Part shown: positions 1-64,000 of the stretch, one piece after another
How positions within the stretch are numbered: the stretch's first letter is position 1
Layout: the number at the start of each line of letters is the position of its first letter
From: Macrostomum lignano
Lineage: Eukaryota
Length of the DNA: 64,000 nt
Reading direction: 5' to 3'
Assembly: GCA_002269645.1 (NCBI GenBank)
Contig: NIVC01000104.1
Location: 1 to 64,000, forward strand
The notes under the pieces: model-generated
Databases searched by the model: none
What the model was told of the DNA's origin: nothing
Seen by the model: only the letters and a program-made list of their open reading frames with translations
Made by a program: the position numbers and the translations under genes

Positions 1-484
1 ACTTGCCATCTTCCGCAGCTAGATCGGCTACTGTTTTGCACCTGTTGACTTCCGTATACACGCCTTTGATGGTTAGAAGCCGCTTGAGCTGCTCCAGTCG
101 GTTCGCCTTGTAAGCGTCCAACACGATGGGATCAAAATCGCTGGTTGTTGCCGCGGTCGATCGTTCGACGGAAACTCGGAAAGTTTCTTCCTACCGCTGC
201 GGATGACGGCGCGGCACCAGCCGGAAAAGGCGCTGCCGGGACTCGAGAAGTCGGCCTAGACGACGACAAAGGCGCCCCGGCGCCACCTCCAGCCGTCGAA
301 AAGTTTTCAAACCGTCGGATTCGCCATTGCAACGGCGCTGAACCGACCGGTAAAAATTTTGGCCTCCGTGGAGGACATTCAGTTGAGTTCGTCGACTCGG
401 TTGGTCAAAATCGTGGCGCTCTCGAGACACCTGGCGCGAGTACTGAAACCGTTGCTGCTCGCTGCTGATGTTGAACCCAGACAT
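1..484 (-). pseudogene. 5' exon of a second ankyrin-TRPM-like paralogue, interrupted by an in-frame TAG; the gene runs off the window's left edge
   Basis: The frame of ORF 191..484 (MSGFNISSEQQR...) continues past TAG at 191-193 into ...IVLDAYKANRLEQLKRLLTIKGVYTEVNRCKTVADLAAEDGK. This aligns with ...LIDESKFDRLIEHLKLRGTYSSIVGNRTVGDLAAEKGN of the gene at 3501-8107, at a similar distance from the ATG. Pseudogene status is uncertain; a small intron or a sequence error is also possible. Confidence 0.6.
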
Positions 485-1664
485 GCCGGATGTCAGTTAA
501 ATTAAACAATCAACTGTGTGTTAGTTGGCATATTGACTAACTGTTTTTAAACACTTGTTGTAGCTAACTGCCAGTGATCCAGTGACCATGCAGTGCTACA
601 GTAGCTGCTGATAAAGAACTGTTTTATGGCTCACTCAGAGTCAGTAGTGCATGCAGCAGACGTTCATTAACACGAACGAGTCGGTCGCAGCTCGCGACGC
701 GATAAGAAAGAATTACATGCGCTGCGCGCACAAGAGTTCACACGGCTTTGCTTCGTACAGAAAGCAGCTGGATCGTTAAATAAGGCTTTTTCGTGTATTT
801 CTGCAGAGGAAGGAGTGGCCGGGGCAGCCCAACCTCTCCGCCTTGCCCTCTCTCTCTGCAAGGCAGTCTTTACTGCTTACACCCAGTGAGTCAGTCGCCG
901 CCTCCAGCGCGTACACTCCCATGCACCTCTGTCCGCCTCTATCCCCCCCCCCTACCGCACAGGGCTAGAGAAAAACGCCAAGGGGACGAGAAACGGGACT
1001 ATTTAATTGGTGCCTCTAGGCCAGTCTAGGGTTTTATGGCATTGGGGTGACAGGCTGTGCAGCAGAATGTACTGCATTAGGGATTTTGTCAATTGTTTTA
1101 CCTGTTCCGTCGGATGATCAAGGGATTGCATTCAGCAGAGGTTGCTTTGGACTGAAGCTTTTCATCTTCCGGGCCACGTGCGGGGTTTCTTTAGTCAACT
1201 TCAGGTAAAAAAAGCATCAATTAGTCCAAGTCTAAGTCTGCTATCTATACAAAGATGAACCCGGTCAGTTGGCGAACCTCAGAACTTTACATATACTCAA
1301 TTCAGGTATTTCTCTACAGTCTAGAGTCTGAGTATGCTGATTAAAATTGTTTGCATTTTGCCGGAAAGAAATTACGCCAAATCTACCCAGTGTGCAGGCA
1401 TCGCCAAGTAGTTAAATTCAACAAGCGAGAGGAGTCGGACAATTTTTACCTTGAATAATATTGGTTAAAAGTAAACGCGTTCGCGATTAAATAGCGTCGG
1501 AAAATTAATTCATTCAGTTTGGCAAAATTAGAAATTGATCAATTTAACAAAGAAAACCGCTTTTTTAGTAAGCAAAAAGTGTAAAAAGTAATTTGTGTAG
1601 CCAAAAATTTCTAGTAAAAAATGAGCAGGTAAAACGGCAAACTGGATTACTTCTGAAACAGCTA

Positions 1665-3353
1665 CAAGCGTAGGAACGGGGGACAGTGGGGCTATGGCCC
1701 CCCACTTTTTAAAATGTTTAAACGTAAAATGTAGACTTTTTGTTTATTTTTGTTTTTTGCTGCTTTGCATGAATGCATTTTGCTGCAGGGCGACAAAACA
1801 TAGCACCTGCGGCGCTAAAATGAGTGCCTGCGGCGCTAAAATGAGTGCCTGCGGCGCTAAAATGAGTGTCTGTGGCGCTAAAATGAGTGCCTGCGGTGCT
1901 TAAATGAGTGCCTGTGACGCTAAAATGAGTGCCTGCGGCGCTAAAATGAGTGCCTGCGGCGCTAAAATGAGTGCCTGCGGCGCTAAAATGAGTGCCTGTG
2001 GTGCTAAAATGAGTGCCTGCGGCGCTAAAATGAGTGTCTGTGGTGCTAAAATGAGTGTCTGTGGCGCTAAAATGAGTGTCTGTGGCGCTAAAATGAGTGC
2101 CTGCGGCGCTAAAATGAGTGCCTGCGGTGCTTAAATGAGTGCCTGTGGCGCTAAAATGAGTGCCTGCGGCGCTAAAATGAGTGCCTGCGGCGCTAAAATG
2201 AGTGCCTGTGGTGCTAAAATGAGTGCCTGCGGCGCTAAAATGAGTGTCTGTGGCGCTAATATGAGTGTCTGTGGCGCTAAAATGAGTGCCTGCGGCGCTA
2301 AAATGAGTGCCTGCGGCGCTAAAATGAGTGCCTGCGGCGCTAAAATGAGTGCCTGCGGTGCTTAAATGAGTGCCTGCGGCGCTAAAATGAGTGTCTGTGG
2401 TGCTAAAATGAGTGTCTGTGGCGCTAAAATGAGTGTCTGTGGCGCTAAAATGAGTGCCTGCGGCGCTAAAATGAGTGCCTGCGGTGCTTAAATGAGTGCC
2501 TGTGGCGCTAAAATGAGTGCCTGCGGCGCTAAAATGAGTGCCTGTGGTGCTAAAATGAGTGCCTGCGGCGCTAAAATGAGTGTCTGTGGCGCTAATATGA
2601 GTGTCTGTGGCGCTAAAATGAGTGCCTGCGGCGCTAAAATGAGTGCCTGCGGCGCTAAAATGAGTGCCTGCGGCGCTAAAATGAGTGCCTGCGGCGCTAA
2701 AATGAGTGCCTGCGGCGCTAAAATGAGTGTCTGTGGTGCTAAAATGAGTGTCTGTGGCGCTAAAATGAGTGTCTGTGGCGCTAAAATGAGTGCCTGCGGC
2801 GCTAAAATGAGTGCCTGCGGTGCTTAAATGAGTGCCTGTGGCGCTAAAATGAGTGCCTGCGGCGCTAAAATGAGTGCCTGCGGCGCTAAAATGAGTGCCT
2901 GTGGTGCTAAAATGAGTGCCTGCGGCGCTAAAATGAGTGCCTGCGGCGCTAAAATGAGTGCCTGCGGCGCTAAAATGAGCACCTGCGGCGCTAAAATGAG
3001 TGCCCGCGGTGCTAAAATGAGTGCCTGCGGTGCTAAAATGAGTGTCTGTGGCGCTAAAATGAGTGTCTGTGGCGCTAAAATGAGTGTCTGTGGCGCTAAA
3101 ATGAGTGTCTGTGGCGCTAAAATGAGTGTCTGTGGCGCTAAAATGAGTGTCTGTGGCGCTAAAATGAGCACCTGCGGCGCTTTATAAAATGAGTGCTGAC
3201 AAGACGGATTCTGAAAATAATCGGTACATGATAATGTGCATTTTCCATATATAAAAAATCTAACTCGACAGGGGCGTGCGCCCTGTGCGCACCCCCCAAA
3301 TCCGCCACTGAACCTGCCCCCCCCCCACTTTTTGAAACGTTCCTACGCCTATG
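1665..3353. mobile_element. Non-autonomous DNA transposon (MITE-like) with a 10-bp TSD and an internal minisatellite
   Basis: Terminal inverted repeats CAAGCGTAGGAACG (1665-1678) and CGTTCCTACGCCTATG (3338-3353). GAAACAGCTA is duplicated directly at 1655-1664 and 3354-3363. No transposase ORF. Confidence 0.75.
1803..3196. repeat. 21-bp minisatellite (GGCGCTAAAATGAGTGCCTGC), about 65 copies
   Basis: Direct tandem periodicity; source of the MSACGAK ORFs. Confidence 0.97.
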
Positions 3354-3500
3354 GAAACAGCTAAAAAATGGGTTAAGGAAGTATCACGCTGCCAAGTGTT
3401 AAAATTTGAGAATTGGCACAGCAGAAAAATACAGACATTTTTGCAAACAAAAATTAATTGGCCACTAAAAAAACTCGAAGAGCAACAATAAGAAGGGTTG

Positions 3501-6500
3501 CTAGCGCCACATGGTCTGCAGTCGCAGAGCCTGTCTCCATCTGGTCTGGGCGAGACTGGGCCTTGGCAGCCTTGTCCTCGGCAAATTGCCTAACAGAGTG
3601 TTGGCTGTGATGGCTCTCGGCGGGTCGCTGTCGCTGTCGCTGTCACCTTCGCTGCCGCGGTCGCTACCCGCCGGTTGCTGCTTCAGCTTTGTCAACTCGG
3701 ACTCGACAATTTTTCTCATCTTCATCAGCATCTTCTCGGCTTCGGTCTCCTGTTTCGGCAGACTCTGCTGCATCAGCCTCAGCCGGTTATTGCGCAGGCT
3801 GAGCGCTTGGAACAGCAGAAACTGCAGCACGACGCGGCGGCTAAAAACGGTCTCGACTTCGTTGACACAGCTGCAGAGGACGCATCTGGAATGCTGAGTC
3901 AGTCTCCGGAGAAGCCTGAGCAGCTTGTAGAATAGATCGAACACGTTGAGTGGCGGCGGAAGACTCGAACGAGTCTGGAACTCCATAACGAGATCGTGGC
4001 GTTCGAACTGCCACAGATCGGTGCTGCGCGAGTCGATGGTCTCGATTGTCTTGCTGAACATGGCGATGATGAGATTCAGCAGCAAGATCTCCGTGACGAT
4101 CACGTAGAGAGGCAGGATCAGGTAGGGCACCAGGTACCTGTTAGCAGGATTTTAGAATATTGGGTAAATAATCCTTAAACTAAACTCTGAAAATTCTAAA
4201 TATCCAGTGCCACCAACTCACCGTCCGATTTTGTGCGGACAGTTGCCTTCATTTAGAGTATAATTTTGGTACACATTTTCGCACGAATCGTCCCCAATAA
4301 TGGTATCCAGACTGTACTCCCCAACCATGCTGTAGAAGCAGATCTTGAGCATGCCCAGCAGCACGTGAGTACTGCTGATACGAGCCGAGTTCCAGGCCTT
4401 GTACCCGTTGGGGTACAGCAAGCTGTGCATCAGCACCCCGAATCCCAGGATGAAGATGAACAGAATCAATAGAAATGGCAGCAGATCCTTGGTGATCATC
4501 TGGGCGATCATTCTTAGCTTGGGCCCGAGATTCTCCAGCACATTCGAAATGTACAGCAGCCGAATCCAGTAGAGGGTGCAGCAGATGCCTGCAAGAAACA
4601 ATTAGCAGTTTCCTTTATATACTACTTATAAATAGAACGTTTTTTATCAGTAGTGAAATCAATTCATCTTTGTGGAGGTAGACATTGGTAGATTGTGTTT
4701 AATGGTTTTTTGAGTTTAACAATGGTAGATTGTGTCTATGGTTCTGTAGTCAGACAATGGTAGATTAAGTCTATGCTTTTGGATATAGAAAATGGTAGAT
4801 TGTGTCTATAGTTTTGGAGGTAGACAATGGTAGATTGTGTCTATGATTTTGGAGGTAGACAATGGTAGATTGTGTCTATAGTTTTGGAGGTAGACAATGG
4901 TAGATTGTGTCTATAGTTTTGGAGGTAGACAATGGTAGATTGTGTCTATGGTTTTGGAGGTAGACAATGGTAGATTGTGTCTATAGTTTTGGAGGTAGAC
5001 AATGGTAGATTGTGTCTATAGTTAAGAGTCAAACAATGATTGATTTTCTTACTAAGAAAAATTCTGGCTGAATACCAAGCCGAGTCCTCGAAGTCTCGCA
5101 TCATGTCGGACCACTCGGAGTTGTGCTTGATCTCTACCAGGCGAATCACAAAACCCGTCGCACCTGACAGCAGGGCTGACAAATCAATCACGTTCCACTT
5201 ACTATTGAAGTAGCTTTGAATGTCATTATGGACGATGTACTGCACCATTTCGCCCATCTCTTCCAGAAACAAGCCGCCAAGAATTAGGTAGACAATAATT
5301 TCAATGTTAGAGATTTCATATTTGAAATCTACGAGCAGGAAGTAGGACATCAGTCCGAGCAGTACAATATGCGAAGCGACGTGGTACCGAAACTTCACAC
5401 CCGGCGTACGATAGAAATTGATTAAAAGTTTGCTGAAGTGGCAAAAATAGTTTGATTCCGAATAGTTTAGCGTGCTCTGAGACTGGCAGTCTTGCTCATC
5501 GTGCCCAAAGTCCACAAGAGGAACTTGGTTGTCATTTTCTGCACCTGATGGTCTCATCAGGCTCGACCGCCTCCTGTGCGGTAAATAATTGCCAAACTGC
5601 TTCAACTCAACGCTTGGCCTAATCAGATTCTCTCCGTCGGTGCTGTCGGCAGTTTTGTCCGGTTCGACCGATTCTAAGGGCAGCAAGTGGAACTTGGCCG
5701 ACTTCTGAGCTGACTGACGGTCGCTGATGTACGGCCGCTCTTCGTGCTTCTGTCTCGCTACGACCTCTTTGCTATCGAAGTAGGACAGCAGAATGGGCAC
5801 AAAGATGTTCATCGGAATGGCGCCCATCCAGATCACGACTTCTCGAGTGACCGGACTCAGGTAGAGCAAGGAATCGAACCACAACTTGTCCAGAGCGTGT
5901 TGGCACAGCTCGCTCTGTAGGAACACTGCGCAACCGTTGGAAGCCGCCAGCCGAACGCACGAGACGCCGCCATAAGATTCCATCGGCCGCAGTAAGTAAT
6001 CCAGACTGACAGTCCGGTTGTAGGAGGTGTCAATTGTGTACGCCTTCTCTACCACTTTGCGAGCAAATCTTTCGCAGGTCAGCGCCATGTCTTCGACGTC
6101 CTCCTCATCAACCACAATGTCCTGGTTAGCCGGGAAAGTTCGCAGCACGCCGGCGCAGAACAGCGATAGCGGTACAACATCGAATTTTTCCTGCTGCAAT
6201 AGCAGTTCAGTAAGGCACAATCGGCCGGACAGAATCGACCACACGGGCAGAGTTCGAAAAGGATTTCGCATGTACGGACTGTCCGGGTTTGTTTCTTCGC
6301 AGTCTCCCTTCAGCCTGTAGCAGGACAACAGGTCGCCATAATATTCGGCCAATTTTTTATGATCAACAGCCTCATTTTCAACAAAGTTCGTCCGAAAATG
6401 CTTAATAATACCGTTCACCTCTCTCTCGGGGGCTTGCAGATAGAGCGAGTCGAGGTTTTTCTCTATCAATACGGAAACTTCAGACCAGAGCACCCCGCAC

Positions 6501-8107
6501 GTCATGATCCGTTCTAGGAGCATAGCATCCTCTCTGAACAGTACGTAGTGCACGATGTTTTCAACAATTTTAATGAGCACATCATCGTTATCAGCCTCGT
6601 GAATGATGTCGTGAATGTCTTCAGTCTGCAGCAGCTGCAGGATGACCTCGGTGAACTCGATCAAGTCAATCCGATCGTCGTCTCGCAACTTTTCACACAG
6701 GAGTTGCCTCTCGTCCGCGCTAATCTCCTTCATGTTGATGATGCAGGCTCGAAACTCGTTGTCCACGTTTGCTAGAAAGTCCAAATACTGGCCAAACTGC
6801 TGATTGAACGACAACTCCTTAAAACACTGGGCTCTCACGCCTTTCATTTTGATCACAGTATAGTAGTAAATGAAGTCGTTGAGCATCATGTGGTTGTTGA
6901 GCTCCAGAATGATGTCGATAACCGTCTTACCATTGTCAGCTGGTATGTCGACCAAAGCACCCGTGCACTTGGCGGTGAGGAGCAGCCGTACAATCTCTCG
7001 GTTCTGGTTGAGCACAGCAATGTGCAGGGCGGTTTTGCCTTCAAATCCTTGCATATTCAGCACCGGTTCCGTGATGTGCGGCATCAGTATTTTCACAACA
7101 ACTAGCGAGTCTTCAAGGCACGCTCTGTGCAGAGGCGAGTTGCCCTGCGCGTCAACAACGTTTAGACTGGCTCTGCAATGATCTGGGAAATGGACAAGCG
7201 GTAAGTTGTAGAAATTTCCGATTATAATGCTGGGAAATAGCCACTGTACAGGTACAGAGTAAGAGTACTGATTCAAAATACTAGTATATTATGTTCTTTT
7301 AAACATATATACCGGTACAGTAGGTACAGTATGAGCGTAATAAATCAGAGTTCAAGTAAGTGTCGCTTCTGGAACGGAAACTTGAAAGATTACTAAACAA
7401 CACTTACCCAGCAGAGTGTTAAGCAGTTTTGTATCAGCGATTGAGCAGGCCTGGTGCAGCGGAGTGTCCGACTGTCCTCTGCCGGACAGTGACGGCAGTG
7501 GCAAATCCGCTGAGGCTCCCAGTTCTATTAGCTTTGTGAGCGCGTCAAGCTGGCGCTTCTTAACGGCGTAGTGGAACGGCACCAAGCCGTCTTTGTTCCT
7601 CCGATCAAAATCGTAGGCCAAGCTCTCGTGCAGCCTGTCCAGCAACAGACAGTTGCCTTTCTCGGCGGCCAAGTCGCCAACAGTGCGGTTTCCAACTATG
7701 CTGGAATAGGTGCCGCGCAGCTTGAGGTGCTCAATCAGCCGGTCAAACTTCGACTCGTCGATTAGTCGCTTGAGCAAACTATCAGTCACAGGCAGCGAAG
7801 TTCCCTGCTGACTGTCAATGCTTGGCCGAGCCTGAGGCGACATCGACGCCGGTGAGGTTGGCGACGATGGAGCGTCGGCCACTGCAGACTCTCGTGCCAA
7901 AGGTTGCTCCGCCCTCAACGTCGTGAGCTCTCGGAGCCGACTCTTCGAACTGGTACTGGATATCGCTGTCTCCAGCACCTGGTCATTCCGGCTGCCCACT
8001 TCTCTACTTCTAAACAGCTGCTGCGACTGCTCCTGACGGCGCGCCTGAACAACTTGACGACGATTTCTCTGGTCGTCGCTACGCACGTGAAAATCGATGG
8101 TTTGCAT
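3501..8107 (-). CDS. TRPM-like cation channel with N-terminal ankyrin repeats (1277 aa, 4 exons)
   Basis: Exons complement(3501..4137, 4222..4588, 5053..7182, 7408..8107), all GT-AG with consistent phases 1,1,2 (3834 nt). About 6 ankyrin repeats (GLVPFHYA, DTPLHQA, GNSPLHRA, GKTALHIA). MHR4-like helices (PVWSILSGR...GGVSCVRLA...LDKLW). S4-S5 LGPKLRMIAQM, S6 ILLLNLIIAMF, TRP box WQFERHDLVMEFQTRSSLPPPL with TRPM-type spacing, and a short coiled coil. Confidence 0.92.
4676..5021. repeat. 35-bp minisatellite in TRPM-like intron 2
   Basis: Tandem ATGGTAGATTGTGTCTATAGTTTTGGAGGTAGACA, about 9-10 copies. Confidence 0.93.
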
Positions 8108-9511
8108 AATATTGTTGCTTATTTCTGTGCTTGTAAAAATGGTTAAAACAGTCGGCTGCGTTTACAATTTCATCGCGCATTCGAAATGTCTTAAATAGGG
8201 TAGCGAGGCTAGCAAAACTGGAGAAAGAAAAAGCCATCATCACAGAGCGTTGGATGGTCATTGTACGAGCTACATTGCCCACTACTCTTACCTTAAACCC
8301 CTATTTATCTCTGCCCCTGTGCGAGTTTACCTGTGCCAGAGGTGCACACAGCAACTGTACACAAGACTACGCAGCCACAGCTACATGAAGCTAAACAGAC
8401 AGACAAAAAGCTTCATGTGGCGTCGAAGAGACTTCAATAACCGATGGTTGCTCGCATCTGCATATATTTCAGACCATAATTTTACAATCGCTACGAAGTT
8501 GCTCACTGCATGCAGCGTTGGCGATATGCTTTAAAATGGCTGCCTCCTACACTATGGTCTGTGACCATATGAAGACTTTTAATGGATTGTAAATCTTTAA
8601 AAATGCTTAGAGCGCAATAAAACTGAAAAAAGAAAACTTCGCGATGCGAGCTCTGTTTCAATTCAAACAAAAGATTTATGTCATAAAACTTCGTTCCACT
8701 TAATAGCGTTGATGTTGAGTGCGATGAGGGCTTAATAGCGCTCACTTGCTATTGTGGGTTGGTAACCAATAAAGAGACTTATTGTAATGTTCCAGCTTGC
8801 ATTTGCTATTCAAAAGTTTTTTGTCATCTATATGCCGAGCTAAATAGATTTTACTAAATTCATTACAACCCCTGCTCACCTAAATCATCCGAATAATCAG
8901 TTTAATAAAATAACACGTTTCGTTTCCGTTTTATCTGGACAGGAAAGTTGTTTATTATTTAATTAAAAGATTCATAATTTAAACGACAGAACATCGTTGT
9001 ATTTCAGAGCATTATATCGATTTTAGATTTGGGCAAGCGAAAAACAGTTTACGGTCAAGAGTAGCAGATGGAAAAAGTTTTCCTAGATATCACTTCAGTC
9101 TCTCTTTCGAAACTTAAGCTGGCATCCTCTGTGTGAAGTTTTTTAGATTGACAGCAGTTACTGCATACAAAATAAATATGACATTTTGACGGATAGAACT
9201 GACGCAGACAAACAGACAGAAAAGCAAGCAGATGTCACATCAAAAGAGTTCAAGTTTGACACAGTCTGCACCCTATGCGCCCAGGGGAATGCGTAGATAT
9301 CAGTTGCATATCGAATCAAAAGACCGATCAGGCGATTTTCATGCGCAAAAACTAAAAATGTAGCGTCTTCTCGCAGCGCTCAATCCCGAGATTTTGTTAC
9401 AACATTTAGTCTAGTTAACGCTGGTTTTGTTAGTAGCAGAAATATAGGCTGATTTTAAAAAGCAAAAGCATAAGCATAAAAAGCAAAAGGAAAAAAGATT
9501 AAAACTGTCGC

Positions 9512-9800
<289 letters not shown>

Positions 9801-11389
9801 AGGCAGAAAAATGAACAGCACAGACTGTCATCCGCAGGCAGCGCCAGCAGCCAGTAGCCGCATCTCCACCCGGCCCTGCTTGCTGCCCGAGTTGCCGCCA
9901 GTCACGGCGGTGCAGTCGACGCCGCCGCAAAATGAGCCGCCGCCACCGCCGGCGTGGCCTGGGGCCATCCCGGCACCGCCGCCGCTGAAGCCGCCTCCGG
10001 CGCCAGCAGCACCTCCACTATTGTCGGCGTTTCCGCCGCCTCCTCCGCCGCCGAATCCGCCGTCTCCGGAGCTGCCACTGCCGGCTTGACCTCCCACCCA
10101 GCTCTGGTCGATGCCGCCGCCTCTCTCGCCGTCGCCCAGCCCTCGTCTGGCGTTGACAGCCCGGCCAAGCCAGCCGGCGCCGCAGCCACCGTGCTGATTA
10201 TTGCTCGGGGTTGCACTGGGATCGTTAAGTCCCGGCTTACCGTTGGCTCCACCGACGCCATTGTAGAGTTGATTAACGCCGAGTGAGCCGCTGCCATTCC
10301 CTCCGGACGATCCAATATTTCCTGCGGGAAGTTGCCGATGGCGTTGCGCCAGAGAACCCAGGCCATCCTGCAACTATTTTTTACGTAAACCTAAAATCTC
10401 TTAAAAGGTACAAAAGGATCAAGCCGAGTCGCGCATCCAAAGCCTGAAGTAAAAATCGGGCAGCAAAAGTCCAGGCACCATCGGATCCCACGGAAGCGCC
10501 GCCACCGCCACCGGCCGCCAGGTACAGCTGCCCGTCGCTCGCTCCGTACACGAAGCTGCCGCCGCCGCCGCCGCAGCCAGCCGTTGAGGGGGCTGCCGGG
10601 CCGCCTGCCTGACTGACCACGATCGACAGCCGCGACCCGCCAGTCAGGTTGAAGCTGCCGGCCGCTGAGGCGCCTCTGCCGCCTGCTTTACCATAGACAG
10701 CGTTGTCACCTCCGGCCGCTCCGAAGGCCTCGATGCGGTAGCAGCCGGTGATGTTGATCGTCAGGTGCTGGACGGACCCGTTTCGACCCGTGCTCGAGTC
10801 TGTGAGAAGTAATTTTATGACTTTGCAGGTTGAGAGTCCCAGACTCGTCTTGCACCCAATGGCGGTCCACCGAAGGGCTTGCACTCAAACAAAAACCCTA
10901 TGAACCTGGCTTCCATCCAGAGTGAGTTAGATGCATTTTGTTCTGACTTTGAAGCAATTTTAGAATTTCAAAAACGTTTAAAATATACCGGTAACTTCAG
11001 TGCGCTTACTGGACAGAACGACAGTGAGGTTCTTCAGCCGCCTCTGCTGCACGGTCTGCTCAAAATCGGCCACCTTCCACACCTGCAGCTCGCCAGTCGA
11101 GCTGTTGCCGAACCGCCTGGCTACGTGAGTGCCCGGCGGTCCCAGCTGCTTCGAGGCGTCATTGATGAAGAGCAGCTCGCAGATGCCGGACTTGCCGGAG
11201 CTGGAGGCGACGGCGTCGCAGTTTCTGGCTGAGCACTGCAGCAGGCAGTCGGTAGCTGAGCGCATGCGGCTCAGGAGGACGACCTCGCTGCTGGAGGCGT
11301 CCGTCAGCTCGACTGGCTGCTCAGAGGCGGTGAAGCTGATGGAATCGAGCTGCACTGCCACCGCTGGGAGCAGCACTGAAATGGTGGCG

Positions 11390-13745
<2,356 letters not shown>

Positions 13746-13752
13746 TTAAGGC

Positions 13753-13921
<169 letters not shown>

Positions 13922-14472
13922 TAAATAGATCTTACCAAACAAGGGAAGTAGCTGGCACGCCAATGCGCTGTGCATGTTAGAAAATGTTTGAAGAAAGCCT
14001 GGGCAGTCGATGCAAATTTTAAGAGTAAGCCTAGAAATTTGCCAACTTAATGCAAATTTTATTTCTATTTATTCCCTTTAGTCGATAATTTCCATTTAGT
14101 TCCATCGTTTATTCAATGAGAGACTTTATGACAGACAGGGGTCAAGTTTTAATGAGCATTTTTTAATCTCATAATTGCAGCTCATGGCCTCCGCCTCCGT
14201 TAACCCACTAACCGCTTGTTAGAGCTGACAAAAATGCATTAGTTTGCCTGCAGCAACGAATGAAGTTTTGAGCGTTGCCGTTTAATGGGGGCCCGTGGAA
14301 TCCATCAGCAGCATTTCATCATTCTATTGGATCTGATATCAGCGATGCAGGATGAAATATTTGCAACATCATGAGCATTGCTAGCGAGCAAACGGAATCT
14401 ACGGTGGGACAATCTACCATTATCTAAGCCTAAAACTGTGACAACCTACCATTATCTAAGCCTAAAACTGTG

Positions 14473-14600
14473 GTAGGTAGGTAGGTAGGTAGATAGGTAG
14501 GTAGGTAGGTGGGTAGGTAGGTGGGTAGGTAGGTAGGTAGGTAGGTAGGTAGGTAGGTAGGTAGGTAGGTAGGTAGGTAGGTAGGTGGGTAGGTAGGTAG
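14473..14600. repeat. (GTAG)n microsatellite
   Basis: Direct periodicity next to the exon 1 donor of copy A; counterpart in copy B at 20011-20178. Confidence 0.95.
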
Positions 14601-14875
14601 AGAGCTCTTACCATAAAAAGTAAGCAGCAGCTATAGTAGCACTTTGGGAATTTTGAGAAGTATTTTGTTGCAGATATTGCACATAGGCTAAGCAAAGCGA
14701 AAACGCTGACCGCGTTTGAATAGAGTGTTAATAAAATATAGAGACCAATGGTCATGGAAACTTGCCAATAATTGTTTTTCAGCAAAGATATTTTTCTAGC
14801 ACTATCCCATCATTTTTATTTTGGTGGATTTATAGCTGTCATCCGCAAATTTTAATTAGCATTTTTCCATTTTTC

Positions 14876-15632
14876 CAACCTACCATAATCTAAGCCTAAA
14901 ACTGTGACAACCTACCATTATCCAAGCTTAAAACCGTGTGACAATCTACCAAAATCTAAGCCTAAAACCGTGTGACAATCTACCATTATCTAAGCCTAAA
15001 ACCGTGTGACAATCTACCAAAATCTAAGCCTAAAACCGTGTGACAATCTACCATTATCTAAGCCTAAATCATGTGACAATCTACCATTATCTAAGCCTAA
15101 AACCGTGTGACAATCTACCAATATCTAAGCCTAAAACCGTGTGACAATCTACCATTATCTAAGCCTAAAACCGTGTGACAATCTACCATTATCTAAGCCT
15201 AAAACAGTGTGACAATCTACCAATATCTAAGCCTAAATCATGTGACAATCTATCATTATTTCAGCCTAAATCATGTGACAATCTACCAATATCTAAGCCT
15301 AAATCATGTGACAATCTATCATTATCTAAGCCTAAATCATGTGACAATCTACCAATATCTAAGCCTAAATCATGTGACAATCTACCAATATCTAAGCCTA
15401 AATCATGTGACAATCTACCATTATCTAAGCCTAAAACAGTGTGACAATCTACCAATATCTAAGCCTAAATCATGTGACAATCTATCATTATCTAAGCCTA
15501 AATCATGTGACAATCTACCAATATCTAAGCCTAAATCATGTGACAATCTATCATTATCTAAGCCTAAATCATGTGACAATCTACCAATATCTAAGCCTAA
15601 ATCATGTGACAATCTATCATTATTTCAGCCTA
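14876..15632. repeat. 33/34-bp minisatellite (TGTGACAATCTACCA[T/A]TATCTAAGCCTAAA...)
   Basis: About 22 tandem units; two more units lie separately at 14408-14472. Confidence 0.95.
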
Positions 15633-17248
15633 AACCCACGCAACAATCTAACCAATAAAAGCAGTTAATTTTAGACAGAATGCTCTGCAGCTGTGCCTCT
15701 TTCAAGCGTTAAAGAAGAAGGGACAGCTTGGCTGAAGCACCAACTGCTATAATTACTTGCTGACGGATGACGATGTGATGTTAGAGCCATTTAGCCATTT
15801 TTATGACAGCTGCGAGGCCAGGTTTTAATGAGCTGCTCAAATCCTCCAATGCGGCAATTCAGCAAGCTCTCTGGATCTCTCTACCTGAGTTGGTCAGTCA
15901 CATGATCTGCTGTAAAATTTGGCAATAGTGCTTTTAGTGTGAAACTGCAGTGGATTCCAGTGGCCCCACTCGTTTATACATAGAGAATTACATATAGCCA
16001 TTATTGCCACGATTAATGTTTACCAACTTCCTTGGGACGGTTAATTTGCAGCGTGACATCTCAAATAAATGAATAAGTAAGAGTTGTTCATAGTAGAAAA
16101 AAAGTATAAAATAGAAAACAGAGTATCAACACAAAAGTTTCCAAGCGTTTCACACTCTGAGGTACAGCTTCAGGTTTACTTTTTTTCTGAAAAGAGAACA
16201 GAACAGACAAACAAACCATGTGATAACAGTAGAACTACCAAATGAATGCCTCTGCCAATTGTTTTCTGGGCCGAAAGACGGAAATTGTCGCGCACCTTCT
16301 CAAGCAACAATCAAATCGCAAGCCCTCCGGACCGTCGGGATATTCAACAATTCCTCCGAAGGTCAGATTTTTCCCACAAGCGCTAGTGTATTCAATACAC
16401 CCCTGTGCGACGATCAGCACCGCCTTGTCAAGCCTTCTAATTCACCAGAACGTCGATCACAAGTGTCTGCATCGGTAGGATGAATGATAGATTGGGCGTT
16501 TGAACTGGAACGGAATTTAATCGGCTGTAGGAAGGCAAAAGTTCTCTACAAGAATTGCACTTTTTCAATTCTGATAATTCAGTGAGATGGTGGGCTGCAC
16601 GCACAGATAAAAAGCTTAATTAGAAAAAGTTTTAAACAGTTTAAGGAATCCAATACAAGAACACTGACAACAAAAGAAGCAAAATAGGCCATCCAAAAGT
16701 TATAATTTGTGTTAAGATCAGGTGTGAGTTATAATCCAACAAAGTTATACATATTTCTAAATATCATGACCATTTGAGCTGGGGACAGACTTTTTCACGC
16801 TGCCATCAAACAATGCCATTTCTAGTCGATACCACAGCTTTTGCATTTTACCTCGTTGCTTTGTAGCATCAGCTGTGTGACCTGATGGCCCACTTGTTGA
16901 TACGAGGGGTGCTTATTAAGTTCTCGGAAAATGCAGCTTAAAAATGCGCAATTCAAAATCTGAAGAGGAAGCGCTTCGACTCAAGGGTGAAGCTGGTTGT
17001 TGCGCCGCAAGGTGAGCTGGACAGCTTCATCAAAGCTGATCTCAGGGTTGCTTTGACGCATGGTTCCAGCGCCTGCAAAAGTGCTCCGATTCGGGTGGAA
17101 ATTATGTTGAGAAGTGTTACTAGACTGCGGTTGCTGCAGGTAAAATTTCTCACAGACGCAACCATCAGAACTGAACTCTTCCGGGAACTTAGTAAGCACC
17201 CCATCGAAAAAAACAAAAATGAAACTGTTGCAAGATAGAATTCAAGCT

Positions 17249-17625
17249 ATACAGGACAGGACAAAAATCAAGTTAGACAGGACAAAAATCAAGTTGGACA
17301 GGACAACAATCAAGTTGGACAGGACAACAATCAAGTTAGACAGGACAACAATCAAGTTAGACAGGACAACAATCAAGTTAGACAGGACAAAAATCAAGTT
17401 GGACAGGACAACAATCAAGTTGGACAGGACAACAATCAAGTTAGATAGGACAACAATCAAGTTAGACAGGACAACAATCAATTTAGACAGGACAACAATC
17501 AATTTAGACAGGACAACAATCAAGTTAGACAGGACAACAATCCAGTTAAACAGGGCAGAAATCAAGTTAGACAGGACAACAATCCAGTTAGACAGGGCAA
17601 CAATCCAGTTAGACAGGGCAACAAT
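17249..17625. repeat. 21-bp minisatellite (GACAGGACAACAATCAAGTTA)
   Basis: Tandem periodicity; source of the DRTTIKL ORF; lies just 3' of the copy B stop codon. Confidence 0.95.
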
Positions 17626-17698
17626 CAAGACTTTGACGCGACAACCATAAAGTTGGAGAAACACTCATGCTTCAACAGAGAAGAGGAAATTGTCCGCA

Positions 17699-20266
<2,568 letters not shown>

Positions 20267-20840
20267 AGGCTAAGCAAAGCAAAAACGCTGACCGTTTGAA
20301 TAGAGTGTTTATAAAATATAGAGACCAATGGTCATGGAAACTTGCCAATAATTGTTTTTCAGCAAAGATATTTTTCTAGCTCATCCCATCATTTTTTTTG
20401 GTGGATTTATTACTGTCATCCGCAAATTTTAATTAGCATTTTTTCTAGCAGTTACTGCGCAAGGCCTCTGGCCAAAAAGTTATGGGAATGGAATAGTTTG
20501 CGGTTGTATAATGCATGCGGACTAGCTGGCAGTCGATTCATTGCTTCCGCGTTCCTGGATATCATTAGCGTTGGGCCAACGCTGTTTGGGGAGCTGTCTA
20601 AACGGCTTCCCCATAGGAGAAGCTTCATTTAATTATCTCTGGTTCATTGTTTTTTATTCCACCTCACTCCGTCAACGGCTTGGATGTAAACAGGAAGCTC
20701 TATCTCCTGTGCAGCTGGATGCGAAGACCTGCAGGGCCCCTTTATTACAGGTGCAGTTGGTTTGGCGCAAACAGTATATCGATTTCCTGGCAGAATGGCG
20801 ATATGTTGTGTTATGCAAAGTTATGAAATGCACTCCTGCT

Positions 20841-21588
20841 GAGCACAGAGGGTGAGAGAGCACAGAGGGTGAGAGAGCACAGAGGGTGAGAGAGCACAGA
20901 GGGTGAGAGAGCACAGAGGGTGAGAGAGCACAGAGGGTGAGAGAGCACAGAGGGTGAGAGAGCACAGAGGGTGAGAGAGCACAGAGGGTGAGAGAGCACA
21001 GAGGGTGAGAGAGCACAGAGGGTGAGAGAGCACAGAGGGTGAGAGAGCACAGAGGGTGAGAGAGCACAGAGGGTGAGAGAGCACAGTGGGTGAGAGAGCA
21101 CAGAGGGTGAGAGAGCACAGAGGGTGAGAGAGCACAGAGGGTGAGAGAGCACAGAGGGTGAGAGAGCACAGAGGGTGAGAGAGCACAGTGGGTGAGAGAG
21201 CACAGAGGGTGAGAGAGCACAGAGGGTGAGAGAGCACAGTGGGTGAGAGAGCACAGAGGGTGAGAGAGCACAGAGGGTGAGAGAGCACAGAGGGTGAGAG
21301 AGCACAGAGGGTGAGAGAGCACAGAGGGTGAGAGAGCACAGAGGGTGAGAGAGCACAGAGGGTGAGAGAGCACAGAGGGTGAGAGAGCACAGAGGGTGAG
21401 AGAGCACAGAGGGTGAGAGATCACAGAGGGCGAGAGAGCACAGAGGGTGAGAGAGCACAGAGGGTGAGAGAGCACAGAGGGTGAGAGAGCACAGAGGGTG
21501 AGAGAGCACAGAGGGTGAGAGATCACAGAGGGCGAGAGAGCACAGAGGGTGAGAGAGCACAGAGGGTGAGAGAGCACAGAGGGTGAGA
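20841..21588. repeat. 17-bp minisatellite (GAGAGCACAGAGGGTGA), about 44 copies
   Basis: Direct periodicity; translations cycle with a 17-aa period. Confidence 0.97.
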
Positions 21589-21937
21589 GTACCCTTCAGA
21601 AGGGGACTTTCTGTCAATTTAAGTGACTTCAAACAGGGTGCTTTTGTAATACTGAAATTTCATATCACCAAAAGTTGCAAACCTACTGTTCATTTTTTAA
21701 CTTCATTGCACATTCAATCATATTTTGATCTCTGCCCATTAGCGCTTGAACGCTAATTCTATCAATGTGAGCTTGAAAAAGATGTAAAAAACAAAAATCG
21801 AGTCGCAACTTTTTATTATAAGTAGTATATTTGTGCCAGTTGAGGTGAAACGAACAATTTAGCTAATAAAAAAGCAACAAATAAAATCTTTGTTAAAATT
21901 TTTCAGTGTCAGTAGCTAGTAGAGAGTTTTACATAAG

Positions 21938-24724
21938 TCAGTTGCCGGTGCTCTGGTCGATCATGTCTTCCAGATCCATTGTTAGAACGCGAACGAACTC
22001 TGCAAGTGTTTGATGGGGGGACAAGGTGAGCTGGCATTCTGGATTGGATATTTCTAGGACATACTTTTCTGTTGAGTAGTGCTATTTGAAGCTGTAGTAA
22101 AATTGACTTGGCTCTGCAAAGATCTTTACTCTTTGTCTCCAGCACAGATACTATAGAATAACTAGTTTTGCGTGCAAGCTACTTTCTGTTCAGTAGTAAG
22201 TTAAACTGAAGTATTTTAATGTATTATTTAAAGACAAGGAGGCCCCACCAATTGGCTCTTTACCCCCCCCCCCCCTAGCTTAAACCCTCAAACTCCAGAC
22301 AGAACCTCTTACCCCTGCCCCGCCACCCATTTTTTTTCCTTTCCTCGGTTGTTCCAGCCTAAATCTGCCTTGTACACCATTTCAGTGGCCAATGTACAAC
22401 ACATTGGCTGAACCAATTAGCAAGCCGTCTATACGCTTGAGCTTGGCTTATAAATAGCTTCTTAAAGTCATTTCAGCTGCTAATTTTTAATAAAATTGCT
22501 TATGTACTCTTCTTTGCTACTGAACTGAAAGTAGAAAGCTGTTTAGCTAGGTATATAATATGACTGAGTGGTCTATCTAGTTATTTCTAGACCTAATAGT
22601 ATCTGTGGTCTCGACCAAAGTCACAATAAATTCTCGTTCAAAACTAGCTTTGCGTGTTCTGGTTGATTTCACTGAAACAATTTCAAATACATAATACATA
22701 GAACGTGAGTGATACGTCCTTATGCAAGCGTAACTTCTACATAAGTTAACTACTCTAAGCATCCTACTACCCTAAGCCTAAGGTAGTTGGTGCATTGACC
22801 AACAGATGCAATAATAAATACCGTCCCCAACTAACCATCGATCGACAGTTTGCCGTCAGCATCCGAGTCGGCCATGCTGAACATGTCGTCGATCTCCTCG
22901 TCCTCCAGCGGCTCCATTCCCATGCTGGTTAGCGCGTCTTTCAACTCGCCGCGATCCAGGTAGCCGCTACCGTCAGAGTCGAACTTCTGCAGTATAGATA
23001 ATAGTATCAATAATTATAGGAATAATAGTATATTGGATTTATTACACCTGCCCTATTGCGCGGCGCATCTGAAGGCTGCGCACGGCTTTTCAGTCCAAGG
23101 ACTGGGGGTTGGGGGGGGGGGGGGTCGCCACACACACAGCCTCAATTACCCCAGCTAATGCTGGCACCCATTTTACAGCTGGGTGAACTGAAGCAATGCA
23201 GAATCAAAGTGTGTTGCTCAAGGGCACAAAATCTTCGAGTGAGTCGTTAGATGTTTTTATACCTCAAAAGCGCCGCGCAGTTTTGCTATTCGATCAGCTT
23301 TGTCCTTTCTTTTCTTCTTGAGCATGCTGCAGTACTCTTTGAAGTTCAATGTCCCGCTGCCGTCTGAAATATCGTGTGTTTGTCTTCCGAACTGAAGTAA
23401 CCCTCAAAATGAAATAATCAATGATAAAGTTCCATAAAAAACTAAACATCTCGGATGGTTCATATCAGTTCTATATGTAAGGATTCGTGAAACCTTATAG
23501 GCGTTAAAAGAAAATGTCTCTCAATAAGAATTTCAATCCATCTTTTGACTCAGAAGCTCACCAGAGTCAGCCTCGCTGAGCAGTTTCTTGGCGGAGCTCT
23601 CTGACACATCGCAGCCGTGCAGTTGCATGGCGTAGCGCAGCTCTGACTCGTCTATAGTGCCGCTGCCGTTCTCATCAATGTAGGTGAAGCAGCGCCAGGC
23701 CTCTGGAAACCAAATCACAACCAAGCAATTACTTTTGAAGACTACAGCAAACAAGGTAGCAGAGAGCGTGCACTTTTCTACAATGTCTAGTTTCACGGTA
23801 AAAATGAGCAATGTCTCAGCGAAGCAGGCTTGTCAAATATTTAGTCAGATAAGTAAACAGCATGAACACGATGCTGTTAAGCATCGAACTGAATTGTTTG
23901 CTTCACATACGCTCTGCTTCCGGTTGAGTCAATCCGACTTCTGCTGCTTCCTGTAGGTGCTCTTCAGAAATCTGAAAGTAATAGAGCAAAGAATCTATCA
24001 AGTTGTCTGTAGTTCCAGTTGGATACATCATATTTTTCAGATCAATACTCCAACGATAAGAAATCAATTGTAATTCTGAATGACCCACAGCAGTATGTGA
24101 TTCTGAATACTCTTGACCCACACCAGTTTGTGATTCTGAATACTCTTGACCCACAGCAGTTTGTGATTCTGAATACACTTGACCCACAGCAGTTTGTGAT
24201 TCTGAATACTCTTGACCCACAGCAGTTTGTGATTCTGAATACTCTTGACCCACACCAGTTTGTGATTCTGAATACTCTTGACCCACACCAGTTTGTGATT
24301 CTGAATACTCTTGACCCACACCAGTTTGTGATTCTGAATACTCTTGACCCACACCAGTTTGTGATTCTGAATACTCTTGACCCACAGCAGTTGTGATTCT
24401 GAATACTCTTGACCCACACCAGTTTGTGCTGAGGAGTCAGTGGAATGGCCCGAATTGCCACAGCGCTGGTGGAGGGGCGATGTCGCCGAAGACATTGCGC
24501 CAGGATTCCCAAACCCCTACTACAATTGATATTATTATGCTCCTAGTATTATGGACTCCAGCGCTTCCAGAGCGTTCGAATTTTAATGAGGGCTTGTTTC
24601 CGTTGTTACATGCATTATTAGGAAAGTGTTTGCACGACTTTAGAAGGCCTTTTCTCTCTTTTCCAAACTCAAGAAAATGATCTATTACAATCAGTTCAAC
24701 TAGAGCTGAACTTACCGACGCCAT
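21938..24724 (-). CDS. Calmodulin-like four-EF-hand calcium-binding protein (174 aa, 6 exons)
   Basis: Exons complement(21938..21999, 22836..22986, 23263..23363, 23562..23702, 23911..23971, 24716..24724), GT-AG and phase-consistent (525 nt). EF loops DENGSGTIDESE, DSDGSGTLNFKE, DSDGSGYLDRGE, DSDADGKLSIDE. The first (MAS) and last exons are less certain. Confidence 0.9.
23020..23246 (-). mobile_element. tRNA-derived SINE, 5'-truncated copy in an intron of the EF-hand gene
   Basis: Shares GCCTCAATTACCCCAGCTAATGCTGGCACCCATTTT[A/G]CAGCTGGGTGAACTGAAGCAATGCAGA with the copies at 48641-48925 and 63150-63315. Confidence 0.85.
24068..24426. repeat. 33-bp minisatellite (GTGATTCTGAATACTCTTGACCCACA[C/G]CAGTTT) in intron 1 of the EF-hand gene
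   Basis: About 11 tandem units; source of the GQEYSESQTGV ORF. Confidence 0.95.
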
Positions 24725-25475
24725 TTCTGCCTTTTCCACTGGGCTAAGTTCGTATGAATGTCTGCAAGCGTTAGTATTTCTAAGACGTAGCTAGCTCTAT
24801 TTAAAGCGCGACACTGCTATCATATCTCTCTAGTTTTTTCTCTCGCTTCGACAATGCTCTTCTGCTTCTCGATGCAACATGCTGTTGCACTCCTGTCTGT
24901 CCCCCAGGAGAAATATGCGAGAGCTCGGCGTCAGTGCAATCTAGCAATCTCTTGCACAGCATTCACAGCGCTTACAGTAGAGGGCAAAATCCACCGTTCC
25001 CCCCTCTCTCTCTACTGCAGCAGTGCGTCTCTCTCGGCTGCCTCACACCTCGTGTCTCTCTTTTATTGTTGGCTAAATTTGATTCATCTGCGTTCTCTCT
25101 CTGAGTGCGGCGACGACAGGAGAGAGCAGACGGCCACGTTATAATTTAGGTTTCGTGCACGACAATTGGCTCTAGGGCTGGTCGTGAAAATCTGGATGAG
25201 AAATCCAGAGCTGATGCTTCACCCTGTGTGAGCTTGTGCCTGCGAACAGACCCTTTGAGCCCTTTTTGAGATGCCTTGAAACCTAACGATATCTTTCAGA
25301 CAATAATCTCACCATTCAATCTGTAATTATTCATTCATTTCTAGTTCCAGGTTCTGCTTCATTGAATTGTCTGGTTTCCTTTTGCATAAAAATTCAATAG
25401 AACAGCAGATTGCTGTCACGAAATGGCAAGAAATTGAATAGTAATCTTTTTCTCCCGCTTTGTGTATTGACAAAT

Positions 25476-28400
25476 GAGATGGCAGAGAGTGAGAGATGGC
25501 AGAGAGTGAGAGATGGCAGACAGTGAGAGATGGCAGACAGTGAGAGATGGCAGAGAGTGAGAGATGGCAGAGAGTGAGAGATGGCAGAGAGTGAGAGATG
25601 GCAGACAGTGAGAGATGGCAGAGAGTGAGAGATGGCAGAGAGTGGGAGATGGCAGACAGTGAGAGATGGCAGACAGTGAGAGATGGCAGAGAGTGAGAAA
25701 TGACAGTGAGTGAGAGATGGCAGTGAGTGAGAGATGGCAGTGAGTGAGAGATGGCAGTGAGTGAGAGATGGCAGTGAGTGAGAGATGGCAGTGAGTGAGA
25801 GATGGCAGAGAGTGAGAGATGACAGTGAGTGAGAGATGGCAGAGAGTGAGAGATGGCAGTGAGTGAGAGATGGCAGAGAGTGAGAGATGACAGTGAGTGA
25901 GAGATGGCAGACAGTGAGAGATGGCAGTGAGTGAGAGATGACAGTGAGTGAGAGATGGCAGTGAGTGAGAGATGGCAGAGAGTGAGAGATGACAGTGAGT
26001 GAGAGATGGCAGACAGTGAGCGATGGCAGTGAGTGAGAGATGACAGTGAGTGAGAGATGGCAGTGAGTGAGAGATGGCAGAGAGTGAGAGATGACAGTGA
26101 GTGAGAGATGGCAGTGAGTGAGAGATGGCAGTGAGTGAGAGATGGCAGTGAGTGAGAGATGGCAGAGAGTGAGAGATGACAGTGAGTGAGAGATGGCAGA
26201 GAGTGAGAGATGGCAGTGAGTGAGAGATGGCAGTGAGTGAGAGATGGCAGTGAGTGAGAGATGGCAGACAGTGAGAGATGGCAGTGAGTGAGAGATGGCA
26301 GACAGTGAGAGATGGCAGACAGTGAGAGATGGCAGACAGTGAGAGATGGCAGAGAGTGAGAGATGACAGACAGTGAGAGATGGCAGACAGTGAGAGATGG
26401 CAGACAGTGAGAGATGGCAGAGAGTGAGAGATGACAGTGAGTGAGAGATGACAGTGAGTGAAAGATGACAGTGAGTGAAAGATGACAGTGAGTGAAAGAT
26501 GACAGTGAGTGAGAGATGACAGAGAGTGAAAGATGACAGTGAGTGAGAGATGGCAGTGAGTGAGAGATGGCAGAGAGTGAGAGATGGCAGACAGTGAGAG
26601 ATGGCAGACAGTGAGAGATGGCAGAGAGTGAGAGATGGCAGAGAGTGAGAGATGGCAGACAGTGAGAGATGGCAGACAGTGAGAGATGGCAGAGAGTGAG
26701 AGATGGCAGAGAGTGAGAGATGGCAGACAGTGAGAGATGGCAGTGAGTGAGAAATGGCAGAGAGTGAGAGATGGCAGAGAGTGAGAGATGGCAGACAGTG
26801 AGAGATGGCAGTGAGTGAGAGATGGCAGACAGTGAGAGATGGCAGAGAGTGAGAGATGGCAGACAGTGAGAGATGGCAGTGAGTGAGAGATGGCAGTGAG
26901 TGAGAGATGGCAGACAGTGAGAGATGGCAGAGAGTGAGAGATGGCAGACAGTGAGAGATGACAGTGAGTGAGAGATGGCAGACAGTGAGAGATGGCAGAC
27001 AGTGAGAGATGGCAGACAGTGAGAGATGACAGTGAGTGAGAGATGGCAGACAGTGAGAGATGGCAGACAGTGAGAGATGGCAGAGAGTGAGAGATGGCAG
27101 ACAGTGAGAGATGGCAGTGAGTGAGAGATGGCAGTGAGTGAGAGATGGCAGACAGTGAGAGATGACAGTGAGTGAGAGATGGCAGACAGTGAGAGATGAC
27201 AGTGAGTGAGAGATGGCAGAGAGTGAGAGATGACAGTGAGTGAGAGATGGCAGTGAGTGAGAGATGGCAGTGAGTGAGAGATGGCAGAGAGTGAGAGATG
27301 GCAGACATTGAGAGATGACAGTGAGTGAGAGATGGCAGTGAGTGAGAGATGACAGTGAGTGAGAGATGGCAGACAGTGAGAGATGGCAGAGAGTGAGAGA
27401 TGGCAGACAGTGAGAGATGGCAGAGAGTGAGAGATGGCAGAGAGTGAGAGATGGCAGAGAGTGAGAGATGGCAGTGAGTGAGAGATGGCAGTAAGTGAGA
27501 GATGGCAGAGAGTGAGAGATGACAGTGAGTGAGAGATGGCAGACAGTGAGAGATGGCAGAGAGTGAGAGATGGCAGAGAGTGAGAGATGGCAGACAGTGA
27601 GAGATGGCAGACAGTGAGAGATGACAGTGAGTGAGAGATGGCAGTGAGTGAGAGATGACAGTGAGTGAGAGATGGCAGTGAGTGAGAGATGGCAGAGAGT
27701 GAGAGATGGCAGACAGTGAGAGATGACAGTGAGTGAGAGATGGCAGAGAGTGAGAGATGACAGTGAGTGAGAGATGGCAGTGAGTGAGAGATGGCAGAGA
27801 GTGAGAGATGGCAGACAGTGAGAGATGACAGTGAGTGAGAGATGGCAGTGAGTGAGAGATGGCAGAGAGTGAGAGATGACAGTGAGTGAGAGATGGCAGA
27901 GAGTGAGAGATGACAGTGAGTGAGAGATGGCAGTGAGTGAGAGATGGCAGAGAGTGAGAGATGGCAGAGAGTGAGAGATGACAGTGAGTGAGAGATGGCA
28001 GAGAGTGAGAGATGACAGTGAGTGAGAGATGACAGTGAGTGAGAGATGACAGTGAGTGAGAGATGGCAGAGAGTGAGAGATGACAGTGAGTGAGAGATGG
28101 CAGTGAGTGAGAGATGGCAGAGAGTGAGAGATGGCAGACAGTGAGAGATGGCAGTGAGTGAGAGATGACAGTGAGTGAGAGATGGCAGAGAGTGAGAGAT
28201 GGCAGACTGTGAGAGATGGCAGTGAGTGAGAGATGACAGTGAGTGAGAGATGGCAGTGAGTGAGAGATGGCAGAGAGTGAGAGATGGCAGACAGTGAGAG
28301 ATGGCAGAGAGTGAGAGATGGCAGTGAGTGAGAGATGGCAGAGAGTGAAAGATGACAGTGAGTGAGAGATGGCAGTGAGTGAGAGATGGCAGTGAGTGAG

Positions 28401-28548
28401 AGATGACAGTGAGTGAGAGATGGCAGACAGTGAGAGATGACAGTGAGTGAGAGATGGCAGAGAGTGAGAAATGACAGTGAGTGAGAGATGACAGTGAGTG
28501 AGAGATGACAGTGAGTGAGGGATGACAGAGAGTGAGAGATGACAGAGT
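25476..28548. repeat. 17-bp satellite (GAGATG[G/A]CAG[AG/TG/AC]AGTGA), about 3.1 kb, about 180 copies
   Basis: Direct periodicity with three interspersed variants; source of the ~1050-aa spurious ORFs. Confidence 0.98.
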
Positions 28549-28719
28549 GAAGCCACGGTGACATCCAGGAAGCTAAGACAACTCATTTTTGTCTGTAGGA
28601 TGTTCTCGCACGAAAGAAATTGATTATACATGTAGGTGCAGCAAACAAAGCATTAAAGCTTTTAATGACTTTTTATTTGTCGAGCATTTACCCCAAATAG
28701 CAGAGTAAGTTTTCTGTAA

Positions 28720-33059
<4,340 letters not shown>

Positions 33060-34069
33060 CTTGCCTGCTAGTTAACGATTAATTAGTCGATGTTAATTTC
33101 TACTTTAGAGTTTTTTAGAAAAACGTAACTCGCTCTCAAGTCGAACCACTTTTTAAAGCAGCCAAGTTCTAAATTTGAGTTTGAGCTTTTGAGTTGATTT
33201 TTTCAAGATAAGATATAAAACAGTTGGCCTCTCTGTATAAAATTTGAAGTAGCTGCACTATTAAATATAATAACTTTCTTCTTCTGCACGAAAGCAGCAA
33301 TCGGCCAGTCTGTGTTGCTATTTTGAATGTGTCAAAGAACGAAGATCGGTAACAAAGATTGGGAGTAGGGATAATTAGAACTAAACAAGCCCAAATCATG
33401 ACAAAGCCTCTTAGGAGGGTCCGTCTAAATGTAACGTTCTGTAGCCATTAAAGTTCTGTAAAATGCACGGACTCTTTTAATAAGGTGTAACTCCGTATGT
33501 ACGTTCGTAGATATGCGAGTCTATAGTCGTTATCCAAGACAGAAAACTTGATTTTGAGCCTCTATTGACTCTAATCGCTGGATGCCACCTTGACCAGCCT
33601 GTCGATCTGGCGCTGGGCGCCTTCAACGGACGAGGACAGGCGGGCGAGGTCGTCAGCTGTGGTGGGGGAATTAAAATGTTTCAAATACGCTCGTAACAAC
33701 ATGCAGACTTTGACTATTGTTTGTTACTTAAGAAAAACTGAGGTTTTAAAAAATTGGCACTGGCCTACCAGCAACTCCCAATTGACCCTTGGCATCTGAG
33801 CAGCACCCGTAAGCCGGAGGAAACATTTAATCTCGGATATTTGATACAAATATCCAGAAAGAAATCGAACATAGAGATTTAAAGCAGGTATCAGGAAAAT
33901 GACGCAGTGATGAGGAGTACATTATAGAATATTTCAAAGGATTTTAAGAGGATTGGTTGCAGAAAATTCCATCCAATAAGTGGGTATCGCAGTTCGACTG
34001 TCGGCTTATTTTTACATCGGCGGATTAAGAACCGGTCTGACAGGATCGAATCGAACAGCTGCATTAATT

Positions 34070-37000
34070 ATGAGACTGTATCTATGGATTCTGCTAATCT
34101 GTTTCTATGGAAACAGAAGCGCCCAACAGCAGGACGATCGACCGGAGGTGCCCGTGTTAATACTGGGCACCACGTCTGATCCATTTGTTAACGACATCTA
34201 CTTTCTTAACTACTCGGTCAACTATGTGAACGAACGCGTGGATCTGTTCCCCGAGATGCGCCTGAGAGCGGAGTTCCGACTGGCCGATGGGGTGAGATTG
34301 CGTCCTAATCTTGCACATGTCTCATCCCAGATAAGCAATCTCTGTTAATATAGGAGCTAGTTTGACTGGAGGGGGGGGACACTCGAATCGCAGCCAGAGT
34401 TGAGGCAAGCTGACCCCTGAGCCATGGACAACTGTAGTAGAGGGACCTTTACTGTCGATCATCTTAGAAGTCGAGGAAGGCAAGGAATGTCATATTTGTC
34501 GGGTCGCCATTGCAATTTACTGCTGAGTTGCTGAGCTCGTATTACCTTTCAACAAGAACTCAAATCGGGTTTCTCTTCCGCATTGCAGCAGAAGAGTGGC
34601 AGCGCCAGCAAAGAGTTCATCGACGGTTACCTATTCGGCAGCGGCAAGCCGCTATTGATTGGCGCCACCTATTCGCATCAGTCCCAGGTGGTGGCTGAGC
34701 TGGCTCAATACTACTACCTGCCTCAGGTGGATATTTGAGACCTTAACCCGTCCTTATCTAAAAAGCTATCTTTTGCGTCTCTATACCGTTATCGCAATCG
34801 ATTGGAGGCTCCTCCGTTAATTAACATATTTATGAGACTCAGTCAACTGTTCGCACACCCAGTTTGAGACTTTTCTGTTAGCGTTCTCAGTTAATTCATC
34901 CAGTTCAAGGCTCTTTTGATATCACATCCAGTTTGAGATGATAAAGAAAGAGCCTCAAACTGGGTGTGATAACAGAAGAGCATCAAACTGGGTGTGATAA
35001 CAGAAGAGCCTCAAACTGGGTTTGATAACAGAGGAGCCTCAAACTGGGTGTGATAACAGAAGAGCATCAAACTGGGTGTGATAACAGAAGAGCCTCAAAC
35101 TGGGTGTGATAACAGAGGAGCCTCAAAATGGGTGTGATAACAGAGGAGCCTCAAACTGGGTGTGATAACAGAAGAGCCTCAAACTGGGTGTGATAACAGA
35201 GGAGCCTCAAACTGGGTGTGATAACAGAAGAGCCTCAAACTGGGTGTGATAACAGAGGAGCCTCAAACTGGGTGTGATAACAGAAGAGCCTCAAACTGGG
35301 TGTGATAACAGAAGAGCCTCAAACTGGGTGTGATAACAGAAGAGCATCAAACTGGGTTTGATAACAGAGGAGCCTCAAACTGGGTGTGATAACAGAAGAG
35401 CATCAAACTGGGTGTGATAACAGAAGAGCCTCAAACTGGGTGTGATAACAGAAGAGCCTCAAACTGGGTGTGATAACAGAAGAGCATCAAACTGTGTGTG
35501 ATAACAGAAGAGCCTCAAACTGGGTGTGATAACAGAAGAGCATCAAACTGGGTGTGATAACAGAGGAGCCTCAAACTGGGTGTGATAACAGAAGAGCCTC
35601 AAACTGGGTGTGATAACAGAGGAGCCTCAAACTGGGTTTGATAACAGAGGAGCCTCAAACTGTGTGTGATAACAGAGGAGCCTCAAACTGTGTGTGATAA
35701 CAGAGGAGCCTCAAACTGTGTGTGATAACTTATGAGCCTTAAATTGGATATGATAACAGAAGAGCCTCAAACTGTGTGTGATAACAGAGGAGCCTCAAAC
35801 TGTGTGTGATAACTTATGAGCCTTAAATTGGATATGATAACAGAAGAGCCTCAAACTGGGTGTGATAACAGAAGAGCCTCAAACTGTGTGCGATAACTTA
35901 TGAGCCTTAAATTGGATTTGATAACAGAAGAGCATCAAAAAAATGTGATAACAGAAGAGCCTCAAACTTGTGTGATAACAGAAGAGCCTCAAACTGGGTT
36001 AATTAACAAAATAGCCTCCAACTCTGTGTGATAACTCAGGAGCCTCCAACTGGGTGTGATAACCCAGGAGCCTCAAACTGGTTGAACTAACAGAGGAGCC
36101 TCAAACTGGATGTGTGAAATTGCACATATTTCAGATTGGCTATTCTAACACGTCCCCAGTGCTGAGCGACAAGAGCACCTATCCATTCTTCATCCGTTTG
36201 GCCATCACAAACAGCATCTTCATTCCTACGGTTATGCAGTTGTTGAAGAAATTTAATTGGAAAAAAATCGGATTAATTACGACTGATTCCCCAACGTTTT
36301 ATCCTGTAAGTGAAAACTCATTTTCCTTTTCTTGACTGTAAATAAGTGATGAGATCACGTTTCACCGGCGTGGAAAGGTAATCTGTCGTAGATTTTGAAT
36401 TTGGAATGTATCTAATCAGTTTAATAATGAATAGACGTATCGCAACAGCGAAATTGATTGCAGCTGGCTGATAACGTTGAGTAATAGAAAATGTTGCATG
36501 ACGAAAAATCTAATTAATCGACAGTAACCTCTTTTACCATCCAGCAGTCGGTAAAGGGAAGATGGGCAGGGACAGATTGATTCTGAATTCACGGACACTG
36601 GTGACAAAGAAGAGGGAGAGGGAGTTGAAGGGTGGGGAGAGAGAGGGGCAGGGAGAGGGCCCGGGAGAGAGGCAGGGAGAGGGCCCGGGAGAGGGGCAGG
36701 GAGAGGGGCAGGGAGAGGGCCCGGGAGAGAGGCAGGGAGAGGGCCCGGGAGAGGGGCAGGGAGAGGGGCAGGGAGAGGGCCCGGAGAGGGGCAGGGAGAG
36801 GGCCCGGGAGAGGGCAGGGAGAGGGGCAGGGAGAGGGGCAGGGAGAGGGGCAGGGAGAGGGGCAGGGAGAGGGGCAGGGAGAGGGGCAGGGAAAGGGGCA
36901 AGGAAAGGGGCAAGGAAAGGGGCAAGGAAAGGGGCAAGGAAAGGGGCAAGGAAAGGGGCAGGGAGAGGGGCAGGGAGAGGGGCAAGGAGAGGGGCAGGGA

Positions 37001-40000
37001 GAGGGGCAGGGAGAGGGGCAGGGAGAGGGGCAGGGAGAGGGGCAGGGAGAGGGGCAGGGAGAGGGGCAGGGAGAGGGGCAGGGAGAGGGGCAGGGAGAGG
37101 GGCAGGGAGAGGGGCAGGGAGAGGGGCAGGGAGAGGGGCAGGGAGAGGGGCAGGGAGAGGGGCAGGGAGAGGGGCAGGGAGAGGGCAGGGAGAGGGGCAG
37201 GGAGAGGGCCCGGGAGAGGGCCCGGGAGAGGGGCAGGGAGAGGGGCAGAGAGAGGGCCAGGGAGAGGGCCAGGGAGAGGGGCAGGGAGAGGGGCAGGGAG
37301 AGGGGCAAGGAGAGGGGCAGGGAGAGGGGCAGGGAGAGGGGCAGGGAGAGGGGCAGGGAGAGGGGCAGGGAGAGGGGCAGGGAGAGGGGCAGGGAGAGGG
37401 CCAGGGAGAGTGACTTAACAAGCTTTCCAAAACCACCTCAGATCGCACTGGAGCTAGAAGCTGCTTTCCTAGCCCAGAACATGACGTCTTACCAGAAGAC
37501 GATTTTCAATTTGGATGCAACAAATGCGATTAGTCGACTATTGGTAATTTACTAAAGTCTTATGCCTTATAATCTGTGTCGAATTATATTGTTAACCGAG
37601 ATTTATCGCACATGTTTTAATTTTTAATTCAAGATGAACGACATTCGAATATTCGTTGTGGTTAGAAGCATAGGTGAGGAGGCACCCGACAAAAGATTCG
37701 ACTGTCTGGTGAGTAACGGGTGAAGATGGGTTATGGCAGGGGTCGGCGAACTGCGGCCCGCAAAGCCTCTCTATCCGGACCTCGGGTCCTTTGAGACTTC
37801 ACAATAGCAATCCGGCCCGTTCAATGTTTATCTCTCTCCTCTCCTCTCCTCTCCTCTCCTCTCCTCTGTCTCGTCTCGTCTCGTCTCGTCTCGTCTCCTC
37901 TCCTCTCCTCTCCTCTCCTCTCGTCTCCTCTCCTCTCCTCTCCTCTCCTCTCGTCTCCTCTCTTATCCTCTCCTCTCCTCTCCTCTCCTCTCCTCTCGTC
38001 TCCTCTCCTCTCCTCTCCTCTCCTCTCCTCTCCTCTCCTCTCCTCTCCTCTCCTCTCCTCTCCTCTCCTCTCCTCTCCTCTCGTCTCCTCTCCTCTCCTC
38101 TCCTCTCCTCTCCTCTCCTCTCGTCTCCTCTCCTCTCGTCTCCTCTCCTCTCGTCTCCTCTCCTCTCCTCTCCTCTCGTCTCCTCTCTTATCCTCTCCTC
38201 TCCTCTCCTCTCTCTCCTCTCCTCTCCTCTCATCTCCTCTCCTCTCCTCTCCTCTTCTCTCCTCTCCTCTCCTCTCCTCTCGTCTCGTCTCGTCTCCTCT
38301 CCTCTCCTCTCCTCTCCTCTCGCCTCCTCTCCTCTCCTCTCCTCTCCTCTCCTCTCCTCTCCTCTCCTCTCGTCTCGTCTCGTCTCCTCTCCTCTCCTCT
38401 CCTCTCCTCTCGCCTCCTCTCCTCTCCTCTCCTCTCCTCTCCTCTCCTCTCCTCTCCTCTCCTCTCCTCTCGTCTCGTCTCCTCTCCTCTCCTCTTCTAT
38501 TCATTTAATGTTATCTTGCCAGTTTCCATTTTTGAGCGCTTCATTTCAGATCAAGCAGCTGGGCGCCTACGGTCCCAAGTACCAGTGGATCCAAGTTGGA
38601 TTCCCATTCACAACGCGACTGAGACCTGTTGAAGCCTGCTCAGACGGTGAACGCGCGATTGCGATGGAGGGATCGCTGGAATTTGACAGCGATGTCAACG
38701 ACCCTGCTGTAGTTCATCAACCGGACATCACTGGGAGGGTTAGTAGTTTCAATAATTAGAACTGTTAAAAGTACAAGCAAATTGGGTATTAAATTAGCCT
38801 GGTATCTTGGAGGACGTCCTGCTCTTTGTGCCGGACGTTGCGAGTTTGTGCCGAAGAGATGCCAGACAAGGACGAAACTTCCGCGATGTCAGCGGTCTGG
38901 ACGTTCGAGACGCTGTGGCGTCTTCGACAATTTTACATCAACTTTGTTGAAAACACCGTACGAACCCAAAGACCTTTAAGATCCCCTAAGACCCTCAAGA
39001 TCCCCCAAGACCCACAAGATCACATAAGACCCTCAAGATCCCCTAAGACCCTCAAGATCCCCTAAGACCCTCAAGATCCCCTAAGACCCTCAAGATCCCC
39101 TAAGACCCTCAAGATCCCCTAAGACCCTCAAGATCCCCCAAGACCCTCAAGATCCCTTAAGACCCTCAAGATCCCCCAAGACCCTCAAGATCCCCTAAGA
39201 CCCTCAAGATCCCCTAAGACCCTCAAGATCCCCTAAGACCCTCAAGATCCCCTAAGACCCTCAAGATCCCCTAAGACCCACAAGATCCTCTAAGACCCTC
39301 AAGATCCCCTAAGACCCTCAAGATCCCCCAAGACCCACAAGATCACATAAGACCCTCAAGATCCCCTAAGACCCTCAAGATCCCCTAAGACCCTCAAGAT
39401 CCCCCAAGACCCTCAAAATCATGCACCTAAGACCCTCAAGATCCCCTAAGATGCTTAAGATCCCATAGACAATTACGAACGCTCTAGAACTCGTAGAACC
39501 CCTAAATCACATGTAATAATCTAACCTCATTGACCTTAACTAGAACTACCTGACCTCACTGATCCCCCCATCGAACCAGACCCTAGACGAGAGCTTCTCG
39601 GATTTTCTAGCCCAGTACAAGGACGTCGCGGTGAACCCTCGGCCGACAAGCATCGTAGGCTTTGCTCTGCGCTTCGACGCTGTGATGACGGCGGCTTTGG
39701 CCATCAATGCCACGCTATTGGAATCCGAAGGGAACTACACCGATCAGCTGTCCAATCAGCAGTTGGGCAACACGTCGTTTAAATGGCGTCTGTTTAAAAA
39801 CATTCTTGCCTTGGACTATCCGGGACTTTCGGTTAGTAACTTATAGGTATGCTTGTAGCACACTTAATCGTAAAATATTGCAAGCAATAAAACAAGTTAA
39901 TTTTCAATTGCAACCACTAAGGGTCAGGTCAAGTTTGACTCCAGAGGCGACAGGTCATCCCGAATTTATATCTACCAAATTCGTGGTAAGTATCTATTTG

Positions 40001-43000
40001 AAAATCGAAATTTTTGTGCAATTATCTAAACAAAGTTTTCGGAACAAAGTGCTTTGGACTTGTTTAAATTCGTAAAAAAACCCGGCGTTTTTAATTAGTG
40101 ACTCAACGACATAATTACATGTTGAAATTACAGATCTAAAAAGAGTTCTCCTAGGCACGCTCGATTCGGAATCTGGAGAGATTAACTGGCTGAAAAAACC
40201 GTGGTTTGCGGGTAAGGGTGAAACTTTTAAATTTCACTTTTTGACGAAAAATAGCTACCTACGCGCTCGTAATTAGGAAACAACAGTTTTTGCTTAATTT
40301 AGCAATCTCCCTTTAATTATGTCAGCGTAAAGAACTTCAACTTTTATTATGTACCATCACAACACAGGACAATCCCTCTGCACAAACCCCACTCCCAGCA
40401 CCAACCCCAATCCCAGCACCAACCCCACTCCCAGCACCAACCTAACTCCCAGCACCAACCCCACTCCACGCACCAACCCACTCCAGACACCAACCCCACT
40501 CCCAGCACCAACCCCACTCCCAGCACCAATCCCACTCCCAGCACCAACCCAACTCCCAGCACCAACCCCACTCCAGACACCAACCCCACTCCACGCACCA
40601 ACCCCACTCCACGCACCAACCCACTCCAGACACCAACCCCACTCCAGGCACCAACCCCACTCCCAGCACCAACCCAACTCCCAGCACCAACCCAACTCCC
40701 AGCGCCAACCCCACTCCCAGCACCAACCCAACTCCCAGCACCAACCCAACTCCCAGCACCAACCCAACTCCCAGCGCCAACCCCACTCCCAGCACCAACC
40801 CACTCCAGACACCAACCCCACTCCAATCACCCATACAAGCACATTTCAGTTCTATCCAGCCATTACATGCATTTAACCGCGAACTCTCTATGCCTGTACG
40901 CTCTTTCCCCTGCAGGCGGTGCCGTTCCCGTCGACTCGCCCCGGGTGGTCAGACAGTCGGCCAGTATCGGCACCGCTGGCGCTAGCGTCACCATCTGCCT
41001 CTCAGCCTGCGGCATCGGCCTCACCCTGGCAGCCGTGGTGTTCAATCTGTGCTACCGACAAGAATCGATAATCCGTTTGAGCAGCCCCTACGTAAACTCG
41101 GTTATCGGGCTGGGCTGCGGCCTCTGCTATGCAGCCTGTCTAGCAATGACCTTGAACGCTGGCCCATTGGGCTCCACTCGGTTAAGTCTGTGCTGGACTC
41201 AGCTGGTCTGCTTAATCGCTGGTTACTCGTGCGCCTTTGGCGGCATGCTAGCTAAAACCTGGCGTGTGTACAAGATTTTCACTAACAAGCAGCTGAGGAA
41301 ACTGGTACGTTATTGGGACTCGAGGGTGGGGGCTGGCTGAAGGGTTAGCATGGAAAACAAATTTACACGTTAGCTAAGATAATTCCCCTAGATACTACAT
41401 GTTAGATCCTAGATACTACATGTTAGATCCTAGATACCACATGTTAGATCCTAGATACGACATGTTAGATCCTAGATACGACATGTTAGATCCTAGATAC
41501 CACATGTTAGATCCTAGATACTACATGTTAGATCCTAGATACCACATGTTAGATCCTAGATACTACATGTTCGATCCTAGATACCACATGTTAGATCCTA
41601 GATACCACATGTTAGATCCTAGATACTACATGTTAGATCCTTGATACCACATGTTAGATCCTAGATACCACATGTTAGATCCTAGATACTACATGTTAGA
41701 TCCTTGATACCACATGTTAGATCCGAGATACCACATGTTAGATCCTTGATACCACATGTTAGATCCTTGATACCACATGTTAGATCCTAGATACCACATG
41801 TTAGATCCTAGATACCACATGTTAGATCCTTGATACCACATGTTAGATCCTAGATACCACATGTTAGATCCTAGATACTACATTTTAGATCCTAGATACC
41901 ACGTGTTAGATCCTTGATACCACATAGATCCTAAATACCATATGTTAGATCCTTGATACCACTTGTTAGATCCTAAATACCACATGTTAGATCCTTGATA
42001 CCACATAGATCCTAAATACCATATGTTAGATCCTTGATACCACATGTTAGATCCTTGATACCACATGTTAGATCCTTGATACCACATGTTAGATCCTAGA
42101 TACCACATGTTAGATCCTAGATACCACATGTTAGATCCTAGATACTACATTTTAGATCCTAGATACCACATGTTAGATCCTAGATACCACATGTTAGATC
42201 CTAGATACTACATTTTAGATCCTAGATACCACGTGTTAGATCCTTGATACCACATAGATCCTAAATACCATATGTTAGATCCTTGATACCACATGTTAGA
42301 TCCTAAATACCACATGTTAGATCCTTGATACCACATAGATCCTAAATACCATATGTTAGATCCTTGATACCACATGTTAGATCCTTGATACCACATGTTA
42401 GATCCTTGATACCACATGTTAGATCCTAGATACTACATGTTAGATCCTAGATACCACATGTTAGATCCTAGATACTACATGTTCGGTCCTAGATACCACA
42501 TGTTAGATCCTAGATACCACATGTTAGATCCTAGATACTACATGTTAGATCCTTGATACCACATGTTAGATCCTTGATACCACATGTTAGATCCTTGATA
42601 CCACATGTTAGATCCTAGATACCACATGTTAGATCCTAGATACCACATGTTAGATCCTTGATACCACATGTTAGATCCTAGATACCACATGTTAGATCCT
42701 AGATACTACATTTTAGATCCTAGATACCACGTGTTAGATCCTTGATACCACATAGATCCTAAATACCATATGTTAGATCCTTGATACCACATGTTAGATC
42801 CTAAATACCACATGTTAGATCCTTGATACCACATAGATCCTAAATACCATATGTTAGATCCTTGATACCACATGTTAGATCCTTGATACCACATGTTAGA
42901 TCCTTGATACCACATGTTAGATCCTAGATACCACATGTTAGATCCTAGATACCACATGTTAGATCCTAGATACTACATTTTAGATCCTATATACCACATG

Positions 43001-45283
43001 TTAGATCCTAGATACCACATGTTAGATCCTATATACCACATTTTAGATCCTAGATACTGCATGTTAGATCCTAGATACCACATGTTAGATCATAGATACC
43101 ATATGTTAGATCCTTGATACCACACGTTAGATCCATATAGATCCACATGTGTAGATACCACATTTACAACTTTGGCTTGGACTTATAAAATGAAAATAAA
43201 ATGAAAATAAACTGAAAATGAAACTCTCACTACACAACCATAAATCAGATAAGATACAACAGGGTAAACAGGTTGTGCAAGCAAAGTTAAAGCAATGGTA
43301 ATCTTCACTGCCCCAGATCAAATTCAATTATTGATTTTTACTTTCTCCGCAGTGTATTTTTTTCTAGGAAATTGGCCTTCAAAAAAAGTACACGATCTTT
43401 GAGTTCTAAGCGATCCTTTTACGCTATAGTGGTCCTTGGATTTTTTGTCATACACTTACTGGTAGAAATTATTTTAATTTGCTTGTTAAGTTTTTTATTG
43501 ACTCATTTGTGCATTAGAGCCTCGATGTAACTGCATTTTGTGCCTTTCTTCTACATTGATCTAATCCTCACAACTGGTACTAAGCCGCACTAAAGTTCTC
43601 CCTCTAATCCTTTAATTTCCCGAAAATCCCTAAAAGTTTTACTAATGCCCTAACGGGTCTATGAGAATTTCCCGCAGGAATTTTTCCCGCCGAGCTTTCC
43701 CCGCAGCGAGTTTTTCCCGCAGCGAGTCTCATCTCCTCTCCTCTCCTCTCCTCTCCTCTCCTCTCCTCTCCTCTCCTCTCCTCTCCTCTCCTCTCCTCTC
43801 CTCTCCTCTCCTCTCCTCTCCTCTCCTCTCCTCTCCTCTCCTCTCCTCTCTCCTCTCCTCTCCTCTCCTCTCCTCTCCTCTCCTCTCCTCTCCTCTCCTC
43901 TCCTCTCCTCTCCTCTCGTCTCCTCTCCTCTCCTCTCGTCTCCTCTCCTCTCCTCTCCTCTACTCTCCTCTCCTCTCGTCTCCTCTCCTCTCCTCTCCTC
44001 TCCTCTCCTCTCCTCTCCTCTCGTCTCCTCTCCTCTCCTCTCCTCTCCTCTCCTCTCCTCTCCTCTCCTCTCCTCTCCTCTCCTCTCCTCTCCTCTCCTC
44101 TCGTCTCCTCTCCTCTCCTCTCGTCTCCTCTCCTCTCCTCTCCTCTCCTCTCCTCTCCTCTCCTCTCCTCTCCTCTCCTCTCCTCTCCTCTCCTCTCCTC
44201 TCCTCTCCTCTCCTCTCCTCTCGTCTCCTCTCCTCTCCTCTCCTCTCCTCTCCTCTCCTCTCCTCTCCTCTCGTCTCGTCTCCTCTCCTCTCGTCTCCTC
44301 TCCTCTCCTCTCGTCTCCTCTCCTCTCCTCTCCTCTCCTCTCCTCTCGTCTCCTCTCCTCTCCTCTCCTCTCCTCTCCTCTCCTCTCCTCTCCTCTCGTC
44401 TCCTCTCCTCTCCTCTCCTCTCCTCTCCTCTCCTCTCGTCTCCTCTCCTCTCCTCTCCTCTCCTCTCCTCTCCTCTCCTCTCCTCTCCTCTCCTCTCCTC
44501 TCCTCTCGTCTCCTCTCCTCTCCTCTCCTCTCCTCTCCTCTCCTCTCCTCTCCTCTCCTCTCCTCTCCTCTCCTCTCCTCTCCTCTCGTCTCCTCTCCTC
44601 TCCTCTCCTCTCCTCTCCTCTCCTCTCCTCTCCTCTCCTCTCCTCTCCTCTACTCTCCTCTCCTCTCCTCTCGTCTCCTCTCCTCTCCTCTCGTCTCCTC
44701 TCCTCTCCTCTCCTCTCCTCTCCTCTCCTCTCGTCTCCTCTCCTCTCCTCTCCTCTCCTCTCCTCTCCTCTCCTCTCCTCTCGTCTCCTCTCCTCTCCTC
44801 TCCTCTCCTCTCCTCTCGTCTCCTCTCCTCTCCTCTCCTCTCCTCTCCTCTCCTCTCCTCTCCTCTCCTCTCCTCTCCTCTCCTCTCGTCTCCTCTCCTC
44901 TCCTCTCCTCTCCTCTCCTCTCCTCTCCTCTCCTCTCCTCTCCTCTCCTCTCCTCTCCTCTTCTCTCGTCTCGTCTCAAATCGTCGACGAAAATTTGCCG
45001 CACGAGATTTTCCCGCACGAGATTCTCCCGCAGCGAGTTTTTACCGCAGCGAGAGTTTCCCGCAGGAAAGTTCCCCGTCGAGATTTTCCTGCCGAGCTTT
45101 TACCGCCGAGATTTTCCCGCACGAATTTTCCCCGCACAGACTTTTTCCAGCAGAAAGATTTTCCCGCAAGAAATTTCTCGTGATTGCCTGTTTACCTTAA
45201 GAAAGAAATTTTAAAAAGGAAAGCCATTAGCAGAGACGCGATTTTCTTTGATAAATTCGACACAGGCAGCCAGCCAGGCAGGC

Positions 45284-45324
<41 letters not shown>

Positions 45325-48300
45325 GGTAGGAAGGTAGGAAGGTAAACAGGCAATCACGAGAAATTTCCTGCGGGAAACTCTCGCTGCGGTAAAAACTCGC
45401 TGCGGGAGAATCTCGTGCGGGAAAATCTCGTGCGGGAAAATCTCGTGCGGGAAAAATTCCTGCGGGAAATTCTCGTGCTCCCGCCCTAACTTTATTCCAC
45501 GCCCAACTTCCTTAATTACTTACTAGCTGGGTATGGGTTGTCATCGGTACGATTTACCCTTGGTAGCTCCAGTGCAGGAGCGGAAAGACCGTATTAAAGA
45601 TTTGTACAAAGTTACGGTTAACCAAGATAGAAGGTTAAGCTTAGAAGCCAGGTTGAAGCTTTTTCGTGCTTCTTGCGTTCTATTTATGTTCTCCCATTGA
45701 CTTGCACTTATCAGTAAAACAAACTAATGCACTAAAACAAATTATTCTAAACAAATTTTTTGTAGCATTTTTTGGCGTGAATTTGGCCATAATGGCCACA
45801 TATGGTTTCACAAACAAAAGTATAGTTTTCTAGGATTTCTAAATTCGCCTTCATGAATATTGTTCGATTCGATTGCCGTGTAATTTCTGCGGACAATGCC
45901 GCTTTGAACCACCTCGGCATTCTCTATACTGACAGGCAATCAGAGACTGGCATCTGTTTGCGGTAATTCTGCTTATCCTGCTATTGGATGCTTTGGTTCT
46001 GATTATATTGGCCTTCGCCGATCCGTTGAAGCTGGTGGTTGACCAAATCAATAACCAGGTTCGAAGCACTTTTTTATCGTTTAAAACTGTCTCTGTAGGT
46101 CCTCCCACAGCACTGTTTGATTTCATACAATTTTAGGAAGCAATCGCTGATGGCACTGTGACAATCACAACTCTGTCGGTCTGTCGGTCGTCCAGCAATT
46201 GGCTCTGGAAAGGAATCCTAGTTGGCATGAAAAGTAAAGGGATTTTACATGCCCGAGTACTGTTCTTAACCATTTTTTCGAGTACTGTTTTAGTAACTAA
46301 TCCAAGCTATTTAGTCTAATCTAATCTAATCTTAGTCTAATCTTTTTTCAATCTAATCTATCTAATCTAATCTAGTCTAATTCAACTAATCTAATCTAAT
46401 CTAATCTAATCTGATGTAATCTAATCTATTCTAATCTGCTCTGATCCAATCTAATCTATCTAACCTATCTAATCTAATCTATTCTAACTGATCTTGTAGA
46501 AGTCTTTGTTGGTTATTGAATGAGAGCAAGGCGGTGGTTCATTTGGTAGTTTATCAACGGAAACCAGATCGAAGAGAAAACAAGGGGAAGGTGATTCGGG
46601 TCACTGCCGTCCGCCGTATATTTATAGATTTGAAACTGCCTTCCGGAAATTTCTAGAAAGATTGAGCGCATCTTAACAAAGCGATTAAACACTTAATTAT
46701 ATACGTTACGCAAATACGAGTAAAATATTAACAGTTAAGTAATAAATAATTATTTACTATTTATATGCGTATGTTATAGATAAGATGCTAACTTGAAGAA
46801 GTTTCTGGAAATATAAATCTTTTTGACTTTAGAAATCTAACGAAATTTCGAGAAAGTTATTAAAGTACGCTACAATCTAATCTAACCTAATATACCTGAT
46901 ATAATCTAATCTATTCTAACTGATCTAATCTAACCTAATATATCTGATCTAATCTAATCTAATCTGATCTGATGTAATCTAATTCAACTAATCTAATCTA
47001 ATCTGATCTGATCTGATCTAATCTAGTCTAATCTAATCTTATCTAATCTAACCTAATCAGATCTAATCTAATCTAATCTGATCTGATCTAATCTTATCTA
47101 ATCTAACCTAATCAGATCTAATCTAATCTAATCTAATCTGATCGGATCTAATCTAATCTAGTCTAATCTAATCTTATCTAGTCTAATCTAACCTACTCTG
47201 ATCTGATCTAATCTAATCTAATCTGATCGGATCTAATCTAATCTTAGTCTAATCTAATCTTATCTAGTCTAATCTAACCTAATCTAATCTAATCTAATCT
47301 AATCTGATCGGATCTAATCTAATCTAGTCTAATCTAATCTTCTCTAATCTAATCTAACCTAATCTGATCTGATCTAATCTAATCTGATCTAATCTACTTT
47401 AATGAACAAGACTTAAAAGAGCAGAACTTAACTTTTGCATCAACCTGACTGACCACTCCAACAACATTTGTCAATTGGCAGCTGTATTTCTTCTATTTGG
47501 AATATTTTTTGCATGGGAGACCCGTACGGTGCACGTGGAGGCGCTCAACGATTCGAAAACAATTGGCATCTGCGTTTACAATACGACTGTGATGGGCCTG
47601 ATTGGAGTGGTGCTGGACTTCGCTCTGCCAGTTGGTTCGATCGACTTGCGTCATCAGCTGCTCAGCTGCTGCATCATCGTGTGCGCTACAACCACAGTGC
47701 TGCTGGTCTTCGCTCCTAAGGTCTTTGTTTTTATGACATCGTTCTGCATTAATGATAATAACGATAATTTATTACACCTTAGGAGGTTGTAGCCTAGTTG
47801 TTAGAGGTGGTTGTAGCTTAGTGGTTAAAGGGGGTTGTAGTCTATTGGTTAGAGCTGGGGGTTGCATCCTATTGGTTAGAGCTGGGGGTTGCATCCTATT
47901 GGTTAGAGCTGGGGGTTGCATCCTATTGGTTAGAGCTGGGGGTTGCATCCTATTGGTTAGAGCTGGGGGTTGCATCCTATTGGTTAGAGCTGGGGGTTGC
48001 ATCCTATTGGTTAGAGCTGGGGGTTGCATCCTATTGGTTAGAGCTGGGGGTTGCATCCTATTGGTTAGAGCTGGGGGTTGCATCCTATTGGTTAGAGCTG
48101 GGGGTTGCATCCTATTGGTTAGAGCTGGGGGTTGCATCCTATTGGTTAGAGCTGGGGGTTGCATCCTATTGGTTAGAGCTGGGGGTTGCATCCTATTGGT
48201 TAGAGCTGGGGGTTGCATCCTATTGGTTAGAGCTGGGGGTTGCATCCTATTGGTTAGAGCTGGGGGTTGCATCCTATTGGTTAGAGCTGGGGGTTGCATC

Positions 48301-49292
48301 CTATTGGTTAGAGCTGGGGGTTGCATCCTATTGGTTAGAGGGGGTTGTATCCTATTGGTTAGAAGGGGTTGTAGTCTATTGGTTAGAGCTGGGGGTTGTA
48401 TCCTATTGGTTAGAGGGGGTTGTATCCTATTGGTTAGAGGGGGTTGTATCCTATTGGTTAGAGGGGGTTGTATCCTATTAATTAGAGGGGGTTGTAGCAT
48501 ATTGGTTACAGGGAGTTGTAGCCTATTGGTTAGAGGGGGTTGTAGCCTATTGGTTAGAGGGGGTTGTAGCCTATTCGTTAAAGGGGGTTGTAGCCTATTG
48601 GTTAAAGGGGGTTGTAGCCTATTGGTTAGGGGGTTATAGCCTATTGGTTAGAGGGGGTTGTACCCTGATTGTTAGAGCGATTGAAAGGTTGGGGGTTCGA
48701 TTCACGACCTACTCGGAAAAATTCGTGTTTTTGAGCAAGACATTTAACTCTGCATTGCTTCAATTCGCCCAGCTGTAAAATGGGTGCCAGCATTAGCTGG
48801 GGTAATTGAGGCTGTGTGTGTCGACCCCCCTTGGACTGAACAGCCGTACGCAGCCTTCAGATGCTCCGCGCAATAGCTGCGGCTGAGCTGTCGGTTGCAC
48901 ATCTGGCCACTAAAGCAGCAGGTGTAATCAATTAGTATCAATTTTTATTACAAGCGCATTTTTTTCTAAAAGGTTGATATCATATAATCAGGCCTTTAGA
49001 GTCAATTGATTATTTTTTTATTTGGAACAAAGCCTCATACAGCTGGACCAGCGCACTTTAAAATGTCGAGCATCTCCATGGCAACCCATCTTAACAGATT
49101 GCTATCCTTGTGCGAAGCCGCAGTCCAAGAGTGTCCGCTGCTGGTGGCGCCCTACCGCTGTCGAACCGGAGCGGCAGCCGAGATGTCGGAGGCGGCGGAG
49201 GCGTTCAAGGCGTTGATGACGGCGGCGGAAGCGGAGGCGACAACGCCACTGCACCTACTAATGGAGTTTCTAATGTCAACAATGCAGACTAA
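34070..49292 (+). CDS. GABA-B receptor-like class C GPCR (777 aa, 14 exons)
   Basis: Exons 34070..34291, 34589..34726, 36135..36305, 37442..37543, 37634..37708, 38550..38738, 39580..39831, 39922..39985, 40134..40211, 40916..41304, 45936..46058, 46137..46233, 47482..47720, 49098..49292; GT-AG and phase-consistent (2334 nt). Signal peptide; Venus flytrap motifs [52 protein letters not shown]; no Cys-rich linker; 7TM motifs [51 protein letters not shown]. The last exon is least certain. Confidence 0.92.
34949..36110. repeat. 28-bp minisatellite (GAGCCTCAAACTGGGTGTGATAACAGA[A/G]) in GPCR intron 2
   Basis: About 41 tandem units. Confidence 0.96.
36635..37410. repeat. 12-bp G-rich minisatellite (GGGGCAGGGAGA) in GPCR intron 3
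   Basis: Direct periodicity. Confidence 0.96.
37832..38495. repeat. (CCTCT)n microsatellite in GPCR intron 5
   Basis: Pentanucleotide periodicity with CGTCT variants. Confidence 0.96.
38968..39455. repeat. 19-bp minisatellite (AAGACCCTCAAGATCCCCT) in GPCR intron 6
   Basis: About 25 tandem units. Confidence 0.95.
40382..40825. repeat. 18-bp minisatellite (CACCAACCCCACTCCCAG) in GPCR intron 9
   Basis: About 24 tandem units. Confidence 0.95.
41386..43128. repeat. 21-bp minisatellite (GTTAGATCCT[A/T]GATACCACAT) in GPCR intron 10
   Basis: About 80 units with a higher-order block of variants (including a 19-bp unit) repeated about 3 times. Confidence 0.96.
43655..45482. mobile_element. Foldback-type non-autonomous DNA transposon with an 8-bp TSD
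   Basis: GCCCTAAC duplicated at 43647-43654 and 45483-45490. Ends GGGTCTATGAGAATTTCCCGCAGG and CCTGCGGGAAATTCTCGTGCTCCC. Arms are built of TTTCCCGC subrepeats. Inner inverted repeat GAAATTTCTCGTGATTGCCTGTTTACCT (~45172-45198) vs AGGTAAACAGGCAATCACGAGAAATTTC (~45340-45367). Confidence 0.8.
43727..44975. repeat. (CCTCT)n microsatellite, about 1.25 kb, inside the left arm of the foldback element
   Basis: Pentanucleotide periodicity. Confidence 0.97.
46313..47396. repeat. (AATCT)n microsatellite in GPCR intron 12, interrupted by a 380-bp insert
   Basis: Degenerate pentanucleotide periodicity on both sides of 46495-46874. Confidence 0.93.
46495..46874 (-). mobile_element. Candidate solo LTR
   Basis: 380-bp unique insert bounded by TGTAG...CTACA and flanked by ATCT on both sides (weak evidence, since the flanks are AATCT repeat). 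On the minus strand a TATAAATA precedes an AATAA-like signal near the 3' end. Confidence 0.55.
47781..48660 (+). repeat. 24/27-bp minisatellite derived from the 5' (A-box) end of the tRNA-SINE
   Basis: Outer units GGGGGTTGTAGCCTATTGGTTAGA (24 bp), inner units GGGGGTTGCATCCTATTGGTTAGAGCT (27 bp), about 33 units. Matches the SINE head GGGGTTGTAGCCTAGTGG at 63315-63298 (minus). Confidence 0.9.
48641..48925 (+). mobile_element. tRNA-derived SINE, near full length
   Basis: B-box GGTTCGATTC at ~48694, then GTGTTTTTGAGCAAGACATTTAAC...CCCAGCTGTAAAATGGGTGCCAGCATTAGCTGGGGTAATTGAGGC. The 3' end GCAGGTGTAAT is shared with the copy at 23020-23246. Confidence 0.85.
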
Positions 49293-50422
49293 GTTTAATT
49301 TTTCAACGAATTTAAAAACACACTAGAGTAAATTTCGATTGAGAGCGATAAAACTTTAAGATCTAAGCGTAACTGTCTTATATCGTGACATAAATGTTGT
49401 CGCCAGACTAATAATAATCAGTTATCAGTTCGATTCGATTTTATATATGTTGTAGTTTCAATACCTATAATCTATTTTTCATAACTTTATACATGTCCGG
49501 TTCCCAAATTTTGACTGGCATGTGCCCCTACAAAATCAATCAAGACGTTCCCGCAGGTATTTCAGTAGGCTGCGGCTCCACTATATTACACGTTGGTTTA
49601 TCTTTGATTAATCACTAAACTGATTTTTGATGTCGTGTTGTGGTATTGTTTAACAGACACGGAGAGCTTGAAGAAATAAATTAATTGTGACGTTTATTTC
49701 TAGTCGAAAATAGTTCGAAATATTATATGGCTCATGCAAATCATAAAAAATGCACAAGCAAATACATGGACATGTAAGGTGTCGCTAACATTGTTATAAA
49801 AGGATAATGGGCTTCAAATCAAAAGGGCTGTAAAATGTCCAGCCATATTCAGCTGGCGTCCCTAAGCCGATTGCATATTTTCACTTGAACACGCACTCCT
49901 TTGTTTGCGTGTATGTATTTTTGCAGTATACATGTACATGTACCTGTGCATGGTGGGTTACTTTGCTATTTTCTAAATAAGTTAAAATTACCATCGCAGC
50001 ACATTTTTACCATGCCTCGTATTATATTACTAGTGTTAAATGTCCAAAATTAGACCGAAAACAAGTAAATTCGCGCGTTCGTGCGTGGGAACCGCATGGG
50101 AATGCAGTTGTTTTTACAGTAAAAACAGAAAGTTCTACAGAATTTACAATAGCAATCTAGCTTGTTCAGCTCTCTTTTCTTTTAGCTACTGCTCTCTCAA
50201 CTCCTTATTAGCTCGACTCGGTTAATGCTGCTCATGGATAATTTTACAAATCTGGCTCTGCTTTGAGTCCTTTACTTGCCTGTTTGTGACCGGCCAAGGA
50301 CTTTTACTGACGATCCGCGCGTCCTGTACCTGACTCCTAGGGAGGACATGCGCCGATCCCTCCTCGGTTTTCCGCTAGCGCTTGTGCACAAGGGCTCTCT
50401 CTTTGAGTCCTCTCTGCGTTGT

Positions 50423-50565
<143 letters not shown>

Positions 50566-51828
50566 CTCTTCTTTCTCCTCGTACTCTCACCTCAGCTCTC
50601 ATCTCTTCTCTCTTCTCTCATTCTCTCTCATCTACATGTAATTTCTCACCCACTGTGCTCTCACCCTCTGTGCTCTTCCAGCCTCCTGAGTTTGGCTATT
50701 GTTACCAGCCAAGTGGCTATATTGCTCCCAGCCAAGTGGCTCAGCCAATAGGAGCGCAGTTCGTAACTTCTCATGACACAAAATCTAGCCAGTCTGCCTA
50801 GAACCGATACTGTTTCCGCCATACCAACCGCAAGTGTATTAATGGGGCTATGCAGGTCTGCGCATCCAGCTGCACACGAAATGATGTGCTTCCTATTTCC
50901 ATGCAACCAGATGATGGAGTGAGGTGGAGGAAACAAGAGACTGAGAGACTGGACTTCTCGTGGGGAGGAGGTTTGAGCAGCTCTCAACTCAAAAAGCTGA
51001 CTTCCAGAGGCTGCCATGAAAAGTATTGGCCTCAGCGCTAATGACAGAAGCAATCTGTCATCCGCCAGCAGGTGTCCGCATGCGGCATCCCAAGGGGGAG
51101 GGGGTTGTACAGCGGCCGGGCCCCCGACTGTCTCGCTCCAAATCCTTTTTGCCGGAGGCCTCGCGCAGAAATTGCTAAAAAATGATCATTAAATTGATAA
51201 ATGACAGCCCTAAAATCAATAGATTTATTGAAGCTAGGGATAATTTTTTTGCTGAAAATATTCATTGTTAAGTTTCCATGGCCCTCCAGTTACCGCCGTA
51301 GCTGGCGGTAACGGGCAGCAAGCAGGGCCGGGTGGAGGATTGATTTCATCAAGGCTCGTTTGCGTCGTAATTACGCCGGCCGGCTATCAAGTGGCACCGC
51401 TGATGCTAAAATTATTCACATTTTCACATTATTTCGATACATGTATAATCTTGTTTGAACAAATAACTCAAATCTGAACAAGAAAATTTTAACTTTTTAA
51501 CTTGGTTATTTTCTATTTTTGTTTTGTCGTTGCACTTGCTTAAACTGTTTAAAACTTTTTTAGGTAGGCTGTTTCTCTGTACTCTCTTGTTGTTGCTCTT
51601 TTTCTCTTGTTTGTTCGTTCTACAAAATAAACTAAATTAAGATATCTCACTGAGTTCCTATTTTCTGATTATCGCTAAGTGAACAGCTCTTCCTGATTCT
51701 TATAATTATTTGTTTATTCAAGCTTTCAAGCTGTCATTTGTCAGCAAGCAAGTTATATACCGGCTGGCGCTTCAGCTAAGCAGTTTCTTCTTCTTCAACG
51801 CAAGGACCACTATATACAGTGGTCCTTG

Positions 51829-51925
51829 GTTAGAGTGTCGAACTCATGTTTGAAAGGTTGGAGGTTCGATTCTTGACCAACTCAAAACAATTTGTGTCCT
51901 TGAGCAAGATCACTTTAACTCTATT
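51829..51925 (+). mobile_element. tRNA-derived SINE fragment (head region)
   Basis: GGTTAGAGTGTCGAACTC...GGAGGTTCGATTC...TGTGTCCTTGAGCAAGATCACTTTAACTC, matching the other family copies. Confidence 0.75.
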
Positions 51926-52534
51926 TTTGACCGGAATATCACCGGAATGCTAAAGCTGAAAATTAGGTACTCGAAGGTCAAACAAAAACATAGAAAACTA
52001 TTTGGTAAATTTCTTCGCTCAAACGTCTTTCGACGAAATGACTTTTCGTCTAAATGACCCTTAACCCGAAACGACTGTGCTTCATTAAAAAAGATATTAC
52101 CATTGAAAAAGAAACCTTGTAAAATTTGTTTTTTAAATTTTTTTTGTATTTGTTCTGTTACATTGATACAAGAGACAGAAAAACCATGATATTGTTTTTG
52201 TTATTCCACACAAAATAGATGCAAAGTTAAGTGGGCGGGAGTTCGGTCTGCTCATTTTTATAAGAACTCCAGAATCATTAATTCACTCGGACCTCGGATA
52301 TGGTCTTGATAAACTGTCTGTGTAAACAAAAAAGATACTTGTTAATGTTGTTATTGAAATTAGCCTGATGTTATGTGGGTAGAGATACAAAATTAAGTAG
52401 CATTTTTTTCTAACGGCAGCTAGAAAATGTTCGTTACATTGCAACGCATTAGGGATAAGTCAGATAATTCAATTGTACTATTTGGGACTTCAGTCTTCAG
52501 TTCAGTAGTGATCGGATCTTGTGTAGCGATTCCA

Positions 52535-52720
52535 AAATCCCGACATTTTACAATCCCGGGATTGAATAGTCCCGAAATCCCGGGATTCAAAATCCCGGAA
52601 TCCCGGTGCTTTTGCAATCCCGGGATTTTGAATCCCGGGATTCGATTCCCAAAAAAATCCCGGGATTCAAATCCCGGATTTTTGGCCCCAATCCCGGGAT
52701 CCCGGGATTGGAATCCCTAC
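52535..52720. repeat. Cluster of palindromic AATCCCGGGATT subrepeats, probably one end of a MITE
   Basis: More than 10 ATCCCGG(GAT) motifs ending in GGAATCCCTA; no matching second end or TSD was found. Confidence 0.6.
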
Positions 52721-52886
52721 TTGTGACTTGCCTATATGCTTGCGAAAGATAAATGTGAATAGGCCTAAAGAGTTAAGTTTCTTTGCAATTGAATAACTCT
52801 GCAAGCCAATTGCATTGAGTAGAATAAAGTACATTAAACTATGAGAAAATGTACTGTGAAGAATATTTGGTTTTCATTGTTATGAT

Positions 52887-55535
52887 CTGGGTTTTTTTTT
52901 TCGCCAGAGACAAGGTGCAAAATCGCACCTTGTGCCAAATTTCAAGGTGCGATTTTAAGGCTCAGAGTGCAATTTCTCTTGAGTCTTGTTTCAGACAACT
53001 AGGAATGTATAGATATGTCTTATGTCTATACATCTTTGTACAAAGAATGCCTTGACCTCTTGTCTGTTATCTTGTCTTCAGATCGCTGCTTTGATAAATA
53101 GTAACATGATGAAAAATACTATAACAAAGAAGTTGCTTCTTTGTATCAATTCTCCCATTTTTTCATTTCAGAATAAGCCTTCAGCTTGGAAAGCTTCGTG
53201 TTCAAGAGTTCTGGAGACAGGCTTCAACAGGCTGGCTTACCTACATCCATTCCTCTTGGATAACATGGAAGTGGGCCTGGTGGGACCAGAATTGGATTCA
53301 GCATAGCATAGATAAACAGCATATCATTATCAATTGGATTGACACAGCTCAAGCTGATTGAGTGGCAGATCTACTGTTACATTTTACACGCAATGCTGTG
53401 TTGCACAGTGCACTATTGAAAATATACTCTTACGCATTAAAAGAATGTTTTCCAGCTACATTTGCAATGGAAAAGAAATAAAAAATGTAGAATTTACCAT
53501 CTAACAATTTTAACAGTCAATATTTTTCCTGCTATTCTGCCTTTTTATTTACCTAATGGATGTTGAATTTAATAAAAATTCTACTATACGTCTATGCGGT
53601 TTAAGGCGCTAGTAAATTATGTATGCAGCAAAACTCTAGCTAGCTATAGAGTAAATTCTAATCGAACAGTGCAAGTTCAAACAAAATTGGTCCAGCCATT
53701 TTTTCTCTAATCGATCACATAGATAGATAGATAGATAGATAGATAGACACAGACAGACCATTTTTAGTATATAGGATGTAGTCGTGGATGATAGATAGTT
53801 CCAATCCAACTACCAACACTGTGACAACTAGACTAAAAATGAAAGTTAAAGGTAAAAAGTCAAAGCATTGAAGAGATGGATGATGCTTTAATTTGCAAAC
53901 CTTGAGTTGGAGTTAGAACTCCTGAAGATAATCGAAGAAATTGAAGCAAAAAGACTACTTTTCAAGGAATACATGATCATTGAGCAGAGTCACTGACTCA
54001 CTGCGTAGACAATTAGGGAGACACTAGCAATCTAGTGCCCACTTCGGTGCACCCAATAAGTAAGGGACAAAATTATTTACGTAAATCCTATTTGCCTTGA
54101 CTCCGATGCAATTCTCCCCGAAAGCCTTGACATAGCCTTGACTTGCTTTTGCTGAATACTAATTTAGCTTTTGTATTATTGTTTTTGTTTGCATTTAAAT
54201 AAACAGATATATTGGGTATGTATTATATATTATGTGAATTATTGATTACATATTAAATATCACTTAAAAAACAATCTAAAAATAAAAAAAAATATTATAG
54301 ACTAAACAAGGCTATATGTATATCAAATCTGGCATTAAAACAATTAAAGACATTATTATTAATACATAAAGACATTCTATGTCTAGTTTAATAAAAGGTT
54401 TTTAGATTATAACAATATAAGATAGATTAGTTTGTAGTTGATTTGTTATATTATTATTATTATATTAAAATATACTAAAAATACTAATACTTTTTTGTCC
54501 AAGTCTAGGGCCCACTTTAATTTACTATAAGCCATAGCCCATAACTATACTATATACATACTCAAAGTATATAATATATAATAATCTATCTATTAGTATA
54601 AATATTAGTATGTATGTATACTATTAGTATTATAATATTATTGTACTATACATAGGCCTAGCATAGACATAATATAGTACAGTTAAATAGTTATTTAAAT
54701 ATTTTTTTTTTAATTTTACTGTTACAATTATTTTACAATAATTTTATATAATATAATTGTAAATAATTACTTATACTAAAAATAAAAAAATAAAGTAAAT
54801 GTAATTTGGCCCTATTGCCTACTCAAACATTTTTGCAATAGAAGCTCACTCGCCTTACTGATTATGTTATCTAGACTCTAACAGCCTTTTTGACTTATAA
54901 TTTATCATTGATAACTTTAACTTATAACTACCTACTACACAAACAATAGAAATTGGCATTAGTCCTTATAGATGGTCTATATCTATTGATTTTATATATC
55001 TATTCTAGGCCTATTGATTATCTATGAGTCTATGACTATGATTTAATTGTATATATAAGCCTTAGGCTATTAGATTATGAATATGATAAATTTTATGAAC
55101 TTGAATTTAATACTTTACTTCAGTAGAGCTTATGATTAGATAGACCTTTAGATTCTTATAATTTGCATTTGTATTATATCTATAGATTATATATACAAGT
55201 ACAACTAAATAAACACAAGGCTACCGCTTAACTCATACTTAACATTCTAAGAAAGAGTGAAGACTCTGAAGAGTCAAGAGTGAAGATGTCAAAATAAAAA
55301 AGTTGAAGTTTAATGTTTATACTAATATACTAGATAAATTAAAATTATCATCATTCATCATTGATTAAAAAGGCCAAATTTAATGTGATCAAAGATCAAA
55401 TGATTTTTATATAACTTTTCATATATTATAATATCTTACAGACCGCACCTAAACCGCACCTACTTTTTTAATTTCAGGGTGCGATTTTAAAATTTAGGGT
55501 GCATACGCACACTCTGCGCACAAAAAAAAACCCTG
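52887..55535. mobile_element. hAT-like non-autonomous or degenerate DNA transposon (2649 bp) with an 8-bp TSD
   Basis: GTTATGAT duplicated at 52879-52886 and 55536-55543. Ends CTGGGTTTTTTTTTT and AAAAAAAAACCCTG. Subterminal GGTGCGATTTTAA motifs at both ends. No intact transposase ORF. Confidence 0.75.
53580..53737 (+). mobile_element. Possible Helitron/Helentron-type non-autonomous fragment nested in the hAT-like element
   Basis: AAAATTGGTCCAGCC followed by a short GATA/GACA microsatellite and TTTTAGTATATAGGAT, resembling the 3' architecture of DINE-1/Lep1-like elements. Confidence 0.45.
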
Positions 55536-56279
55536 GTTATGATTGGAAACTATGTCATTGTTTTTGTAGGCCTATGGTTGGAAAGCTAGCCTTATAAAAT
55601 TGTGCATTCACAGAAAATTAGGGGCTTTATCATTTTTTAATCAAACAAAATAGAGCCAATAAGTTCTAGTAGTAGAAATGTTTATAAAATGCAAAGTCAA
55701 AATGACAATAAGAATAGGGCAATGATATTATGTTATAATTTCATAGTTTACCTAGAAGATTAATAGAACCTAATGATCTGATTTTTAATGATATTAACTC
55801 TAGGCCTAGCTCTATTTCAACAAAAATTCAAAGAACTCTAGGTTATTCTCAAAAATATATTTTATTAAAATGCAAGCTTTAGACTAGCTGAACATCTTAA
55901 TTAATAGAGTCAGTAGCACAGGGGCCAGGTTGCGGATGGTATGCATGTATGTTGGAACCTTTTTGGTATACAAAATGGCAACCCTAAGTCCTTAGTATAC
56001 ACAATCAATGTACACAACCTTGGTGCGCTTTGTTGGCATACACTATTGGTATACACAAGTATTTTTTTTTTATTAAAGGCAGGGGGGTTGTGTGCACCCT
56101 GGTGCACTTTAAGCAACATAGGCACACAACCGGCGAGAGGCATTACTGCCCATTCCGCCGACTCCCCTGAGCAGGCATACAAGCGCGCGGATACGTTACG
56201 CAGGCACACACTCACACAGGAGTGTACAGCGGCCCTAACTTTATCAATTGTTAGGCATATACACTTCACTGCGCCTTGG

Positions 56280-56420
56280 GAGGTTGGCTCTCAAGGCCAT
56301 TAATTGCACAAGCGAGCCAAGCCGAAATTCCAATTCAGCCCCAAATTAATGTGGCTGCACTTGGAATCGAGCCTGGGTCGCGGCACACTAGAGCAGCTGC
56401 GCTACCGCTGGGCTACGCCC
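56280..56420 (-). mobile_element. Second tRNA-derived SINE-like head
   Basis: The minus strand reads GGGGCGTAGCCCAGCGGTAGCGCAGCTGCTCTAGTGTGCCGCGACCCAGGCTCGATTCCAAGTGCAGCC, with A-box and B-box-like motifs but no clean cloverleaf. Confidence 0.5.
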
Positions 56421-59400
56421 CCCCCCCCCCCCTAGTATACACAAGTAACACAATGACATACTTTTTTGCATACAAACTTTGGTGAATAAATTCATGGCAC
56501 TTAACTACACAGGCAGCATCAGCAAGAGTGGCATCAAAGCAAAAGATGCCTTGTATAAAAATTGTAATATAAATTAATATTTTTACTATAAAGTAAAAGA
56601 AAATTTGTATAGTCTAAAAAGTCTAGGCATTATAAACTTTTAGCTCTTTAAAAATTAACAATAAATAAAATTAGTATAAATTATTGTTAAGAGCATCAAT
56701 TTTGCATTATTATTTCTATAGGTATAATTTAAATTTGTTTAAAATGAAAATAGGCCTTATTGGTAATATTTTAAAAAGACTTTTTGTACAAAAGCCTTTT
56801 TTAGAAAACTACTTGTAAAAACCAAATGACCTTTTTTAGAAGAAATTTTTGGTGTAAATTTTAGGGAAATTTTTTGTTTATGGCATACACTAGTATACAT
56901 TTAGATGAGCTAGGATTCTTGTTCCAGCGTACACTACTACATAATCTACAACCTGGCGCAGGGGTTGGCAACCTTTTTCCATTCAAGGGCCAGATAAGGT
57001 TTTCAGTCCAAGACCACAGGCCACAGGGGCACACCTTGATGCCTAAGGGGGGGTGGGAAGCAGTTGCCTCCCCTTAGGCAGAGACCTGAAGAAAATCAAA
57101 GGGGGGAGCAAGCACATTATTGTATCCCAAGACTAGCTAGTAGACTAGTGGTCTAGTTGGCTTTGTCTTGCACTCTGTACAAGCAGGGGAACTCAGCCCC
57201 AGTCTTGCTACTTGCCAACCCACTGTCACAAACATGCAGGCAGTAGGCCGGCAACCAGGGTTGCAGCAAACGCATAGGCCATGGTGACGATGTCCTAATA
57301 GCACTTGACCTACAATAACAGAAGCAGAATGATACTTACAATGGCACAAGTTGTTCAACTTGGCACTCTAGGCATCTATGTTTAAATACAATTGCTACAA
57401 TTGTATATTGTTTATATTAATTATAGTCAAAGCAACAAAGTCTGAGCCAGAGGAGAATGATCAAAGGGTCAGTGGGGGAAAAAGAAGAGCATGCCAATAA
57501 ATATTGTCAGTATAAAATGGGGCAGAGAGAGCAAGCAGGGATTGGCTGCAGCCACGCAGAACGCGACAGGGTAGAAAACAAGGATTGCAGATAACAGTGA
57601 CAGCCAATGAGAGAGCACAGAGGAGGAAGAATAATAGTAATCAGGGATGAGAAAATTGTAGACAAAGGCTGGATAAACAAACAACTTCAATAATAAATTC
57701 ATCAATTGATTAGGTCTAGTGCAGTGGCACCAAAATTAAGTAAAGTACTTTATAAAAAAGCCCACAATAAGTTGCTAGCATGGAAGGGGTGGGGAGGGTT
57801 GGCAGAGGGGGAGAGAGAGCTATAGTATAGGCAAGTACATTGAGTTACTAAATCATAACAACATTTTTGCCACAATATAGGAGCCACCTTTTAATACAAT
57901 TAGATGCATTCTAAGAATTAAGTCTGATTCCACTGTACAGTCAGCCTTATCAATGTATATTAATTGGTGACCCATATTGTTGGCCAGCTCCAGCATATCA
58001 TTTTCCTTCACTGGCAGTTCCCCTATTTCTATTCTATTCGAAGTTTGAACTGATGTGTTGTCTGTCTAGACTCTAGACTGTATAAATAGCCACTCACACT
58101 AAGTTCGTGTCTCATAACTCATTACTTAGGGGACAAAAATGTGTGGACCAAATAATGAAGTTACTATGAAGGTATGGGCCAGATTATAATAATATAGATT
58201 AAGAAAATTCATGGGCCATAGTCTTTGTGGGCTGGATCTAGCCAATGGGCTGTAGGTTGCTGACCTCTGCAGTAGCGCAACCAATGGGGTGGGGCTGGGA
58301 GGGCCTAAGTTGCCCTCCCTTAGGTAGAGACTTGAAAATAATCAAAAGGGAAAGCAAGCAAACTTTTGTCAAAAGTAGAACCACCTCCTTTCCACTCCCT
58401 CATGTCTTTACCTTCTGGAATCCACACCTTCCTTAACAGATTTTTGGTTGTACTTTTGAATAGGGTTTAGCTGAAAAATCATATATTATTAGAATAAAAA
58501 ATAGCTTTTAAAATATGCTATTAATATAAGACATTACTGTGGCAATTATTAATTAATATAAATAATGTAATGTATTTAGAATATCAGATAATTTTCAAAT
58601 ATAACTATAGAACTAAAAATACCTTTAGGCTTATAACTTTAGGCTTAGAACTAAAGATATAACTATAGTAGAAGCCATATTATTTAATTGCTTATTATTA
58701 GGGGGCCGGGACATGGCAAAGGGCAGGGGACATTGGGGACATGTCCTCTCTCCTAGAAGAAAGGGATGTTTTATTGCCTTGGTATTTTGCTTCTATTAAT
58801 AACAGAGATAAATTGATATCTCTGTCCCCTCTCCTCTTGATATGAATCCTAGCTTTGCACCTGCTTATTATATGTTTTTCAGCTTCAATATTACTTTTCT
58901 ATGAGACTATTATATTAAAATTACTAAAATTATGCTTATAACAGATAGTTCATGCTATCATAGTTCAGTCTAGTAGCAACTTAGTTTACTTCAGTAGTCT
59001 ATATATAACTTTATCTTTTTTTCTTTCTCCTTTTTCCTCTCTCCTGTTGTCTCTATTTATGTTTCCTTCTATTTCTTTCTCTCTTATTATCCTTCTTGCC
59101 TTGCAATGCTCTTTTTGTAGTTATATTTATATGTAAAAATGAATTTTGCAACTTACCTTGACTAGTAGCTAGGTATTGCGTATATGTAGTTATAATAAAG
59201 TATAAAACAGCAAACTGATAAATAAAAAGTTAAAATAAAATTTAGCTGAAGTTATATTAGTAAAAGATTACTAGTATTTATAGGCTTTCCTTTTAGAATT
59301 ATATATACATATGCATATATAAATAGGCAAGTTATATGGCAATCAATTAACATTCATATTTATTAACTATAGATTACATTATTAATATTGCCAATGAAAT

Positions 59401-59756
59401 TTATGTCAATAAGTTATCATTCATTGTCATACTGTTATAGCCAATTTCGGCAACCTTATCAGGAAATGACAGAGTACAAAGTATGCTAATATTGAGCCTT
59501 GCTAAATATTTTGAGTCACTTGTATGCATTAGCTAGTGTGCATGCATTGGGGTTTCATAGCTAGATAAGAAAGTTCTAAGAGATAGGAAAGTTCCTGTCC
59601 AGTTTTTTCGTATTTAAAACTTATTGACCTCTATACTTTTTTTGCTATTGTAACTTTTGTATAATTAGAAAAGCATCAATGCGTAAGTTATTTGTCCTTA
59701 TATTTTATTGAATGGAAAAACTGTACACGTAGAAAGTAGAAATTACACTAGAAAGC

Positions 59757-60170
59757 CATCAGCAATTCCCCCCCCCCATCAGCCTTGGAATCTCAGCAAT
59801 TCCCCTGTCAGCCTTGGAATCTCAGCAATTGCCCTGTCAGCCTTGGAATCTTAGCAATTCCCCCGTCAGCCTTGGAATCTCAGCAATTCCCCCCGTCAGC
59901 CTTTGAATCTCAGCAATTCCCCTGTCAGCATTGAAATCTCAGCGATTCCCCCGTCAGCCTTGGAATCTCAGCAATTCCCCCCGTCAGCCTTTGAATCTCA
60001 GCAATTCCCCTGTCAGCATTGAAATCTCAGCGATTCCCCCGTCAGCCTTGGAATCTCAGCAATTCCCCCCGTCAGCCTTGGAATCTCAGCAATTCCCCCA
60101 TCAGAAATTCCCCCCGTCAGCAATTCCCCCATCAGCAATTCCCCCATCAGCAATTCCCCCCATCAGCCAG
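59757..60170. repeat. ~30-bp minisatellite (CAGCCTTGGAATCTCAGCAATTCCCCCCGT) upstream of the PH-domain gene
   Basis: About 11 units decaying into ~15-bp CAGCAATTCCCCC subunits. Confidence 0.92.
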
Positions 60171-60267
60171 TTATAAAAATGATAAATAATGAATTCCAGG
60201 AGGTGCCAGAAACTCGAAATCCCCAGCAACAGCCAATACAGCGTCAGCTTCAACTGTAATCCCAACC

Positions 60268-61115
60268 ATGTCTAGCCATCATTATCACCATTCTGCCACG
60301 CCTTCGACTTCATCTGCTGCGGACTCTGTTGCCATGGTAACGGCGTCTTCATCTGGTGGCGGCGGAGGCGGCAACGGCGGTTCCGGCAGCGACGCTATAG
60401 GCAAGCGACTCGGACACGCCAAGAAGGCCAGCGAAGTGTCCGTAGTGTCCGGCCGGACAGTCTACACAGACTCGGACAGCGACGATGAGCTGTCCTACGC
60501 GCAGGCGATGGCCGCGGTGGGTGCCGGCCGCGCCCAGCAGCAGCAAATGCAGCAGCAACAGCATCAGCAGCAAAAGCAGGAGCACCACGGCAAGCAGAAG
60601 AAACGGAAGAGCCCCAGCTCGGGTTGGGATATTTTAACATCGATCGGACCTGCCGCTCCCGGTTCCGGCGCTGCTGGCGGAGCTTCGTCTGGCGCCGGAA
60701 CTTCCGGCAACGCGGCTGCGTCCGGCGCTTCGGCCACTGCAGCGTCGGGCCCGGCTGGCAGAGCTGGCGGAGTCGGAGATGCCAGCGCCGCTGGAGCGCT
60801 TCGAGCGCCGGCCAAGTGCGAGGGCTATCTGTTCAAGAGGCGGCGCTTCCCGCTGAAGGGCTGGCACAAGCGGTGGTACGTGTGCGACAAGGGCTTCTTC
60901 TACTATGCCAAGTCCGCTAACGAGATGAAGACGCTGGGTAAGAATGCTTGCCGTCTGTGTGTCTGTGTGTCTGTCTGTCTGTCTGTCTGTCTGTCTTAGT
61001 GTCTTAGTGTCTGTCTGTCTGTCTTAGTGTCTTAGTGTCTTAGTGTCTTAGTGTCTGTCTGTCTGTCTGTGTGTCTGTGTGTCTGTGTGTCTGTCTGTCT
61101 TTCTGTCTGTGTGTG

Positions 61116-61178
<63 letters not shown>

Positions 61179-61249
61179 GTGTCTGTCTGTCTTTCTGTCT
61201 GTTAGTCTGTCTGTCTGTTAGTCTGTCTGTCTGTCTGTCTGTCTGTCTT

Positions 61250-61326
<77 letters not shown>

Positions 61327-63764
61327 TAGTCTGTCTGTCTGTCTGTCTGTCTGTCTTTCTGTCTGTCTCTGTCTGTCTGTCTGTCTGTCTGTCTGTCCAG
61401 AGTGTACAGGCTCTGGGTACAGGCTAAGGTACACCTGTGTGAGCGTGTGCATGAGTGCGTGCCTGCGTACAGTATTGACGCGCTTGTATGTGCTGTCAGC
61501 GCTGATTTGACGCTGTGCCAGTGTGAGGAGGTGAGGCTGTTTTATAGCTAGCTGAGATCATGAACTGAACCGAGCCTCCCATTAGTCCCGTGCTTTTCGA
61601 AATGCAGCATGATTTTGCTTGTCATGAGATGTACTTCTCAATCTAGTAGAGATTGTACTTTTCGATAACTATTTGTGTTTTTTGTTAGTAATAATAATTA
61701 TTATTCCAGTTTCAAATGTTAATCAGAGTGCAAAGGTTAAAGAACTTTTTTCCATTGCTCACTGTTACACAGTGGAAGACTCATATTGTAATGTATATAC
61801 GTATCGTGCATGCCTTCAGGGTGTGGTCTGGGCAGTGAGGTCAGAATACTGCTGTGTAGAAGGTGTGGAGAGAGAGAGTGAGCACAGAGGGTTTTGCACT
61901 GTATGTACACGTTTAAATTGCCAAGCTAGACTCAACACTGTTTTTGCTTTAGTCTAAAGTCCTGCTTTTTCAGCGGGTGGCACGATGCACGACTGTCAAA
62001 TAAGAAAATATGGCGTGACTGTTTTTACCTGCTGTTTGTCTGAGTCTTTGGGGGGGGGGGCGAGGTGCTAGCAAGGCATTTTATACTTTATTTTTTTGTC
62101 ACTTTCACTGCTGTCTGTTTAATATATTTTTGATATTGAAATGCGGGCTCTTTTGGGGTGTTATGTCTGTGTGGAATTGTTTAACAAAAATAGTTTCAGT
62201 TTGTTTTATTAACTTTACTAATTGTGTGTGTTAGCCCCTGTTACCCATTTTAAAATTGAGATCTTACACTTAGGAGTCGTCTTTTGTCCCTGAAAATCGC
62301 TCTTTGTCCTTGGAAATCGCCCTTCGTCCTTGGGAATCGCCCTTTTTCTTCGGGAATCGCCCTTCGTCCTTGGAAATCGCCCTTTTTCTTCGGGAATCGC
62401 CCTTCGTCCTTGGGAATCGCTCTTTGTCCTCGGGAATCGCCCTTTGTCCTTGGAAATCGCCCTTTATCCTTTGGGAATTGCCCTTTGTCCTTGGGAATCG
62501 CCCTTTGTCCTTGGGAATCGCCCTTTGTCTTTGGGAATCGCCCTTTGTCCCTGGAAATCGCCCTTTGTCCTCAGGAATCGCCCTTTGTCCTTGTGAATCG
62601 CCCTTTGTTCTTAGGAATCGCTCATTATCCTCGGGAATTTTTCTTTATCTTTGGGAATCGACCTTTTATCCTTGGGAATCACCCTTTATCGATTGTGAAT
62701 CGACCTTTATCTCTGGGGATCACAATTTAACTTAGAGAATGAGGAAATTCCAATTTCCAATCCTCATTAAAAATAAATGCCTATCTCCGATGAAATGCCG
62801 TGCATGATTCGGGCCAATTACTATAAATGGCAATTTTATTTACCTAAGGCAAGATTAGATTGGTAAGAGACAACATGCTTTATGTGTTGGTCTCACTCGT
62901 TGAAAACGTTACCTCGTGACAAGAATCGCTAAAGAGTCATTGCAAACAGCTCACGAAGGGACTCTAGCGACTCTGGAACGACTCTTATACTTTTTTTGTT
63001 ATGAAATGCAAAATGCGATTCTGATTTATTAAGTGACGCAAATGCGCTTCAGACGCAACTCAGTGATTCTATACAGCGACTCCAGCACGCCTCAGATCTG
63101 ACTGTACGGCCCCTATCGCACGAAAATCATTACAATCATGCCACGCCTAGCCTCAATTACCCCAGCTAATGCTGGCACCCATTTTGCAGCTGGGTGAACT
63201 GAAGCAATGCAGAGTTAAGTGTATTTTGCTCAAGGACACAAATTGTTCCAGTGGGACTGGGAATCGAACCCCCGACCTTCCAGTTGTGAGTCCGACGCCA
63301 CTAGGCTACAACCCCTTGTTTTCAAAACAAAAATGATCAATACAATGAATACTGTAGAAGTTTTAATATAACAAAAACCACAACAGGCCGTTACCATGGC
63401 AACATCGACCTTGGCAACTCGTTCATCAGCTACAAGCGCAGCCGGCGCCGTATTCACATAGACGCCGGCTCCATAGTACATCATGTCCGTTGTAAACGCA
63501 ACGAAGATTTCGAAATGTGGATTGGCCAGTTGAACTGTCACCGGACTTATCGACACCTGCAGCTGCAGAATCAGCCTCCATCCGGTACGGGAAATCCGCA
63601 GTTTGCTGCCGCTGGTGTCGCCTCGCCGCTGCCTGTGCAGCTGCTGCCGCCGGCTATTGTCGCTGCCATCAGCGGTGGCGGCGGTGGTGGTGGCAGAGGC
63701 GGCAGCAGCGGTGGCGCCGGTAACGACCTACCAGACGCTCCTGTTGTGCCGATGTCACCGGCTG
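60268..63764 (+). CDS. Oxysterol-binding protein-related protein (OSBPL3/6/7 subfamily), first two coding exons seen; partial
   Basis: Exons 60268..60937 and 63387..63764 join in phase 1 to give the PH domain [34 protein letters not shown]...[56 protein letters not shown], which matches the ORP3/6/7 PLKGWHKR signature. The gene continues beyond the window; an upstream exon is not excluded. Confidence 0.88.
60952..61396. repeat. (GTCT)n microsatellite in the ORP intron
   Basis: Direct periodicity. Confidence 0.96.
62284..62720. repeat. 20-bp minisatellite (GGGAATCGCCCTTTGTCCTT) in the ORP intron
   Basis: About 21 degenerate units; translations have a 20-aa period. Confidence 0.92.
63150..63315 (-). 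mobile_element. tRNA-derived SINE with an intact 5' head, 3'-truncated
   Basis: Minus strand GGGGTTGTAGCCTAGTGGCGTCGGACTCACAACTGGAAGGTCGGGGGTTCGATTCCC...GTGTCCTTGAGCAAAATACACTTAACTCTGCATTGCTTCAGTTCACCCAGC. Confidence 0.85.
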
Positions 63765-64000
63765 GTGAGTTTGTCTGCTTCTGCTTATTTTAATCAATTT
63801 AAATATCTAATTTCCGTGTGTGTGTTCATTTGATTGATTTGCTACTGGGAACTGTACAGAAATTCGAATTTTATCATCTATTCGTGATGTAGTGTATATT
63901 AATTGCATAGTTTAAATTCAATTCATAGAGTGCTTAGATTGACGGAGATGAAAATGAGAGGATAGATAGATAGATATGAGAGGATAGAGAGATAGACATG

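Follow-up and report, generated by a model that had tools for sequence, protein, structure and literature searches.

An ankyrin-bearing TRPM-like channel gene of Macrostomum lignano, probably grouping with the schistosome meclonazepam target TRPM_MCLZ

The window analyzed here, a stretch of 64,000 nucleotides from contig NIVC01000104.1 of Macrostomum lignano, carries on its minus strand (8107-3501) a gene for an ankyrin-bearing TRPM-like channel. Its four exons (8107-7408, 7182-5053, 4588-4222, and 4137-3501, the last including the stop codon) encode a product of 1277 aa, in exact agreement with the span and length given in an earlier note on this DNA. All three introns (7407-7183, 5052-4589, and 4221-4138) are GT-AG, the exon boundaries coincide with conserved columns in an alignment with paralogs, and the reading frame is unbroken across all four exons, so that the gene is intact. 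The channel domain is divided among exons 2-4. The open reading frame at 4946-7276 by itself holds both ankyrin and TRPM2-like matches before ending in S3/S4; because one 2.1-kb exon contains part of the ankyrin array together with the start of the channel, the fusion of the two is not an annotation artifact. The apparent open reading frames close upstream of the gene are GATA microsatellite.

The encoded protein begins with a low-complexity, probably disordered stretch (aa 1-109; 7781..8107, minus strand, as are all features of the protein given below), recognized by its composition and left out of the AF2 model (pLDDT 74.9, pTM 0.69); the N-termini ahead of the ankyrin repeats are likewise variable in orthologs and paralogs. 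Six ankyrin repeats follow (aa ~143-344; 6851..7681, across intron 1), detected by the Pfam families Ank_2, Ank_4, Ank, and Ank_3 (aa 147-324, E 1e-15 to 1e-19) and modeled as six helix-pair repeats with a pLDDT of 85-93. A linker that is helical in the model (aa 345-487; 6422..6850) leads to a TRPM2-like, MHR4-type helical domain (aa 488-716; 5735..6421). The latter was assigned by PF25508 (TRPM2-like; aa 488-651 against profile positions 94-251, 34.2 bits with a cut-off of 27), by hhalign, and by phmmer, which aligned to it the MHR4 region of nvTRPM2 and TRPM8. Ahead of pre-S1 lies a disordered insert (aa 717-807; 5462..5734) with a pLDDT of about 30, unconserved in paralogs.

The pre-S1 helix and the S1-S4 voltage-sensor-like domain (aa 809-960; 4539..5458, across intron 2) were delimited by the Pfam Ion_trans match (aa 840-1104), by AF2 helices, and by mapping of TRPM_MCLZ residues, the positions of note being H834, H838, L871, E875, E878, N897, D900, R953, and Y956. 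S5, the pore loop, and S6 (aa 979-1093; 4056..4484, across intron 3) were placed by alignment to the TRPM pore (YWQIYGE), with the pore segment F-Y-S-M-V-G-E-Y at aa 1028-1035. The TRP helix with W1108-x-F-x-R (aa 1097-1121; 3972..4046), and the LPPP after it, can be read directly from the sequence as W1108-Q-F-E-R-H-D-L-V-M-E-F-Q-T-R-S-S-L-P-P-P, and this helix is invariant in paralogs and orthologs. The C-terminal helices of the model (aa 1166-1219; 3678..3839), a conserved 'VLQFLLFQA.SLRN.R' segment and a long terminal helix, are likely the rib and pole helices of the tetramer; the conserved segment is kept in the Macrostomum and TRPM_MCLZ clades alike. Pfam, the AF2 model, and the sequence itself therefore bear out the earlier description of about six ankyrin repeats, a helical linker, an MHR4-like block, six transmembrane segments, and a TRP box with TRPM spacing and LPPP.

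The absence of SLOG, NUDT9-H, and kinase domains, also claimed in that description, was borne out. A Pfam scan of the protein detected no LSDAT/SLOG (PF18139, PF18171), NUDIX/NUDT9-H, or kinase domain, a SLOG profile made from the homolog set had no match in it, and the all-helical N-terminus of the AF2 model (aa 1-109 being outside the model) contains no SLOG alpha/beta fold. MHR3 is not recognizable either, a profile comparison of aa 345-534 with canonical MHR3 giving E 0.07. The protein thus lacks the MHR1/2 region that marks TRPM sensu stricto. Might it nevertheless be a canonical TRPM whose upstream SLOG exons were missed, an outcome against which the earlier note had cautioned? Residues 1-109 are of low complexity, and the DNA alone would allow for a further spliced 5′ exon, but a stop lies in frame 19 codons 5′ of the ATG, and tblastn with six SLOG regions found no SLOG-like coding sequence in the 56 kb upstream or in the rest of the 64-kb window (best E 0.5). 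The nearby upstream reading frames are, as stated, microsatellite. Furthermore, about a dozen paralogs and orthologs from nine or more further flatworm species, independently annotated, also begin with ankyrin repeats and lack SLOG, and SLOG ahead of six ankyrin repeats would not be the canonical TRPM order anyway. An incomplete gene model is, on this evidence, highly improbable.

By sequence and predicted fold, the channel core is TRPM-type, as the earlier note had read it. Once the ankyrin repeats were left out of the query, all of the 60 top-ranked PDB sequence matches were TRPM (nvTRPM2 first, 3e-34), with no TRPC, TRPA, or TRPV chain among them; the top Foldseek matches were TRPM2/8/4/3/5; and hhalign against SLOG-bearing canonical TRPMs aligned aa 535-1142 with E 1.6e-73. 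N-terminal ankyrin repeats are typical of TRPN, TRPA, TRPC, and TRPV, and a channel of one of these lineages with a superficial resemblance to TRPM would account for NOMPC at rank 6 in Foldseek and for TRPN1 in the first full-length search, where it was returned owing to its ankyrin repeats. That such a channel is encoded here has next to no probability, given the uniformly TRPM matches that remain without the repeats, the presence of the MHR4/PF25508 domain, the TRP box followed by a TRPM-type LPPP, and the scores of the transmembrane region alone: TRPN reached 26-38 bits, and the remaining matches, mostly SLOG-bearing TRPMs, had a median of 109 bits.

The closest relatives of the protein are the M. 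lignano paralogs, about a dozen in number. One of these, P0001 (1358 aa in assembly GCA_002269645.1; 58% identical), is its tandem neighbor: P0001 exon 1 (2..484, minus strand) begins at 484 and runs past the left window edge, as located by tblastn with P0001 aa 1-162 and by nucleotide alignment with L001, a sequence of GCA_002269645.1 whose identity to the window is 96-99%. Local duplication, as proposed in the earlier note, is borne out to this extent, whereas tblastn found no second full gene copy within the window. The M. lignano genome has been described as partly duplicated, and in so large a family of potentially redundant paralogs, with a neighbor whose exon 1 shows a frameshift and a stop in this assembly, the gene might be a nonfunctional recent duplicate, a pseudogene in the making. 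This is very unlikely: the gene itself has no frameshift or premature stop, its splice sites are canonical, and its product retains all residues that do not vary in the alignment of the family. In the alignment with L001, moreover, the defects of the neighbor come down to three homopolymers, each differing by a single base from another assembly, and look like sequencing errors.

After the paralogs, the next relatives are fluke, tapeworm, and monogenean 'TRPM-like' channels with ankyrin repeats, the orthologs of TRPM_MCLZ, and in an exhaustive HMMER search, flatworm proteins with ankyrin repeats and without SLOG ranked highest. TRPM_MCLZ (Smp_333650), the schistosome target of meclonazepam, likewise has N-terminal ankyrin repeats and no MHR1/2-SLOG (PMC11731825; PMC10788528; PMC12861061; PMC12923046), an architecture described in the literature of 2023-2026. 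Those neodermatan proteins with which the window protein groups show the published TRPM_MCLZ residue map. In the Heterobilharzia protein P0298, residues H831, H835, Y868, E872, R947, Y950, and Y1120 match H827, H831, Y864, E868, R943, H946, and Y1117 of Sm.TRPM_MCLZ (PMC12861061) at a constant offset of +4 (+3 past the pore loop); the link to Smp_333650 is made through the residue map of this schistosomatid ortholog. The Opisthorchis member has a doubled channel exon, as described for TRPM_MCLZ (PMC12861061).

The Macrostomum and TRPM_MCLZ clades align by hhalign with E 1.4e-88 over 992 columns, ankyrin repeats included. In simple distance (NJ) trees from two column sets, computed on taxa other than TRPS and TRPC, one split comprises all and only the ankyrin-bearing (SLOG-less) taxa, with bootstrap values of 46% (transmembrane columns) and 36-38% (MHR4+TM+TRP). 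Consensus quartet columns favor the ankyrin-only grouping over the alternatives by 10:0:0, and the 10 supporting columns include the drug-pocket S1 histidine and the pore 'FYS' motif. On these comparisons, the gene product is probably a subunit of a tetrameric non-selective cation channel belonging to a flatworm-specific, ankyrin-bearing 'TRPM-like' group together with TRPM_MCLZ. The earlier note had proposed a chimeric or ancestral-type architecture, making novelty depend on the protein's falling outside any described clade of ankyrin-bearing TRPMs. The clade into which it probably falls, that of TRPM_MCLZ, is a described one with the same architecture, which is neither novel nor demonstrably ancestral; the gene adds a member to a known family and does not establish a new channel type.

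The chief alternative is convergence, whereby ankyrin repeats took the place of MHR1/2 in Macrostomum separately from the neodermatan TRPM_MCLZ lineage, so that the channel would be TRPM_MCLZ-like in its working without being a co-ortholog. The bootstrap for the joint clade is weak, the exon structures differ, and in raw scores against the window protein the transmembrane region is marginally closer to flatworm SLOG-bearing TRPMs (166-172 bits) than to TRPM_MCLZ orthologs (143-162 bits). When the slice containing the linker (aa 345-534) was compared by profile with the TRPM_MCLZ linker, the similarity was not significant (E 0.37), and homology of the two N-termini beyond generic ankyrin repeats is therefore unproven. 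Convergence is nonetheless unlikely, since the point-estimate trees from both column sets split off exactly the ankyrin-bearing taxa, the 10 consensus columns for joint grouping face none for either alternative, both groups share the same domain order and lack a C-terminal enzyme domain, and all members come from one phylum.

Within the preferred reading, that of a common flatworm group, the adjacency of the ankyrin-only taxa to flatworm SLOG-bearing TRPMs in the trees suggests that the ankyrin-for-SLOG state is derived and flatworm-specific rather than ancestral. Two proteins adjoin the ankyrin-only group in the NJ tree, namely M. lignano P0137 and the Clonorchis sinensis 'TRPM2' P0140. Both have a flatworm TRPM-type core and, like the window protein, Ank_2 at the extreme N-terminus, but at ~1700-1800 aa they keep LSDAT/SLOG and a full TRPM2-like domain. 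Because ankyrin stands before an intact SLOG in these neighbors, it is possible, as a tentative scenario with the odds somewhat against it, that ankyrin repeats were added first, that a single later event at the base of Rhabditophora deleted or replaced MHR1/2-MHR3, and that the dozen-fold Macrostomum expansion came after.

Gating would be TRPM-like, by way of the S1-S4 pocket and the TRP helix. Calcium modulation is plausible by analogy, because the four S2/S3 positions that bind Ca2+ in TRPM2/4/5/8 read E875, E878, N897, and D900. The pore glutamate E1034 (V-G-E) aligns with Y-G-E of the canonical TRPM consensus, and its resemblance to the divalent-permeable TRPMs suggests that the channel may be Ca2+-permeable. 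The characterized relative TRPM_MCLZ raises cytoplasmic Ca2+ in HEK293 cells (PMC10788528; PMC11731825; PMC12861061; PMC12923046). The N-terminal ADP-ribose/nucleotide site of canonical TRPMs would not be usable without MHR1/2, and the ankyrin array would presumably offer assembly or partner-binding surfaces instead. The 'FYS' tyrosine of the pore aligns with the published Sm.TRPM_MCLZ pore residue Y1038. Four of the six meclonazepam-contact residues are kept (H834, H838, E875, and R953) and two are changed (Y864 to L871 and Y1117 to H1113), while the variant S4 position (Sm 946; H, Y, or F) is Y956, the 'low-sensitivity' state; because of these two changes and Y956, meclonazepam sensitivity is predicted to be weak or none.

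Schistosomes have two validated TRP drug targets, and TRPM_MCLZ is one of them. The ankyrin-for-SLOG architecture has so far been studied in parasites only, according to the TRPM_MCLZ literature, and the free-living laboratory flatworm M. lignano has the same architecture as an expanded, tandemly duplicating family. RNAi and transgenesis exist for M. lignano, and it offers an accessible system for asking what ankyrin-bearing TRPM-like channels sense, with L871, Y956, and H1113 as natural pocket variants for structure-activity work. A taxon gap is also filled, as two large TRPM/TRPS phylogenies stating that TRPM and TRPS have no ankyrin repeats left out Platyhelminthes. If ankyrin repeats did come first, the M. 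lignano genes would record the loss from a TRPM of the melastatin (SLOG) domain that defines the family, would supply tractable, non-parasitic natural variants of a meclonazepam-target channel that is a single gene in parasites, and would give a dated case of one domain replacing another in the evolution of TRP channels, missed by phylogenies without Platyhelminthes.

Among known systems, the canonical TRPMs (Nematostella TRPM2-like 6co7, TRPM8, TRPM2, and TRPM3) are the best PDB matches in sequence and fold, sharing the MHR4-type domain, pre-S1, S1-S6, TRP box, LPPP, and the S2/S3 acidic/polar quartet (E, E, N, D). Unlike them, the window protein has six N-terminal ankyrin repeats and an unrecognizable MHR3, and lacks MHR1/2 (SLOG), NUDT9-H, and kinase domains. 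TRPN/NOMPC (5vkq) likewise combines N-terminal ankyrin repeats with a TRP channel that has a TRP helix, but has no MHR4-type domain, and ~9-11 ankyrin segments were detected in TRPN1 sequences versus six here; NOMPC itself has 29 ankyrin repeats. TRPS (soromelastatin) is reported to have SLOG and Nudix domains, no ankyrin repeats, and a divergent TRP box 2 (PMC7306681), an architecture reversed in the window protein, with ankyrin repeats present and SLOG and Nudix absent; contrary to the statement in the earlier note that ankyrin-like repeats occur in some TRPS, Himmel et al. 2020 (PMC7306681) did not detect any there. The ced-11-like TRPS, a divergent invertebrate sister lineage of TRPM, is cited alongside TRPM_MCLZ in PMC12923046 as an atypical 'TRPM-like' clade. 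TRPM_MCLZ shares with the window protein N-terminal ankyrin repeats, no MHR1/2-SLOG, a short C-terminus without an enzyme domain (PMC11731825), TRPM-type S1-S6, a TRP helix with LPPP, restriction to flatworms, the derived residues S1 H-x3-H, pore 'FYS', and S4 R-x-x-[H/Y], and a C-terminal 'VL.F.L.Q.F.L' helix. The two differ in overall sequence (~21-23% identity), in the pore (V-G-E-Y versus F-E-V-S in TRPM_MCLZ), in copy number (multiple in M. lignano versus one gene described per parasite; PMC12861061), and in exons, of which the window gene has four, with the channel over three, and TRPM_MCLZ three, the third holding the entire channel (PMC12861061), a structure that characterizes the parasite orthologs but may not be a defining feature of the wider family.

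The ankyrin-bearing, TRPM-like channel gene lies on the minus strand at window positions 8107-3501, where four exons (8107-7408, 7182-5053, 4588-4222, and 4137-3501, all minus strand), joined by canonical GT-AG splicing, form a single continuous frame of 1277 aa; the earlier note had given exactly this span and length. The predicted spliced model draws its support from conservation. In a Pfam scan, ankyrin families were matched at aa 147-324 (E values of 1e-15 to 1e-19), the TRPM2-like domain (PF25508) at aa 488-651 (34.2 bits, cut-off 27), and Ion_trans at aa 840-1104, while LSDAT/SLOG, NUDIX, and kinase domains were all absent from the 1277-aa protein. Exon 2, a 2.1-kb uninterrupted ORF, alone encodes three of the ankyrin repeats and everything from the linker through the TRPM2-like domain to the first transmembrane helices. 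Because ankyrin repeats and the start of the channel are thus encoded within one exon, the fusion cannot be an artefact of two joined genes. Intron 2 contains a 35-bp tandem repeat in 10 copies (4673-5023).

In an AlphaFold2 model of aa 110-1230, based on a 17-sequence family alignment (mean pLDDT 74.9, pTM 0.69), the helix-pair repeats number six (aa ~143-344) and are followed by a linker and an MHR4-type domain that are entirely helical; aa 717-807 form a disordered insert, and S1-S6, the TRP helix, and helices at the C-terminus are also present. No alpha/beta domain was seen in the modeled region, an absence that, on the predicted structure, excludes a cryptic SLOG fold. The Pfam and AlphaFold2 results thereby bear out the proposed combination of ankyrin repeats with a TRPM-type channel lacking SLOG, NUDT9-H, and kinase domains, and the TRP motif, read as WQFERHDLVMEFQTRSSLPPP, matches its previous description.

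The earlier note had allowed for an unseen upstream exon supplying a SLOG domain. That such an exon was overlooked is very improbable: a stop codon lies 19 codons upstream of the ATG, every retrieved paralogue and orthologue has a short variable N-terminus followed directly by ankyrin repeats, and no SLOG-like coding sequence was found when six SLOG regions, two of them from M. lignano TRPMs, were compared by tblastn with the whole 64-kb window (best E value, 0.5). Upstream of the channel gene lie GACA and GATA microsatellites of up to 292 copies and a 271-bp repeat in 4.4 copies (9512-9807, 11390-12558, 12543-13745, and 13753-13921). ORFs at 9828-12638 were considered as 5′ exons and rejected, as they are translations of these microsatellites; the apparent ORFs of 435-543 aa at 10978-12638 are the GATA array translated.

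The channel core itself is TRPM-type. With the ankyrin repeats removed, a phmmer search of all PDB chains returned 173 matches, the best 60 of which were all TRPM, led by Nematostella TRPM2-like (3e-34) and followed by TRPM8, TRPM2, TRPM3, TRPM1, TRPM5, TRPM4, and TRPM7, with alignments to TRPM chains spanning MHR4 to the TRP box. A Foldseek comparison of the AlphaFold2 model with the PDB placed TRPM2, TRPM8, TRPM4, TRPM3, and TRPM5 at the top; NOMPC, on account of its ankyrin repeats, came sixth. The profile of the Macrostomum clade (the window protein and its M. lignano ankyrin-bearing paralogues) aligned with that of SLOG-bearing TRPMs at an E value of 1.6e-73 over aa 535-1142, with no alignment N-terminal of aa 535. 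Nor does the transmembrane domain group with TRPC or TRPN, an outcome the earlier note had envisaged: for this region alone, TRPN references scored 26-38 bits versus a median of 109 bits for the other matches, mostly SLOG-bearing TRPMs.

Relatives were collected by an exhaustive HMMER search of 1.8 billion representatives using a profile of the non-ankyrin part (2659 matches), which was relied on instead of a word-indexed search with a 4-sequence profile, whose sole match was the paralogue P0001. The top scorers were M. lignano paralogues (P0002, P0003, P0111, P0112, P0114, P0115, P0117, P0125, and P0127), amounting to roughly a dozen gene groups in this species when the window gene and P0001 are counted. 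Next came proteins from Opisthorchis viverrini (P0116), Dicrocoelium dendriticum (P0123), Fasciolopsis buski (P0275) and Schistocephalus solidus (P0121), both annotated as "TRPM7," and Protopolystoma xenopodis (P0149); an additional search contributed Heterobilharzia americana, Paragonimus, Echinostoma, Mesocestoides, Anoplocephala, Hymenolepis, and Cichlidogyrus. A domain census of the best 150 of the 2659 matches, using ankyrin and SLOG profiles and Pfam scans of selected proteins, placed all ankyrin-without-SLOG proteins among the higher-scoring matches, and all those with a readable source organism were from flatworms; most other full-length matches in these 150 bear SLOG. The O. viverrini protein P0116 (1906 aa) carries two complete channel domains in series in one gene model, apparently alternative exons 3a/3b merged into one annotation.

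Ankyrin-bearing channels of this kind are known from parasitic flatworms. Smp_333650 of Schistosoma mansoni was identified by Park et al. (J Biol Chem 2024) as TRPM_MCLZ, a channel with "multiple ankyrin-like repeats" at its N-terminus that is activated by (S)-meclonazepam with an EC50 of about 1 uM and raises cytosolic Ca2+ in HEK293 cells (PMC10788528). Sprague et al. (2024) reported that it lacks the NH2-terminal MHR1/2 or SLOG region and has ankyrin-repeat-like modules instead (PMC11731825), and a 2026 review termed the N-terminal ankyrin domains "unusual" (PMC12923046). Rohr et al. (2026) named the group "TRPM-like," with 63 orthologues in all parasitic flatworms, and described a three-exon gene whose channel exon is duplicated in Opisthorchis, Clonorchis, and Paragonimus (PMC12861061).

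The retrieved neodermatan clade was tied to TRPM_MCLZ by reading the published residue numbers of Smp_333650 on its schistosomatid orthologue from Heterobilharzia (P0298, 1382 aa). Residues H831, H835, Y868, E872, R947, Y950, and the TRP-helix Y1120 of P0298 stand against H827, H831, Y864, E868, R943, H946, and Y1117 of the S. mansoni channel (PMC12861061), a constant offset of +4 that becomes +3 beyond the pore loop; pore Y1042 likewise corresponds to the published Y1038. Since this residue map fits, and the two channel domains of the Opisthorchis representative agree with the published 3a/3b duplication, the neodermatan ankyrin clade is, as judged from sequence, TRPM_MCLZ. An intronless 1072-aa protein with ankyrin and Ion_trans domains (P0119), from a Logan contig of DRR639838 (L002), joins this clade at 99% bootstrap but shares just 33% identity with the Dicrocoelium orthologue; its source may be another free-living or early-branching flatworm.

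The window gene probably belongs to this flatworm family of ankyrin-bearing, TRPM-like channels as a Macrostomum-specific co-orthologue. Profiles of the Macrostomum and TRPM_MCLZ clades aligned end to end (E value of 1.4e-88, 992 columns), starting in the ankyrin repeats and finishing in the C-terminal helices. Two neighbour-joining trees, both built without labelled TRPS and TRPC references, united the ankyrin-bearing taxa without SLOG-bearing proteins: the MHR4+TM+TRP tree (459 columns, 121 taxa) contained one split with exactly the 17 ankyrin-bearing taxa, and in the transmembrane-only tree (309 columns, 131 taxa, TRPN root) the clade also took in six N-terminally truncated fragments. That the architecture arose independently in Macrostomum is unlikely, even though bootstrap support in these distance trees is only 36-46% for the joint clade versus 99-100% for each subclade. 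This reading also draws on the window gene having four exons versus three in TRPM_MCLZ, and on the linker (aa 345-534), which matched neither the TRPM_MCLZ linker (E value of 0.37) nor canonical MHR3 (0.07) significantly. For the transmembrane region, moreover, flatworm SLOG-bearing TRPMs slightly outscore TRPM_MCLZ orthologues, a pattern that fits rapid evolution along the parasite branch. Against an independent origin, a consensus-residue comparison of four groups (Macrostomum clade, TRPM_MCLZ clade, flatworm SLOG-bearing TRPMs, and other TRPMs) yielded 10 columns joining Macrostomum with TRPM_MCLZ, among them the drug-pocket histidine in S1 and the "FYS" of the pore, and 0 for either alternative. 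Strict orthology of the window gene to Smp_333650 was rejected, as it falls in a Macrostomum-specific paralogue clade and is at best co-orthologous.

Two proteins suggest how a shared architecture may have arisen. In M. lignano BOX15_Mlig003066 (P0137) and Clonorchis sinensis "TRPM2" (P0140), an N-terminal Ank_2 match (32.9 bits, cut-off 27.3) precedes an intact LSDAT/SLOG, the TRPM2-like domain, and Ion_trans, and both lie within the sister group of the ankyrin-only clade in the neighbour-joining tree. These proteins may record a halfway stage of a domain replacement in which ankyrin repeats were gained before SLOG was lost.

Local duplication of the channel gene, also proposed earlier, corresponds to P0001, a tandem neighbour 58% identical to the window protein, whose exon 1 occupies minus-strand positions 484-2 of the window. 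P0001 is encoded on contig NIVC01001714.1 (GCA_002269645.1), which matches window 1-5171 at 96-99% identity and terminates inside the channel gene, explaining why the window protein is missing from the protein collection. Relative to that contig, the window copy of P0001 exon 1 lacks three single bases within short C/G runs, so that the stretch between residues ~46 and ~108 is out of frame and contains a stop before the original frame resumes; this looks like long-read homopolymer error rather than a true pseudogene. Such single-base errors may also occur elsewhere in the window sequence, although the channel-gene frame is intact. Much of the space between the two channel genes is occupied by a 21-bp tandem repeat (1806-3181, ~65 copies, 93% matches) that gives spurious ORFs on both strands, e.g., "MSACGAK" repeats. 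No second TRP gene was found among the further large ORFs of the 64-kb window: a minus-strand pair of 1071 aa and 733 aa (25394-30921) has a weak IDM1_C match alone, and proline-rich plus-strand ORFs at 43661-45214 and 37791-38759 have sub-threshold extensin-like matches, none being TRP-related. Strong GC-skew swings occur between 26-32 kb and 38-46 kb.

By homology to TRPM_MCLZ and to TRPM structures, the window protein would form a tetrameric cation channel gated via the S1-S4 pocket and TRP helix. Its S2/S3 residues E875, E878, N897, and D900 occupy the positions that coordinate Ca2+ in TRPM2/4/5/8, making Ca2+ modulation plausible. The pore reads V-G-E versus Y-G-E in the canonical TRPM consensus, a filter glutamate being typical of divalent-permeable TRPMs. 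Lacking MHR1/2, the channel would be unable to use the N-terminal site for nucleotides or ADP-ribose, and its array of six ankyrin repeats probably has a role in assembly or in binding partners. Four of the six published meclonazepam-contact residues are kept and two are changed (L871 and H1113), and the S4 determinant, Y956, is in the low-sensitivity state, so that little or no meclonazepam response is predicted. The wild-type protein would be permeable to Ca2+ and non-selective among cations.

In two large TRPM/TRPS phylogenies, both with Platyhelminthes unsampled, TRPM and TRPS are said to be without ankyrin repeats (PMC7306681; PMC13143021). The parasitology papers on TRPM_MCLZ-type channels cover parasites only (PMC10788528, PMC11731825, PMC12861061, PMC12923046), and no published account of the Macrostomum expansion was found in the literature text searched. 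Replacement of SLOG by ankyrin repeats is thus an architecture already described for TRPM_MCLZ, to which the Macrostomum gene adds a member.
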